Below are positions 1 to 64,000 of a stretch of DNA of 64,000 nucleotides, piece after piece; the first letter of the stretch is position 1, and every line of letters begins with the position of its first letter. The translations under genes and the position numbers were made by a program. This stretch comes from Candidatus Berkelbacteria bacterium (GTDB taxonomy: Bacteria > Patescibacteriota > UBA1384 > JACPKC01). The stretch covers positions 234,283-298,282 of the forward strand of contig JACPKC010000010.1 of the NCBI GenBank assembly GCA_016187225.1, read 5' to 3'. The notes under the pieces were generated by a model. That model saw only the letters and a program-made list of their open reading frames with translations. It searched no databases and was not told the DNA's origin.

Positions 1-339
1 AGCCGGCAAGTGTTTTGTTGAGATTATTTTAGCGAGTTGACTAACCTGTTCAGGGGAACGGAGGACACCATCAAGAATGACTCCTTGGCGAAGGTCCTGC
101 ATCTCCAAATAATGGCCAACAACTGCCGCCCATTGCTCAATCGTCATGATTCGACCATGATTTAAGTTATCCGCTACTGATTTACCAAGCGGAGTTGGCT
201 CTTGAGCAACTATGCGAAAAATATCACCCGCAATAATATGTTGCAAGTTGAGTTTTTTGGAAAGTAAACTTGCTTGAGTGCCTTTTCCCGATCCTTGAAT
301 ACCAATAAATACTAAGAGTTTTGGTTTCACAAGCTTCAT
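1..339 (-). CDS. adk: adenylate kinase, N-terminal part (runs off window start)
   Basis: Reverse-strand translation from ATG at about 339 gives MKLVKPKLLVFIGIQGSGKGTQAS..., i.e. the Walker A/P-loop of Adk. Position after secY matches the conserved secY-adk order. Confidence 0.8.
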   Translation of the reverse strand, partial: MKLVKPKLLVFIGIQGSGKGTQASLLSKKLNLQHIIAGDIFRIVAQEPTPLGKSVADNLNHGRIMTIEQWAAVVGHYLEMQDLRQGVILDGVLRSPEQVSQLAKIISTKHLPA

Positions 340-1367
340 TTTTCTCCTCTCGCCCAGCCGATAATGTAGGTGGCTCTCCCGAGAGTCTGGATTTGTCTCC
401 CGGACCCATCCAAAATATTTACCTCGCCTAAGGTTGCGGGATTATTGGTTACTTCGTTGCTGATAACGGCCGTAAATTGATCAATCTCTGTGGTGCGCAG
501 AGAGCGTTCCTTGCCCGGCAGATTAGCGAAATCACCATAAGCGCCAGTATTGAGATCAACCAAAACTATTTTAGCTTGATTTTGGCCATCACGATTAACT
601 GGTTCAAGAACTGCTAGTAAGGAAGTGGCGTTAAGCCAGACAAGATCCGTCGCAACTGAATCTTTGGCGAATGAAGTAGTCGTTTGAATTTTGTCCTCAA
701 AATAAGTTTTGATCGCTTGCCCATTTTCGTCGGTAGCTTGGCCGCTAATATAGGCCAGACGCGTACTCGTTTGATCCCAGACTGGCAGGGTCAGGCCGGT
801 ACTATTTTGATCGATCAAGGTAGCTTGGCCGCCGAGCGTACCAGCGAATAAATTGAAACCAAAGTCGCGTTCATCGTTGTTAAAACTAATGGAAGCGATT
901 TTTTGTCCATCCGGGCTTATTGCGGGCGGCGAAGTTGAAGAAATTTCTTGACTTTGAAGTGTGAATACGCCTTGTTCATCGGTGCTAATAGTTGCCAGAC
1001 GCGTTTGTGTTCCATCCGAAATTGTTGCATAGATCAAATCGCCAGCCAAACCTAAAAGAGTTTGAACTTTTAGAGTTTCGTCGGCGTCGGTAAAAAGCAG
1101 ACGTGCTGGCTCGTTCACCTTTCTTGCCTCAACTTTGGTCGTGTTATTTTCGGTGATGCCCACAAAGAGAGTTGGTGGCAGGTTTCTTTGACTTGCCTCA
1201 TCCTGGTTTTGATCTGAAGGCTGAATAAGCTCTTCTGGCGATAAATTATTTGGCGCGCCACCTTGAGAGGAATTGCTAATGTTTTGATTAACAAGCAAGA
1301 GGGTGGCAATTATAAGGCCAAAAAGAATCAAGTTCGTTATGAGGCCTTGCGATTTTCTAGAACTCAT
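336..1367 (-). CDS. membrane-anchored beta-propeller (PD40/TolB-like repeat) protein inserted between secY and adk
   Basis: ORF track 336..1430. The likely real start is the MSSRKSQ methionine near 1366, not the upstream TTG that would overlap secY by about 70 nt. It has an N-terminal TM helix followed by repeated D-G/T-W-D-like propeller strands. Confidence 0.45.
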   Translation of the reverse strand: MSSRKSQGLITNLILFGLIIATLLLVNQNISNSSQGGAPNNLSPEELIQPSDQNQDEASQRNLPPTLFVGITENNTTKVEARKVNEPARLLFTDADETLKVQTLLGLAGDLIYATISDGTQTRLATISTDEQGVFTLQSQEISSTSPPAISPDGQKIASISFNNDERDFGFNLFAGTLGGQATLIDQNSTGLTLPVWDQTSTRLAYISGQATDENGQAIKTYFEDKIQTTTSFAKDSVATDLVWLNATSLLAVLEPVNRDGQNQAKIVLVDLNTGAYGDFANLPGKERSLRTTEIDQFTAVISNEVTNNPATLGEVNILDGSGRQIQTLGRATYIIGWARGEK

Positions 1368-2619
1368 AGCGATGGGTAATAAGTTGAGCGCGAATTTGCC
1401 GCATAGTCTCGAGGCAAACTGAAACCACAATCAAGATTCCAGTTCCTCCGAGAACAAGCGTTTGAATTTCAGTTAGGCTTTGAACAATAAAGGGAAGAAC
1501 GGCAATCGCCGCGAGGAAAATTGCGCCAAAAAGAGTGACTCGATTGAGTACCTTACCAAGGTAGTCAGCAGTTTCATGGCCAGGGCGCAGACCGGGCACG
1601 AAACCACCCTGTTTTTGAATATTTTCAGCCACTTGCTCTGGTTGGAAAATAATTGAGGTGTAGAAGAATGTAAACAAAATCACGCAAATAAAATACGCGA
1701 TTGCGTAAAATGTATTGTCGTTGAAAAGTTCCACTACCCAATCGGCGACACGCCGAACTTGCTCGATATCCGTTCCTTGAAAAAAACGGGCGACGACCGG
1801 CGGGAAAATCATCATTGAAAGCGCGAAGATAATTGGGACAACGCCCGCCATAATTACCTTCAGGGGTAGGAAAGTTGCAACTCCGCTTGTTTTTTGAAGG
1901 CCACGGACGCGGCGCGCATAGGTGATTGGTATCTGTCGTTCAGCCTCGCTGACGGTTACAATTGCTAAGGTGACAATGAGTGAAATTGCCAGGAACGCGG
2001 CTAAGTTGACAACATTTAATTGGTCAATAACTGCGAAAGTTTGAGACAGAGCAGTTGGGATGCCAGCTAAAATTCCCAGTGTAATAATGAGTGACATGCC
2101 GTTGCCAATCCCGTTTTCGGTAATTAATTCACCGAGCCACATTAAAAGAACTGTGCCGGCTGTAATAGTTAGAAGAATCGTAATTAAATCAACTGGCGCG
2201 AAGGTGCCGACAATACCTTGATTGCGAAGTAAAATGAGCGTGCTGTAACCTTGCAGAACAGCCAGAGGAACGGTAAGTAAGCGAGTATATTGGTTGATTT
2301 TTTGGCGACCTGATTCACCTTCTTTTTGAAGCTCCTCAAAGCGAGGAATGATAATAATCAAGAGCTGAAAGATAATCGAAGCGGTAATATAGGGTCCAAC
2401 ACCCATCAGAACAAGCGAGAAGTTTTCCATTGAACCGCCCGTAAAAAGGTTGAGAAGTCCAAAGAGACTATTGCGGGCAAAAAATTCCCTAAGGGCCTCA
2501 AGGTCAACGCCGGGCATCGGCAGGTGCGCTAAAATTCGAAATAGACCGAGAATGCCTAGAGTATACAAAACACGTTTTCGCAAGACGGGATTTTTGAAGA
2601 TCGCGCGGAGCGTTTCCAT
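1357..2619 (-). CDS. secY: preprotein translocase subunit SecY
   Basis: 420-aa multi-TM protein ending in ...ITHRYEF, in the canonical position after rplO. Confidence 0.9.
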   Translation of the reverse strand: METLRAIFKNPVLRKRVLYTLGILGLFRILAHLPMPGVDLEALREFFARNSLFGLLNLFTGGSMENFSLVLMGVGPYITASIIFQLLIIIIPRFEELQKEGESGRQKINQYTRLLTVPLAVLQGYSTLILLRNQGIVGTFAPVDLITILLTITAGTVLLMWLGELITENGIGNGMSLIITLGILAGIPTALSQTFAVIDQLNVVNLAAFLAISLIVTLAIVTVSEAERQIPITYARRVRGLQKTSGVATFLPLKVIMAGVVPIIFALSMMIFPPVVARFFQGTDIEQVRRVADWVVELFNDNTFYAIAYFICVILFTFFYTSIIFQPEQVAENIQKQGGFVPGLRPGHETADYLGKVLNRVTLFGAIFLAAIAVLPFIVQSLTEIQTLVLGGTGILIVVSVCLETMRQIRAQLITHRYEF

Positions 2620-2628
2620 CTTTCTTTC

Positions 2629-3042
2629 CTATTTGAATTGTTGATGAATTGATTGCGTGAAACGCACTCCGCTAAACTTGAGCGATTTAGTTAGTTGGCC
2701 GCGCTTAATGATCTTTACTGAAATTATTTTTGGTTTAATGAGACCCTTGTTCTTAAGAGTGCGCACAGAAACACGCTCACCTACTTGGTAGACTTGGTCA
2801 AGTTTTTCAAGCGTAATCGCGGCACGATCAAAACGTGGACTAAAACCTTCGCCGCGGCGTTTGGGCAGACGAATGTATAAACGGGATTGCCCACCCTCGA
2901 AGCCTGTGGGAATGTTTGCGCCAGTGCGAGCTTTTTGACCTTTTGTACCCCGACCGCCAGTTTTACCTTGCCCGGCGGCTATGCCACGGCCGCGACGCTT
3001 GGCTCGATTGGAAACTTGTTTCAAATTATGCAAGAAAGCCAT
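2629..3042 (-). CDS. rplO: 50S ribosomal protein L15
   Basis: Glycine/arginine-rich N-terminus (RGRGIAAGQGKTGGRGTKGQK) typical of L15. It directly follows rpsE with no L30 gene between. Confidence 0.9.
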   Translation of the reverse strand: MAFLHNLKQVSNRAKRRGRGIAAGQGKTGGRGTKGQKARTGANIPTGFEGGQSRLYIRLPKRRGEGFSPRFDRAAITLEKLDQVYQVGERVSVRTLKNKGLIKPKIISVKIIKRGQLTKSLKFSGVRFTQSIHQQFK

Positions 3043-3044
3043 GG

Positions 3045-3518
3045 TTATTCCTTTGAGTTCAGCGCGCGTTCATTGATTTCTTTGAGCGCGGCGAGAGTTG
3101 CGGAAACATTATTGATGTTATTCGATGAGCCGATAATTTTTGAGAGAATATTTCGAATGCCGGCTAATTCGATCACAGCTCGCACTGCTCCGCCGGCAAT
3201 CACTGAAGTGCCGCCGCCAGCTGGTTTGAGAAAAATTTTGGCGCTTCCATATTTATACATTGTTTCGTGAGGAATTGTATCATTGACAATCGGAACTTCA
3301 ATTAGATGTTTCTTAGCGTCAGCCGAGGCTTTTTTAATTGCCGCTTGCACCTCGCCTGCTTTGCCAATACCCATGCCAACACTCCCTTTGTGATTGCCAA
3401 GCACGACCAGTGCTCGGAAACGCATGCGTTTGCCACCTTTAACAGTTCGGGAGACGCGATTCACCTCCACGACGCGTTCTTCAAATTCCTTTTCAGATTG
3501 TTCTTTGGGACGAGACAT
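3045..3518 (-). CDS. rpsE: 30S ribosomal protein S5
   Basis: S5 dsRBD and C-terminal domain motifs ([21 protein letters not shown]). Confidence 0.9.
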
Positions 3519-3527
3519 GATGCTCCT

Positions 3528-3863
3528 CTAAATAGTTAAACCTGATTCACGCACTGTCTTGGCAAAGGCCGCAATCCGTCCATGATAACGGTAACCGCGT
3601 CGATCCAAGACTGCCTGTTTTAAGCCGGCTTGTTTAGCTTTTCCTGCGATTGCTTTTCCGACTGCGTGCGCCTGCTGGATGCCGGTAAGTTTGCTTTTGA
3701 GTTCATGGTCACCTCCGGCCAGCACAGTTTTACCAGACTGATCGTCAATAAATTGAACACGGAAATGCTTGGCGGTTCGTTCAATACAAATACGTGGCCG
3801 TTCAGCTGTGCCGCTCAAGCGCGCCCGAATGCGTCTGATTCTTTGAATGCGTTTTGGATCCAT
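3528..3863 (-). CDS. rplR: 50S ribosomal protein L18
   Basis: 111-aa basic protein at the expected position in the spc operon. Confidence 0.85.
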   Translation of the reverse strand: MDPKRIQRIRRIRARLSGTAERPRICIERTAKHFRVQFIDDQSGKTVLAGGDHELKSKLTGIQQAHAVGKAIAGKAKQAGLKQAVLDRRGYRYHGRIAAFAKTVRESGLTI

Positions 3864-3872
3864 AAGATGTCC

Positions 3873-4421
3873 TTAAGCCGCTCCGGTAGCCTTGGCCGCT
3901 TTTCCGGCCTTGCGGCGAACAATTTCATCACTATAACGAATTCCTTTACCTTTATAAGGCTCGGGTGGTCGAACGCGTCGAATTTCAGCGGCAGTTTGGC
4001 CAACTAATTGTTTGTTTATGCCGCCGACATTAATTGTATTTTTTTGGACAGTAAATTCAATTCCCTCTGGGCAGTGAATAAAAACTGGATGAGAAAAGCC
4101 GATCGCAAGCGTTAAATTTTTATCCTGTAAGGCGGCGCGGTAACCCACTCCGTGGAGTTCGAGTTTCTTAATAAATCCCTTGGTCACGCCCTCAATCGCG
4201 CCTGTAATTAAACGTGCGGTTAAGCCCTGCAAGGATTTTTCGAGCTTGGAAGCGCTTTTAATTTCAAGCCTAAGTATGGAGTCGGCTTGATTAAATCCAA
4301 GGCGTTTATTTAGAGGAACCTTGAGTTCACCCTTTGGGCCGCTAATGATGATCTCATCACTAACGAGCGTGACAGTCACGTCTTGAGGAATCTTAATTGG
4401 GCGGCGGCCGATTCGACTCAT
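3873..4421 (-). CDS. rplF: 50S ribosomal protein L6
   Basis: 182 aa starting MSRIGRRPIKIP, the typical L6 N-terminus. Confidence 0.9.
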   Translation of the reverse strand: MSRIGRRPIKIPQDVTVTLVSDEIIISGPKGELKVPLNKRLGFNQADSILRLEIKSASKLEKSLQGLTARLITGAIEGVTKGFIKKLELHGVGYRAALQDKNLTLAIGFSHPVFIHCPEGIEFTVQKNTINVGGINKQLVGQTAAEIRRVRPPEPYKGKGIRYSDEIVRRKAGKAAKATGAA

Positions 4422-4810
4422 GATAACACCTCACAGAGCACCTCGCCGCCTAAATGTTGACGACGCGCTTGATCGCCAGTCATTAAGCCGCTGGGTGTTG
4501 AAATGATTACTAATCCAAATCCACCCTTTGGCCGGGGAATTTGATTAGATTTAACGTAAATGCGCAGACCTGGTTTAGAGATACGCCGGATCACTCGGAT
4601 TGCCGATAGGTCGCCTCTGTACTTTAGTTTTAGAGTAAGAGTTTTTTTGTTTTCTATCTCACTCGTTTGGGCTGAACTCAAAAAACCATGCTTAATCAAA
4701 AGTTGGGCAATCGTTTCTTTTAAGCGTGAATGAGGCAAATTTATCTCGATCTGATGACCGAGTGCCGCATTCCGAATTCGAGTTAGCATATCTGCGATTG
4801 GATCCATCAC
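4418..4810 (-). CDS. rpsH: 30S ribosomal protein S8
   Basis: MMDPIADMLTRIRNA, the classic S8 N-terminus. Confidence 0.9.
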   Translation of the reverse strand: MMDPIADMLTRIRNAALGHQIEINLPHSRLKETIAQLLIKHGFLSSAQTSEIENKKTLTLKLKYRGDLSAIRVIRRISKPGLRIYVKSNQIPRPKGGFGLVIISTPSGLMTGDQARRQHLGGEVLCEVLS

Positions 4811-4815
4811 AACTC

Positions 4816-5001
4816 CTACCAGGATGATTTTACAATTCCAGGAATTTCGCCACGCACCGCTTTTTCACGAAAACAAATCCGGCATAAACCGAAAGCACGT
4901 AAGTAACTACGATTGCGACCACAGATGCCACACCGGTTAACTCCGCGTGTTGAGAATTTTGGCGAACGAGAAGCACGGGCGATAAGTGATTTTTTGGCCA
5001 T
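4816..5001 (-). CDS. rpsZ: 30S ribosomal protein S14, type Z (zinc-binding short form)
   Basis: About 61 aa from [10 protein letters not shown], with CGICGR...CRIC Cys4 motif. The ORF track extends it to 5061 using an upstream in-frame Met. Confidence 0.85.
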
Positions 5002-5002
5002 A

Positions 5003-5554
5003 CTATTTATCTCCTTGAGGCTGGGCGAGGGGTAAACCGAGAGCGCGTAAGAGAGTTTCACCTTCGGCGTTGGTGTGAGCCGACGTTGTTAAGGCAACTG
5101 ATAGGCCATAAAACTGACTGACCGATTCATGGTCAATTTCAGGAAAGACTGTGTGCTCTCGAATCCCAAAGGTGTAGTTGCCCTTGCGATCAAAATTTGA
5201 AAGCGATAAGCCTCGAAAGTCGCGAATCCGCGGCAAAGTGATCCGCACTAGTCGCTCGATGAAATCGTGCATTCGTTGGCCACGAAGTGTGACCGAGAGA
5301 CCAATTGGCTCTCCTTGGCGTAACTTAAAGCCGGCAATCGCTTTTCGAGCGCGTCGCAGAATCGGTTTTTGCCCTGCAATACGTTCGAGGTCTTTGGCGA
5401 TGGTTTCAGTGAGATTTGAAACTTTTCGAAGCGATCCAAGGCCGACATTGAGCGTTACTTTAAATAGCCTGGGCACGGCTAGGTGGTTCTTAATTCCTAA
5501 CTCTTGGGCGAGTTTAGGGCGAATTTCAGTTTTCATTCGATGCAATAAGGTCAT
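5003..5554 (-). CDS. rplE: 50S ribosomal protein L5
   Basis: L5 homology. The internal Met at about 5554 avoids a 40-nt overlap with rplX (track ORF extends to 5602). Confidence 0.85.
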
Positions 5555-5562
5555 GGGGCCTG

Positions 5563-5892
5563 CTACTTTGCTTCTTTGGGAATTGAAACGGCGTTTTGGC
5601 ATTTCTTGCAGATTCGAAGACTTCCCTTGGCAGTGCTCTTATGATTAATGCGTGTTGGTTTTCCGCAATTGAGACACATAAGCATAACATTGCTGACATG
5701 AATCGGGGCGGCAAAACTAATAATATCGCCATGTGGCTGACGCGGTGTTGGCTTAGTGTGACGTTTGACAAGGTTCAAGCCTTCAACCACTACTCTTTGT
5801 GCTTTCGGTAAGGCGCGGATCACTTTGCCGGTTTTACCCCTGTCTTTTCCAGATAATAGTTTGACTGCATCGTCTTTTCGAATTTGCATCAC
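5563..5892 (-). CDS. rplX: 50S ribosomal protein L24 with C-terminal Cys4 cluster
   Basis: KOW motif ([10 protein letters not shown]), then HVSNVM and a CLNCGKPTR...RICKKCQ tail. Confidence 0.85.
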
Positions 5893-6257
5893 ACTACCTC
5901 CGGCGCGAGTGAGATAATTTTTTGATAGCCCCGACCTCTAATTTCTCTGGCGACCGGTCCTAAGACTCGTGTCCCACGTGGCTGATCGGCGTCATCGATA
6001 ATTACCACCGCATTGTCGTCAAAACGAATCGTGCTACCGTCGGGTCGCTGAAAAGGAAAGCGCTGGCGGACAATAACGGCTTTGACGATTTGTTTTTTTA
6101 AAACTGTGCCGCGGGGTAAAGCATCTTTGACCGTCGCGACGATTACATCGCCGATTTGAGCGGCATCTTGCTTGGCGCCTTTAATAACACGAATGCACAT
6201 TACTTCTTTCGCGCCAGAGTTATCGGCTACTCTAACTCGACTGTAGGATTGAATCAT
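5889..6257 (-). CDS. rplN: 50S ribosomal protein L14
   Basis: [17 protein letters not shown], the L14 N-terminus. Confidence 0.9.
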
Positions 6258-6511
6258 AGTTCAGTTTCCTTGGCCGCTTCAGCTACCTTGAGCACGACCC
6301 AAGCCTTACGTTTGCTGATCGGACGGTTTTCTTCAATTTCTACGAAGTCGCCAATGTTAAGGGTAAGCTCGGCAGGTATATGCGCCAGAATATTTCGGCT
6401 TACTTGATATGCCTTATCGTAAAGTGGGTGGCGGTGCATACGGTCAACACGAATTCGCGCCGTTGGGGCGTTCACCTTAACCACTTTGCCAATTTTACGC
6501 TTTCGTGCCAT
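6254..6511 (-). CDS. rpsQ: 30S ribosomal protein S17
   Basis: 85-aa OB-fold protein in the expected position. Confidence 0.85.
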
Positions 6512-6520
6512 AGATAATCC

Positions 6521-6736
6521 TTATGCCTTGTGGGCAGTCACTTTTTCACCAAGCAGAGTCCAAAGTTGAGAGAGTTCTCTTCGAGCTATGCGGAACTCTT
6601 TAAGCGCGCCAACTTTACCAAAACCCAGGTCAAAACGCAAGGTGCAAAGGCGGTCATACCGCTTGGCAATTTCTGCCTTAAGCCAGAGTTCATCCTGGCC
6701 ACGGCTAGACGTTAGGAATGAATTAACTTTAGACAT
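6521..6736 (-). CDS. rpmC: 50S ribosomal protein L29
   Basis: 71-aa helical protein between L16 and S17. Confidence 0.8.
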   Translation of the reverse strand: MSKVNSFLTSSRGQDELWLKAEIAKRYDRLCTLRFDLGFGKVGALKEFRIARRELSQLWTLLGEKVTAHKA

Positions 6737-6737
6737 C

Positions 6738-7151
6738 TTAAATCTCTTCTTTAATGATTATTTTTGTGCGGACTGAAAGTTTTTGAGCGGCCAGCCGCAG
6801 GGCTTCGCTGGCAATTTCTTGAGATACGCCGTCGAGCTCAAAGATAATGCGGCCGGGCCGAATGACAGCCACAAAGTGGTCGAGAGCGCCTTTGCCGCTT
6901 CCCATCGGTGTTTCAGGCGAGGCTTTAGTGACTGGTTTATCTGGGAAAATACGAATCCAGACTTTACCGCCGCGTTGGATGTAGCGCGTAATTGCTCGCC
7001 GCCCAGCCTCAATTTGGCGTGAGCTCACCCAGCCTCGACTTTGCGCTTTCACGCCAAACTTGCCAAAACTCAATTGGTTACCCCGCTGGGCGTTGCCACC
7101 GCGCTTGCCGCGATGTTGTTTTCGATGTTTAAGTTTTTTAGGTAAAAGCAT
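6738..7151 (-). CDS. rplP: 50S ribosomal protein L16
   Basis: [15 protein letters not shown], the L16 N-terminus. Confidence 0.9.
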
Positions 7152-7162
7152 AGGGGTTCACC

Positions 7163-7894
7163 TTAAACTTGGCGACGGCCTTGGGGCTTCAAAACATCGG
7201 CCAGTCGATCGCCACGGTAAATCCAGACTTTCACGCCGATTGTTCCGTAGGATGAAGTTTTAGCGTCAAAGTGGGCATAATCGATGTCATTTCGGAAAGT
7301 TGAGAGAGGCACGGTGCCTTCAGAGAATTTTTCACGACGGGCAATATCCGCGCCATTCAGACGGCCAGCGACCGCGATTCGAATGCCCTGCGCATTGCGT
7401 TGGATTGTTCTTTCAATTGCCTGGCGCACTACTCGCCGATAGGGCATCCTGTTTTCAATTTGATGGGCAATTGTTTGAGCAACGAGCGCGGCATAAAGCT
7501 CTGGCGCCTTAATCTCGATAATTTCTAGTTTCAAACCGGTTGGAAGATCTTTCTTGCGCTCGGAGGCGACGCGCACATAATTAGACAGATTGCGATCCCG
7601 AAAAGATTGAAGTTTGCGTTCCAGAGTAGTGCGTAAACCTTGGACACCAGCTCCGCCGCGACCAATCACAATACCCGGTTTTGCGGTATGGATGATCACC
7701 TTAACTTCTTGAGCATTTCTTTCAATTTCAACGCGTTCGATCGCCGCATCTTTTCGATAAGTAGTTGTGATGAGTCTGCGAATGAAGGCATCCTCGATAA
7801 TATTGTAGGGTGCGAGATGAGTTGCAAACCACTTTGAACGCCACTCGCGAGTGAGCGGTAAACGATTAGCAAGAGGATGAGTTTTGTGTGACAT
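7163..7894 (-). CDS. rpsC: 30S ribosomal protein S3
   Basis: KH domain plus S3 C-terminal domain, 243 aa. Confidence 0.9.
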
Positions 7895-7896
7895 GT

Positions 7897-8247
7897 TTAT
7901 TCCTGATCTTTTTGAGTGCGTTCAACGACTAGAGTTAGATGAGAGCCGCGTTTGGCAAATCGACCCGCTCGGCCGCGACTTTTGATACGTGTTCGATAGA
8001 GTCGTCTGGCTTCATTACAGAAAATTTCTTGCACTCGAAGTTCTTCCGGTCGGATGGCTGGATCTCGGTCGCGCGCCGCGGAAATTGAGGCTAAGAGGAG
8101 CTTATAGATTGGTTCGGTGGTTGTACGGGGGGAATTTTTCATTTGTGCCAAAGCCATTGGGATTGAAGTATGGCGAAGCTGACCAAGAACGGCGCGAATT
8201 TTTCGGGGCGCTATCAATAATTTATTGTAGTGAACGGTAACTTGCAT
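7897..8247 (-). CDS. rplV: 50S ribosomal protein L22
   Basis: 116 aa in the expected S10-operon position. Confidence 0.85.
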
Positions 8248-8249
8248 AA

Positions 8250-8546
8250 TTATTTACCTGTTTCTTGAGTCTTAGCTTGCGCTTCGGCTGTTTTACCGCC
8301 ATGACGCTTGAATTTACGCGTTGGCGAAAATTCTCCGAGCTTATGACCAACCATATCTTCCACAACTGAAACCGAAATAAAATCCTTACCATTATGAACC
8401 TGAAAAGTTAATCCGACCATTTCGGGTGTAATCGTGCTCGCCCGTGCCCAAGTTCTGATCGCCGAGTTTTTGCTTCGAGGGGCAGTTTCGACTTTTTTCA
8501 TAAGTTTTGGGTCAAGAAAAGGACCTTTTTTCAGTGAACGGCTCAT
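8250..8546 (-). CDS. rpsS: 30S ribosomal protein S19
   Basis: [15 protein letters not shown], the S19 N-terminus. Confidence 0.9.
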
Positions 8547-8549
8547 AAT

Positions 8550-9392
8550 TTATCTCCGTGTTTCGTGACGACTGCGCGCAATGAAGGTATTGGTTCTCTT
8601 ATTCCGGCGAGTGCGCTTACCCAGAGCATGTTTGCCCCAGGGTGTTTTTGGATATTTAAGGCCGATCGAGTTACTTCCTTCACCGCCGCCGTGCGGGTGA
8701 TCATTCGTGTTCATCGCTTTACCGCGAACTTGTGGTCGCCAGCCCATGTGGCGCACTCGGCCAGCCTTGCCCAGCATGACACTTGAATGTTCAGGGTTGC
8801 TTACACTGCCCAACGAGGCATACGCGGCTGCTAAAACTCGTCGAATTTCCCCAGAAGGCAATTTAATTTGAACATAACGGCCATTATCTTCATGCGACTG
8901 AATGGTCGCGCTTGCCCCGGCTGATCGAACCATTGCGCCTTTGCGGTTCGGGTCGAGGGCAATGTCGTAGATTTGAAAACCTCGAGGAATCTTACCAAGT
9001 GGCAGACGATTGCCGTTTTCAAGCAGCGCCTTCTCACCAGCCTCAATGATTTGGTCGATCTTCATCTCATGCGCCGCCAATATATAAGCACGCGTTCCTT
9101 CATTGTATTCGATGAGCGCGATGTTGGCGCTTCGGTTTGGGTCGTATTCAAGAGCAAGAATTTTGGCTTGTGTCACCGGCCCCTTCTCTAAGGCGCTAAT
9201 GATTCGATAATGTCGTTTATTTCCGCCACCTCTATGCCGAATGCTGATTCTTCCAAAGCGATCCCTGCCGGCATGTTTTTTGAGAATCTCGGTGAGAGAT
9301 TTTTCGGGTCGTTTTTTAGATAAATGTGTTTGCCGATTAATTGACATGCCGCGTTGGCCTGGTGTCGTAGGACGGCGAAAAATAACAGGCAT
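8550..9392 (-). CDS. rplB: 50S ribosomal protein L2
   Basis: 280 aa with the GGGEGSNSIGLKY...HPHGGGEG motif region. Confidence 0.9.
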   Translation of the reverse strand: MPVIFRRPTTPGQRGMSINRQTHLSKKRPEKSLTEILKKHAGRDRFGRISIRHRGGGNKRHYRIISALEKGPVTQAKILALEYDPNRSANIALIEYNEGTRAYILAAHEMKIDQIIEAGEKALLENGNRLPLGKIPRGFQIYDIALDPNRKGAMVRSAGASATIQSHEDNGRYVQIKLPSGEIRRVLAAAYASLGSVSNPEHSSVMLGKAGRVRHMGWRPQVRGKAMNTNDHPHGGGEGSNSIGLKYPKTPWGKHALGKRTRRNKRTNTFIARSRHETRR

Positions 9393-9393
9393 G

Positions 9394-9693
9394 TTACTTC
9401 TCCTCGCTTTTTTGAGCTGGCGTTTCTACTGGCAGTTCAAAACCGGGGATTTTTTCACCTTTTTTGAGGCGGATAATTGCCTTAATCTTGGGTGAGGTTA
9501 CCCCATTGCGTTTGGGTTTGGCCGCGGTTTTGGCGATATTTACATCAATCACATGCACTTTATAGGCCTGCTCGACGGCGCGTTCGATCGTTAATTTATT
9601 GCTATATCTCGGGATGCGAAATGTAAATTGACTCTCACTAACCAGGCGAAGTGATTTTTCAGTAATTACCGGTTTGAGTTGAATATGCTTCAT
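9394..9693 (-). CDS. rplW: 50S ribosomal protein L23
   Basis: 99 aa in the expected position. Confidence 0.85.
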   Translation of the reverse strand: MKHIQLKPVITEKSLRLVSESQFTFRIPRYSNKLTIERAVEQAYKVHVIDVNIAKTAAKPKRNGVTSPKIKAIIRLKKGEKIPGFELPVETPAQKSEEK

Positions 9694-10289
9694 ACCTTCG
9701 ATTTCCCAGGTGCACGGCGAGTCGGTTTTGTGGACTCTATTAAGTTTGCGCGTTTTTTAAGATGAGTTAAAGCTTCATCAGTGCCCAAGATGGCGTCGGC
9801 TCGGAGTAGGTCTTCGGCAGTTACGTTCTTAGCGAGGCGGATTTCGACGCTGGGTAAATTTTTGACAGCGCGGCTTAAAGTTAAGTCGCTTTTGACGAGG
9901 ATGATTGTGATTTGCTGTTTGTCAATCGAACTTAATGCTTGAGCCAAGGTTTTTGTTTTTCCGTCGGTCGGCCAGTTTTTCATTTCAATAAGACCGTTCG
10001 CTTGAGCTTGAATCGCAAGCGCGATTTTAAGCGCGTGTTTTTTAAATGAATCAGTTAGCGCCAGGCGATAATCACGTTTTTTTCTTGGACCGAAAACTAC
10101 TCCCCCGGTTCGCCAAATAGGATTGCGGATTGAGCCAACTCGAGCCCGTCCAGTCCCCTTTTGACGCCAAGGTTTGCGTCCGCCTCCGCTGACTTCGCCC
10201 CGCGTTTTTGTGTTCGCCAAAACTTGGCGACGATTCGCCGCATAACCGCGCAGTGCTAGAGCGAGGGCAATTTGCTTATTACTCATCAC
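9690..10289 (-). CDS. rplD: 50S ribosomal protein L4
   Basis: 199 aa with an L4-like glycine-rich loop (GGGRKPWRQKGTGRAR). Confidence 0.9.
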   Translation of the reverse strand: MMSNKQIALALALRGYAANRRQVLANTKTRGEVSGGGRKPWRQKGTGRARVGSIRNPIWRTGGVVFGPRKKRDYRLALTDSFKKHALKIALAIQAQANGLIEMKNWPTDGKTKTLAQALSSIDKQQITIILVKSDLTLSRAVKNLPSVEIRLAKNVTAEDLLRADAILGTDEALTHLKKRANLIESTKPTRRAPGKSKV

Positions 10290-10902
10290 TGGCCTCGCTT
10301 AAACTCATGATTTTGACAATCGCGCCTCGGATGCCCGGGACGGCGCCTTTAATCACCAGGAGGTGTTCATCGGGTAAGATGTCAAGAATTTCAAGATGGT
10401 GAACAGTTGCTTGGCGACCGCCAAGACGCCCTGCCATTCGCTTACCTTTAATCGTTCTTTGCGGGTATGTTGAGCCAATTGAACCTGGTTCGCGAATATT
10501 CATCGAACCGTGGCTACGCGGACCCATGTGAAAATGATGACGTTTAACCGTACCAGCAAAGCCGCGGCCGCGTGAGGTTGAGGTCACGCTGACTCTATCG
10601 CCGAGCGTAAATTGTGTCACATTTAAACTCGAACCGACTTGAGGAAGTTCGCCTTCCATACGGAATTCCTTAAGAATCGCACCAGCTTGCGCACCGATTT
10701 TTTCAATTTGAGTTCGCTGGGGCTTTTTGGCGCGACTTGGATCGCCATAGCCAACCTGAAGAGCGCTATAGCCGTCGTTGGCCTTTGATCGAATTTGCAC
10801 GACTGAATTCGGCAAGGCTTCGATGACTGTGGCACCAACAATCTCGCCTGTATGAGTGGCGACGCGTGTCATCCCAACTTTTCGGCCGAGGATTACTTTC
10901 AT
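10279..10902 (-). CDS. rplC: 50S ribosomal protein L3
   Basis: Starts MKVILGRKVGMTR, the L3 signature. The track ORF extends to 10971 through an upstream Met. Confidence 0.9.
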   Translation of the reverse strand: MKVILGRKVGMTRVATHTGEIVGATVIEALPNSVVQIRSKANDGYSALQVGYGDPSRAKKPQRTQIEKIGAQAGAILKEFRMEGELPQVGSSLNVTQFTLGDRVSVTSTSRGRGFAGTVKRHHFHMGPRSHGSMNIREPGSIGSTYPQRTIKGKRMAGRLGGRQATVHHLEILDILPDEHLLVIKGAVPGIRGAIVKIMSLSEASDE

Positions 10903-10989
10903 AAACAAAATAAATGGCCGGGATCTACTCACATTTGTTTGGTGAACGATCTCCCGACTTTTTGAATCCACTTTTTATGAATTTCTTAA

Positions 10990-11018
10990 ATTTTACAGGT
11001 GGAACTGAAAACTGTCAA
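10990..11018 (-). promoter_or_regulatory. sigma-70-like promoter for the rplC-led ribosomal operon
   Basis: Minus strand reads TTGACA, a 17-nt spacer, then TAAAAT, about 85 nt upstream of the rplC start. Consensus match seen by eye. Confidence 0.45.
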
Positions 11019-11136
11019 CAAGGAGCTATCTTGTACAATGGACAGGTGACTGATATTGTTTAAAGTGTTTTACAATGCTGGAGATCAAAACTATCGCGTA
11101 TCGGTAAAATAAATATTCGAATGGGGGTGATACGCC

Positions 11137-11340
11137 TTGAAAATGACAACACTTGACTGGGTCGCAATGATTCTTGTGATTATCGGGGGTATTAACTGGG
11201 GTCTAGTTGGCCTCCTTGATTACAACCTCGTTGAAAGTCTATTTAGGGAAGGCACATTCCTCACTAAGATTATTTACGATCTCGTCGGTCTTTCAGCGAT
11301 TTACATGATTTTTGTTTCAATGAAGCAAAAAGAAGTTTAG
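11137..11340 (+). CDS. DUF378-family small membrane protein
   Basis: 67 aa with two TM helices and the GGINWGLVG motif typical of DUF378. Confidence 0.7.
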   Translation: MKMTTLDWVAMILVIIGGINWGLVGLLDYNLVESLFREGTFLTKIIYDLVGLSAIYMIFVSMKQKEV

Positions 11341-11364
11341 CTGATCATGATTCCTAAATTAACA

Positions 11365-11388
11365 AGCTCCTCATGGGATGAGGAGCTT
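11365..11388. terminator. bidirectional intrinsic terminator hairpin between convergent genes
   Basis: AAGCTCCTCAT-GGG-ATGAGGAGCTT perfect stem followed by a T-rich tract. It lies between the end of the DUF378 gene and the end of the 11438..12208 gene. Confidence 0.45.
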
Positions 11389-11437
11389 GTTGGTTATTTA
11401 TGATAACTTCTTCGGCAAATCTGAATATGAAAGGAGT

Positions 11438-12208
11438 CTAGTGTTTTTTTCTGTCAGCGGCCAATGCTTGACGTTTTGAATAGGATATTGCGTAGGCAAA
11501 CATGAATACAAATGAAACTAATGCGGCATAGAAACTAAACTGCGAATTAACAGTTTGCCCGATTTTGTCGGGATTCAGGTGCGGGACAGTGTGGAAGATT
11601 ATAAAGTAGGTGCCGAGCGTTAATACTCTCGCCTGAAGCCATCGCTCCCTGTCTATGAGTGCAACGACGAATGCCGCGGCGAGTACGGCAAAATGTTGTA
11701 TAGCGCTTTCCACGCCAAAATTAAGATATACAAACACCCAATTCCAAATCGTATAACCCGCTATCCACTGAAGGGTCATACCGCGCCACGACAAATCTTT
11801 GTGCTTTGTTTTTGAGTCTATGTGAATCGAACTTATTTTCTCGAGAGTCAAGACAAGCAAAACACCTGCCACCGCATTTAGATAGTTTGGGGCGCCGCCT
11901 GATATGACATCTCTGAAAACCGCTTCGAAAATATTAGTGGCCAGAAGGCCGTATATTACCCATTGACCAAACTTGTGTTTTCCAAGGCTAGTGTTTCTAT
12001 ATATGGAGAGAACGATGATGCCGACCTCGATCGAGAACACCTTCATCCATGGAAACCAATCTGACTCGCCCCAAAGCAGTAACCAACACGTATAGAGTAT
12101 AAACGGAACGGCCAACCAAAAATAAAGTGTAAATTTGGGGTACCGACGAAATAATTCCTGGGAAACTAGCAGTACTAAAAATACGCCCATGGCAACGATG
12201 AAATTCAT
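11438..12208 (-). CDS. integral membrane protein, unknown function
   Basis: 256 aa with several hydrophobic helices. I do not recognise the family. Confidence 0.5.
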   Translation of the reverse strand: MNFIVAMGVFLVLLVSQELFRRYPKFTLYFWLAVPFILYTCWLLLWGESDWFPWMKVFSIEVGIIVLSIYRNTSLGKHKFGQWVIYGLLATNIFEAVFRDVISGGAPNYLNAVAGVLLVLTLEKISSIHIDSKTKHKDLSWRGMTLQWIAGYTIWNWVFVYLNFGVESAIQHFAVLAAAFVVALIDRERWLQARVLTLGTYFIIFHTVPHLNPDKIGQTVNSQFSFYAALVSFVFMFAYAISYSKRQALAADRKKH

Positions 12209-12606
12209 GCTTAGATTATATCATGCATCAGCTCAAATTGTATAATCTGAAAGCCGTGTTTCTTAACCTCCTCCGACGACCAAAAAGTTAAGCTCTGGTT
12301 TTTAAAATGTGAATAGCAATAACCTAAACTTTTCTTATTCTTTTGTATCTTTGTCCTACGCCTCTAAGACTAAGATATTACCACCAAACGAGACTTGTTC
12401 GGAATTAAGAAAGCAGAGCGTTTTGCGGAAAACCCTGATTAATCGCCTCCGCTTCGTTTCGGGCATGTCGGACGCGGCGGAGGGTGAGCGCTTCAAAATA
12501 TGAATCAACGCAGATAAATGGCAGATTCTCTTGATCGAGTTTAGTTGAGCTTAAAGTTGCGAAATTGGCAAACCAGACGACTAAAATTCATTAGTCTTGC
12601 AAAAAT

Positions 12607-13182
12607 TTAGACCTTGAGCAGGCCACGGAACCCCCTGGCGGCATAATAGGATTCTGCGCCATTGTGATACGTAAAAACTGTCTCGTAGCGCCGGTCGCAA
12701 AAGAGGGCGCCGCCAAGCATACGAATGCTCACAGGCGTTTGCACCCAACTCGATGTCTTCGTATCAAAAATGCCCAGTTTCTGTAACTCGCGATATTGTT
12801 GCTCCGTTAAAAGTTCAATGCCAATGGCCGCGGCCAAATCTAGAGCGCTATTTTTTGGCTGATGTTTTTTTCTTGATCCCAACGCCTCGTGGTCGTAACA
12901 AACATTTCTGCGGCCGATCGGACTTTCGGCCGAGGAATCAACAAAAAAGTATTCATCTGTTTTCTTATCGAAACCAACAACATCCGGTTCGCCACCAGTT
13001 GCTTCCATTTCATTAAGCGACCATAACTTTTTAGGACTATTTGTCAACTTGGTTTGTATTGTTACCCACTCGAGACCTTGATGGCGGTTCATGTTTTTCT
13101 CAAAACGGACTTTCAATACTTGAAGCATTTTTTCGCGTTGTTCTAATGATAACTTATTTTCATTGCTTTTCGTGTTGCTCAT
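12607..13182 (-). CDS. DUF4256-family protein
   Basis: 191 aa. LEWV..Q.KL...P.KLWSLNEME.TGGEPDVVG.DKKT.EY..., CYD.EAL.SRKKH.P, GGALFCDRRY and HNGAESYYAARGFRG match the DUF4256 family as I recall it. Confidence 0.65.
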   Translation of the reverse strand: MSNTKSNENKLSLEQREKMLQVLKVRFEKNMNRHQGLEWVTIQTKLTNSPKKLWSLNEMEATGGEPDVVGFDKKTDEYFFVDSSAESPIGRRNVCYDHEALGSRKKHQPKNSALDLAAAIGIELLTEQQYRELQKLGIFDTKTSSWVQTPVSIRMLGGALFCDRRYETVFTYHNGAESYYAARGFRGLLKV

Positions 13183-13364
13183 GTTTTGATACTACCTCAT
13201 AAGTTCACCTTAGAAGAGCAACGAAGGCGGAGTGTACCTTTGCTTTGAACTTTGCCATTATTGAGATCAGCGAAGTAACTGCGTCGCCAATAAGTCTTCT
13301 TAACACTTCCCCAATAATTACCCATAATTATTTTGCTTTCGGCTCAAGCAGAATAATTTAGAAA

Positions 13365-13592
13365 CTATTTTACTCTGAACTCAAAAACGTCAAAGGTAAA
13401 GTCAATACCCTGCGGCTTACTAAATTTATTGACAAACTCATATCCATTTTCCCCTGCAAGCTTAAATGGCAAATCGACATCAATGTCGGCAAAATTCGCC
13501 CAGCCAAAGTATATTCGTGCGTTAGGTTTGAGATATGCGCCAACTTCCCCAAAAAATTTGCGTTTCATTTCATCTTCGGGGTCCCAAAACAT
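13365..13592 (-). pseudogene. short ORF, possibly a C-terminal remnant of a SAM-dependent methyltransferase-like gene
   Basis: 75 aa (…GAYLKPNARIYFGWANFADID…) resembling the C-terminal LKPGG-type segment of class I MTases, with no N-terminal SAM-binding part. Weak support. Confidence 0.25.
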
Positions 13593-13634
13593 CCGGTCAA
13601 TGACGTTTTTAAATACGTTTGATTTATTGACTAC

Positions 13635-14066
13635 TCATAAATTCTTCGCAATAAGTTTAGAGATTTCTTCCAACTCTGCTTCGGGCGATTCCTTTCTTTC
13701 GCCTGGTCGGTATAGGAACTTTCTTGGCTCATATTCATAAGTTCCAGCATCACCTTCTTTGCGCGGGATAATGTGTAAATGGAAATGCGGAACGGATTGA
13801 CCTGCAAGTTTTTCATCATTCCAAGCAAAATTGAAACCAGCGGCGTCAAATGTTTGAACAAGTGCACCTAATATTTTTACTCGCAGGTCTTCAATTGCCC
13901 GCATTTCCTCACCTGTCAGGTTTTCATATTTAGCGACATGTCTTTTAGGAACAATGAGCGTATGGCCTAGGACAATAGGCATTTTCCCCAAAAACGCAAA
14001 AGCTAAATCATTCTCAATAATTTTCCGCTTTTGTATATCTGAAGATGTGCAATACGGACAGCTCAT
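13635..14066 (-). CDS. HIT-family hydrolase
   Basis: 143 aa with the histidine triad HFHLHIIPR. Confidence 0.85.
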   Translation of the reverse strand: MSCPYCTSSDIQKRKIIENDLAFAFLGKMPIVLGHTLIVPKRHVAKYENLTGEEMRAIEDLRVKILGALVQTFDAAGFNFAWNDEKLAGQSVPHFHLHIIPRKEGDAGTYEYEPRKFLYRPGERKESPEAELEEISKLIAKNL

Positions 14067-14213
14067 AAATTTTCCAGAGGATAAATATCAAAAGTAACTT
14101 CCTCGTACGAGTGAACGCTTTTCAAAACTCCTCCCAGCCACGTTGTTTGTCTATTTTTTGTTTTTCTTTATTAAGCCGAGTATTAAGGAGGGTCTGGTAG
14201 CAGTTAAAGAAAA

Positions 14214-14550
14214 TTATCTTCGCATCTTGCTACTGCCACTTATCTGCGAAAAAATTTGCTCAGGCGTTTGGTTTGCATTAATCATTCTTATATTTAGCTT
14301 TTTTGCTTTTTCTTCAATTTCCTTTGCCCAGTTTAAAGAATTTTGAAGTTGATAATTAGTTCTACCCATTGGGTTTTCTCGGCTCTCATGTCTTAATCGT
14401 TGGGCAAGAATTTCCGGTGATGTTTTAAGGAAGTAAACTTCGTCGAACAAGTCTATCATGTCGAAAACATTTCCTGACATTCCAAAAAGATAAATATCAT
14501 TTTGTTGCTCTGCAAGAAATTTTGATAAGAAATTTCTATCCATCAGAAAT
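14214..14550 (-). pseudogene. N-terminally truncated P-loop NMP/nucleoside-kinase-like remnant
   Basis: The C-terminal part (…IYLFGMSGNVFDMIDLFDEVYFLKTSPEILAQRLRHESRENPMGR…) looks like a kinase core plus LID. The upstream part of the track ORF (to 14762) is just translation of the repeat at 14703-14760, and no Walker A is present. Confidence 0.3.
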
Positions 14551-14702
14551 TCGTGGTTATCCAAAAATTCTTTATTCACATTTTGGCACTTTGTTATATT
14601 GCTGGATAATATTATACTAAAATACACTATGGTACTTCTTGATTTAGCCGCCGGATTTTTTCGCCGAAATGCCAGAGGCGCTGGCTCAGGCAATCTTTCT
14701 TC

Positions 14703-14760
14703 AAATCTGAAATGGTGGTGTTTGTTTAAAAAAGTCAGAACCCATTTTGCGGAGAACCCC
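14703..14760. repeat. outer-left repeat arm (Y-core), inverted relative to 18211-18262
   Basis: The minus strand reads GGGGTTCTCCGCAAAATGGGTTCTGACTTTTTTAAACAAACACCACCATTTC. This matches plus strand 18211-18262 with 2 mismatches. Confidence 0.7.
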
Positions 14761-15008
14761 AATTAAGGAAGCCAGCCCGCCGCCGCGAGCTGATGCTCGC
14801 CACCCAGCAAAAAAGTTTTCTCTGCATTTCTGATTTTGCGCGCGGAAGAATTTCTCTTAAATGGAAAAGAAAATTTTGTTTCTGGTGTTCTGCCCTCAAG
14901 GTCTCGGGCAGTTGGCGGGGCTAGATTTGGACTCGGAAAAGTGAAAACTATTTTTTGGGGATTAGGATTTCACTTTTCCGAGACTGATTTTTTGATTTGG
15001 GGATTTTG

Positions 15009-15068
15009 TCCGCCCGCAGGAGGGGTTTGGGGAGGAATGCGGGCGGGTTTTTCTTTTTGGTTTTGGGC
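15009..15068 (+). terminator. inner-left inverted repeat: GC-rich hairpin plus U-tract
   Basis: CCGCCCGCA-(19-nt loop)-TGCGGGCGG followed by TTTTTCTTTTTGGTTTTGGG. It is near-identical (1 indel in about 60 nt) to the reverse complement of 18079-18140, directly 3' of the prs-like gene. Confidence 0.55.
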
Positions 15069-15940
15069 TAATTAGAGACAATTTCATTAAGAATCAAAAC
15101 GGAAACATCGATATTAGTATCAGCACAATCAATGCTGTTTGTTAGATAAAGTTTTGAATATGATTTTTTAAGTCTTTGTGTTCCCGAATCAAGCAAGCCG
15201 TGCGTTACGAGTGCAATTACATCTTTCGCTCCAATCTTTTGACATAGCTCAGCAAACTTTACAGCAGTGCCACCAGTTTCAACCAAATCATCAATAACTC
15301 CAACTGTCTGGTTTTTTACGGTCTTAATAAAATTTTCGTCATGTACGATATCAATTTCAAAAGAATTTATTCTCTTTTTTGCAGTCCCTTGTAGCAACAT
15401 TCTTCTCTGAGAGCCTTGATCTGGAGCCAAAAAAATAGCAGAAGGATAGTCAATTAACGCGGCATCTTTTAACATTGGCGTAGCCGAAATGTTTTTTATT
15501 GGATATTTTCCAAACCATGGCTGTCCGAAAAAATGAGCGTCAAGGACATAGATTTGTTTTATGTGGTAATAATCAACCAATTTTATGATAAGATTTTCGG
15601 CGGCATTTGTTTCTCCTGAATACTTCGGATTATCCTGCATACCATATGGAAAGTAGGAAAAGAAAATTTCTATATTTTTATAACCAAGATTTGTTAGTAT
15701 ATTGAGAAGCATTTCAAGCTCGATAATTCCTGCATTTGGGTCTGGGGCTCCAGTATGAAGAATTACAATTCTTTTATTCAGTTCGATTTTCTGAAGTTTT
15801 ACATATACCTCACCATCAGGAAAAAATCGTTTTCCATCTTTATTTCCCTCAAGAAAAACAATCTCACAGTCTTTTGGTACTGACATAAGTCTGGCAAGAT
15901 GTTCCGCATGTAGCGTAGGAATAATTGTTACATTAGGCAT
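15068..15940 (-). CDS. ribose-phosphate pyrophosphokinase family protein (Prs-like, short atypical form)
   Basis: 290 aa with Prs landmarks: F.DGEV, YFPYGMQD (compare YFGYARQDR), LDAHF (compare DLHA), and the PRPP-binding loop VGVIDDLVETGGT. It lacks about 25 aa relative to canonical Prs. Confidence 0.75.
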   Translation of the reverse strand: MPNVTIIPTLHAEHLARLMSVPKDCEIVFLEGNKDGKRFFPDGEVYVKLQKIELNKRIVILHTGAPDPNAGIIELEMLLNILTNLGYKNIEIFFSYFPYGMQDNPKYSGETNAAENLIIKLVDYYHIKQIYVLDAHFFGQPWFGKYPIKNISATPMLKDAALIDYPSAIFLAPDQGSQRRMLLQGTAKKRINSFEIDIVHDENFIKTVKNQTVGVIDDLVETGGTAVKFAELCQKIGAKDVIALVTHGLLDSGTQRLKKSYSKLYLTNSIDCADTNIDVSVLILNEIVSN

Positions 15941-17366
15941 GATGTTTTATCAGGTCTTCAGAGTGTTTTTTTACTTTTTCTGAAATTATTACATCAACGG
16001 TGATATTTTCTTTTTCAAAATTTAGAACATCATCAGGTAATAATTCTATTTGTGCTTCAGCTCTTTCTTTTGCAGTTTTTGTTAAATCAATATCCGAGGT
16101 TTCCCATTCTCCAATAATATTTCCATTTGAAACAACCTGTTTCAGTAATGGTTCGCCGTCAATTTTCTCATCATACATTCCGATTACATCATGTTTAAGT
16201 AAACCTGTTTTTTTATCCAAAACTCTAAAAACCTGATGCGAACCTGGCAAAGTGGTCTTACCTTTATCAGCAGATATTTTTATTTTTGAAATGACTTCAT
16301 CCCCGTGCTTAATTCCTTTTAATTTGTAAACCATTCCTAAAGCAGGTTTTTCTCCTCCAGTAACAAGTTCAGTACCAACACCAATAAAATCTGGAGTAAC
16401 CTTATTTTTTGCTAGATCAAGTATTTTATATTCGTTCATATCTCCAGTAAGCATAATTTTTACATTAGGAAAACTCGCTTCAGAAAATATCTTTTTTACT
16501 TCTGGAATCAACTCTTTAACATTTCCGCTATCAATTCTTACCCCAAATAATTCATGACCATTTTGTCTCATTTCTTTTGCAACCTCAACAGCATTTTGCG
16601 CTCCTTTTATAACATTGTAGGTGTCAATTAAAAAAGTTACTTTGTTTTTATAGGAAACAAATTCATAAAAAGACTTAAATGCTTCTCTTTCATTTTCTCT
16701 TCTTTGTATATCAGCGTGCATTAAACTACTTCCGCTTACAGGAATACCAAATAGTTTTCCAGCAAGTGAATCTGAACTAATTGAAAATCCTGATATATAA
16801 GCCGCCCTAGCGCCATAATGGCCAGAATTTGTTTGCGAACGCCTAAGCCCCATTTCAAGCAGTGAGGCGTTATTACCCATTTGTTTTGCAGCCCAAACGG
16901 ATCTAATGGCTTTTGTTGCAATTAATGTTGGATAGCCAACTTGACTTAAAAAATAGGTTTCCAGTAGTTGTACAGCTACTGTTGGCCCCTCAATTCGCAT
17001 TATAGGTTCCTGGGGGAACATTATTGTTCCTTCTTCAACTGACCAAATATTTACATCCTTAAAAATATTACTTCCTTCTTTAACTAGATAATCAATAAAA
17101 TCTTTTGAAAATCCTTGGTTCAATAACCATTCAGAATCACTTTCATCTAATTTTGACTTTAAATAACGTAGGGCATACGGCATACCGACAGCGATAACAA
17201 AATTGTTACCTTTGTATGGAGGAATTCTAAAAAACATCTCATGTACTTCAATTTCTGAAAAGTTTTGAGCCCAATTTCTTTCGGAAGCACGAATATTATA
17301 TAAGTCCGTATTTAGAATCGACGGAATATCTTTTATTGATTGGCTCTCGTTATTATTTTTGTTCAT
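15933..17366 (-). CDS. type II phosphoribosyltransferase of the NAPRTase/NAMPT superfamily (nicotinate/nicotinamide PRTase-like)
   Basis: 477 aa. …GLRRSQTNSG… and …SSDSLAGKLFGIPVSGSSLMHADIQ… align with the FGTRR / GTSN…G(T)MAH active-site layout of PncB/NAMPT-family enzymes. Start overlaps the prs-like gene by 8 nt. Confidence 0.7.
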   Translation of the reverse strand: MNKNNNESQSIKDIPSILNTDLYNIRASERNWAQNFSEIEVHEMFFRIPPYKGNNFVIAVGMPYALRYLKSKLDESDSEWLLNQGFSKDFIDYLVKEGSNIFKDVNIWSVEEGTIMFPQEPIMRIEGPTVAVQLLETYFLSQVGYPTLIATKAIRSVWAAKQMGNNASLLEMGLRRSQTNSGHYGARAAYISGFSISSDSLAGKLFGIPVSGSSLMHADIQRRENEREAFKSFYEFVSYKNKVTFLIDTYNVIKGAQNAVEVAKEMRQNGHELFGVRIDSGNVKELIPEVKKIFSEASFPNVKIMLTGDMNEYKILDLAKNKVTPDFIGVGTELVTGGEKPALGMVYKLKGIKHGDEVISKIKISADKGKTTLPGSHQVFRVLDKKTGLLKHDVIGMYDEKIDGEPLLKQVVSNGNIIGEWETSDIDLTKTAKERAEAQIELLPDDVLNFEKENITVDVIISEKVKKHSEDLIKHHA

Positions 17367-18042
17367 TTTCTTGTTTTAGTTTTGCATATTTTAATAAAAT
17401 TGGTTCTATTTCTTTTTCACTTTCTATAAAATAAACATGGCCCCAAACATTTTGGTCGTATTTATTTTTTATTTGTTCCTCATATTCTTTTTTCCAATGT
17501 TCACCAACAAAAATAACAGGGTTCGGTAATTTTCCTACATGTTTATCAAATGAATCTATTTTATCCAAAGCAAAACGCATTTCAGTTTCTGTTCCAGTTC
17601 CTTTTTTACCCCCAGGAAGAACAATATATGCGCCACTTCTATTAAATAAACCTCTGAATTTTCCAGCTTGCTCGTCTTCGTAATATACTCCGCGCAAATG
17701 ACCAGGAATATTTTCAGTAGCAAACCCAGCTTCTTTTCCAACGGTTGTTTTTACAACAATAACTTTACCCTCATTTTCCACCACACCAGAGGAAACATTT
17801 TCAATTGAACCTTTATCTCCACCAACGATAACAGTTAGACCTAAATCTGCGAGTTCCTTGCCAAGCTCCTTCCATTTTTCAACCGCTTCAGGATTTTGTT
17901 TATCGAAGGTGCCAAATACAGAAATACGTTTTATTTTTTCCTTAATCAACAAAGCATTCTTATCGTTTCCAGTAGAAATTTTTTGAGGACTAACAATTTC
18001 CCCTGACTCTTGTTTATCACTAAAAAATTGCTCTTTTTCCAT
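17353..18042 (-). CDS. LOG/SLOG-superfamily Rossmann-fold protein (TIGR00730/00725-like)
   Basis: 229 aa. VIVGGDKGS… and …VLPGGKKGTGTETEM resemble the GGGxxGxMG and PGGxGTxEE motifs of LOG-family phosphoribohydrolases / SLOG nucleotide sensors. Start overlaps the NAPRT-like gene by 14 nt. Confidence 0.5.
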   Translation of the reverse strand: MEKEQFFSDKQESGEIVSPQKISTGNDKNALLIKEKIKRISVFGTFDKQNPEAVEKWKELGKELADLGLTVIVGGDKGSIENVSSGVVENEGKVIVVKTTVGKEAGFATENIPGHLRGVYYEDEQAGKFRGLFNRSGAYIVLPGGKKGTGTETEMRFALDKIDSFDKHVGKLPNPVIFVGEHWKKEYEEQIKNKYDQNVWGHVYFIESEKEIEPILLKYAKLKQENEQK

Positions 18043-18047
18043 ATGTA

Positions 18048-18062
18048 TGATATTAGCATTTT
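18048..18062 (-). promoter_or_regulatory. extended -10 promoter (TGCTAATAT) immediately upstream of the LOG-like gene
   Basis: Minus strand reads ...TTAAAAAAATGCTAATATCATACATATGG, where ATG is the LOG-like start. The -10 sits only about 7 nt from the start codon, implying a leaderless or near-leaderless mRNA. Confidence 0.3.
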
Positions 18063-18078
18063 TTTAATCTTCTACTAG

Positions 18079-18140
18079 CCCAAAACCAAAAAGAAAAACC
18101 CGCCCGCATTCCTCCCCAAACCCCTCCTGCGGGCGGGACG
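18079..18140 (-). terminator. inner-right inverted repeat: same hairpin plus U-tract as 15009-15068 in opposite orientation
   Basis: Minus strand reads CCCGCCCGCAGGAGGGGTTTGGGGAGGAATGCGGGCGGGTTTTTCTTTTTGGTTTTGGG. It would terminate minus-strand transcripts entering the cassette from the recombinase side. Confidence 0.55.
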
Positions 18141-18210
18141 AGAGCCGAGGCAGGGCGAATCCATATCCCCAGTCAAATGTTTCGCCCCGCCGAGTCCGCA
18201 TTAGTTTTCA

Positions 18211-18262
18211 GGGTTCTCCACAAAATGGGTTCTGACTTTTTCAAACAAACACCACCATTTCG
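18211..18262. repeat. outer-right repeat arm (Y-core), inverted copy of 14703-14760
   Basis: GGGTTCTCCACAAAATGGGTTCTGACTTTTTCAAACAAACACCACCATTTCG. Confidence 0.7.
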
Positions 18263-18376
18263 AATTTGCCGAAGAAGTTGCCTCGGGGCTTCGCCCCTCG
18301 GCATTGGTTTCCGCCAAGAAATTCCAGGGGGTTTTGAATTCCGCCAAAAGAATTCCCGCCGAAATTCGGCGGTTCC
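18252..18376. repeat. left arm of a roughly 125-bp inverted repeat (core-X) flanking the recombinase gene
   Basis: About 100 nt are identical to the reverse complement of 19859-19983, then there are 4 mismatches in the last 25 nt. It contains degenerate tandem motifs TTCCGCCAAGAAATTCC / ATTCCGCCAAAAGAATTCC / CGCCGAAATTCGG and a GGGGC-TTC-GCCCC hairpin. Confidence 0.75.
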
Positions 18377-18481
18377 CAAACGAAGTTTGGATTGCGCCAA
18401 AGGCGCAAGAGCCGATGAAGAGAGATTTTTAGAAATTGTCGGTGTAAGTGCATTGCCTTTATCAATTTAATTCCCGAAGCT

Positions 18482-20077
18482 ATGGTCAAATATTTTATAT
18501 ACTGTAGAAAATCAAGTGAGGATGAAGAACGCCAAGTTTTGAGTATTGAGGCTCAATTGACGGAGCTTCGGGAATACGCCAAGCAAAATAATCTTTTCGT
18601 TGTAAAAGAATTTTACGAGAGTAAAACTGCCAAAGAGCCGGGGCGAGAGATTTTCAACGAAATGCTTGGCGAAATTGAAAAAGGTTTTGCCTCTGGAATT
18701 TTAGCGTGGAATCCAGACCGTTTAGCGAGAAATAGTATTGATGGTGGTAAGGTCGTATATTTTGTAGACACTTTGAAAATTGTTGCGTTAAAATTCCCGA
18801 CATTTTGGTTCGAAGCGACACCTCAAGGAAAATTTATGTTGAGTGTTGCTTTCGGGCAAGCAAAATATTACACCGACAATTTGAGAGAAAACATTTTGCG
18901 TGGTATTCGCCAAAAGATACGCCGTGGTGAATTATCGGCAAAAGCCCCTTTAGGATATTTTAACGAACCACGACTTCGAACGATTGAACCTGATAAAAAA
19001 ACTTTTAGTAAAGTAAAAGAAGTATTGGAGCTTTTTGCTACTGGCGAATATACGCTCACGGCGATTCAACGCAAAATGTTTTCTCTCGGCTTGGTTGGCT
19101 CCCGAAGTGGAAAACCTCTCGCACTCGCCTCGATAGAACATATTTTGAAAAATCCTTTTTACTACGGACACTTTCAGTACCGAGGCGAGGTGCATGCCGG
19201 ATCGCACAAGCCAATGATTTCAAAGAAACTTTTTGACAAAATCCAAGAGGCACTTGTCGCCAATGGAAAACCCCGCAAAAAGCGAGGAGCAAAAAATTTT
19301 CAGTACTTAGGTTTTGCTACTTGTGGGATTTGTGGCTATGCCATAACAGCTGAAAGACATATCAAAAAAAGTGGCTTAAAATTTGTATATTATCGTTGCA
19401 CCCACAAGAGCAAAATTATTACTTGCACTGAAAATCGTTTTTTGCGGGAAGAAGTTTTAACCGAACAAGTGAAAAATCTTTGTCAAAAAGTTTCCTTGCC
19501 TGATGAGTGGCGGGAAAAGTTTTTAACTAAACTGGAAACTGAAAATATGGAATCCCGCCACTCATCAGACCTTTTCGTTCAAAATCTCCGTGATAATATT
19601 TCCGCCATTAAAGAAAAGTTGGAACGACTAACTGACGCATATTTATCCGAGGCGTTAGAACTTGTGGAATATCAAGAACGAAAAAATCTTTTAATGGCGG
19701 AAAAGAAAACAAATGAGGAGAAATTATCGGAATTTGAACGAAAAGGTAATCATTGGCTTGAACTCATGCGAAACTGGATTATTGAAGCCAACCAAGCCGT
19801 AAATCTCTATAAACAAGAAAATCCCTCACGGATGAGAGATTTTCTTGTTTCCATCGGCTCGAACCGCCGACTTTCTGCGGGAATGCTTTTGGCGGAATTC
19901 AAAACCCCCTGGAATTTCTTGGCGGAAACCAATGCCGAGGGGCGAAGCCCCGAGGCAACTTCTTCGGCAAATTCGAAATGGTGGACCGTACTGGATTCGA
20001 ACCAGCGACCTCTTCCATGCCATGGAAGCGCTCTACCAACTGAGCTAACGGCCCTTATTGCAATTGCATTTGAATAG
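18482..20077 (+). CDS. large serine recombinase (resolvase/integrase family)
   Basis: N-terminal resolvase catalytic domain (YCRKSSEDEE with the nucleophilic Ser), recombinase domain, zinc-ribbon cysteines (CGICGY…YYRC) and a C-terminal coiled coil. The ORF has no stop until 20077, so it reads through the right inverted repeat and the antisense of tRNA-Ala. The true C-terminus is uncertain. Confidence 0.85.
   Translation: MVKYFIYCRKSSEDEERQVLSIEAQLTELREYAKQNNLFVVKEFYESKTAKEPGREIFNEMLGEIEKGFASGILAWNPDRLARNSIDGGKVVYFVDTLKIVALKFPTFWFEATPQGKFMLSVAFGQAKYYTDNLRENILRGIRQKIRRGELSAKAPLGYFNEPRLRTIEPDKKTFSKVKEVLELFATGEYTLTAIQRKMFSLGLVGSRSGKPLALASIEHILKNPFYYGHFQYRGEVHAGSHKPMISKKLFDKIQEALVANGKPRKKRGAKNFQYLGFATCGICGYAITAERHIKKSGLKFVYYRCTHKSKIITCTENRFLREEVLTEQVKNLCQKVSLPDEWREKFLTKLETENMESRHSSDLFVQNLRDNISAIKEKLERLTDAYLSEALELVEYQERKNLLMAEKKTNEEKLSEFERKGNHWLELMRNWIIEANQAVNLYKQENPSRMRDFLVSIGSNRRLSAGMLLAEFKTPWNFLAETNAEGRSPEATSSANSKWWTVLDSNQRPLPCHGSALPTELTALIAIAFE
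19859..19983. repeat. right arm of the roughly 125-bp inverted repeat; distal end overlaps the tRNA-Ala CCA end
   Basis: Reverse complement equals 18252-18376 as described above. The last 6 nt (CCACCA) are the 3' terminus of tRNA-Ala. Confidence 0.75.
19979..20054 (-). tRNA. tRNA-Ala (anticodon GGC), CCA encoded
   Basis: Cloverleaf folded by hand: 7-bp acceptor GGGCCGT/ACGGTCC with G3:U70 (the Ala identity pair), D-arm GCTC/GAGC, anticodon stem CTTCC/GGAAG, loop ATGGCAT, T-arm with TTCGAAT loop. 76 nt ending ACCA. Confidence 0.85.
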
Positions 20078-20143
20078 CAGGATCTTATCTGTTTTAGCTG
20101 AATTCGTAAAGATTCTTCGGTTGACGTGATAAACTAATATTAT

Positions 20144-21349
20144 ATGGGAGGGAAGAAGAATATCGTAATTCTTGGAGGCGGCTTTGCCGGTGTGCGAGCC
20201 GCTCTTGATTTGGCGCGTGATCGTCAGCTCATCGATACTCATCGCATTGTGCTCATTGATCGTGAAACATATCATCTCTTTACACCTTGGCTCTATACTC
20301 GAGCCTCTACCGGAGCGCCTCGCCGCGGGGTGAGAATTCCATTTCAAGTGATTTTCGCCACTCAACCTGTCGAAGTGATTCGCGGCGAGGTCAAAGCAAT
20401 TCATCGCGGAATGCATGCCGTTACTCTTAAAGGCGGTCAAGAAATTGATTATGAATACCTAATCGTTGCGCTTGGATCGGTGAGTAATGATTTTGGTATT
20501 GATGGAATTGCCAAGCATGCCTTATTTTTGAAAACTTTTGAAGATGCCGAACGAATCCGTTCTAAAATTGAAAAACAGTATCGTGCATTTGCCGTAAGCA
20601 ATCAGGTCGGTGAACTTTTTCAAGTCATAATTGGCGGCGGCGGGTTGACGGGCGTTGAGCTCGTTGCTGAATTGCATAGCTACCTGAAAGATTTGGCGCG
20701 TAAATATGAACGTGGCCGCGGCTCGTTCATTATTAAAATTGTTGAGGCGGAACAGCGTCTCTTGCCTGGTTTGCCAGAGTGGGTTTCAAATAAAACTCAT
20801 GCTCGCCTTGGCTCATATCGGCATGTTGAGATACTGCTTCAAAGTATGATTGCAAAAGTGCGAACACGAAAAATCGAACTCAAAAATGGCGACACGCTCG
20901 AATATGAAATTCTTATTTGGACTGCCGGCGTGCAAGCGCATCCTTTAATTGCCTCGCTTGAGCAACCGCTTGACTATCATAAACGTGTAATCGTGAAGTC
21001 CTCGCTTGAGTTGCGCGACGATAGTCATGTTTATGTAATCGGAGACGCGGGCGTTGTTTCGGTTCGAACAAAAATTCGTGATACTGAAACGATTCTTAAC
21101 GCCTACAAAAAAGGAGAGGTAGCGGCGGCAAATATTGTTCGCGCGTTAACTAGAAAGCCTGGGTTAAGCTATCAGCCGGTTAATCCCGGCTGTATTATTC
21201 CTCTTAGCGGCGCCTGGGCAATTTCAACGATTGGTACTCCACTGATCGGACGAGTAGCTTATTTGTTTTTACGCCTCATTCATTTGCGCTACTTTTTACA
21301 CATCCTGCCATTTTCAGAAGCATTCAAACGGTGGTATGGTTCGGGTTAA
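20144..21349 (+). CDS. ndh: type II NADH dehydrogenase / FAD-dependent pyridine nucleotide-disulfide oxidoreductase
   Basis: 401 aa with two Rossmann dinucleotide motifs (IVILGGGFAGV and VIIGGGGLTGVE). Good SD (GGGAGGG) upstream. Confidence 0.75.
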   Translation: MGGKKNIVILGGGFAGVRAALDLARDRQLIDTHRIVLIDRETYHLFTPWLYTRASTGAPRRGVRIPFQVIFATQPVEVIRGEVKAIHRGMHAVTLKGGQEIDYEYLIVALGSVSNDFGIDGIAKHALFLKTFEDAERIRSKIEKQYRAFAVSNQVGELFQVIIGGGGLTGVELVAELHSYLKDLARKYERGRGSFIIKIVEAEQRLLPGLPEWVSNKTHARLGSYRHVEILLQSMIAKVRTRKIELKNGDTLEYEILIWTAGVQAHPLIASLEQPLDYHKRVIVKSSLELRDDSHVYVIGDAGVVSVRTKIRDTETILNAYKKGEVAAANIVRALTRKPGLSYQPVNPGCIIPLSGAWAISTIGTPLIGRVAYLFLRLIHLRYFLHILPFSEAFKRWYGSG

Positions 21350-21363
21350 GAGAAAGGAGGAAA

Positions 21364-21903
21364 ATGACAATCGCTGTTATTTTACATGTGATTGGAACCG
21401 TCCTTGGTGTCGGCGCGGTTACCGTCAACGACGTGATGTTGCTTCGTGCGCTCGGTGACGGTGATCAAGGTATTGCTTACCAAAAAAACGCTATTTGGTT
21501 CTCGCTCATCATTTGGATTGGCTGGATTATCTTGGCGGGGAGCGCGGTCTATTTTGCGCTTACTAATAGCTGGGTCATGCAGAGTGGCAAAATACTCCTC
21601 AAGCTATTTCTGTTCGGCGTCTTAACTATTAATGGCTTGATGATGAATTTTATTTTAACGCCGGCCTTAGAACGCTTGAAACGTGTTGACTGGCAGGAAA
21701 AACGTCCAGCGCTCAAACGCATAGTTCGATTGGGTGTCTTTCCGGGAGCGCTCTCGATTACTTCGTGGTACGCCACTTTGATTCTAGGCGCCGCGGGTCG
21801 CCAAACCTGGACAGTCGAGCAAATGTTTTCGATCTTTGCTCTTGCGCTTCTTGTCGCCTGGCTTGGCGCCTATTTTGTGACCAACTGGCGACTTAAGACT
21901 TAA
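21364..21903 (+). CDS. integral membrane protein, unknown function
   Basis: About 180 aa from MTIAVILHV, with four predicted TM helices. The track ORF starts at 21331. Confidence 0.45.
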   Translation: MTIAVILHVIGTVLGVGAVTVNDVMLLRALGDGDQGIAYQKNAIWFSLIIWIGWIILAGSAVYFALTNSWVMQSGKILLKLFLFGVLTINGLMMNFILTPALERLKRVDWQEKRPALKRIVRLGVFPGALSITSWYATLILGAAGRQTWTVEQMFSIFALALLVAWLGAYFVTNWRLKT

Positions 21904-22233
21904 TTAAGTCTTCACCTCAATATCAACTCCGGCGGGGAGATCGAGACTCATTAGGGCGTCGATTGTTTTTGCGGTTGGATTCAGGACGTCGATCATTCGC
22001 TTGTGAATTCTTTGCTCAAATTGCTCGCGAGCATCTTTGTGTTTAAAAGTTGAACGAAGCACCGTTACCTTTTTAATTTCAGTTGGCAGAGGAATTGGCC
22101 CATTAACAGTCGCTCCAGTCCGGCGCGTAGTTTCCAAAATCTTACGCGCCGATTGATCGATGACACGATAATCATAGGCTTTTAGACGAATCCGAATGCG
22201 CTGGGTAGCAGTGGAGTCAGAGGCTTTAGCCAT
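21904..22233 (-). CDS. rpsJ: 30S ribosomal protein S10
   Basis: [11 protein letters not shown]…, the S10 signature, directly downstream of tuf. It is not adjacent to rplC. Confidence 0.9.
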
Positions 22234-22256
22234 GGTAAGGTACTCGTCTTCTCCGA

Positions 22257-23441
22257 TTACTTAGTAATTTCAGTTACGACCCCGGCGCCGACCGTGCGAC
22301 CGCCTTCACGAATCGCGAAGCGCATTCCTTGCTCAATCGCTACTGGTACGATGAGTTTCACACCAAAAGTAATAGTATCACCCGGCATTACCATTTCAGT
22401 TCCCTCTGGCAACTCAACCTCGCCGGTCACATCGGTTGTGCGAATATAAAATTGGGGTTTGTAACCTTTAAAAAAGGGCGTATGGCGACCACCTTCTTCT
22501 TTATTGAGAATATAAACTTCAGACTTAAATTCGGTATGAGGTGTGATTGAGCCTGGCTTGGCGAGTACCTGCCCCCGCTCGATGTCAGTGCGTTCCACCC
22601 CCCGCAAGAGGGCGCCGATGTTATCCCCTGCTTGTCCTTGATCGAGAAGTTTGCGAAACATCTCAACACCAGTCACGACGACTTTCTTAGTCGGCTGGAG
22701 TCCAACAATTTCGACCTCCTCATTAACCTTGACGATGCCACGCTCAACACGACCGGTTGCAACCGTCCCCCGGCCCTTAATTGAAAAGACGTCTTCGATT
22801 GGCATTAAGAAAGGTTTATCAGTTTCACGGACAGGTTCGGGAATCGTTTCATCAAGAGCGTTCACAAGTTCCATGATTTTATCTTGGTTTTCCTTGTCGC
22901 CTTCCAATGCCTTGAGGGCAGACCCGCGAATGATTTTAACCTTGTCGCCGTCGTACTCATATTTAGTTAGGAGTTCGCGAATTTCCATCTCAACCAAATC
23001 CAGAAGTTCAGGATCATCTACCATATCGACTTTATTTAGGAAGACCACGATTGCCGGAACGCCGACTTGCCGCGCCAAAAGAATGTGTTCGCGAGTTTGC
23101 GGCATTGGACCATCGGCGGCTGAAACAACAACAATCGCGCCGTCCATTTGCGCCGCACCGGTGATCATATTTTTTACATAGTCTGCGTGACCTGGACAAT
23201 CAACGTGGGCATAATGGCGTTTGTCCGATTCATACTCAACGTGCATCGTGGCAATCGTGATCCCGCGCTCTCTTTCTTCGGGCGCGGCATCAATTTGATC
23301 AACACCTTTTTTATCAGCAATAAATCCTCGGTCTCCCAGAGTTTTTAGCAAAGCGGCAGTGGTCGTTGTTTTGCCATGGTCAACGTGACCAATCGTGCCA
23401 ACGTTCACATGTGGCTTTGTGCGTTCAAATTTTTCGGCCAT
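22257..23441 (-). CDS. tuf: elongation factor Tu
   Basis: 394 aa with GHVDHGKTT and DCPGHADY G-motifs. Confidence 0.95.
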
Positions 23442-23513
23442 AAGACTCCTTTCAAAGTAATCTGTAATAAATTTAGATCAGTATAGAATAAGTACCTTGA
23501 TTTCGCAACCAGT

Positions 23514-25631
23514 TCATCGACTTCGGCCAGCGATTATCTCGGCTTCGATATTTTTAGGTAACTCTTCATAGCAATCAAATTCCATCGAATAACTGGCACG
23601 GCCTTGAGTCATACTGCGTAGTTGAGTGGCATAACCGAACATTGAGGCAAGCGGCGCTTTGGCGCGAATCACTTTAGCGTTGCCGCGATCTTCGGTTGCT
23701 TCAATTCGGCCACGTCTACTGTTTAAATCACCCATCACATCGCCGAGAAAATCCTCGGGAGTTACAACCTCAATCGCCATAATCGGCTCAAGGATCACTG
23801 GCGAGGCTTTCTTGGCGGCATCTTGAAGCGCCATTGAGCCTGCAATTTGAAAAGCCAACTCTGAAGAATCAACCTCATGGAATGAACCATCATGGAGTGT
23901 GGCTTTGAGATCGATGAGTGAGTAGCCAGCTAGAATCCCTCGTCCCATCGCTTCTTTAATTCCCTTTGCTATTGGCGCGATATACTCACGCGGAACGATA
24001 CCGCCTACAATTTTATTGATAAAAACGAAATGCTCTTCAGGATATTCAACACGATCATCTTCGTTCATCGGTTCGAGATCGATGACGGCGTGCCCATACT
24101 GCCCGCGGCCACCGGTTTGACGAATAAATTTACCTTCGCCAGTTGCCTTGGCGCGAATTGTCTCGCGATAGGCAACTTGAGGCTGGCCGACGTTGGCCTC
24201 AACCTTAAATTCTCGTTTCATTCGGTCGACGATAATTTCAAGATGAAGCTCGCCCATACCGGCGATTAAGGTTTCACCCGTTTCTTGATCGGTACTGACA
24301 CGGAAAGTCGGGTCTTCATCGGCTAGACGGCTCAAAGCCAATCCCATTTTTTCTTGGTCGGCCTTTGATTTCGGCTCAATCGCAACTGAAATAACAGGTT
24401 CAGGGAAGGTGATTGCTTCGAGTAGAATTGGTTGATCTAGATCGCAAAGTGTATCGCCCGTTGTACCCTCTAGCCCGACGGCGGCTGCAATATCGCCTGC
24501 ATAAAGTTCTTTGACATCTTCACGCTGATTAGCATGCATGCGTAAAATTCGGCCGACTCGTTCTTTTTTGTTGGTATTCACATTCAAGATATAGGAGCCT
24601 GCGTTCAAGGTACCAGAATAGACTCGGAAAAAAGCAAGCTTGCCAACAAAAGGATCAGCCGCGATCTTAAACAGGAGGGAGGCAAAGGGCTCGCTGTCCG
24701 AAGCTTGTCGAGTTAGTTTATTATCTGGATGTTTAGGGTCAGTACCTTCGATTGGTGGCACATCGATTGGGCTTGGCAGGTAGTCAACGACAGCATCCAA
24801 CATAAGCTGAACTCCTTTGTTCTTGAGTGCGGAGCCAGTTAAGACAGGAATAATTCTGTTCGAAACAGTGCCCTGGCGGAGGGTGGCAATAATTTCTTCA
24901 TCTGTAAGCGGTTCTCCGCCAAGATATTTTTCAAGTAAGTTATCATCAAGCTCTGCGACTTTTTCTAAAAGTTTCTCACGCCACTCTTTGGCAAGTTCAA
25001 GCATCTTGGTCGGTATTTCTTGCTCTTCAACATCGGTGCCTAAATCATTGGTATAGAGATAGGCTTTTTTGCGGATTAGGTCGATGAGGCCACGAAAATC
25101 GCTTTCATTCCCAATTGGAAGCTGGATTGGAATCGCATTTGCGCCCAAGCGTTCAAGGATGGAGTGATACGAACGAAAGAAATCGGCGCCAGTTCGATCG
25201 AGTTTATTAATAAAACAAATACGCGGGACATGATATTTATCTGCTTGGCGCCAAACGGTTTCCGACTGTGGCTCGACACCGGCGACACCATCAAAAACAA
25301 CTACTGCGCCATCAAGAACGCGAAGCGAACGTTCAACTTCAACCGTAAAATCAACATGTCCGGGCGTGTCGATGATATTGATTCGGTGCTTATTGTCAGG
25401 GCGCGTGGTTGGCGACCAAAAACAGGTCGTTGCCGCCGATGTGATTGTGATCCCCCGTTCTCGTTCCTGTTCCATCCAATCCATCTCGGCTTCACCCTCA
25501 TGCACCTCGCCGATTTTGTGCTTTTTTCCAGTATAGAAAAGAATGCGTTCTGTGACGGTTGTCTTGCCAGCGTCAATATGGGCGGCAATGCCGATATTGC
25601 GAGTCTTTTCTAACGGATATTCACGTGCCAT
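23514..25631 (-). CDS. fusA: elongation factor G
   Basis: 705 aa with AHIDAGKTT and DTPGHVDF motifs. Confidence 0.95.
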
Positions 25632-25656
25632 AATTTCTTACATCTAATACTCTTTG

Positions 25657-26130
25657 TTAAAATCTCGCGTAGTGGGCAAAGGCTTTATTCGCCTCGGCCA
25701 TGCGATGCATCTCATCGCGTTTAGCGATTGCACTGCCTTGACTTGCAAAGGCCGCCTTTAATTCTTCAGCTAAAGAGACTTGCATAGTTTTACCTTTATT
25801 GCCGCGTGCGGCATTGATAATCCAGCGCATCGAGAGAGCAACCTTTCGTTCCGAGCGAATTTCCATTGGGACCTGGTAAGTTGCGCCACCAATGCGTTTT
25901 GCGCGCACTTCAACCAGCGGTGAAACATTCTTAAGCGCCTGATCAAAAATCTGAAGCGCTGGCAATTTTAACTCCTTTTCAACTTGAGCAAGAGCTGAGT
26001 AGACAATTTTTTCGGCAGTTTGTTTTTGGCCGCGCAACATAACTTTATTAATAAACTTAGCCACCAGAATTGACTGGTAGCGATAGTCGGGTTTAATTTG
26101 GGGGCGCTTAATGCGCTTTTTACCTCGCAT
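25657..26130 (-). CDS. rpsG: 30S ribosomal protein S7
   Basis: 157 aa in the str-operon position. Confidence 0.9.
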   Translation of the reverse strand: MRGKKRIKRPQIKPDYRYQSILVAKFINKVMLRGQKQTAEKIVYSALAQVEKELKLPALQIFDQALKNVSPLVEVRAKRIGGATYQVPMEIRSERKVALSMRWIINAARGNKGKTMQVSLAEELKAAFASQGSAIAKRDEMHRMAEANKAFAHYARF

Positions 26131-26138
26131 GATCCGCC

Positions 26139-26552
26139 TTAACTCTTTTTAGCGCCGTAGCGTGATCGGCTCTGTTTCCGCTTTGCAACGGCGGCTGTAT
26201 CGAGCATGCCACGCACAATGTGATACCGCACACCAGGTAAATCTTTGACACGTCCACCTCGAATCAAGACGACCGAGTGTTCCTGTAAATTGTGGCCTTC
26301 GCCAGGGATATAAGCTGTTACTTCCTGACCAGAAGTTAGCCGAACACGAGCAATTTTTCGCAGTGCAGAGTTTGGTTTTTTTGGTGTCATGGTTTTGACC
26401 AGGACGCACACCCCCCGCTTAAAGGGTGAACCAAGACGTGAGCTTGTTGGTCGATTTTTGATAAAATTGAAACCACGATGAAGCGCCGGCGCTTTTGATT
26501 TAGGTGTTTTTCGGACTCGACCACTTCGAATAAGTTGATTGATAGTTGGCAT
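26139..26552 (-). CDS. rpsL: 30S ribosomal protein S12
   Basis: MPTINQLIR…, the canonical S12 start. The track ORF extends 13 aa upstream. Confidence 0.9.
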
Positions 26553-26587
26553 AACGTCGGTAAGTATACGGGTACTTCTGTTCTCGG

Positions 26588-29500
26588 TCAATGTTTGGCT
26601 TTTTCTTTGAGACGCTTACGAAAGCCGGTTCCGGCGGGAATCAGGCGACCAATGATTACATTCTCTTTAAGCCCGCGCAGTGGGTCGATGGCGCCACGCA
26701 CGGCGGCGTCGATTAATACGCTGGTTGTTTCTTGAAATGACGCCGCTGACAAAAAACTATCAGTTGTGAGAGCGATTCTGGTTACACCAAACAAAGTATC
26801 GTTAAAACGAATCAGTTTTTTGCCTTTAACCTTAAGCTTCTCATTTTCTCGTTCAATAGACCGTCTCTCTATAATCTGTCCCATTAGATATTTTGAATCG
26901 GCGCCGTCAAGAATCTGAACTTTAGAAAACATCTGACGGAGAATAATCTCTATATGTTTATCATTCACCTCTTGACCTTGAGAACTGTAAATTTGCTGAA
27001 TTTCGTGAACAATGTATTTTCGCGCCGCTTCTAATCCTTGATATTCCAAAAGTTTTTGCAAATCCAGGTGCCCTTCGGTAAGTGCTTGACCGCGTATGAC
27101 TTTTTCACCGGTTTTAACTTTGGCGCTTTGAGTTGAGGTAAGCGGATACTCTTTCACCAGTGGCTCGGTTGCCTGAATCATAACTGTTTTTCCCTTGAGA
27201 ACCACCTTGCCGCCCAGGAGGCTTCGGAGCGCTTTTTTGTCAATTGCGGAAGCGATCGCTTGTTTAGGATTAACGAGCTCATTATCCTTTACAATAATCT
27301 CGTAACCTTCAGGAATATCATGTGTTTCCGATCGGAGTTCTTCGGAAGCGACTCTAATGATGGTGCCATTTTTTCGGTCGCTAATACGTATGGCGCCTTC
27401 GATATCACTCATAATTGCCGGGCTTTTGGGCGAACGGGCCTCAAACAGCTCTTCAACTCGTGGCAAACCTGTAGTTACATCTTCACCCGTTGCAACACCG
27501 CCTGAATGAAAAGTATCGAGCGTGAGTTGAGTGCCAGGTTCGCCAATTGCTTGGGCGGCCATGATGCCAACCACTTCACCAAGTTCGATCAATTCACCGG
27601 TTGCCAAATCGCGCCCATAACATTTTTGGCACAAACCCCATTCAGCTCGACAATTCAAGGGTGAACGCACGCTAACACTTTCAATTTCGGATTCAGTAAT
27701 CAAGCGAGCGGCGACTTCGTCAATTTCTTGGTCTTTATCGATGATTTTTTTGCCAGTGACTTTAATCGCTTGCAAACTAAATCGACCGATTAAGCGCGAA
27801 GCATAGTCAATATTAAGTTCATCGGCATCAGCCCGTTTTACCTCGATCCCGGTGTCACTGCCACAATCGGCAATTTCAACAATTACATCTTGAGCAACAT
27901 CGACTAGCCGTCGGGTGAGGTAGCCTGAATCCGAGGTCCGAAGCGCGGTATCCGATTTTCCTTTTCGGGCCGCGTGAGTTGAGGTGAAATATTCAAGTTC
28001 TGTCAGACCTTCCTTGAAGTTGGAGGTAATTGCAGTCTCAATAATTTCACCGCTTGGATTAACCACCAAGCCTTTCATTCCGGCCATCTGATTGAGCTGG
28101 GTAGTCGAACCGCGCGCGCCTGATTTAACCGCGATGAAAACCGGCCCGTTTACGTCGTAACCTTCGACGACTTTCGCGCCAATTAAGTCTCGCGCTTTTT
28201 CCCAAAGTCGAATCGTTTGAATGCGGCGTTCATCATCTGTGATGAGGCCAAAGTGGTATTGTTCTTGAATTTTTTCGAGGTCCGAGCGAGTCTCTTGAAC
28301 GATCTTATATTTAGCATCTGGGATCTGGATGTCGTTCATGCTGATTGACATGCCTGAAAGTAAAGCGTGTTCAAAGCCGATTTTCTTAATTTTATCAACT
28401 GTCTCGGCCGTCGCGTCACCGCCGAGAAGTTTAAAACACTGGAAAATAAGTTTTTTGAGCGCCTTGGCATCCATCGATTCATTTAGATAACGCAATTCTT
28501 TTGGAATAACATTGTTGAAAAGAATCCGACCAACCGATGTTTCCATGATTTTAGGCGTGGCGCCTTCCTTGGGCGCTAAGAGAACTCTGATTTTAGCGCG
28601 GATGTGCAAGTTTCCCATTTGATAGGCTAAAATTGTCTCATTTTTGCCTGAAAAGGCTTTACCTTCACCACGCACGTTTTCTTGAAAAGTTGTCAGATAA
28701 TAAACGCCGTAAACCATATCGAGTCGCGGGGTGACAATCGGTTCGCCCGAAGCGGGTTTGAGCAGGTTCTTTTTTGATTGCATGATCTCTGACGATTCCC
28801 ATTGCGCCTGGCTTGAAAGCGGCACATGGACAGCCATCTGGTCACCATCAAAGTCGGCGTTGAAAGCTAGACATGCGAGAGGGTGAAGTTGGATCGCCTT
28901 GCCTTCAATTAGGACTGGTTTGAAAGCTTGAATGCCTAAGCGATGCAGAGTCGGCGCGCGGTTCAAAAGCACAAATTTTTCTGCTGTAACTTGTTCTAGC
29001 GCGTCCCAAACTTCTGGCGCGCCGCGTTCAATCAGCCGGGCGGCGTTTTTGACATTCTGAATATAGCCCTCCTGAATTAGACGACTAATAACGAAGGGTT
29101 TAAAAAGTTCAAGCGCCATTGTTTTCGGTAAGCCGCATTGATTAAGTTTGAGTTCCGGACCGACCACAATGACCGACCGCCCCGAGTAGTCGACGCGTTT
29201 ACCCAAGAGATTTTGACGGAATCGTCCTTGTTTGCCACGTAGCATATCTGACAGCGAACGCAAACGACGTTGCGTGGCGCCGGCGTTGACAGCTCGACCA
29301 CGTCGCGCTGAATTATCGATCAGAGAATCGATTGCTTCTTGAAGCATTCGTTTTTCATTCCTGCAGATCACCTCGGGTGCGCCTTGCGCGAGAAGCTTTT
29401 TCAAACGATTATTGCGATTCAAAACGCGGCGGTAAAGATCATTCAAATCCGAAGCGGCAAAACGTCCGCCATCGAGCTGTACCATTGGACGCAAATCAGG

Positions 29501-30373
29501 TGGAATCACTGGAATTCGCGTCATGACAAACCATTCAGGCTTGATACCCGCTGAAGAAATTTGCTTCAATAACTGCAAGCGTTTTACATAACGGCGGCGA
29601 ACTGTTTCACCCGCCTCCTCAATTTTTGCGCTCAAATCTTTCATGATCGCGTCTAAATTAAGTTCTTTCAAGAGCTCTAGAATCGCTTCGGCGCCTATTC
29701 CTACTCGAATTACATTGCCGTATTTAAGCGAAATCTGTTGATATTTTTCTTCGGATAAGATCGTGTACTTTTTGAGAGAAGCAAGCTCTTGTTTAGTTTG
29801 ACGATAGGCAGTTTCAATCTCGCGTTTTTGAGTGTCATTTAATTGACTATCTCCAACCAATTCTTGATACTCACCTTCTAGCTGGATCAAAAGCTCGGAG
29901 CGCAATTCTTCGTCAATTTCAAGCACAATAAAGCCTGCAAAGTAAATCACTTTTTCTAGGTCAGCGACCGAAAGATCAAGAAGCTGGCTTAAAGCGCTCG
30001 GGATGCCGCGAACGTACCAGATATGCGAAACTGGCGAAGCGAGCTCAATATGTCCCATCCGTTCGCGCCGAACTGAAGATCGAGTAACCTCGACGCCACA
30101 CTTGTCGCAAATGACACCCTTATAGCGGATTTTTTTGTACTTGCCGCAATAACATTCCCAATCTTTTGTTGGCCCAAAAATTCGTTCGTCGAACAAGCCG
30201 TCTCGTTCAGGTTTTTGAGTGCGGTAATTGATTGTTTCCGGTTTCAAAACCTCGCCGTATGACCAGGCTGAAATTTTTTCGGGGCTAGCGACAGAAATTC
30301 TGACTGAATTAAAATCCGTGAGGCGCAGAATACTTTCATTTGTCCGTTTGCCTTTTTGAGCTAGGTTTACCAT
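26588..30373 (-). CDS. rpoC: DNA-directed RNA polymerase subunit beta'
   Basis: 1261 aa with the [12 protein letters not shown] catalytic motif and the N-terminal Cys4 zinc site. Confidence 0.95.
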
Positions 30374-30376
30374 TGC

Positions 30377-33300
30377 TTACTCCTCATCACCTGGCATGAC
30401 TTCAGTCTCACTTGCTTGGGGCGGATTTTCTTCTTGCCCTGCAAGGAGTTCAGTTGTTTCCTTGTCCTGATCGACGCTCGCGGTTTTAGTCTCTGCTTCG
30501 GCCATTTGAGGAGCCTTGCGAGAGGCCGTACTTGGGTCGATACGCTCGCCCTGGGGTGTTAAGAGTTCGATGTCCAAACCCAGGCTTTGCAATTCGCGAA
30601 CCAAGACATAGAAGGAAGCAGGGATAGAAGGTTTTTGGATTTCTTCGGCGCGAATGATGGACTCATAAGCTTTACTGCGCCCAACAACGTCGTCAGATTT
30701 AATTGTTAACAGCTCCTGGAGAGTATGTGAAGCGCCGTAAGCTTCGAGTGCCCAAACTTCCATTTCACCAAACCGTTGGCCTCCAAATTGCGCCTTACCA
30801 CCAAGAGGTTGTTGAGTTACCATCGAATATGGACCGATCGAGCGGGCATGCATTTTATCGTCGACTAAGTGAATAAGTTTGAGAATGTAGTTATAGCCAA
30901 CGGTGGTAGTTTGATCAAAAGGTTCGCCAGTTCGGCCATCGTAAAGCTGAATCTTGCCATCTTCGGGTAAACCAACCTTCTTCAGTTCGGACTGGATAAT
31001 TTCTTCTTTAACACCTTCGAAGACCGGTGAAGCGATCGTTTGGTCAAGTTTATGCGCCGCCCACCCTAAATGAGTTTCAAGAATTTGTCCAAGGTTCATC
31101 CGCGAAACGACGCCTAACGGACTTAAAATGATGTCAATTGGTGTGCCGTCGGGCAGAAACGGCATCTCTGCCTCGGGCAGAATAACTGAAATTACACCCT
31201 TGTTGCCGTGTCGGCCGGCGAGTTTGTCACCGACCGAAATTTTTCGTAGTTGGGCAACCGAGACCTCGACAATCTGATAAACACCAGTTGAGAGTTCGTC
31301 ACCCGCTTCTTTAGAGAAAATTTTAATTCCAACAATTTTACCCCGCTCACCATGCGAGAGGCGAAGTGAGGTGTCTTTAACATCTTTCGCTTTCTCGCCG
31401 AAGATTGCTCGCAAAAGTTTTTCCTCGGCTGAGAGTTCAGTCTCACCTTTCGGAGTAATCTTGCCGACCAAAATATTGCCGGCTGAAACTTCGGCGCCAA
31501 TTCGGACAATCCCCTGTTCATCTAGATTGGCAAGCGCGTCTTCGCCGACGTTGGGAATATCACGCGTGATTACCTCTGGGCCGAGCTTGGTGTCTCGAAC
31601 TTCAATTGCATATTTCTCAATGTGAATTGAAGTATAACGATCTTCGCGGACGAGACGTTCTGAAATGATAACTGCGTCCTCGTAATTAAGTCCGTTATAC
31701 GACATATAGGCAACAAGAATGTTTTGCCCAAGCGCTAGTTCTCCACCTTGGGTCGAGGGACCATCGGCTAAAACATCGCCGCGTGCGACCGTGTCGCCAA
31801 CTTCAACGAGCGGTTTTTGATTGATGCATGTTGCCTGATTAGAGCGAACAAATTTATCAAGCCGATAGCGATCTTGAATTTTTTCTGCTTCGCCTTTGCC
31901 TTCAATGAGAATCTCATCCGCGCTTGCATACACAACCTTGCCGGCGCGACGAGCTACCACTGCACTTCCAGAACTCACGGCGGCTGGTCCTTCAAGACCA
32001 GTCCCGATCAGCGGCGCCTGCGGTCGAACCAAAGGAACCGCTTGGCGTTGCATATTTGAGCCCATCATCGCTCGAACCGGGTCGTCGTTTTCAACAAAGG
32101 GAATCAGCGCCGTGGAAATTGAAACGATTTGTTTGGGTGAAACGGTAACATATTGAATCTCGGAAACACTAACAAGCTCTGGTTTGCCGGCGCGCCGCGC
32201 GTACAGGCGATCAACTGTAAAACAGCGCGATTTATCGAGGGGCGAAGAAGATGGCGCGATCACCGAACCCTCTTCAGAAGCGGCATCAAGATAGACGAGT
32301 TCATCACTAACCGCGTATTTATTACCCTTCTGAACAACTTTTAGATAGGGTGTTTCAATAAAACCGAATGGATTAACGCGTCCATAACTTGCGAGATAAC
32401 CGACCAAGCCAATGTTCGGCCCCTCGGGGCTTTCGATCGGACAAATACGACCGTAATGAGAAGCATGAACGTCGCGCACTTCGAAACCAGCCCGTTCACG
32501 TGAAAGGCCGCCGGGTCCAGTCGCATTCAGGGTGCGCTTGTGCTCGAGTTCTGCCAGCGGATTGGTTTGGTTCATAAACTGAGACATCTGCGAACTCGCA
32601 AAGAATTCTTGCAGGATCGCAACAATCGGGCGATTATTTACGAGCGAAGCTGGCGTAAGAGCAGTTGGATCGGCAACTGACATGCGATCTTTGACGATCC
32701 GCTCGGTTCGCAAAAGTCCAACCCGCAAGCGCCCTTGAAGAAGTTCACCAACAGCTCGCACGCGGCGATTCTTGAGGTGATCGACGTCATCGGCTTTGGC
32801 TATCGGATCATTATTGAGTCGAATAATTTCTCGGATAACCTCAATCACATCTTCAAGGCGTAGAATCCGATTTTGACCATTTTTTATCGGCTCGAGATTG
32901 AGTCGTTGGTCGAGCTTATAACGCCCAACTCGACCCAAATCATAACGCTTGGGGTTGAAGAGCATGGTTTCAAGAAAACTTTTAGCGGTTTCGGCGGTTA
33001 CTAGGTCACCAGGTCGAATGCGTTTATAAACTTCAACGAGAGCGTCTTCATAGCTAGCGGTGATATCGCGTGCGAGCGTGGTTTCAATGTATCTATGATT
33101 TTCGTCGGTATCCACACCTTGAAATGCTTGCTGAATTTGCGCTTTCGTTAAACCGCCGATTGCTCGCAAGAAAGTACTAATCGGAATTTTTCGCTTTCGA
33201 TCGATCTTAATAGAAATGACATCGCGGCCACTCGTCTCAAATTCTAGCCAAGCTCCGCGTGAAGGAATAATCTTTGCGCCAAAAAGTTTTCGACCAGCGA

Positions 33301-33745
33301 CTTCTTCGGCGCTAAAAAGAACACCATAGGAACGAACAATTTGTGAAACCACAACCCGTTCAACGCCATTAATAATGAATGTTCCGCGACCCGTCATGAT
33401 CGGAAAGTCTCCTAAATAGACGTCGCCTTTTTTTATCCTTTTAGTCAGTTTATTGTTGAGTGTAACTTTACAATGAAGCGGAGCTTTGTAGGTAAGGTTG
33501 CGAGATCGAGCGGTTAACTCTGTGATTTTTGGTTGATCGAGAGTGTATTCGCCAAACTCAAGAGTGTAATTTTCGCCAGTAAAATCTTCAATCGGCGAGA
33601 TCTCATCAAGCAGTTCACGCAAACCTTCGCGGAAAAACCAATCATAGGAAGCGGTTTGAATCTCAATTAAATCAGGTAGAGCAATTGAGATTGGAAGCTC
33701 TTTATATTGAGTTCTGGGCATTGATTTCTCCAACTCGCCATTCAA
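30377..33745 (-). CDS. rpoB: DNA-directed RNA polymerase subunit beta
   Basis: 1122 aa with conserved beta-subunit blocks (GPGGLSRERAGFEVRDVH…). Confidence 0.95.
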   Translation of the reverse strand: MNGELEKSMPRTQYKELPISIALPDLIEIQTASYDWFFREGLRELLDEISPIEDFTGENYTLEFGEYTLDQPKITELTARSRNLTYKAPLHCKVTLNNKLTKRIKKGDVYLGDFPIMTGRGTFIINGVERVVVSQIVRSYGVLFSAEEVAGRKLFGAKIIPSRGAWLEFETSGRDVISIKIDRKRKIPISTFLRAIGGLTKAQIQQAFQGVDTDENHRYIETTLARDITASYEDALVEVYKRIRPGDLVTAETAKSFLETMLFNPKRYDLGRVGRYKLDQRLNLEPIKNGQNRILRLEDVIEVIREIIRLNNDPIAKADDVDHLKNRRVRAVGELLQGRLRVGLLRTERIVKDRMSVADPTALTPASLVNNRPIVAILQEFFASSQMSQFMNQTNPLAELEHKRTLNATGPGGLSRERAGFEVRDVHASHYGRICPIESPEGPNIGLVGYLASYGRVNPFGFIETPYLKVVQKGNKYAVSDELVYLDAASEEGSVIAPSSSPLDKSRCFTVDRLYARRAGKPELVSVSEIQYVTVSPKQIVSISTALIPFVENDDPVRAMMGSNMQRQAVPLVRPQAPLIGTGLEGPAAVSSGSAVVARRAGKVVYASADEILIEGKGEAEKIQDRYRLDKFVRSNQATCINQKPLVEVGDTVARGDVLADGPSTQGGELALGQNILVAYMSYNGLNYEDAVIISERLVREDRYTSIHIEKYAIEVRDTKLGPEVITRDIPNVGEDALANLDEQGIVRIGAEVSAGNILVGKITPKGETELSAEEKLLRAIFGEKAKDVKDTSLRLSHGERGKIVGIKIFSKEAGDELSTGVYQIVEVSVAQLRKISVGDKLAGRHGNKGVISVILPEAEMPFLPDGTPIDIILSPLGVVSRMNLGQILETHLGWAAHKLDQTIASPVFEGVKEEIIQSELKKVGLPEDGKIQLYDGRTGEPFDQTTTVGYNYILKLIHLVDDKMHARSIGPYSMVTQQPLGGKAQFGGQRFGEMEVWALEAYGASHTLQELLTIKSDDVVGRSKAYESIIRAEEIQKPSIPASFYVLVRELQSLGLDIELLTPQGERIDPSTASRKAPQMAEAETKTASVDQDKETTELLAGQEENPPQASETEVMPGDEE

Positions 33746-33871
33746 TAGCTAGAAAACTGTCCGTGAACACAAAAATTAGTCGCACGTACAACGACTTTCC
33801 TCCAGGTCTAGGTTCTGGATCCTCTAGGCGCCACTCTCTTCTTTCGACGCAATAATTGTGATTTAGTTAAG

Positions 33872-33899
33872 ATACTATCAGCAAGATGAAATTTGTCAA
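33872..33899 (-). promoter_or_regulatory. sigma-70-like promoter upstream of rpoB
   Basis: Minus strand reads TTGACA, a 16-nt spacer, then (TGa)TAGTAT, about 125 nt upstream of the rpoB start. rpoB therefore appears to have its own promoter rather than being co-transcribed with rplKAJL. Confidence 0.45.
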
Positions 33900-33963
33900 G
33901 CCCCAATTTTCTGTAAAGATAGGCGAGTGCGGAAACGAAAGAATGTATCAAAGAAGGTATATT

Positions 33964-34959
33964 TCACGTTCTAATCAAGTTTAGGAGTTTGGCAATTCGG
34001 CTTTGCAATTCGTTCAGACCCTGGCCTGAAACGCTACTTAGAACGATTGGATGAAATGAATTAATTTTGATTTTCCGTTTTAGTTGTTCTGTTTTCGGCA
34101 ATGTGTCGGCTTGAGAGAGGACTACGATTTCAGGCTTCGCGATTAGGTCTGGGTTAAAGTTTTTTAATTCAGTGCGAATTTGAGCATAGGCTCTGTCTGG
34201 GTCCGCATTTTGCAAACTAATAAGATGAACCAAAATTTTTGTGCGGCTAAGATGGCGCAAAAATTTGTGTCCCAAGCCTTTACCTACGGCCGAACCAGCG
34301 ATCAAACCCGGAATGTCCGCCATTACAAAGCGAGTCTTATCGAATTCGGCAACACCAAGATGTGGTTCAAGTGTAGTAAAAGGATAGTTAGCAATTTTTG
34401 GACGAGCCTGGCTTAGGCGAGCAAGTAAAGTTGACTTGCCAGCGTTTGGCAAACCGATTAAACCGACATCCGCCAGATGGTGAACAATGAGCCGCAGGTG
34501 TTTCTTCTCGCCTGCTTGTCCGAGTGTAAATTCTCTTGGTGTCTGGTGAGTAGCTGTGGCAAAGTGCACATTCCCCAATCCGCCCCGGCCACCCCGCGCG
34601 ATACAAAATAACGAAGCGCTGGAGCTTACAAGATCGACGACAAATTTAGCTTGATTTTTCGAGTCCAACTCATAAATCTGTGTGCCTGGCGGGAGGTCGA
34701 TAGTTAAATTAGCGCCGGATTTACCCGATTGTCTTTTAGGTCTGCCCGCCTCGCCATTTTTTGCTCTGTAAAATCGAGTCGCAGTATGAGCGGCTAGACC
34801 ATGAATATTTTCTCTCACTCGAAAATAAACACTCCCGCCTATTCCGCCATCGCCGCCATCTGGCCCACCTTTAGGAACGAATTTTTCACGCCTAAATGAG
34901 GCGACGCCGTCTCCGCCTCGTCCTGCCTCTATTTTTATCTCTGCCTCATCGATAAACAT
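33964..34959 (-). CDS. obg: GTPase Obg/CgtA
   Basis: MFIDEAEIKIEAGRGGDGVASFRREKFVPKGGPDGGDGGIGG, the Obg fold N-terminus, plus a GTPase domain. Confidence 0.9.
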   Translation of the reverse strand: MFIDEAEIKIEAGRGGDGVASFRREKFVPKGGPDGGDGGIGGSVYFRVRENIHGLAAHTATRFYRAKNGEAGRPKRQSGKSGANLTIDLPPGTQIYELDSKNQAKFVVDLVSSSASLFCIARGGRGGLGNVHFATATHQTPREFTLGQAGEKKHLRLIVHHLADVGLIGLPNAGKSTLLARLSQARPKIANYPFTTLEPHLGVAEFDKTRFVMADIPGLIAGSAVGKGLGHKFLRHLSRTKILVHLISLQNADPDRAYAQIRTELKNFNPDLIAKPEIVVLSQADTLPKTEQLKRKIKINSFHPIVLSSVSGQGLNELQSRIAKLLNLIRT

Positions 34960-34976
34960 GCCAGGCAGTTTAACAC

Positions 34977-35858
34977 TTAAAAGGGTGTGAGAACAGAACC
35001 ATTCCGCCGAGTTTCGAAATGTAAGTGCGGACCCGTTGAAAATCCCGTATTCCCAGAATAGGCAATTACTTGACCTTGGGAGACATCTTCGCCGGCACCA
35101 ACAGCTACCCTTGAAAGGTGGGCGTAGCGCGTTGTGAGTCCGCCGCCGTGGTCAACTAACACTGATATGCCGAAACCACCGGCCCAACCCTTCGTGACCT
35201 CAATCACGCGTCCGGTTTGCGCAACCTTAACACTGGTGCCTTCATTTGCTCGATAATCGATGCCCATATGGAAACGCGAGACACCACGCGTGATGCCGTT
35301 GTGGGCAATTGGCACGATAAAGTTCGTCCCTACCGAGCCGCTAAAGCCGCCCGATACACGCTCACGAGTTGTCGTTTTTCCTCGTGCCAAGCGCCGTTCT
35401 TGTTCTTGAGCTTGCTTCTTGGCTTCAGCTAGTTTTCGAGTCCGTTCTTCTTCCTTCTTTTGGTTCAACTGCACTAACCAATTCTTAGAATCCGTTGTGT
35501 CGGTGGGGGGAATGATTAAAATTTTGCCGGGCGCAATTTTTTCGATCTCGTCGATGCTGATGTTATTGCGTTCGGCGATTGTCGCAACGTGCAGGCCAAA
35601 TTTATCTGCGATTGCGGTAATGGTATCGCCATCTTGGACAGAGTACTGGGTCTCAAGCTTAGTTGCCTCTGTGACAAATTGATTTTCGACGTTTTCGCGT
35701 CCTACAAAACCCGAATTCATAGTTGAATCAATCGACTGATTTAAGTCGACATTGCTTTCATTGATAATTGGCGTGTATTGGTCGAGCGAGGCAAGAATGC
35801 CATTGGCCAGGATCGGCTCAAAATTCAAATATTGCTGTTGAGCGCTGGAAGCGTACAC
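34977..35858 (-). CDS. LysM-domain M23 family metallopeptidase
   Basis: LysM (DGDTITAIADKFG) plus M23 motifs (HMGIDY…, HLHFE). Confidence 0.8.
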   Translation of the reverse strand: MYASSAQQQYLNFEPILANGILASLDQYTPIINESNVDLNQSIDSTMNSGFVGRENVENQFVTEATKLETQYSVQDGDTITAIADKFGLHVATIAERNNISIDEIEKIAPGKILIIPPTDTTDSKNWLVQLNQKKEEERTRKLAEAKKQAQEQERRLARGKTTTRERVSGGFSGSVGTNFIVPIAHNGITRGVSRFHMGIDYRANEGTSVKVAQTGRVIEVTKGWAGGFGISVLVDHGGGLTTRYAHLSRVAVGAGEDVSQGQVIAYSGNTGFSTGPHLHFETRRNGSVLTPF

Positions 35859-36004
35859 AAAACGACTTTGGTCGGCTTGAAAAAGGTTCCAACCAATTAC
35901 AAGAGCGCTTAGGCAAAAAAAGACTACATGTCGATGCGGAGAAATACCGCCTCCTCTGTTGCAAACATTCTTACCAAGTTTGCGAGTTTGGTCAAATTCA
36001 GGTA

Positions 36005-37228
36005 TTAGTTGGAGGTTTTCCCCAGGTCAACTACCACAGTTTGAGGTGAGACGCCAACCACACTTAAGCCGCTTGGAACTTTTATTTGCTCTTTGCCAAT
36101 AAGGAGTGTTTGCTTGCCAGATTCAAGCGTGACCGGAAGCGTGAGTTCAAATAAAATTTGATCTTCTTTGAGCTTCGCAAGCTGATCAATTGAGCCGTGA
36201 ATTTGAACCTCAGCTAATGTTGGCGCAATTGAAATTATTTCTAAGCCAGCCGTTGGAGCTGTCAGATGAATTGGAACTGAAAAAGATCGCGTTAGCCCCA
36301 CCGTTCCAAGTTCAACCGAGATTGAGACGGTATTGACCGGTGGCTCAACTAGACGGATGCCGGCTGGTAGCTCAAGAGTCGATTCGAAAGTTTTGCTCTC
36401 ATTTAAATTTGAGAGATCAATTGCTGTTGTTGTCAAAGATCGCGTTTGAGCTAGCGCCCCAAGCGCGCCATTAATAGTGACGACGCTCGGCGCGACACTT
36501 AGAGATTCAATGACCTTGCCGCCGGGGAGTTGGCCTTGGGTCTGAACCGTGACACCAACTGTTTTAACGTTACTCGCTCGTACAATCGAAGCAGTTACTT
36601 CAACTTCGTGTTGAGCGAGGGTGAGTGAAGTTTTGGAAAGGTCGAGCGTCTCTGGAAGGTGAATTTCAATTTGACGCTTAACAATATCGCGTTCACCATT
36701 CAATGCCAGTTTGCCAAGCGCTTCCGTGACTTGATTAAGTTGGCTCATGGCACCTGCAACTTGGACGGTCGCTGGAGAAATGGTGATGTCGCCGGTCGCA
36801 AAACCGTCCGCTGGCTCGCCTTCAATTTGAATCCGAATTGGGATTTCTTTTGTCTCAATCGGCTCCAATCGCAAAAGCAGACGATCCGGTTCAATGCGTA
36901 AAATATCAACATTATTCAACTTGCTTGTCACTTGGATCGGTCGATCCACTAGGCCCGCTTGAGCATTAAAAAGATCGACCGTGGCTTCAAAGGAATTAGG
37001 ATTGAATTGTTGCCAGAGTGTCGGTTCGGCGCTGATAGTGACTTGCACTTTTTCTTCTTCCATAAGAGGAATCAACCCAGTTGGGATGTTTTCGAGTGTA
37101 ATCGGAATGCCACCTGGGAATAAAGCAACTCTCTGTTGACTACTACTGACAATGAGCCACAAGAAAAGCGCGAAGCCTAAACATAGAATTTGAGCAATCC
37201 TATCTCGTCCTAATCGCCAGTGAATCAT
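36005..37228 (-). CDS. cdaR: YbbR-domain protein, CdaR-like regulator of diadenylate cyclase
   Basis: 407 aa with an N-terminal TM helix and repeated YbbR-like beta domains. It overlaps and follows cdaA. Confidence 0.65.
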   Translation of the reverse strand: MIHWRLGRDRIAQILCLGFALFLWLIVSSSQQRVALFPGGIPITLENIPTGLIPLMEEEKVQVTISAEPTLWQQFNPNSFEATVDLFNAQAGLVDRPIQVTSKLNNVDILRIEPDRLLLRLEPIETKEIPIRIQIEGEPADGFATGDITISPATVQVAGAMSQLNQVTEALGKLALNGERDIVKRQIEIHLPETLDLSKTSLTLAQHEVEVTASIVRASNVKTVGVTVQTQGQLPGGKVIESLSVAPSVVTINGALGALAQTRSLTTTAIDLSNLNESKTFESTLELPAGIRLVEPPVNTVSISVELGTVGLTRSFSVPIHLTAPTAGLEIISIAPTLAEVQIHGSIDQLAKLKEDQILFELTLPVTLESGKQTLLIGKEQIKVPSGLSVVGVSPQTVVVDLGKTSN

Positions 37229-38022
37229 TTCATCGTCCTTGGTAAAATTAACTGAAGGAGTCGACGTTCTACTTGATCGCGATCCGGCCTAGAAACTTTG
37301 CCACGATGAATAATCGAAATTCCGCCCGTCTCTTCAGAAACTACAATGACAACCGCGTCAGTGTCTTTTGTAACCCCTAGAGCGGCTCGGTGGCGGGTGC
37401 CTAGAGAGCGATCGATTGTCTCATTGTCGAGAGGCAGGAAGGCGCTTGCCGCGACAATTTTGTTACCGCGAATAATCACTGCGCCATCGTGCAGAGGTGT
37501 TTTCGGAGAAAAAATTGATAGCAACAACTCCTGCGAAATTGCGGCATTCAATTGAACCCCGCTATCTGCGAAATCTTTAATCCCTGTTTGGCGCTCAACA
37601 ACAATCAAGGCTCCGATCTTATTTTGTGAAAGCCTAAGAGTTGCTTGGGCAAGAGTGGTAACGATATTTGAAACAGCCTCTTTAGATTGCCCTAAAAATC
37701 CCGGCACTAATTCGCCGCGGCCCAAGCGTTCTAGGGCTGAACGTAATTCCGGCTGGAAAACGATTGGAATAGCGACTAAAGCTACGGTCACAAGTGAACG
37801 AAGTAGAAAGTTGAGAACGATTAGATTCAAGTATTGAGCTATGAAATAAAACAGACCCAAGATAACTATTCCATATAAAATGCGCTCGGCGCGCGTCTGT
37901 CGGATCAGGAGATAGAGACCGTAGAAAATTGTCGCCACAATTAAAATATCAACTAGCGAATTCCAGTTAAACAGTGCGAACGTAGCAATCGTTTCCAGAA
38001 CCCCTCCCCGGCTTGAATCCAT
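37225..38022 (-). CDS. cdaA: diadenylate cyclase CdaA (DisA_N domain)
   Basis: Three N-terminal TM helices plus DAC-domain motifs (DGAVII, RHRAALG). Confidence 0.85.
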   Translation of the reverse strand: MDSSRGGVLETIATFALFNWNSLVDILIVATIFYGLYLLIRQTRAERILYGIVILGLFYFIAQYLNLIVLNFLLRSLVTVALVAIPIVFQPELRSALERLGRGELVPGFLGQSKEAVSNIVTTLAQATLRLSQNKIGALIVVERQTGIKDFADSGVQLNAAISQELLLSIFSPKTPLHDGAVIIRGNKIVAASAFLPLDNETIDRSLGTRHRAALGVTKDTDAVVIVVSEETGGISIIHRGKVSRPDRDQVERRLLQLILPRTMK

Positions 38023-38031
38023 TGTCTTTTA

Positions 38032-39864
38032 TTATGCCTTCTCTGCTAGTTCAATGACAAGCACATCATCAATTTGAATTGTTTCAGTCGTTGAGATGCC
38101 TAAGCCACACTCCTCGCCTGCATGCAGTTCAGCCACTGCTTCCTGGCCTTTTTGTACGCTTTCAATGATGCCAGTGCCAAGAATTTCTTTCTCCCTAAGG
38201 ATCGTCACTCGTGCGCTCTTAACGATCCTACCTTGCTCGATCCGACCTCCTAAAATTTGATGAGTTTTAGTCGTGCGAAAAATTTTAAGTACCTTGAGTC
38301 GACCTATTTCGGTTAAAATCTGGATGGGCAGATGCAAATGTTCAGCGCTCTTTTGAACATCTTCGATCAAACGATAAATAACATCATAAGAGTGAATTTC
38401 GATATTGTTTGTGCGCGCGAGGTGACGCGCGGCTACTGTGGCGCCAGTGCGAAAAGCCACAATATAAGGTTGCCCTAGAGACGTTCCGATATTAATGTCT
38501 GATTCAGTCACGTCGCCGACGCCTTCTAAGATAACTTTCACTTCGACATCCGGAATCTCGATCGCCTCGAGAGAAGTTTTTATGGCTTTCAGGGAACCGT
38601 CAACGTCGGCTTTAACAATGATTGCAAGCGAACGTTCTTTTTCTGTTTCTTGACTTTGATGAGTGACGTGTTTTAAGCGCTTTTTTAAACCTGCTTTTTG
38701 GGCAAGTTGGCGCGCTTCTTTTTCGTTTTGGCAAACTTTTAAGTGTTCGCCGAAAGCTGGCACACCAGAGAGACCGGCAATTCGCACCGGCGTTGAGGGA
38801 CCGGCCTTGGTGTAACGTTGACCGCGCTCATTTTCCATCACTCGAATTTTGCCGAAGATCGGTCCCAGCACAATCGCATCGCCAATTTTTAGTTCACCGG
38901 ACTGGACAAGAACAGTTGCCACAGGTCCAACTCCTTGTTGTTTATTCGCTTCGATGACAATACCTTCGGCTTGACCCTGGGTTTGGGCGCGCAAATCCTG
39001 CAGATCGGCGACAAGCAGAACAACGTCCAGCAAGTCATCAATGCCCTGGCTGTGTTTTGCGGAGATTCGCACTAAAGGAGTTTTTCCGCCCCAATCCTCC
39101 GGCGCCAAGCCAAGTTCGGCTAATTCGCCTTTGACTCGATCAGGATTCGCCTCCTTTTTATCGATCTTGTTAAGAGCAATAATAATTGGGATATTAGCCG
39201 CTTTGGCGTGACTCATCGCTTCTTTGGTTTGAGGTTTAACGCCGTCATCGGCGGCAACCACTAAAATTGCAACGTCGGTGATAGTTGCCCCGTGCGCTCG
39301 CATAGCTGAAAACGCCTCATGTCCCGGCGTGTCAATAAAAGTGATCGGGCGAATCTGATCTTGATTATCGGTCCATTGCACCTGGTAAGCGCCGATATGC
39401 TGGGTGATGCCGCCTGCTTCAGAGGCAACAGTATTCGTTTTCCGAATCGCGTCGAGCAAAGTCGTTTTGCCGTGGTCGACATGCCCCATGACCACGACGA
39501 CTGGTGGTCGAGTTTCACTTTGAGCCTTACCAGATATTTTTTGCATTGAAGGCACAACTTGGGATTCAGCATGAATCTCTAGGTCGAGCTCATCGGCAAT
39601 AATTTCAACAGTCTCGCGATCGATGGAATCATTGACGGTTGCCAAAACGCCGTTTCGCATGAGGGCGCCAACAATTTCGGCTGGTGTGCGGCTCGAAAGA
39701 TTGGCTAACTCGGCAACTGTAATCAAACGTGGAATTTCGATCTTAACTTGAGACCGAGTTTTTGCTGGCACCGAAACAACTTCGGTGGGCGTATCCGTAT
39801 CATGTTTGCGTTGGGCTCGCAGTTCTTTTTTACTAAATTTTCTTTTATTTGATCTTCGTAACAT
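38032..39864 (-). CDS. infB: translation initiation factor IF-2
   Basis: 610 aa with [13 protein letters not shown]-domain. Confidence 0.9.
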
Positions 39865-39890
39865 CGTTGCGGAGTATACTAGGAAAGAAC

Positions 39891-42353
39891 CTATTGTTCA
39901 AGGAAAACCGCCATCGACGCCACGCCATCATCTTTTTCCTTGAAGCGCATGAGGGTAACTCCTTGAGTATTACGCCCCAAACGTTTGACAGCTCGCAAAG
40001 GCAGACGAATTGTTTGGCCATGTTTTGAAATCATCACAATTTCACCCTCATCAAGTTTGACCAACTCGGCCGCAACAACCGGACCAGTTTTTTTAGTAAC
40101 GCGTGCGGCGCGCAGGCCAATCCCACCTCTGTTTTGAAGGCCAAACTGTTCAATTTTTGTTCGTTTGCCGAAGCCATTTTCAAGCACCACAAGAACGTCG
40201 CACCCCTCCTCAACCACATCGAGCGCAATGATTTCATCTTCACCGCGCAATCGAATTCCTCGAACACCTGCGGCGCCACGGCCCATTGGCCGCGTGTCCG
40301 TCTCTTCGAACTGAATCGCTTGCCCAAGGCGCGTGATCATGAAAATTTTATCGGTGCCACGGGTGATCTTGACCCACCGCAACTCGTCATTCGGCTTGAG
40401 CCCAATTGCGATGATGCCTGATTTGCGGATATTTCGATAAGCATCAATTTCGGTTTTTTTAATACTCCCCAAACGCGTACCCATAAAAAAGTATGTGCCA
40501 GATTTTTCTTGAGCTGGACTTAATGTAATTAGAGCAGTTACCGTTTCGTCAGGCGCGATTTGAATAATGTTGACAATCGGCGTACCTTTGGCCTGACGTG
40601 AAGTTGCTGGCAATTCATAAACCTTAGAGGCAAAAAGACGACCTTTAGAGGTGAAAAATAAAATTTCATCATGAGTGTTAGCGACCCGCAGTTGCGCAAC
40701 CAGATCCTCTTCTTTGGTTGTCATGCCAACGATGCCTTTGCCGCCACGATGTTGAGTTTTATACGCCCCAATCGGGACACGCTTAATGTAATTTTCAGTA
40801 GTGAGAGCAATCACAACTTGCTCATTCGGAATTAAATCTTCGGCTGAAAACTCACCGATGGCTGTCGGGACAATCGTTGTTCGGCGATCGTCACCATGTT
40901 TTTGGGAAATTTCTTGGAGTTCATTTTTAATGATTGCCCGCACTCTCTCATTGGAACCTAGAATTAATTTCAGTGTTTCAATGAGAGTTTGTTTTTCAAG
41001 AATTTCATCCAAAACTTTTTGGCGCTCGAGACCAGCTAAGGCAACTAAGCGCATATCGAGAATTGCATTGGCTTGAATTTCGGTCAGCGAAAAATGTTCC
41101 CTTAGCGCTTGGTGTGCAGTTTCGCGCGTTTCGGCTTCACGAATTAAAGTAATGATTTCGTCAATATGATCGAGCGCGGTTTTAAGACCAAGAAGAATGT
41201 GCAGGCGTTGCTCGGTTTTTCTAAGATCGAATTCCGTGCGGCGCCGCACAACCTGACGGCGATGCTCGATGAATTCTTGAATGATATCTTTGAGTGAGAG
41301 AACGCGTGGTTGAATACCATCAACCAAGGCCAGCATGTTCACATGAAACGCGGTCTGCATAGGAGTTAATTCATAAAGCCTGTTTAAAACCTTTTTTGGA
41401 TAGGCAGTCTGTTTAAGCTCGATCACAATTCTGACGGCATCGTTGCGATCCGATTCATCGCGCAAATCTGCGATCCCTTCGATTTTTTTTAGCTTGACGA
41501 GCGTGGCGATCTTAGTGACTAAATCGGCTTTGTTGATTTGATAAGGAATAGCCGAGACAATAATTTGCTGACCGCCTGTTTTTTTCTCTTCAATTAAGGC
41601 GTTGGCGCGCATCACGATTCTGCCTCTGCCTGTGGCATACGCGGCTTTAATATCCTCACGATCATAGATTGTTCCGCCGGTTGGGAAGTCAGGTCCTTGA
41701 ATGAATTCGGTCAATTCGTCAATGGTGATTTCTGGGTTATCGATTTGAGCTGTAATGCCAGCCACGAGTTCGCGCAAATTGTGGGGCGGAATAGTCGTTG
41801 CCATTCCAACCGCGATTCCAACGGCGCCGTTGAGAAGTAAGTTTGGCACTCGGCTGGGAAGATATTTTGGCTCTAAAAGCTCGTTATTGTAGTTTGGAAC
41901 AAAATCGACTGTTTCTTTTTCGATATCGGCCAGCATCTCTTCGGCCAAAGGCGCCATGCGCGCCTCAGTATAGCGCATCGCCGCCGGTGAATCACCGTCC
42001 ATCGAGCCAAAGTTACCTTGCCCATCAACGAGCTGATAACGCATCGCAAAATCTTGCGCCATGCGCGCGAGCGTGTCGTAGGCGGCTTGGTCACCATGCG
42101 GGTGAAATTTACCTAAAACTTCCCCGACGATTTTAGCGCATTTTGTATGCTTGGTTCGGGCACGAATGCCCATTTGGTGCATGGCATAAAGCACTCGCCG
42201 ATGAACTGGCTTCATACCATCACGCACATCTGGGAGAGCGCGCGCAATAATTACGCTCATAGCGTAGTCGAGATAGCTCTCGCTCATTTCAAGCGCGATG
42301 CTTCGCGACTCTACTTGCCCGATATTTGGATCGATGGATTCTTCGGTCATCAT
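39891..42353 (-). CDS. gyrA: DNA gyrase subunit A
   Basis: 820 aa with the active-site region (AMRYTEARM) and C-terminal beta-pinwheel repeats. It sits adjacent to gyrB. Confidence 0.9.
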   Translation of the reverse strand: MMTEESIDPNIGQVESRSIALEMSESYLDYAMSVIIARALPDVRDGMKPVHRRVLYAMHQMGIRARTKHTKCAKIVGEVLGKFHPHGDQAAYDTLARMAQDFAMRYQLVDGQGNFGSMDGDSPAAMRYTEARMAPLAEEMLADIEKETVDFVPNYNNELLEPKYLPSRVPNLLLNGAVGIAVGMATTIPPHNLRELVAGITAQIDNPEITIDELTEFIQGPDFPTGGTIYDREDIKAAYATGRGRIVMRANALIEEKKTGGQQIIVSAIPYQINKADLVTKIATLVKLKKIEGIADLRDESDRNDAVRIVIELKQTAYPKKVLNRLYELTPMQTAFHVNMLALVDGIQPRVLSLKDIIQEFIEHRRQVVRRRTEFDLRKTEQRLHILLGLKTALDHIDEIITLIREAETRETAHQALREHFSLTEIQANAILDMRLVALAGLERQKVLDEILEKQTLIETLKLILGSNERVRAIIKNELQEISQKHGDDRRTTIVPTAIGEFSAEDLIPNEQVVIALTTENYIKRVPIGAYKTQHRGGKGIVGMTTKEEDLVAQLRVANTHDEILFFTSKGRLFASKVYELPATSRQAKGTPIVNIIQIAPDETVTALITLSPAQEKSGTYFFMGTRLGSIKKTEIDAYRNIRKSGIIAIGLKPNDELRWVKITRGTDKIFMITRLGQAIQFEETDTRPMGRGAAGVRGIRLRGEDEIIALDVVEEGCDVLVVLENGFGKRTKIEQFGLQNRGGIGLRAARVTKKTGPVVAAELVKLDEGEIVMISKHGQTIRLPLRAVKRLGRNTQGVTLMRFKEKDDGVASMAVFLEQ

Positions 42354-42356
42354 TGC

Positions 42357-44351
<1,995 letters not shown>

Positions 44352-44389
44352 TCACTATTAACAAAAGAAGCTTCTAACTTCTTTTAATT

Positions 44390-44398
44390 ATTATAACA
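44390..44398 (-). promoter_or_regulatory. extended -10 element (TGTTATAAT) upstream of gyrB
   Basis: Minus strand reads AAAAAGTGTTATAATAATT, about 50 nt upstream of the gyrB ATG. Confidence 0.35.
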
Positions 44399-44427
44399 CT
44401 TTTTACAGGAGTAAGGAAGGGGAAAAG

Positions 44428-45762
44428 TCAAAATTTAACCGTGGCATCAGTCGATAAAAGCGCGTTGAAAACTGTTCGGTCACCTACACTAACTTCGAGC
44501 GCCTCTGCCAGCGTGCCGGATTGTTTTTGATAAAACAAACTCTGCCGATTTTGATCTAACTTCACTAAATATTCTAAAACAAGTTGACTCGTGGCGCCCG
44601 GTTCAGTGTCCACATGAGTGCCGAAAACGGTTTTATTGAATGCAGGTTCAATGTTGATCTGGTCGAAGCGGTCACTGCCATTAAATGTCGCCGAAATCAG
44701 TTTAGCGTTGCTGGGAACAACGATACGCAAGTAGTTATTATTCGTGTGATCAGGCCAAACGCCAGTGCCTTGATGGGTACGCTCAATTATAACGCGATGG
44801 TAAAGTGTTTCATTTGTTTCGAGTTCGATTTTTACAGTTGTTTTTTGACTAACATTTAAACTGCTTTTTTGACCGCCGACATTGGCGTTGAACAGCGCAA
44901 GATAATCCCCCTTTGTTTCTGAAATTGCCCCACCCCAGTTAGCGGCCAAAATGTTTGCTTCAACGTTTTCATCGGTGTGATACAACTGAATCTGACGCTC
45001 GTTGAGTTCTTGTTGAATAAAAGCGGGCAAACGCACAAGCACATTCGCTTGCTTGAGACGCGAGATAAAAGTCGGAATCAGTTCCTTGATGACAGTTTTG
45101 GGTTCATTTTGTTGACGTTGAACAGGATCGTAAAAATATTCTTTCTCGATTATATAATGGAGCGTGGTGAAAAAATTTTCCGCTTTAAGTTCATCGCCCG
45201 TCGGCAGAGGAATGGACCCGATGATTTTGAGTAAATCTTGAGCGACAGTGGCGTTAATTGCAATGACACCATCGACCGCCTCCCCGCCTTCTTGTTTATA
45301 GAACCAGCTGACCCGTTCCGCGGATGAGCGGAAATCAATGTCCCAGTTACTGTCGCGCATAGCCAGACGGTCATTGGTAGCCACTCCTTTAAGCGGCTCG
45401 GGTGGCGAAATTGCCACTCTTTCAGTAAAAGCGTTATCGCGTTTATAGATATTGGTGTCGACCACAAGATTTTCGTAACCACTCGCGGTAATGTCGAGAG
45501 TTGCAAAACTCCCGATAAACCCCCCACTCGGCCTCTGCTCGGCATTGTTTTGGAATAAAACCAAGTAGTGACCAGGTGGGATCATTTGTTTTAAGCGCCA
45601 GAGCCCTAAAAAATCGTCGGCGAAGACTAAAGACGCACTGCTCACGCCAAGCGCAAGAATACCGAACGCCAACCAAAATTCCCGCCAATTCTTTTTGGTT
45701 TCTGTTTTAACATATCGTTTAGTCGACTGAATCCCATCAATAAATACCTTCGATGATTTCAT
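44428..45762 (-). CDS. DUF4012-domain membrane-anchored protein
   Basis: 444 aa with LVLFQNNAEQRPSGGFIGSFA, the DUF4012 hallmark. This family is often found beside glycosyltransferases. Confidence 0.7.
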   Translation of the reverse strand: MKSSKVFIDGIQSTKRYVKTETKKNWREFWLAFGILALGVSSASLVFADDFLGLWRLKQMIPPGHYLVLFQNNAEQRPSGGFIGSFATLDITASGYENLVVDTNIYKRDNAFTERVAISPPEPLKGVATNDRLAMRDSNWDIDFRSSAERVSWFYKQEGGEAVDGVIAINATVAQDLLKIIGSIPLPTGDELKAENFFTTLHYIIEKEYFYDPVQRQQNEPKTVIKELIPTFISRLKQANVLVRLPAFIQQELNERQIQLYHTDENVEANILAANWGGAISETKGDYLALFNANVGGQKSSLNVSQKTTVKIELETNETLYHRVIIERTHQGTGVWPDHTNNNYLRIVVPSNAKLISATFNGSDRFDQINIEPAFNKTVFGTHVDTEPGATSQLVLEYLVKLDQNRQSLFYQKQSGTLAEALEVSVGDRTVFNALLSTDATVKF

Positions 45763-46391
45763 GTAAGCTGTTGTTTAACAGGCGCCACGGAAGCAGTGAT
45801 AAGAAAGATGAAAATCGTGATAAAAATACCGCTTGTCAGGCCGAGACCGAGCGCAAAAGGCAGACTCTGGGAATTCTTGGTTACCAAAACATCGCCAGTG
45901 ATCAGACTAAAGTCTTTATAGAAACCCTGACTCTGAAGTGTTTCTAGGCGTGCCGTCACAACTGATTTGATTGCTGTCAATATCCGGTTAACTTCTTGCT
46001 CATCTAACCTGTTTAACATCACCTGTAAACCAAGTCGACCCTGGGATTTAATCTCAAGCATTCGGCTTAAACTCCTGATAGTTTGATTAGCGGACGATGC
46101 TCGCGCTTCTACTAAAATCGTATTCACTGTTGCTGGATCTTTAAGCCAACTAGCAAGGTAGTCCGACAAGAATCCACTCCCCTGCAGACTATAAAATTCT
46201 CCGTACTCATAAAAATCGGCACTCGTCGGCGCTGATTGGGGAGCTTGAGCGACCGAAAGAAAAAGGCTCCCTTCAAAGCGCGGCTTTTGATTAAAAGATA
46301 AGAGAACAATGCTTAAAAATGTTAGACAAAAAACACCTAAGTACAATGTCAGATGTCGCCTTAAAAGCGTTACATATAGATCAAGATCCAT
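45759..46391 (-). CDS. Wzz/chain-length-determinant-like protein (two TM helices flanking a periplasmic domain)
   Basis: 210 aa with an N-terminal TM, a hydrophilic middle and a C-terminal TM (ITIFIFLITASV). Topology-based call only. Confidence 0.35.
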   Translation of the reverse strand: MDLDLYVTLLRRHLTLYLGVFCLTFLSIVLLSFNQKPRFEGSLFLSVAQAPQSAPTSADFYEYGEFYSLQGSGFLSDYLASWLKDPATVNTILVEARASSANQTIRSLSRMLEIKSQGRLGLQVMLNRLDEQEVNRILTAIKSVVTARLETLQSQGFYKDFSLITGDVLVTKNSQSLPFALGLGLTSGIFITIFIFLITASVAPVKQQLT

Positions 46392-47586
46392 TTTTGCTCC
46401 TTTGTTGAGAAATTAAATTTTCTACTATCTGCATAACAGATTGAGTAAAGATCGAAACATCGAATTGCTTAACGTGCTCTCGGATTCGTTTTTGATTATA
46501 CCGCTTTTCGTCAAATTGATTGAGGATGCCTTTGAGCGCGGCAGCCGATTGTTCATAAAAGAACTCGCCGGTAATGCCGGGTAAAATCGATTCAAGCGCC
46601 CCGCCTTTTCCATAGGCAATTACCGGCCGGCCGGCCGCCATTGCTTCAAGAGGTGTAATGCCCGCATCTTCCTCGCCTGGGAAGATGAAAGCACGTGCCT
46701 GGGCGTAGAGCGCGGGTAAGGCTTGATCCGATACACGACCAAGAAATTCAATTGTCGGCGCCGACCGATACTTGGTCTTATACTCACTTAACATACTCCC
46801 GTTGCCCGCGACTTTAAGAGGAAGCTTGAGGTCGGCGCAGGCTTCGAGAACCAAATCGACTCTTTTGTATGGCTCAAGACGCGTTAAAATCAAAAAATAA
46901 TCCTGAATTTTTGCCGATAGTGCGAATTTTTTCAATTCAACAAACGGAAAAATTATTTTTTCAGGCGATCGATCATAATAGCGTCGCATTTGTCGAGCAA
47001 CATTGGTGGAATTGGCAATGTAGGCATCGGGTTTTTGAGCGGCAAGGTAATCCCAACGCTTGATCCAGCTTAAGACAGGCTGAACGAATGGGCGAATATA
47101 AAATGGAATTGGCGCATCCCTCACATACTCATTGCGCACCGACCAGAGGTAGCGAGTTGGAGTGTGTAAAAAGCAAAGGTGAGGAATATTTTTAGAAACA
47201 TTGACGCCTTTTGCAAAGGCGGAAGAATCCGAAAGGACCAAATCGACATCGGCTGGCAGCTTGATATGTTCAGTTGCCCAAGGCATGAGGGGCAAATGCC
47301 ATTTATAGTATTGTTTTGAGAACGGCAAATTTTGCAGAATAGAAGAGATGATCTGACGATCGCCGAAGGCGTCTTTCATTTTAAGTGGATCGTAAATGAG
47401 AGTATAAATCGGAGCGTCGGGAAACATCTGGGTAAATTGTTCGAGGATGCGTTCTCCGCCACCATACTGCGTCAAAAATTCATGCACCAACACCACTTTA
47501 AGCGGACGGGTTTTCACGCCGCTTTCCTTGTGCGTGAACGCAAAAGCGACATCGGAGTGCGCAAAAGAATAATTAGGTCTTGCCAA
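46381..47586 (-). CDS. glycosyltransferase family 4 (GT-B fold)
   Basis: C-terminal …EEDAGITPLEAMAAGRPVIAYGKGGALE… motif. The true start is probably downstream of 47586 (overlap with the sugar transferase). Confidence 0.8.
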   Translation of the reverse strand: MARPNYSFAHSDVAFAFTHKESGVKTRPLKVVLVHEFLTQYGGGERILEQFTQMFPDAPIYTLIYDPLKMKDAFGDRQIISSILQNLPFSKQYYKWHLPLMPWATEHIKLPADVDLVLSDSSAFAKGVNVSKNIPHLCFLHTPTRYLWSVRNEYVRDAPIPFYIRPFVQPVLSWIKRWDYLAAQKPDAYIANSTNVARQMRRYYDRSPEKIIFPFVELKKFALSAKIQDYFLILTRLEPYKRVDLVLEACADLKLPLKVAGNGSMLSEYKTKYRSAPTIEFLGRVSDQALPALYAQARAFIFPGEEDAGITPLEAMAAGRPVIAYGKGGALESILPGITGEFFYEQSAAALKGILNQFDEKRYNQKRIREHVKQFDVSIFTQSVMQIVENLISQQRSKNGS

Positions 47587-48962
47587 AAAGACCAGCGCTC
47601 AATGTAGCCAATATCAAGCCGTGCCTCATCATCGAAATCCAAATCTGAACGACCGGAAATTTGTGCAAGCCCGGTAATGCCGGGTTTAATAGTAAAGAGC
47701 TTTTCTTGCCAAGGCTGATACAGAGCAACTTCACGCGGTTGATGCGGGCGCGGGCCGACCAAGCTCATCGTGCCAAAGAAAACATTAAAGAACTGCGGAA
47801 ACTCATCAAGGCTGGTTGTGCGTAAAAATTCTCCAATCGGGGTCAAGCGTGGATCATTGGCAACCTTATACACAGCGCCTTTGCGACTGTTTTGTTTTTG
47901 GATAAGTTGGCTTTCATATTGAAGCGCCTGTTTGCCGCCATAACTGTCGCCAGTGCAATACTCGATACGCATTGTTCGAAACTTATAGGTTTCAAAATGC
48001 TGTTTATCCTGACCAACCCGCGTATTTCGATAAATAATCGGTCCGGGGGAGGTGATTTTGACTGCGAGTGCGGTCAACAACATGATTGGTGAGACAAAAA
48101 TTAACACGAACAAGGAGCCGATAAAGTCAAAAATGCGCTTCGCAACCCTACCCCACCCTTGAAGTGGTGTGCGTAAGACCTCAATAATTGGGATGCCTGC
48201 CATTGTTTGATAACTAAAATTTGTCGTGTGCACGCCAACGATATTAGGCGTGAGGCGAAGATCAATTCTTTTTTGGTTTGTTAATGCTAGCAATTTCAAC
48301 ATCTCTTTATCGTGAATACGTGTCGTCGCGATGATTAGTTCGTCGGGTTGATAGTGGTCAAGGATGCGTTCTGAATCCTCGAATGCGCCGAGGCATTTAC
48401 CGAGTGGTGTAGTTTGCGAGTGAGTGTGTTCGGCAATCGCAATGTGCCCCAAATAGACGTAACCTAAACGCGTATTGACAGTGATTTCTCGAACGATCTG
48501 ATAGGCTAAATCATTTGCGCCAATTACAATCACGCGATGCACGCCAACGTTATATTTATAAAGAGCTCTGCGAATCCAGTTTAAGATCGAACGGCCAAAG
48601 ATTACAAAAAGAAGCGATAAGAGGTAGGCATATAAAAGAATAACTCGCGAGCCGATCCGGGTATCGGTGACAAAAATCGCGGCCGTAAAAAGTAAAGCTC
48701 CAAGCGACGTGCCTAAAAAGATGTCCGCAAATTCATCCAGACCCCGCCGTCCGCTCTCGGCCGAATAAAGCCCTTCGAGAGCATAAATTAGAATCCAAAT
48801 TGGCAAGAGTGTCAAAATGAAAGTTAGATATTCGGGTAAAGATAAAATGTAGATTACTTCATTTTGTGTACGCAAAAAGTAAGCAAACAGAAAAGCGCTC
48901 AAAACCATGACGGCATCGAGCGGAATAAGAAGAACACTAAAAAAGAGCTCTGATCGTTTCAT
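47514..48962 (-). CDS. polyprenyl-phosphate hexose-1-phosphate transferase (WbaP/bac_transf family)
   Basis: 482 aa with N-terminal TM helices and a C-terminal bac_transf domain (PGITGLAQISGRSDLDFDDEARLD). Confidence 0.85.
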   Translation of the reverse strand: MKRSELFFSVLLIPLDAVMVLSAFLFAYFLRTQNEVIYILSLPEYLTFILTLLPIWILIYALEGLYSAESGRRGLDEFADIFLGTSLGALLFTAAIFVTDTRIGSRVILLYAYLLSLLFVIFGRSILNWIRRALYKYNVGVHRVIVIGANDLAYQIVREITVNTRLGYVYLGHIAIAEHTHSQTTPLGKCLGAFEDSERILDHYQPDELIIATTRIHDKEMLKLLALTNQKRIDLRLTPNIVGVHTTNFSYQTMAGIPIIEVLRTPLQGWGRVAKRIFDFIGSLFVLIFVSPIMLLTALAVKITSPGPIIYRNTRVGQDKQHFETYKFRTMRIEYCTGDSYGGKQALQYESQLIQKQNSRKGAVYKVANDPRLTPIGEFLRTTSLDEFPQFFNVFFGTMSLVGPRPHQPREVALYQPWQEKLFTIKPGITGLAQISGRSDLDFDDEARLDIGYIERWSFWQDLIILLRTPMSLLRSRTRKAA

Positions 48963-49058
48963 GGCACTCTTTATACATTAATGATAGCAGAATTCTCCAG
49001 GTTTTCACACAAAAGAACCCGCCTGGGCAGGTTCTTTTATTCACAAAGCCAGCTTTGT

Positions 49059-49289
49059 TTACTGCTGTTGAATTCTTTTTAACATTGGCAAGCCAGTCCT
49101 AGCATTTTCGATGACATCATATCCATCCGGCAAATCCTCGATTGGATCGCCTTTAGCATTTTGAGAATCGCGCGAAAAATAGAAAATTCGTTGTTGGCGC
49201 CCACCTCGCAAGGTTACCTCTTTACTGTAGAGGTAATATGTATCACCTGTTTTTTTTGATTGTACCGCGTATGGCATGGAACCCTTCAC
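49059..49289 (-). CDS. small conserved hypothetical protein
   Basis: 76 aa (MPYAVQSKKTGDTYYLYSKEVTLRGGRQQRIFYF…). Family not firmly recalled. Confidence 0.45.
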   Translation of the reverse strand: MKGSMPYAVQSKKTGDTYYLYSKEVTLRGGRQQRIFYFSRDSQNAKGDPIEDLPDGYDVIENARTGLPMLKRIQQQ

Positions 49290-49367
49290 CTCCTCCCACT
49301 CCTTATGAAACTTGTTTTACTATACGTATTCGACTTCGAGTGTCAATCGAGAAGGTGTGGAAAGCTT

Positions 49368-49441
49368 TGGTTCCGGGAGAAGGATTCGAACCTTCGTACC
49401 CACCTCCAAAGGGTGGTGTCCTGCCGTTAGACGACCCCGGA
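49368..49441 (-). tRNA. tRNA-Gln (anticodon UUG)
   Basis: Hand-folded: acceptor TCCGGGG/TCCCGGA with U1:A72, anticodon stem CCACC/GGTGG, loop CTTTGGA, T-loop TTCGAAT, ending ACCA. Confidence 0.8.
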
Positions 49442-49462
49442 TGATTCTTTATTATCCTACCA

Positions 49463-49484
49463 AAAACCCGTCGGATGACGGGAG
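49463..49484 (-). terminator. intrinsic terminator after RNase P RNA
   Basis: Minus strand reads CCCGTC-ATCC-GACGGG followed by TTTTTGG. Confidence 0.5.
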
Positions 49485-49485
49485 T

Positions 49486-49836
49486 TTGGCGCACACAAGA
49501 TTCATAAGCCGGGTTCTGTTTCGCCGGTGGCGAAGGCAGTTATCTATCTACGCGTTCGGACTCGTGGACATCCCTGCGAGTCGCAGGTTTGACGACGTTC
49601 GAGCCCACCGAACTTGCACCATGCAGGAGTTTTGCGCCAACTCGCCTTTTGACGAATTGTTGGGAGCTCTTACCTCCACTCTTTTCACCCTTACCCAACT
49701 ATAGGCTGGGCGGTATTGTTTCTGTGCCACTATCCCTGGCCTCACAGCCGCCCCGCTTACACGGGGTGCACTACTCTTTGGTGCCCGGACTTTCCTCACC
49801 TATTTGATTAAGAGCAACTGCCACGATCTGTGCGCA
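49486..49836 (-). ncRNA. rnpB: RNase P RNA (bacterial type A)
   Basis: Minus strand contains GAGGAAAGTCCGGGC (P4 5' strand), AGGGTGAAA, GGTAAGAGC and ACAGAACCCGGCTTA (P4 3' strand). P1 pairs GCGCACAGATC with GAATCTTGTGTGCGC. A TAATATAAT -10 element lies about 8 nt upstream. Confidence 0.8.
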
Positions 49837-49877
49837 ATATTATATTAACATAAAAACGTATTTTGCCCAGGTTGACA

Positions 49878-50573
49878 TTAAATTTCCACACCAGGTGGGC
49901 CGACATCAGTTTGAGCCTCGACCTCACCGCTTGGATTACCTCCAGCCGGCGCCGCTGTTTTGCCTGGTTCTTTCTTTTTTTCTCCAGCTGGATTCGATGA
50001 GGGCGTATTTTCACTTTGAGGCGTATTCTCTTTGGATGCTTCAGAGGTCGTTCCAGCTGGAGTTTTGGGCTGACCAGTCTTAAAAGACTCAACAATTAAA
50101 GGAATTAAAAGCATCAGCGCAAGACCTGTTAAAGCGGCTGTGAAAACTTCCTTGGCTTCTTTTACTTTTGCCTCGTCGCCAAATGAGGAAATGTACAGAT
50201 AACCCGAGTAAATCATCATTAGAAAAGCAAGCAGGAAGAGAATCGGAAGCAAGTTTTGATAAAGTTCAGGTAAATTTTCCTCGATTGATTTTTTGGGATT
50301 AAATAATCCATTTGATGAATTGGCGTTTTTCTGGTCTATTACTGCATTGGCTACATCTTCGGCAACTTTTTCAGAAGACGTCTTAGTGGGTGATTTATCA
50401 GCGCTTTGATCTTTACTTAAAATATCATCCGTCACATTCTCTGCATTATCAGTTTCTCCATTATTAGCCTCTGTCAGATTTGAAACATTAAAAAAAATTG
50501 AGTAGGTTGCGATACTCAAGGACGCGAACGCAATTAACCCAACAAAGACTTGACGGTGCGATAATTTGCCCAT
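49878..50573 (-). CDS. membrane protein with low-complexity Pro/Ser/Thr/Glu-rich regions
   Basis: 231 aa with an N-terminal TM, a central TM pair and compositionally biased tails. Confidence 0.45.
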   Translation of the reverse strand: MGKLSHRQVFVGLIAFASLSIATYSIFFNVSNLTEANNGETDNAENVTDDILSKDQSADKSPTKTSSEKVAEDVANAVIDQKNANSSNGLFNPKKSIEENLPELYQNLLPILFLLAFLMMIYSGYLYISSFGDEAKVKEAKEVFTAALTGLALMLLIPLIVESFKTGQPKTPAGTTSEASKENTPQSENTPSSNPAGEKKKEPGKTAAPAGGNPSGEVEAQTDVGPPGVEI

Positions 50574-50611
50574 TTTACTCCATGCATGAAGGTTATTGAG
50601 AAACCTGTCTA

Positions 50612-53089
50612 TTATAGCACGCCCAAAATGTCGCTTAGATATTTTCCCGTAATTGATGCTTTATTTTTTGAGAGCTGTTTTGGTGTGCCTTCAGCCACAA
50701 TCTGCCCACCCATGGCTCCGCCTCCTGGCCCGAGATCGATCACCCAATCTGCGCATTTAATGACGTCGAGATTATGCTCGATCACCAAAACAGTATTCCC
50801 TTTATCGACTAAAGCCTGTAAAACGCGGAGTAAAAGCGCAATGTCTTCAAAATGCAAACCGGTTGTCGGCTCATCGAGAATATACAAAGTTGAACCTGAA
50901 GAATGCCGTGCGAGTTCCGTAGCAAGTTTGATTCTTTGCGCTTCGCCGCCAGAAAGAGTAGTGGCTGGCTGACCTAGTATCAAATAGCCTAGGCCAACGG
51001 CCGCCAAAACATCGAGTTTGCCAGCGATTGTCGGCTGATCAGCAAAAAAGTCACAAGCAGTCTTAACGGTCATGGTTAACACTTCAGCGATATTCCTGCC
51101 CCGGTAAAGCACATCGAGAATTTCCTGCTTAAAACGCGTACCCCGACACGTTTCGCAAACAACATAGACGTCTGGCAAAAAGTGCATCTCGTGGCGGATC
51201 GAACCTTCCCCACGGCAAACTTCACACCGTCCACCGCGGACGTTAAAGCTAAAATGGCCGGCGCTTATCCGACGCTTTTGAGCAAGCTCCGTGGAGACAA
51301 AAAGGTCGCGGATCGCGCCAAAGACATTTGTATAAGTTGCTGGGTTAGAACGCGGCGTCCGACCAATTGGCGACTGATCGACACTAATCACTTTATTAAG
51401 ATTCTCAAGGCCTGTGATTTTTTGATGGATGCCTGGCTCGGCTAAGGCGCGGTGATAATGTTTAGCAAGGGCCACCGCCAAAGTGTCTTGTACAAGTGTT
51501 GACTTGCCAGATCCCGAAACTCCGGTAACGCATATCAATGCTTTAAGCGGAACTTTCACCGTAATATCCTTGAGATTAAAATTTTTTGCTCCAATAATTT
51601 CGAGATACGCGCTCGTTTTGACCTGCCTTTTAGTTGGAATTTTAATCATTTTCTCACCTCGCAAATATTGAGCGGTTAAAGAATTTTTTGACACGAGAAA
51701 ATCATCAGGCTTACCTTCGGCGACTAACTGCCCACCCTCTTTGCCAGCTCCAGGCCCGATGTCGATTAAATAATCGGCCGCTCGGATAATCTGCTCGTCA
51801 TGCTCAACAATGATTAAGGTGTTGCCTAGATCTCTTAATTCTTTTAAGATTTGAATTAATAGATTGATGTCTTGAGGATGCAAGCCTATCGAAGGCTCAT
51901 CGAGCACATAGAGAACGCCTGTTAGCCCCGACCCGAGTTGCGTCGCGAGTCTAATTCGTTGCGCTTCGCCGCCAGCTAGGGTTTCTGCTCCTCGGTCAAG
52001 TGTTAGGTAGCCTAAGCCAACTTTTGTTAAATACTGAAGTCGCAAATTCATTTCGCGCAAAATATTTTCAGCCAAGACTTGCTCGGTCTGATTAAGCGTT
52101 GGAATTAAATTTTGGAAAAATTTCAAAGTCTCGCTGATTGTTAGCTGGGCGACTTGGTTGATCGTTAAACCACCAACCCGCACGCATAGTGCCTCATTTT
52201 TTAGACGTTGTCCTTTGCAAGTCGGGCAAAGCCGTTTGACCATATATTTCTCAATTTCAGTTCGAACGTAGGCTGAATCGGTATTCATATAACGTTCGTT
52301 AATAATTTGTATTATGCCCGGGAAATCTTGCCCGTCGCCAAACAATAATGTTTGTCGTTGCAGAACCGTTAAATTGCCAACTGGGGCATTGACTGGAATA
52401 TGAGTAGTGATTTTAATCTGTTTAAGCACCTTCTCAATGCCCTGTCCGTTATTACTCAAACGCACCCATGGGCGAATCGCTCCCTCTTCTAAAGTTAGAC
52501 GTGGATTTGGCAAAATGCGCTCAAGATCAAGCTCGGATCGTTGCCCGAGTCCGCGACACTCATGGCATGCCCCTTGAGGGTTATTGAATGAAAATAAACC
52601 AAGCGTTAATTCAGGAAAATTTTTCTGGCAATTTAGACAGTTCAAACCTGGTTTGTTTGACTCTGGCAAGATAATTTTTTTTAACTCTGCAAGGCAGGTC
52701 GGACAATTAGCCTTGCCAAGGCGCGTAAAAAGCAAGCGCAAGTAGTCGTAAATTTCACTCATTGTTCCAACTGTCGAGCGCGGCGAACGGGTAGTGTTTT
52801 TTTGATCAATTGCAATCGCTGGAACGAGTCCGCTAATCAAGTCAACGTCGGGTTTTTCCAACGTGCCAAAAAGATGCTTGGCATAAGACGAAAGCGACTC
52901 GACATAGCGCCGCTGACCCTCAGCGTAGATTGTGTCAAATGCGAGAGAAGATTTACCCGACCCGGAGAGACCGGTGATGACGGTAATCTTGTTACGTGGT
53001 ATACGAACGTGAATATTTTGCAGATTATGGACTCTCGCCCCTTGGACGACAATTGAATCATTGGGAGTTGGGTTTTGGGGGTTAATCAT
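50612..53089 (-). CDS. uvrA: excinuclease ABC subunit A (short form)
   Basis: Two ABC ATPase modules ([14 protein letters not shown] and [11 protein letters not shown]) with zinc-finger cysteines. At 825 aa it is about 115 aa shorter than typical UvrA. Confidence 0.85.
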
Positions 53090-53215
53090 AAGATCGTACT
53101 CGCGGAATTGTCGGGTGAGAGTGTAGCGAATCCATTCCCCTCTTGCAACCGTTTACTCCCTTCTGTATTCTAATAATTATCTTATCAGCGGCGACATTGA
53201 GGGGAAGGAGAATCG

Positions 53216-53689
53216 ATGTTTGATGGCGCAACGCAGGATAGTGCGGTTGGAGGCCCAGGAACTGTTGTGGGCGCGAATGTTAAGCTGACTGGCACCTTAA
53301 GCGATGTAAACGACATTATTGTCCATGGTACGGTTGAAGGTGAGATAATTTCAGATAAGACCGTCACGATCAGTGAGACTGCCTCTGTGAAAGGACCTGT
53401 CACAGCTCAAATGGTGAGTGTTTCAGGTAAAGTCCAAGGTGGAATTACCGCTCACCAAAAACTTGAGCTACTCCCAACGGCCAATGTTGGTGGAGCAATC
53501 ACAACTAAAGAGCTTCTCATTAAACCCGGGGCAACTTTTAACGGCAAGAGCACCATGACGGGTGAAGGCGCTCCCTTAGCCAAAACTGAAGAAGTAAAAA
53601 AACAAGATTTACCGGAACAGCCAAAAGAAAAATTACCGGAAAAAGCAGAAATTCTGGGCGCGGCGCCAACTTTTGAACTCGAAGAGTAA
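53216..53689 (+). CDS. bactofilin-family cytoskeletal protein
   Basis: Repetitive beta-helical core (…VNDIIVHGTVEGEIISDKTVTISETASVKGPV…) with a charged C-terminal tail. Confidence 0.75.
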   Translation: MFDGATQDSAVGGPGTVVGANVKLTGTLSDVNDIIVHGTVEGEIISDKTVTISETASVKGPVTAQMVSVSGKVQGGITAHQKLELLPTANVGGAITTKELLIKPGATFNGKSTMTGEGAPLAKTEEVKKQDLPEQPKEKLPEKAEILGAAPTFELEE

Positions 53690-53712
53690 GTCGACGATGT
53701 CTTCAGCCTCGG

Positions 53713-54498
53713 ATGTACTACTACATTACAGAAGCACCGCGCTCGCGAGATGACCATCGTGCACTTGAACGAGCTCGAGAGCTTCTCACTCTTCTTGGAA
53801 TAGCGGGCGAGTTTGTTACAGCTTCGCCAACTCGATCAGTGGCGGAATTAGCTGAACTTGGCGCCGCTAAGCGTTACTCGACAATCGTTGCGATTGGGTC
53901 AGAGCGTCTGATTAACGAGGTCGCTACGTTATTAGCCGGAACGCCGTATGTTTTTGGCGCTTTGCCATTGCAAAATCCAGTCTCGCTTGAACTTGTGACC
54001 GGCATTACGACGCTTGAAGAAGCGGCGGAAGCGCTTAAATATCGCCGTGTTAAACTGACCTCAATTGCTCGCATTGAACCCAATAAGTTTTTTGTCACCG
54101 AGATTAAAATCGCGATTGCACAAGCAACGCCCATCCATCTTGCAATTGATGATGCCTCAATTGAAACCAACTGTAGTGACATTCGGTTAGCTGGCTCCGG
54201 TACAATTTTTTTGCGTAATCGTTTTGGCGATCGTGGCAAGAGATCTTTTCTCAACTGGCTTTTCGGCGGTAAAAAAGAAGAGACTGGTTACACTTCGCGT
54301 TTTCGAGGTTCAAAAATTTCAATCGAAATGGATGGTACTTATCCCGTTTACCTTGGCAGTGAGGTGATCGCTAAAACCCCATTGGCAATTCAAGTTTTTC
54401 CCAGAAGCTTGAAAATGATCACTCGACGTGATAGAGTTTCGCCACCTATAATAAGAGAAACTGAACGGAGGCCACAATTCTCGACGACAAACGGGTGA
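53713..54498 (+). CDS. DAGK_cat/NAD-kinase-like fold protein with degenerate catalytic motifs
   Basis: IVAIGSERLINEVATLLAG…GALPLQNPVS parallels the lipid-kinase layout vvaGGDGTvnev…P.GTgNdfa, but GGDGT and GTGND are replaced. Confidence 0.4.
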   Translation: MYYYITEAPRSRDDHRALERARELLTLLGIAGEFVTASPTRSVAELAELGAAKRYSTIVAIGSERLINEVATLLAGTPYVFGALPLQNPVSLELVTGITTLEEAAEALKYRRVKLTSIARIEPNKFFVTEIKIAIAQATPIHLAIDDASIETNCSDIRLAGSGTIFLRNRFGDRGKRSFLNWLFGGKKEETGYTSRFRGSKISIEMDGTYPVYLGSEVIAKTPLAIQVFPRSLKMITRRDRVSPPIIRETERRPQFSTTNG

Positions 54499-54971
54499 AT
54501 GAGGCGATTATTGCGCCGGAAGTAGTTCTGATCGATCGAACAGGTAAAAATCTCGGCGGAATGTCGCGCGAACAAGCGTTTTTTCTAGCTCACGAGCAGG
54601 GCCTCGATCTTGTTGAGGTCAGTGGACAAGCGACGCCTCCTGTTATAAGAATTCTCGATTTCGGTAAAGAGCGCTACGATCGTGAAAAGCGAACTCGGAA
54701 ACAGCGCGCCAAGCAAAAATCAGGCGAGATGAAGGAAATAAAATTAAGTTTTCTAATGAGTGAGCACGACTTTCAGACCCGAATTCGTCAAGCGGAAAAA
54801 TTTATTGCGCGAGGAGATCAGATTAAACTCGGTATGCGCCTGGTCGGTCGAGAAAACGCCTTCGCCGAACAAGCTAAGGAGAAATTTATCCGCTTTGCTG
54901 AAATTCTAAAACTCAAAGTACCCAACATTACCAAGCAAGGGAATCGTCTCTCGGCAATCTTAACTCGATAA
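54477..54971 (+). CDS. infC: translation initiation factor IF-3
   Basis: …EVVLIDRTGKNLGGMSREQA… and C-domain motifs. Proposed AUU start at about 54477, preceded by GGAGG at a 5-nt spacing. The track starts at the GTG at 54495. Confidence 0.8.
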   Translation: MLDDKRVNEAIIAPEVVLIDRTGKNLGGMSREQAFFLAHEQGLDLVEVSGQATPPVIRILDFGKERYDREKRTRKQRAKQKSGEMKEIKLSFLMSEHDFQTRIRQAEKFIARGDQIKLGMRLVGRENAFAEQAKEKFIRFAEILKLKVPNITKQGNRLSAILTR

Positions 54972-55020
54972 ATCAGGTTGAATTATTAGGAAAGATCCGA
55001 TAAAATTTCAAACAATAATC

Positions 55021-55224
55021 ATGCCTAAGCTTAAAACTCATAAAGCGGCTTCTAAAAGGATTCTAAAGCGCACCCAAAGCGGTGTGTTTATGGCGCGAGC
55101 AATGAGCGCCCAACATCTAACTGGCGGCAAGGCGGCGCGAGTGAGTCAGAATGCCCGACATGTTCGAGCGCTTTCGCGCGCGAATAAGAAGAATCTAACG
55201 AAACTCTTGCCCTATTTGAGGTAA
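55021..55224 (+). CDS. rpmI: 50S ribosomal protein L35
   Basis: MPKLKTHKAASKRI. Confidence 0.9.
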   Translation: MPKLKTHKAASKRILKRTQSGVFMARAMSAQHLTGGKAARVSQNARHVRALSRANKKNLTKLLPYLR

Positions 55225-55226
55225 TT

Positions 55227-55577
55227 ATGGCCCGTGTTAAACGAGGAATTCAGGTTCGCAAACGTCACAAAAATCTCCTTAAGCGCACTAAGGGTTTTCT
55301 TCAGGGTCGAAAAAATCTTGTTAAAGTGGCTCGTCAGGCAAGTGTGCGGGCAATGCATAATGCGTATCGAGATCGGCGTGTTAAAAAACGAGAGTTTCGT
55401 GCGCTTTGGATTATTCGTCTCAATGCCGCTCTCCGTCAGCATGAACTAACCTATTCAAAATTTATTCCTCTCATGAAAAAAGCGGAGTTAAACCTAAATC
55501 GTAAGGTACTTTCTGAACTCGCCTCTAGTCATCCAGAAGAGTTTCAAGCCTTGCTAAAGCGCATTCTGAATACATGA
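55227..55577 (+). CDS. rplT: 50S ribosomal protein L20
   Basis: MARVKRGIQVRKRHKNLLKRTKGF. Confidence 0.9.
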   Translation: MARVKRGIQVRKRHKNLLKRTKGFLQGRKNLVKVARQASVRAMHNAYRDRRVKKREFRALWIIRLNAALRQHELTYSKFIPLMKKAELNLNRKVLSELASSHPEEFQALLKRILNT

Positions 55578-55721
55578 GTGAAAAACCATTTATTTCGGGA
55601 ATTCCAGCTGATTATTTAGACTTACTGCAAGAATTGGAGCGCCGCGAAGCAAAGAGTGTTTCAAAACCAAGAGTGAGCGACATTCTCGGACAAGGTCGGT
55701 TAAACTTAGATGTTGTATGAT

Positions 55722-56114
55722 CTATACAGACCGCTTGCGAAAATGAATCAGCGTTAGAATGCCTAAACCCGTTAAAATCGCAAGATCGGCAAGATTAAAG
55801 AACGGCAACCAATCCCCAAGCGTAAACGGGTCGATAACCGCCCCGACCCGCACTCGATCGACTAAATTACTCATCAACCCAGCCAAGATGAAGCTGTACC
55901 CTAACCTGGAAGTTTTGTTCTGATCTCGATGAGTGATCTGTAAAACCATCACCCCCAGAATCCCAGCGCCAATCAACCCAAGGATAAGGGCGGGCTTTGA
56001 ATTAAATGCACCAAAGGCGATCCCGGAATTCAAAACTGCTTGCTCAAAAAGTAAAATTTTGGTGCCTTGGTCTGCTAAAATAATGGCAAAAATAATTAAA
56101 AGAAACATAAACAT
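55722..56114 (-). CDS. lspA: lipoprotein signal peptidase II (short form)
   Basis: 130 aa with four TM helices, VDRVRVGAVIDPF and FNLAD motifs. Confidence 0.75.
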   Translation of the reverse strand: MFMFLLIIFAIILADQGTKILLFEQAVLNSGIAFGAFNSKPALILGLIGAGILGVMVLQITHRDQNKTSRLGYSFILAGLMSNLVDRVRVGAVIDPFTLGDWLPFFNLADLAILTGLGILTLIHFRKRSV

Positions 56115-56116
56115 TT

Positions 56117-56193
56117 GGTCGTATAGCTCAGTTGGTTAGAGCGTTGCGTTCACATCGCAAAGGCCCCTGGTTCGAGTCCAGGTACGACCACCA
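56117..56193 (+). tRNA. tRNA-Val (anticodon CAC)
   Basis: Hand-folded: acceptor GGTCGTA/TACGACC, anticodon stem TTGCG/CGCAA, loop TTCACAT, T-loop TTCGAGT, ending ACCA. Confidence 0.8.
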
Positions 56194-56196
56194 TCA

Positions 56197-56511
56197 TCAC
56201 TGTTGATTTTGATAACTTGCTTCGAGTTTTGCGATAAAATTTTCAATTTCATTATTACCAACATCCTTAACGCGTAAACTTCCCTCAATGGGGGTACTCA
56301 AGGCGAAACCGTGAAAAGCTGCCGACTGGTGATATTCTGGAAAGTTTTGTGCCAATTTAACTCTAAATTCTGAACATGCTTCAAGAAAATCCTCGATTTG
56401 ATTATCATTGAGTTTATTTTGAAGTCGAATAATACGATTTTTAATCTCATTATAAAAAGATAGAAGTTCAGTCTGACTATATTCTTGCTGTTCACCGTGT
56501 TCTTTTGACAT
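56197..56511 (-). CDS. hypothetical acidic helical protein
   Basis: 104 aa with no recognisable motifs. Confidence 0.35.
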   Translation of the reverse strand: MSKEHGEQQEYSQTELLSFYNEIKNRIIRLQNKLNDNQIEDFLEACSEFRVKLAQNFPEYHQSAAFHGFALSTPIEGSLRVKDVGNNEIENFIAKLEASYQNQQ

Positions 56512-56573
56512 AATTTTCCACCTATTTACAAAATGAATTCTTAATTTCTAAATTCTACGCTATACTAAAAGTT

Positions 56574-57152
56574 ATGAGAACAATACCGTCGCCTTATACT
56601 GGCAAATCGCCGGAATCAGCCTATGAAACACTTCGAACGATAGTGCTTGTATTGTTAGCGGCATTTTTGGTACGATCTTTTATCGCCCAACCATTTGTGG
56701 TGCAAGGTCGAAGCATGGAGCCAACTTTTCATCATCAAGATTACTTGGTTGTCGATAAGATTACTTACCGTCTTAAGAACCCTCGGAGAGGTGATATTAT
56801 TGTTTTTAAATCGCCCGAAGAGCCAACGCAGAATTACATTAAACGCATTATCGGCCTACCCGGAGAAACGGTGATCGTCAAAAATGAGACTATCACCATT
56901 AATGGTCAAACTCTCAACGAACCTTATATTGAAACGATCACTGCTCAAGATAAACTCACTCGCTCTCCCAGTACGTTTTTAATGGAGCAAACACTCAATG
57001 AAAATGAGTATTTCGTTATGGGTGATAATCGCGATCATTCATCTGATTCACGACGCTGGGGACCTTTGCCGGAGCAGAATATTTTAGGTCGTGCGATGGT
57101 TACTGTTTTACCTTTTTCTGATTTCGAGCTCCTGAAAACCCCTGATTATTGA
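56574..57152 (+). CDS. lepB: signal peptidase I
   Basis: GRSMEPTF (Ser nucleophile box), YIKRIIGLPGETV, GDNRDHSSDSRRWG. Confidence 0.85.
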   Translation: MRTIPSPYTGKSPESAYETLRTIVLVLLAAFLVRSFIAQPFVVQGRSMEPTFHHQDYLVVDKITYRLKNPRRGDIIVFKSPEEPTQNYIKRIIGLPGETVIVKNETITINGQTLNEPYIETITAQDKLTRSPSTFLMEQTLNENEYFVMGDNRDHSSDSRRWGPLPEQNILGRAMVTVLPFSDFELLKTPDY

Positions 57153-58660
57153 TGAGTTACGTAGATGTCGTTGTGGATCGGCCTGGACAGGATATTTTTA
57201 GCTATCGACTCACACCGGAAACATTCTTAAACTCCCGGCCAGGAACCTTAGTCGAGATTTCACTTGGCAATCGAAAGCTTCCGGGTGTGATTTGGCGATT
57301 ACGTAAAACAGTTAAAGCCGAAATTAGGGGCAAGCTTCGGCCGCTTAATCGCATTCTTTCTGAAGGCGTCTGGGTACCTAATATCTCGCGCCTAATCGCT
57401 TTAGCGCTCGCCGAATATTCAGGAGAATCAATTGGCGTTTGTCTTTTTCGCCTTCTACCTTCAATAGCGAAACGCAAATTTTTGGCACTTCGACCAAGTT
57501 TTCCGCATACACAGATCGGCAAACGCTTCCACTGCTATGGAATTCGTCAAGAACGCTATCGGCAATATCAAATGCTTATTGAAAAATCTCTGTGCGCCAA
57601 TCGACAGACGCTTTTGATTGCGCCGCGGGAACAGCACCCAGCGCTTTTTAGTCAGCTCATGTCTCTTGCGCCACAGATTGAGGCTGTAACAGGTGATTTA
57701 ACGCCCACTAAACAACGTCAAATTGCTACCGCTTTCTCGGCTGGCCTGCTCCCAATTCTAATCGGTACGCGGCATATCGTCGGCTGGCCTGCCTACTCGC
57801 TGGGCTTGATTATTGTTGAAGACGCCTACCATCAAGGTCATACCGACGATCAGCGACCATATCTAGATTCGGCTACTATTGCTTATGTTCGCGCTTTAAG
57901 TCAGGGCGCAAACTGTCTGCTTGGCGCTTCTCTGCCGACACCCGCCCTCATTTTAGCCGAACAAAACGCGATCGCCAGTCGCATTCAAAGTCGCACTCCC
58001 GCTTTACTCGCCTCTGTAAACTATCTCCATGCCCAAGGCGGTTTAGCGTTAAGTAACCAAGTCTGGGAAATAATTGAAATCATGGCGCGCGAAAACAAGT
58101 TGGTTCTCATCATTACTCCACGCGGCGAGGAAGATAAGAGTAGTTTCAGTGTTAAGGCTTTGCGCAAACGTCTTTTTGAACGTTTACCGAAAGCCAAAAA
58201 TTTCACCGTCGCAACAGAAAAAATTCTTGATTCCGGCCAAAACTTTCAGTCAATTATTTTTGTCGCGGCCGACTCACCGCTCTTGTCGCCAGAACTCGAT
58301 CGTCCGTGGCGTTATCTCATGAAGATCCAAGAAGCGCGCGCGCTAACTAATCAGGTTTATATTGAAACCTCGCATCCGGAACTAATTTACTGGCAAATTT
58401 TTGGCAGGGATCAGACAACAATTTGGCAGACGCTCCTTACGGAACGTCGACAGTTAAATCTGCCTCCATTTACTCGAAAGCTTACCTTTTTTGACCCAGT
58501 AAAAAATATCTCTAAAACACATCATCTCCCCGAGAAAGATTTTCTATCCGCACGTGAGAAACTAAAAAACCAACTTCCGCGTTCGGTGCAGATTAAAACT
58601 GATTCAATTCTCGATCATGCATTTCAGCCTGCCATTCCCACGCGCGCCTTGCTAAAATAA
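57149..58660 (+). CDS. primosomal protein N' (PriA)-like protein with degenerate helicase motifs
   Basis: N-terminal 3'-DNA-binding-like region, then TLLIAPREQH (compare PriA …LVLVPEIAL). The expected GxGKT Walker A is FHCYGIRQERYRQ, and DExH is …EDAYHQGH… The Zn-binding Cys cluster is absent. Confidence 0.45.
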   Translation: MMSYVDVVVDRPGQDIFSYRLTPETFLNSRPGTLVEISLGNRKLPGVIWRLRKTVKAEIRGKLRPLNRILSEGVWVPNISRLIALALAEYSGESIGVCLFRLLPSIAKRKFLALRPSFPHTQIGKRFHCYGIRQERYRQYQMLIEKSLCANRQTLLIAPREQHPALFSQLMSLAPQIEAVTGDLTPTKQRQIATAFSAGLLPILIGTRHIVGWPAYSLGLIIVEDAYHQGHTDDQRPYLDSATIAYVRALSQGANCLLGASLPTPALILAEQNAIASRIQSRTPALLASVNYLHAQGGLALSNQVWEIIEIMARENKLVLIITPRGEEDKSSFSVKALRKRLFERLPKAKNFTVATEKILDSGQNFQSIIFVAADSPLLSPELDRPWRYLMKIQEARALTNQVYIETSHPELIYWQIFGRDQTTIWQTLLTERRQLNLPPFTRKLTFFDPVKNISKTHHLPEKDFLSAREKLKNQLPRSVQIKTDSILDHAFQPAIPTRALLK

Positions 58661-58662
58661 AT

Positions 58663-59808
58663 TTGATGCACATTGCGCTTGTCACAGAGGCTTTTTTACC
58701 GCTGAAAAATGGCGTTGTTAATGCTGTGCTTTTGATACACGATGAGTTGAAGCGCCAAGGTCACCAGGTCTCAATTATCGCACCTGCCACACCTGGAGTG
58801 CGCGTTCGCTTGCGGGGGTTACATTCTGTTCCCGCCTTACCTTTGCCGGGTCGATCAGGTTATTCGCTTTCATTTCCCCACTTGAGTCAACTCCACAAGC
58901 TTCTTGCGCGCGCTCATATCATTCATACACACCATCCTTTTACGCTTGGGCATTGGGCGCTCAAAATTGCTAAACGCGCGCATCGACCGCTAATCTTTAC
59001 AAATCATACTCAATACATGAACTACACTCATCACGTGCCAGTCATTGGCTCGATCCTCAAGGAGCCACTGGCAAAATATGTCACCGAATTTATCAATCAA
59101 TGCACGGTTGTTGTTGCGCCCGCCTTAAGTACCTTGAAAGCCCTCAAGGCCGACGGCATTACCGCACCCATTCAGCATGTGCCGAATGGAATCGATGTTG
59201 GTCATTTTGCCACCGGTGACGTTTTATATTTGAGCAAACGCCTAGCGCTTAAAATTGACACCCCTATTCTTTTGTACAGCGGGCGACTCTCCGAGGAAAA
59301 AAATCTTGAATTTCTAATTCGAACGATCGCGGCATTACCCGAACATCCGCATCTTGCGCTTGTTGGTGATGGGCCGCAACGTGCCGAATTAGAGATACTT
59401 GCCCATACCTTAAAAGCCAGTGAACGCATTCATTTTCTTGGAGCTATGCCCTACGAAAAAATGCCGCATGTCTATGCAGGCGCGACTTTTTTCGTGACCG
59501 CATCCAAAAGCGAGGTACATCCACTGACGGTTCTTGAGGCTTTTGCGGCTGGCTTACCAGCCGTTGTCTTCGATGCTCGCGGCACGGCTGATATTGTCGA
59601 AGATCATCGCACTGGTATTGTGTCGCGCCCAACCCACACAGCTTTCAGCGCTGGCATTCGCCAACTTTTACATCGTCCTGCTCTTCGCGAACAATACGGT
59701 AAAATGGCGCAAGCGGTGGCGAAGAAGCAATACTCCGTTAAAGCCACCACTCAACGGCTTTTGGATACCTATCGTCTCGCAATTCGCTTGGCGCACATCG
59801 ACGACTAG
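58663..59808 (+). CDS. glycosyltransferase family 4
   Basis: C-terminal …SEVHPLTVLEAFAAGLPAVVFDARGT… motif. Confidence 0.8.
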   Translation: MMHIALVTEAFLPLKNGVVNAVLLIHDELKRQGHQVSIIAPATPGVRVRLRGLHSVPALPLPGRSGYSLSFPHLSQLHKLLARAHIIHTHHPFTLGHWALKIAKRAHRPLIFTNHTQYMNYTHHVPVIGSILKEPLAKYVTEFINQCTVVVAPALSTLKALKADGITAPIQHVPNGIDVGHFATGDVLYLSKRLALKIDTPILLYSGRLSEEKNLEFLIRTIAALPEHPHLALVGDGPQRAELEILAHTLKASERIHFLGAMPYEKMPHVYAGATFFVTASKSEVHPLTVLEAFAAGLPAVVFDARGTADIVEDHRTGIVSRPTHTAFSAGIRQLLHRPALREQYGKMAQAVAKKQYSVKATTQRLLDTYRLAIRLAHIDD

Positions 59809-59829
59809 GATATACTTTTAGTCCAAATT

Positions 59830-60294
59830 ATGCTGATTGATATTCTTACCTACCCGAATCCAATTCTTACAACACCCGCCAAAAAAGTGCCCCGAGTTGA
59901 CTCAAAAATCCAGGCGCTTGTTCAGGATATGATCGAAACGATGCGCGCTAACAAGGGTGTCGGTTTGGCCGCGCCTCAAGTTGGCCGCGCCTTGCGTTTA
60001 ATAGTGATTGAGTATCAGCCGGATCAAGATGACCCCAAAGCCGTGGCGATCCCGCTTCAAGTTTTAATCAATCCAAAAATTTTATCGAAAGATAACGGAG
60101 TCGAGAATGCAATCGAAGGTTGTCTATCGCTTCCAAATATAGAAGTTTCTGTGCCGAGATTTAAAAAAATCAAGGTGCGAGCCACAAATTTTGACAGTAA
60201 AATAATTCAATTTCGGGCACGTGATTTTCATGCCCGCATTCTTCAACATGAACTCGACCATCTCGATGGAAAACTCATCATTGATTACCAGTAG
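59830..60294 (+). CDS. def: peptide deformylase
   Basis: GVGLAAPQVG, EGCLS and HELDHL motifs. Confidence 0.9.
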   Translation: MLIDILTYPNPILTTPAKKVPRVDSKIQALVQDMIETMRANKGVGLAAPQVGRALRLIVIEYQPDQDDPKAVAIPLQVLINPKILSKDNGVENAIEGCLSLPNIEVSVPRFKKIKVRATNFDSKIIQFRARDFHARILQHELDHLDGKLIIDYQ

Positions 60295-60315
60295 ACGTGT
60301 TCCCCAATAACCTTT

Positions 60316-61206
60316 ATGCCTAACTTTGTCTTTTTCGGTAGCCCTAATTTTGCCGCAACAATTCTTGAAACTCTGATGGATCAAACTTGGCGACCAACTT
60401 TAGTTGTAACAGAGCCGCCCAAACCAACTGGACGGGGCAACAACTTGAGATTAACCGCAGTTCACATTTTAGCAGATTCCGCCAAAATTTCAGTTGCAAC
60501 CCCTGCCACCACCCCAGAACTATTATCTGTTCTTGAGGGTCAAAGGTCTGACTTTTTCCTCGTTGCGGCCTACGGAAAAATTCTACCCCAATCAGTTCTT
60601 GACCTGCCTCGGTACGGAGCGATCAATATTCATGCCTCGCTTCTGCCTGCTTACCGTGGCGCGAGTCCTGTCCAAGCGGTAATTTCAAAAGGAGAGACGA
60701 GAACCGGAATCACATTTATGCTTATGGAAGCGGGACTCGATACCGGTCCGATCTTGCAAAGTTTTCCTGTTGCCATTCAACCCAACGACACTACTTCATC
60801 TTTAACTGATCGTCTCGCCCAAATTGCCGCTCAGACAGTTATTCCAACTTTAAGAAATTTTCTTACTCATAAAATCATGCCCCAACCCCAAGAGGAAGCG
60901 CGGGCGAGCACAACGCGAAAACTTACTAAAGAAAATGGCGAAATCCGGCTTACAGCTATTTCGCCGCGACAGCTTGACCGTCGGATACGCGCTTATACAC
61001 CTTGGCCAGGTGTTTACACTTTAGAATTTGGTAAACGCCTCAAGATCCTTGAAGGTCGGTTAGAGAGAGTTTGGTACTGCATTACCGAACTTCAATGGGC
61101 GGGAAAAACAGCGATCGATGGCAAAAGTTTTGCGCTTGCTTATCCGAATATCTTGACGAAATTACCCAAAACCATTAAACTCGGTGCCAGTTTCAAGAAA
61201 CGCTAG
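60316..61206 (+). CDS. fmt: methionyl-tRNA formyltransferase
   Basis: Formyltransferase core (NIHASLLPAYRGASP) plus C-terminal domain. Directly follows def. Confidence 0.9.
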   Translation: MPNFVFFGSPNFAATILETLMDQTWRPTLVVTEPPKPTGRGNNLRLTAVHILADSAKISVATPATTPELLSVLEGQRSDFFLVAAYGKILPQSVLDLPRYGAINIHASLLPAYRGASPVQAVISKGETRTGITFMLMEAGLDTGPILQSFPVAIQPNDTTSSLTDRLAQIAAQTVIPTLRNFLTHKIMPQPQEEARASTTRKLTKENGEIRLTAISPRQLDRRIRAYTPWPGVYTLEFGKRLKILEGRLERVWYCITELQWAGKTAIDGKSFALAYPNILTKLPKTIKLGASFKKR

Positions 61207-61225
61207 CACTAGCAAGGAATTTACG

Positions 61226-61645
61226 ATGTTACGGATCCGCTTACGTCGAACTGGTAAAAAACATCAACCTCACTATCGTCTGGTTATTGCCGAACACACT
61301 GCCCCGATCAAGGGGAAATTCATTGCTGTAGTGGGTCATTACAACCCTCGTTCTAAAGAGCTAGTTCTCAAACAGGACGAAATTTTAAAATGGCTCGACA
61401 CAGGCGCTCAACCTTCAAATACCGTGGCTAAACTCTTAGTGCGTGATGGCATGAAGCACGCACAAATTAAGATTCGCCTCCACCCCGAATCGACAAAAAA
61501 ATCAGCCGAAACTGCTCCAAAAGAAAAAACAGAGATGAGCGCCGAACCCCAACGTCAAAAAAAATTAGATGCAAAGAAAATCGATTCTAAGGAGGAAAAA
61601 GAATCAGCTAAAGCCGAGAAAATCGAACCATCTGAAAGTAAATGA
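61226..61645 (+). CDS. rpsP: 30S ribosomal protein S16 with Lys/Glu-rich C-terminal extension
   Basis: MLRIRLRRTGKKHQPHYRLV. The track ORF starts 14 codons earlier. Confidence 0.85.
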   Translation: MLRIRLRRTGKKHQPHYRLVIAEHTAPIKGKFIAVVGHYNPRSKELVLKQDEILKWLDTGAQPSNTVAKLLVRDGMKHAQIKIRLHPESTKKSAETAPKEKTEMSAEPQRQKKLDAKKIDSKEEKESAKAEKIEPSESK

Positions 61646-62061
61646 AGAAAGGGAAATCTATGGACAAAGATCAAGAATTTGTAGAGATGATTGTAAAAGC
61701 ACTCGTTGACAATCCAGATAAAGTTATTGTCGATCGCAAGGTTGATGAGCTCGGCGTCTTACTTACTTTGAGCGTTGATCCTTCGGATATGGGCAAGATC
61801 ATTGGCAAAGAAGGCCGAACGGCGAAAGCAATTCGGACTCTTTTGCGCGTTCTTGGCGCGCGAAATAACGCTCGGGTTAACCTGAAGATTGCTGAACCAG
61901 GGGGCGGTACATATACGCCTGATGAAATCAATCACGAACTCCCATCAACAACGGCGGCGCCAGTGACTCAAACAAGCTCAAATAGTGATTCTGTTACTCT
62001 AAACGATGACACCTCGCATAGAGACTCAATGCCGAGCGAGAATCCTACTTCAATCTTATAA
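61642..62061 (+). CDS. KH-domain RNA-binding protein (YlqC/UPF0109-like) with Ser/Thr-rich tail
   Basis: GKIIGKEGRTAKAIRTLL KH motif. Position between rpsP and trmD is typical. Confidence 0.75.
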   Translation: MKKGKSMDKDQEFVEMIVKALVDNPDKVIVDRKVDELGVLLTLSVDPSDMGKIIGKEGRTAKAIRTLLRVLGARNNARVNLKIAEPGGGTYTPDEINHELPSTTAAPVTQTSSNSDSVTLNDDTSHRDSMPSENPTSIL

Positions 62062-62064
62062 GCG

Positions 62065-62727
62065 TTGAAATTCACGCTTCTTACCTTGTTCCCGGAAATG
62101 CTGGGGCCGTTTCTTGAAGGCTCGATTCTTGGTCGGGCAGTCAAGACCGGCATAATTGAGGTTGAAGTGCGCAACCTACGCGACTGGGCTCTGGGGAAAC
62201 ATAAAATTGTGGATGATGCCCCTTATGGTGGTGGCGCGGGAATGGTACTTAAGGTTGATGTGATCGATCGCGCGCTCAATGAACTTGCATCCAAAAAGGA
62301 TATTAAAATTTTGCTCACCCCTCAAGGCGAACGCTTCACTCAAAAAATAGCGGGAGAGCTTGCTGATTCTAAAAAACACCTGGTTTTAATTGCCGGCCAC
62401 TATGAAGGGTTTGATGAGCGTGTCCGAAAATTGGTTGATAGAGAAATTTCGATTGGTGATTATATTTTGACTGGTGGCGAGTTGCCTGCCGCAGTAATTG
62501 TCGATACTATTGCTCGCCTCGTTCCAGGTGTTCTTGGTAATCCCCGCTCTCTTGACTCTGAATCTCACAGTTCGCAAAGACATGATTTTCCCACCTATAC
62601 TCGCCCTGATGCCTACACGCCCGCAAGTAGACCAGAACTTGGCATTCTTTCAGTGCCAGATATTCTCAAATCCGGGAATCATGCCTCTATCAATGCCTGG
62701 CGTCTAAAACAAGCACAGCCGCGTTGA
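62065..62727 (+). CDS. trmD: tRNA (guanine37-N1)-methyltransferase
   Basis: MKFTLLTLFPEM N-terminus. SPOUT fold motifs. Confidence 0.9.
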   Translation: MKFTLLTLFPEMLGPFLEGSILGRAVKTGIIEVEVRNLRDWALGKHKIVDDAPYGGGAGMVLKVDVIDRALNELASKKDIKILLTPQGERFTQKIAGELADSKKHLVLIAGHYEGFDERVRKLVDREISIGDYILTGGELPAAVIVDTIARLVPGVLGNPRSLDSESHSSQRHDFPTYTRPDAYTPASRPELGILSVPDILKSGNHASINAWRLKQAQPR

Positions 62728-62778
62728 CACCAGGAGTCATCCCGAGTAAGATTGATCCGTCGAGTTTATAGGAGGCTT

Positions 62779-63093
62779 ATGGATCAAACGCTAATTTTTG
62801 ATATTCTACACAGTGCGCATCATGACCTCGAATGCCCTGTTTGTGGTCGTCAGTTTAGCTTAGAAGAAATCAAAATTCGTGGTTCGATAGATAAAAATTT
62901 CTTAATTCAAGTTTCTTGTCATCGCGGCCATGCACCCAGTTTGATTCTCTACGTGGTTCAGTTGGGTCAAAAAAACAAGGACATCAAACGTATCTCGCCC
63001 GACGACGTCATTGACTTGCATCAGGCCCTTCAAAATTTTCAAGGCGATTTTAAATCGATTTTTCAAAAGCTAGAAACCAAAAAATCATCCTAG
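62779..63093 (+). CDS. hypothetical protein with CxxC…C/H putative zinc ribbon
   Basis: About 104 aa from MDQTLIF, with a GGAGG SD and LECPVCGRQF…CHRGH. It sits where rplS might be expected but is not L19. Confidence 0.35.
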   Translation: MDQTLIFDILHSAHHDLECPVCGRQFSLEEIKIRGSIDKNFLIQVSCHRGHAPSLILYVVQLGQKNKDIKRISPDDVIDLHQALQNFQGDFKSIFQKLETKKSS

Positions 63094-63143
63094 GAAAAAC
63101 CTATGACTAAAAATTTAAAGTTAACTTCTAAAGGAATTATGGA

Positions 63144-63857
63144 ATGAGCTCTAAAAAAGATATTGCCCTGCATGCCTTGGTGCGCGATTTAGCAAAGACT
63201 AAAGCATCTCACTTGAGGAACGAACAAAAGATTCCAGCGATTCTGTATGGCCATGAAGTTGAAAATGTCGCACTCACGTTGGATGCAAAATCATTTCGAA
63301 AAATATATCAAGATGCAGGCAGTAATACTCTAGTCACCCTAACTCGTGATAATGCTGATCCGGTTAAAATTCTGATTCATGATGTCCAATTCGATCCAGC
63401 CAAAGATGAAATTCTGCATGCCGATCTTTATGCCGTTAATCTTAAGGAAACTGTTGATACTGAAATCCCATTGCGATTCGTAGGAACAGCGCCAGCCGTT
63501 CGAGAACTTGAAGGTAATCTAATTACCTCGCTCACTGAATTTGAGGTGCGCGCCCTCCCAACCGACCTTGTGGATGCAATTGAAGTTGATATTGCAGTTT
63601 TGAAAACTTTTGACGACATGATCCATGTAAGTGATATTCAGGTACCAGTTGGGATCGAGATACTCAACGACGCCGACGCTGTAGTTGCGAGCGTTGAAGA
63701 GCCAATGAGCGAAGAAGAGCTCCAGGCGGAACTTGCGCAAGATACAACTGCGGTAGAAGCTGAAGCGGTTGAAAAACTCGATAAAGAGAAAGAAAAAGAA
63801 GTCGAGCAACCTGAAGCCAAGGAAGCCGATACTAAAGAAGAAAAACAGGAAAATTAA
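63144..63857 (+). CDS. rplY: 50S ribosomal protein L25 / general stress protein Ctc form
   Basis: …[20 protein letters not shown]… L25 beta-barrel plus C-terminal domain and an acidic tail. Confidence 0.85.
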
Positions 63858-64000
63858 ACTGTTTTGTCAATACGCTTGATAGTCTCAACAAAGGCTTTGA
63901 GGGGTTGAGTCCCTAAATCTCCCTCGTCACGAGCGCGAACGGCAACTTGACGCGATTCAAGTTCTTTATCGCCTACAATAAGCATATAGGGGACTTTTTC
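63854..64000 (-). CDS. C-terminal end of a class II aminoacyl-tRNA synthetase anticodon-binding domain (ThrRS-like), partial
   Basis: Reverse-strand translation gives …[47 protein letters not shown], a typical ThrRS/ProRS/HisRS C-terminus. Its stop overlaps the rplY stop. Confidence 0.45.

Follow-up and report, generated by a model that had tools for sequence, protein, structure and literature searches.

The window, i.e. the whole 64,000-nucleotide stretch of DNA that was analysed, belongs to Candidatus Berkelbacteria, a small-genome groundwater bacterium. It hosts an island of ~8.6 kb (11405–19984), which lies at the 3' end of a tRNA-Ala(GGC) gene, bears a large serine recombinase and was probably acquired horizontally, an assessment made jointly with the readings of the operon, the inner repeats (R1) and the att-type sequences given below. 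The following features were assigned, with a cassette of three minus-strand genes at the centre:

11405–11427 (+): left direct repeat of the island, attL-type boundary, AACTTCTTCGGCAAATCTGAA (alignment)
14214–14543 (−): remnant of a P-loop kinase gene, C-terminal half only, without the P-loop (translation)
14697–14759 (+): outer repeat, left arm; degenerate direct-repeat copy with core GAAATGGTGG, followed by segment c2 (alignment)
14932–14982 (+): hairpin with a 15-bp stem and then a T-run; second plus-strand terminator-like element (inverted repeat I16)
15010–15070 (+): R1, left arm, 61 nt, facing rightwards into the cassette
15068–15940 (−): Patescibacteria-type ribose-phosphate diphosphokinase (Prs), 290 aa, MBI2590178.1 (profiles, structures, tree)
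15933–17366 (−): nicotinate phosphoribosyltransferase (PncB/NAPRT), 477 aa, MBI2590179.1 (profiles, structures)
17353–18042 (−): LOG-fold protein of a rare, uncharacterised SLOG-cluster-4 subfamily, 229 aa, MBI2590180.1, HYW32_04140 (Pfam, Foldseek)
18043–18075 (−): putative cassette promoter (read from the sequence)
18076–18136 (−): R1, right arm, 61 nt, facing leftwards into the cassette
18211–18273 (−): outer repeat, right arm, c2 plus core (alignment)
18252–18375 (−): a1, the final 124 nt ahead of the tRNA, present here in inverted form (alignment)
18482–20077 (+): large serine recombinase, 531 aa (Pfam; PHROG integrase, 7e-70; translation)
19861–19984 (+): right copy of a1, whose last 28 nt, up to and including the CCACCA of the tRNA, constitute the right direct repeat (attR-type) (alignment)
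19979–20054 (−): tRNA-Ala(GGC), complete, integration target (ARAGORN; Rfam, 66.6 bits)

Island boundaries and outer repeats

The three cassette genes overlap by 8 and 14 nt, in agreement with the initial annotation, whose impression of an AT-rich unit was also borne out by computation: GC is 0.33–0.36 at 15–18 kb versus 0.45–0.50 in the flanks, and GC3 is 0.19–0.26 versus 0.39–0.47 in 15 host genes. The GC3 of the cassette is below even that of the remaining island, where the kinase remnant (GC3 0.30) matches weakly, and only to the C-terminus of shikimate kinase. The neighbouring recombinase was likewise identified correctly, with Resolvase, Recombinase and Zn_ribbon_recom domains, and its ORF continues through a1 into the antisense of the tRNA-Ala. 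A tRNA 3' end had been noted as well; a complete tRNA is indeed present, but the sequence originally read as its end is a CCACCA-containing repeat at 18252–18261. Only three positions, 11405(+), 19957(+) and 18264(−), carry the 16-mer AACTTCTTCGGCAAAT, against a chance expectation of 0.02 matches. We consider the cassette foreign, as had been proposed for a mobile unit beside a serine recombinase, because of its low GC3, the presence of a Zambryskibacteria protein among the closest Prs relatives, the 16-mer direct repeat and the recombinase abutting the tRNA. No empty site or excised form of the island was seen.

The outer inverted pair, originally estimated at ~50 bp, is real and spans 63 nt at 90% identity (14697–14759 and 18211–18273), with a core of 51 nt at 96% (14709–14759 and 18211–18261). 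The earlier description as terminator repeats fits the inner pair, whereas the outer repeats are recombination-site (att-type) sequences and not terminators. A third inverted pair, missing from the initial annotation, brackets the recombinase gene (18252–18375 and 19861–19984; 124 nt, 97.6%). Judged from its sequence, the joint of a1 and c2 on the 18252–18375 side is an intact, inverted attP-like joint. The outer repeats together would comprise an attL, this joint and an attR, left behind by recombinase-mediated integration and rearrangement. No single known rearrangement accounts for the inverted joint, which counts against the explanation we favour.

Inner repeats and integrity of the cassette

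The R1 arms, initially placed at 15009–15068 and 18079–18140, form a 61-nt inverted repeat with 100% complementarity, the right arm lying 34 nt upstream of the first start codon of the cassette. Each consists of a GC-rich 10-bp stem and a 19-nt G-rich loop, followed by GTTTTTCTTTTTGGTTTT. The 37-nt hairpin core was found exactly twice in the 64 kb and in none of 100 shuffles. R1 is an inward-facing terminator-like hairpin, conserved and locus-specific, since it recurs around a 10%-diverged copy of the cassette (L002) with one co-varying change identical in both arms. The repeat plus the upstream region differs by 1 change in 63 nt while dS is 0.44–0.74, a disparity that suggests constraint on R1. 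The loop is atypical of terminators, and the element was not listed by a consensus terminator scan. For the transcript of the operon itself, neither copy qualifies as a proper terminator, as the hairpins lack a following U-tract in that direction. The hairpin at 14932–14982 folds with −25.2 kcal/mol (z = −4.7). Between the right arm and the first gene, a putative extended −10 element, TGcTAATAT (18058–18050), is retained in the 10%-diverged copy; the operon would start from it 7 nt upstream of the first ATG, which would imply a leaderless mRNA. The R1 pair, pointing inward from both sides, would block read-in transcription.

The R1-flanked 3.1-kb unit might itself be mobile or invertible, its functional ends or flip sites being formed either by the 61-nt repeats or by the c2-U-R1 arms, which are longer. 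The retention of R1 on both sides of a copy so diverged, with the co-varying substitution, points to either concerted evolution or selection on both arms; moreover, the arms extend outward to the att-type c2, also inverted, the cassette differs in GC3 from the rest of the island, and all cassette variants in public assemblies are on contigs of at most 3066 bp. However, no target-site duplication flanks R1, and the R1 pattern was absent from 185,579 species genomes and IMG/VR; there is thus no known family that combines it with different cargo. Inversion would leave expression unchanged, given that the promoter lies inside the segment. We therefore regard a mobile or invertible unit as unlikely. 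In that reading, the neighbouring serine recombinase or homologous recombination would act on the repeats and terminator activity would be secondary, but large serine recombinases are not known to use such sites.

Vertical descent of the triad as a housekeeping operon native to this lineage, with ordinary terminators alike by chance, is improbable. Purifying selection acts on all three genes (dN/dS 0.08 for prs, 0.014 for the NAPRT gene and 0.12 for the LOG-like gene), no second prs was seen in the 64-kb window, and other members of the Prs clade are found in housekeeping or glycan-synthesis contexts. Against this stand a GC3 of about half that of the host genes, the joint presence of direct repeats, tRNA target and recombinase, and the rarity within Patescibacteria of both the NAPRT (about 8 clusters) and the LOG-like protein (about 5). 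Further, a perfect 61-nt identity cannot be coincidence.

An assembly artefact, whether by fold-back chimerism or by collapse of two element copies, or of the integrated and excised forms, into one, is more improbable still. The repeats of 51–124 nt do exceed common k-mer sizes, the internal a1|c2 joint is what an excised circle would carry, and Logan contigs break exactly within the repeats: one (SRR12113424) is identical to 15041–18105 of the window and stops 30 nt inside each arm. However, a contig from another sample, 89.6% identical, has the same repeat at both ends. Two samples, independent of each other and representing two diverged lineages, thus show the unique 3.0-kb segment entering R1 at either end, which means that its flanking by R1 is genuine on the left and right alike. 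The arms are separate loci rather than one collapsed copy, since their spacers, 250 bp for U1 and 74 bp for U3, are not alike. Short-read assembly with such repeats does not fix the orientation of the 3.0-kb segment.

Family placement and proposed pathway

Profile searches upheld the original domain calls, namely Prs-like, NAPRT/NAMPT-superfamily PRTase and LOG/SLOG-like. The PRTase is, from its family assignment, a nicotinate phosphoribosyltransferase. With TIGR01513, the NAPRT equivalog, it reaches 332 bits (cut-off 297.4); with NF006629, the NadV/NAMPT model, it stays at 34 bits (cut-off 405), compared with 425 for a phage Namat-type partner. Its best solved relative is the NAPRT of E. faecalis (2F7F, 5e-61), with aligned EFGTRR, GVRIDSG and GVGT blocks, and the solved-structure search returned no NAMPT or Namat match. 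The Namat motif GSxxxxxxTRD, present in 8/8 phage partners, is missing, and BLASTP to these partners gave E-values of at least 0.002. The second copy is 98.7% identical in amino acids versus 92.5% in nucleotides.

The Prs-like protein matches Prs models and structures only, with 114 bits on PRK00934 (the highest score; cut-off 296), which we take to be an archaeal-type Prs model, 106 bits on TIGR01251 (cut-off 113) and 1.5e-21 to solved Prs structures. It belongs to a Patescibacteria-wide clade of 456 proteins, with its closest relatives at 80% identity, and groups with bacterial and archaeal Prs in a split of 100% bootstrap, outside the likewise 100%-supported clade of phage Adps; on average it is 20% identical to Adps and 26% identical to cellular Prs. 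FPDGE, DAH, the K-R loop and DDLVETGGT are kept, and Met replaces the Arg of the RQD motif. Because of this replacement and the score below the TIGR01251 cut-off, some doubt attaches to its predicted activity as a PRPP synthase.

The third protein, whose fold is of the LOG type, passes PF18306 (35 bits; cut-off 26.3) and falls below the PF03641 and TIGR00730 cut-offs. Among PDB structures, the top Foldseek matches comprise LOG/YgdH/PpnN-type proteins and uncharacterised relatives, with no other type. Within this family, a PGG..GTxxE-like motif always retains its Glu, but conservation does not extend to the canonical Arg of LOG proteins. The subfamily is very small: a threshold of E ≤ 1e-30 yielded 5 representatives out of 1.84 billion. 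In 5/5 other lineages the gene lies 5–16 nt downstream of nadE (NAD synthase), once as nadE-LOG-pncB.

Two readings had been put forward, a salvage module and an NAD+-rebuilding counter-defence module as in phage NARP1, and had been held undecidable from sequence; the data favour the former type. Under the latter, the Prs homologue would pyrophosphorylate ADP-ribose and the PRTase would join the product (ADPR-PP) to nicotinamide, restoring NAD+ after its depletion by defence, with the SLOG-like protein as an added partner. We give this scarcely any credence, and it was rejected as contradicted by the family placement of both enzymes. The nicotinamide released by NAD+ cleavage is not a substrate of NAPRT; in addition, the gene order differs (Adps then Namat in 9/9 phages), no close relatives were found in IMG/VR, and no NAMPT-type neighbour stands beside any inspected member of the Prs-like clade. 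In its favour are the module's foreign origin beside a recombinase, a Prs-like protein that is short and lacks the long allosteric loop, as in Adps, the resemblance to the phage operon, in which a Prs homologue is paired with a type II PRTase (Osterman et al., 10.1101/2024.02.11.579819), and the existence of bacterial NARP1 copies (PMC12774641). The lengths had been offered as clues to counter-defence, but ~290 aa is usual in the whole Patescibacteria clade (archaeal Prs have 284–291 aa) and 477 aa is normal for NAPRT (494 aa in 2F7F). PADLOC defence models gave no significant match bar a generic HIT-family one, the others being marginal (E of at least 1e-4).

Based on the NAPRT assignment, the grouping with cellular Prs and the nadE/pncB linkage of the LOG-fold protein, the triad is most likely an ordinary salvage module rather than phage-type counter-defence: acquired from outside, it would cover the entry step of Preiss-Handler NAD salvage, converting nicotinate to the NAD precursor NaMN, and would supply its own PRPP. 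Prs would form PRPP from ribose-5-P and ATP, as its family and conserved catalytic motifs indicate, and PncB, by its strong family assignment, would convert nicotinate and PRPP into NaMN. From its fold, the LOG-like protein most likely hydrolyses a nucleoside 5'-monophosphate and would release ribose-5-P; one such monophosphate, AMP, arises as a by-product in the Prs as well as the NadE reaction. This last step, part of the broadly supported salvage proposal, stays conditional: ribose-5-P supply may be the wrong reaction, because the relatives are tied to nadE/pncB and not to prs. Neither nadD nor nadE is present in the 64-kb window, and no riboswitch was found with Rfam. Overall, the observations of the initial annotation were confirmed and its interpretation was supported in part. 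The explanation we favour, and consider reasonably probable, is acquired island cargo consisting of a self-promoted Preiss-Handler entry operon, with R1 blocking read-in and outer repeats of att type.

Comparison with known systems

Like phage NARP1, the cassette is borne on a mobile element and pairs a Prs-family gene with one for a type II PRTase, and both systems are related to NAD supply. Here, however, the PRTase is of the NAPRT family, without the selectivity-clamp motif, whereas that of NARP1 is of the NAMPT family; the Prs homologue lies outside the Adps clade, the gene order is another and a third gene is added. Archaeal class III and other cellular PRPP synthases share the ~290-aa length without a C-terminal extension and the FxDGE, DxH, K-R loop and DDxxxTGGT motifs; the Prs-like protein is 22–31% identical to them and falls in a separate Patescibacteria clade, most members of which have the RQD Arg replaced by Met and a shortened catalytic flexible loop. 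LOG and PpnN (YgdH) phosphoribohydrolases have the same fold (Foldseek E about 1e-8, TM 0.55–0.70) and the motif with the invariant Glu, but only 14–20% sequence identity, and in the LOG-like proteins the motif is either lengthened by 2–3 inserted residues or reads PES where PGG would be expected.

The island also resembles large-serine-recombinase integrative elements (phage integrases, SCCmec Ccr, XisF-type) in its three-domain recombinase beside a target at the end of a tRNA gene, in the direct repeats that bound it on either side and in its deviant composition. In contrast to these, the present island has an additional intact joint, inverted, a 124-nt inverted duplication around the recombinase gene, and a recombinase ORF that crosses the junction into the tRNA antisense. 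We found no description of a LOG-family partner in the Preiss-Handler pathway in the searchable literature. As in that pathway (PncB/NAPRT, NadD, NadE), a NAPRT that passes the curated model and aligns with 2F7F is central here, and related Patescibacteria carry the same LOG-like gene in nadE-LOG-pncB or nadE-LOG operons; in this island, pncB instead travels with its own prs and LOG-fold gene on foreign DNA, away from nadE and nadD.

Cassette genes and the inner inverted repeat

The cassette comprises three open reading frames (ORF listing):

15068-15940, minus strand, Prs-like protein
15933-17366, minus strand, phosphoribosyltransferase (PRTase)
17353-18042, minus strand, LOG-like protein

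Neighbouring frames overlap by 8 and 14 nt, and the proteins are identical to MBI2590178-80, encoded on a 320,597-bp contig. The unit is enclosed by a 61-nt inverted repeat, R1, at 15010-15070 and 18076-18136, the arms of which are 100% complementary. The arrangement described in the initial annotation, three overlapping minus-strand genes between inverted repeats, was thus confirmed with slightly corrected coordinates. The AT-richness noted there was borne out by overall and third-codon-position composition, with a GC content of 0.33-0.36 in the cassette versus 0.45-0.50 in its surroundings, and a GC3 of 0.19-0.26 for the three genes versus 0.39-0.47 for 15 host genes.

A Logan contig from SRR12113424 was identical to positions 15041-18105 and ended 30 nt into each R1 arm, as a k=31 graph must break at the inverted repeat. 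A contig from SRR22387937 carried all three genes, 89.6% identical at the nucleotide level, again with R1 at both ends and with an identical T-to-C change in both arms. Synonymous divergence between this copy and that of the window was 0.44-0.74 per site, against a single difference in the 63 nt spanning R1 and its upstream region; R1 is therefore conserved, locus-specific and evolving in concert. R1 is no artefact of a single assembly and, with the same structure in two samples and two lineages, an assembly artefact is an unlikely explanation. Other cassette variants in public assemblies were each on contigs of at most 3066 bp, and the orientation of the segment between the R1 arms is beyond what short-read data can fix. 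The R1 hairpin core occurred at two sites only in the 64 kb and in none of 100 shuffles; there was no further copy in the whole window indicative of REP-like dispersal, nor was R1 found outside cassette contigs in 41 loci, which, for the sequence covered, agrees with the earlier view of the repeats as specific to this locus. Exact searches with the R1 pattern of IMG/VR and of 185,579 species genomes gave no match, so the window's own genome is absent from that collection.

R1 forms a hairpin, with a GC-rich stem of 10 bp and a G-rich loop of 19 nt, after which comes GUUUUUCUUUUUGGUUUU; both copies face inward, toward the cassette. The right copy runs in the direction of the genes, 34 nt ahead of their first start codon, and would stop read-in transcription; on the opposite side, the left copy and a second hairpin (14932-14982) would do likewise for plus-strand transcription. 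For transcripts of the operon itself, neither R1 copy qualifies as a U-tract terminator. An extended -10 element (TGcTAATAT, 18058-18050), itself conserved, lies 7 nt before the ATG, a spacing that suggests a leaderless transcript. The loop itself (GGAGGGGTTTGGGGAGGAA, 15019-15037 and 18109-18127, 19 nt) is made up of G-tracts, an uncommon feature among terminator loops, and might conceivably adopt a G-quadruplex. The conserved pair of inverted terminators may delimit cargo that is moved or inverted as one block. We consider it improbable that the segment between the R1 arms is a mobile or invertible element in its own right.

Family assignment of the PRTase and the Prs-like protein

Two readings of the cassette had been proposed, namely a salvage module or a counter-defence module akin to NARP1, the phage NAD+-rebuilding pair of Adps (a Prs homologue) and Namat (a NAMPT homologue). 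In profile searches, the PRTase scored 332.2 bits on the NCBIfam equivalog TIGR01513 for nicotinate phosphoribosyltransferase (NAPRT), passing the cut-off of 297.4, versus 34 bits on the NadV-type model NF006629, which failed the cut-off of 405. The partner of the Adps-like gene in phage phiEa104 reached 425 bits on the latter model. The best solved relative of the PRTase was Enterococcus faecalis NAPRT (2F7F; 5.4e-61 across residues 16-400), with the histidine aligned with AHS and the RRSQ, GVRIDSG and GVGT blocks retained, and no NAMPT or Namat chain was found among its PDB matches. The Namat selectivity-clamp helix has the signature GSX-phi-X-phi-X-phi-TRD (PMC12774641). As a regular expression, it was recovered in 8/8 extracted phage partners and was absent from the window PRTase, which has no TRD anywhere, and BLASTP detected no significant similarity between the PRTase and the phage partners. 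The PRTase is therefore a NAPRT, neither a NAMPT nor a Namat. Purifying selection on this enzyme is very strong (dN/dS 0.014; 98.7% amino-acid identity at 92.5% nucleotide identity). Close relatives form a small Patescibacteria group of ~8 clusters, beyond which identity is at most 40% and the named matches include DPANN archaea and Firmicutes; no NAPRT relatives were found in IMG/VR.

The Prs-like protein matched Prs models and structures only (PRK00934, 114 bits; 3DAH, 1.5e-21). Its 106.1 bits on TIGR01251 are slightly under the cut-off of 113, and this model cannot separate the subfamilies in question, as it gave 131 bits for P0108, a member of the same Patescibacteria clade, and 121 for a phage Adps-like protein. 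Identity was 28% to the phiEa104 Adps-like protein and 22-24% to bacterial Prs. Adps cannot be told from Prs by identity or HMM scores, so tree and neighbourhood tests were used instead; no Adps structure was found in the PDB. A neighbour-joining tree, as opposed to a maximum-likelihood one, was built from a small sample (239 columns, 200 bootstraps); it grouped the nine phage Adps-like proteins in one clade with 100% bootstrap and placed the Patescibacteria clade, including the window protein, on the bacterial/archaeal Prs side of the Adps split. On average, members of that clade shared 20% identity with the phage proteins, compared with 26% for cellular Prs.

Of Adps genes, 97% are accompanied by a Namat homologue no more than ten genes away (10.1101/2024.02.11.579819). 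All nine phage Adps-like genes had a NAMPT-type neighbour, while no NAMPT-type gene adjoined the Patescibacteria-clade prs in the five other contexts examined, and the neighbour in the window is the NAPRT. Two of these contexts were glycosyltransferase clusters with an adjacent RapZ_C-like protein, and two were amid housekeeping genes. Prs homologues 78-80% identical to that of the window lie in large glycosyltransferase clusters (L003 5906-7170 and L009 5052-6306; also L004-L008 and L010), where they adjoin a 116-121-aa RapZ_C-like protein (PF22740, phosphatase-like), a pairing that hints at PRPP-dependent ribofuranosylation of a glycan.

The window protein retains the FPDGE and DAH motifs, the Lys-Arg flexible loop and DDLVETGGT, in which the third Asp of DDxxDTGGT is replaced by Glu. 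The Arg of RQD is Met (MQD) in it and in most clade members, RQD being kept in P0108 and P0120. The clade comprises 456 proteins of ~290 aa (E <= 1e-5), and the available source names for the listed members are Patescibacteria lineages; no relatives were found in IMG/VR. Taken together, the sequence comparisons identify the protein as a probable Patescibacteria-type Prs, not an Adps. Its short length, previously read as compatible with Adps, is a clade trait common to archaeal Prs and no pointer in that direction. With a PRTase outside the NAMPT family, no clamp motif, a Prs outside the Adps clade and no Namat-type neighbour, every testable defining feature of NARP1 fails; the counter-defence reading is contradicted by the data and was discarded as refuted.

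The LOG-fold protein and its linkage to nadE

The third protein scored 35 bits on Pfam SLOG cluster 4, above the cut-off of 26.3. An AF2 model of moderate confidence (pLDDT 68, pTM 0.71) was searched with Foldseek against the PDB, and the top 50 matches were all LOG/YgdH/PpnN-type or uncharacterised relatives, with E-values down to 1e-8. The PGGxGTxxE-like motif reads PGGKKGTGTETE in the window protein and PESKNGLGTRSE in its nadE-linked relatives; the motif Glu is invariant in the family and the Arg at the canonical LOG position is variable. Relatives are few, with 16 in 5.8 billion proteins by word-indexed search, five at E <= 1e-30 among 1.84 billion representatives by profile search, three short contigs only in JGI metagenomes, and none in a profile-guided search of species genomes and IMG/VR. 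Distant LOG relatives are fused to HAD, amino-acid kinase and methyltransferase partners; these fusions were considered as a clue and are uninformative on NAD.

In all five other Patescibacteria lineages for which context was obtained (L011 9286-10669, L012-L014, L015 9201-12062 and L016-L022), the LOG-like gene lies 5-16 nt downstream of nadE, which encodes a 263-aa NH3-type NAD synthase, the NadE proteins being 68-94% identical among the lineages. Gene order in L015 is nadE-LOG-pncB, and no nadD-like gene was present in any of these neighbourhoods (L011-L022). Neighbourhood conservation thus extends to nadE in five lineages and once to pncB, and this adjacency to nadE in all five associates the LOG-like protein more closely with the final steps of NAD synthesis than with Prs. 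In L015, nadE-LOG-pncB is preceded, 3.5 kb upstream, by another SLOG cluster 4 paralogue of more canonical type (92 bits; 5912-6487), the 3' end of which overlaps with a convergently oriented gene for guanylate kinase.

Our best guess for the reaction, based on the fold, is conversion of a nucleoside monophosphate to base plus ribose-5-phosphate. We advance only tentatively, as a doubtful possibility, that these proteins constitute a small Patescibacteria-restricted family acting as a dedicated, previously unrecognised NAD-salvage component. In one version, the protein would be a phosphoribohydrolase of AMP or another nucleoside monophosphate that recycles AMP from NadE and Prs into ribose-5-phosphate; if so, LOG and Prs would jointly convert ATP to PRPP plus adenine without the pentose-phosphate pathway. 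In a more radical version, the protein encoded between NadE and PncB in nadE-X-pncB operons would replace a missing step. The strict nadE-LOG linkage makes the protein a candidate for an unrecognised step or helper reaction in Patescibacteria NAD metabolism.

The recombinase island and the proposed salvage route

Two plus-strand copies of the 16-mer AACTTCTTCGGCAAAT, at 11405 and 19957, and one inverted copy, at 18264, were found, against a chance expectation of 0.02. The direct repeats at 11405-11427 and 19957-19984 bound 8.6 kb that coincide with the low-GC stretch, and the right one terminates in the CCACCA of tRNA-Ala(GGC) (19979-20054). Between them lie genes for DUF5692, DUF4256, a 75-aa ORF, a HIT protein, a truncated P-loop kinase, the cassette, which is compositionally the most deviant part, and a three-domain large serine recombinase, the frame of which crosses the junction and continues into tRNA-Ala antisense. 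The direct repeats, tRNA 3' end, three-domain recombinase and deviant composition together characterise an integrative island inserted at the end of a tRNA gene. The 10.9-kb rpsJ-rplC interruption reported earlier, with its recombinase and tRNA, accordingly resolves into this island plus native DUF378, tRNA-Ala, a Pyr_redox gene and a CopD-like gene. As rplC has its own near-consensus promoter (TTGACA-17-TAAAAT, 10990-11018, minus strand), the S10 operon is split at the island site. An 18-bp-stem hairpin (11357-11395) follows the DUF378 gene just before the left repeat. A native operon is at odds with the composition of the cassette, with the presence of direct repeats and with how rare two of its three genes are.

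Two further inverted pairs were mapped, an outer one at 14697-14759/18211-18273 (63 nt, 90%) and one at 18252-18375/19861-19984 (124 nt, 97.6%), absent from the initial annotation, that brackets the recombinase gene, its right copy encoding the last ~40 recombinase residues before the tRNA. By alignment, they contain the following sites, where a1 denotes the 124-nt repeat and c2 a segment of the outer pair:

14697-14759, attL-type, degenerate direct repeat joined to c2
18211-18375, attP-type, intact a1/c2 joint, inverted
19957-19984, attR-type, a1 joined to tRNA

These sites share the core GAAATGGTGG. The earlier view of the inner repeats as terminators fits the terminator-like hairpin of R1. 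The outer pair is att-type sequence, and neither this nor the 124-nt pair is a terminator. The alignments place the cassette between a long degenerate inverted duplication, c2-spacer-R1, conserved only at its ends (c2 96%, R1 100%), a nested layout not derivable from a single known event. The degenerate third direct-repeat copy at 14697-14720 suggests two elements in tandem. Beside it, at 14214-14543 (minus strand), a gene remnant encodes the C-terminal half of an NMP/shikimate-kinase-like P-loop kinase without the P-loop; the TTG-started long frame at 14214-14762 is probably not a real gene.

Logan contigs followed via the flanking Pyr_redox gene, as a route to an unoccupied site or other junctions, break inside the tRNA. 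The recombinase matched in IMG/VR only truncated 136-aa fragments at contig ends (L032 4-354 and L033 18-428), 65% identical to its N-terminus before the gene breaks into unrelated sequence. No significant defence-system match, riboswitch or phage relative (IMG/VR) was found for the cassette or island: a PADLOC scan of eight island proteins gave no significant defence-model match, and an Rfam scan of 10.5-22.5 kb for NAD+ riboswitches and other leaders returned tRNA only. The HIT-family protein (13635-14066, minus strand) weakly matched the PADLOC model ThsC2|ThsC, described as 'HIT family' (1.5e-7), which is probably generic HIT similarity. Elsewhere in the window, a CdaA (c-di-AMP synthase) and YbbR pair (36005-38022, minus strand) lies among the housekeeping genes for Obg, IF-2, GyrA and GyrB and is unrelated to the cassette.

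The first observation is thus confirmed and the plainer salvage reading largely supported, with the LOG ribose-5-phosphate step as the conjectural part. The PncB step would condense nicotinate and PRPP to NaMN, for which the case is strong; Prs would probably form PRPP from ribose-5-phosphate and ATP; and the LOG-like protein may release ribose-5-phosphate and base from a nucleotide. On the recombinase island, the operon is carried as a unit that is probably insulated and self-promoted.

This disposes of an attractive yet mistaken annotation, a 'NARP1-like counter-defence module in the candidate phyla radiation', and provides simple tests to tell NARP1 from look-alike Prs plus PRTase pairs, namely the PRTase family of the partner, the Namat clamp motif and Adps-clade membership. 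The capacity to convert nicotinate to NaMN is a rare accessory trait in Patescibacteria that, here at least, moves with a recombinase island in the form of one compact, insulated operon, which is relevant to how such host-dependent, reduced-genome bacteria gain cofactor autonomy. Like other large-serine-recombinase islands, this one has a three-domain recombinase, direct repeats at its ends, one at a tRNA 3' end, and deviant composition; NAD-salvage genes on such an island are a variant of known things.
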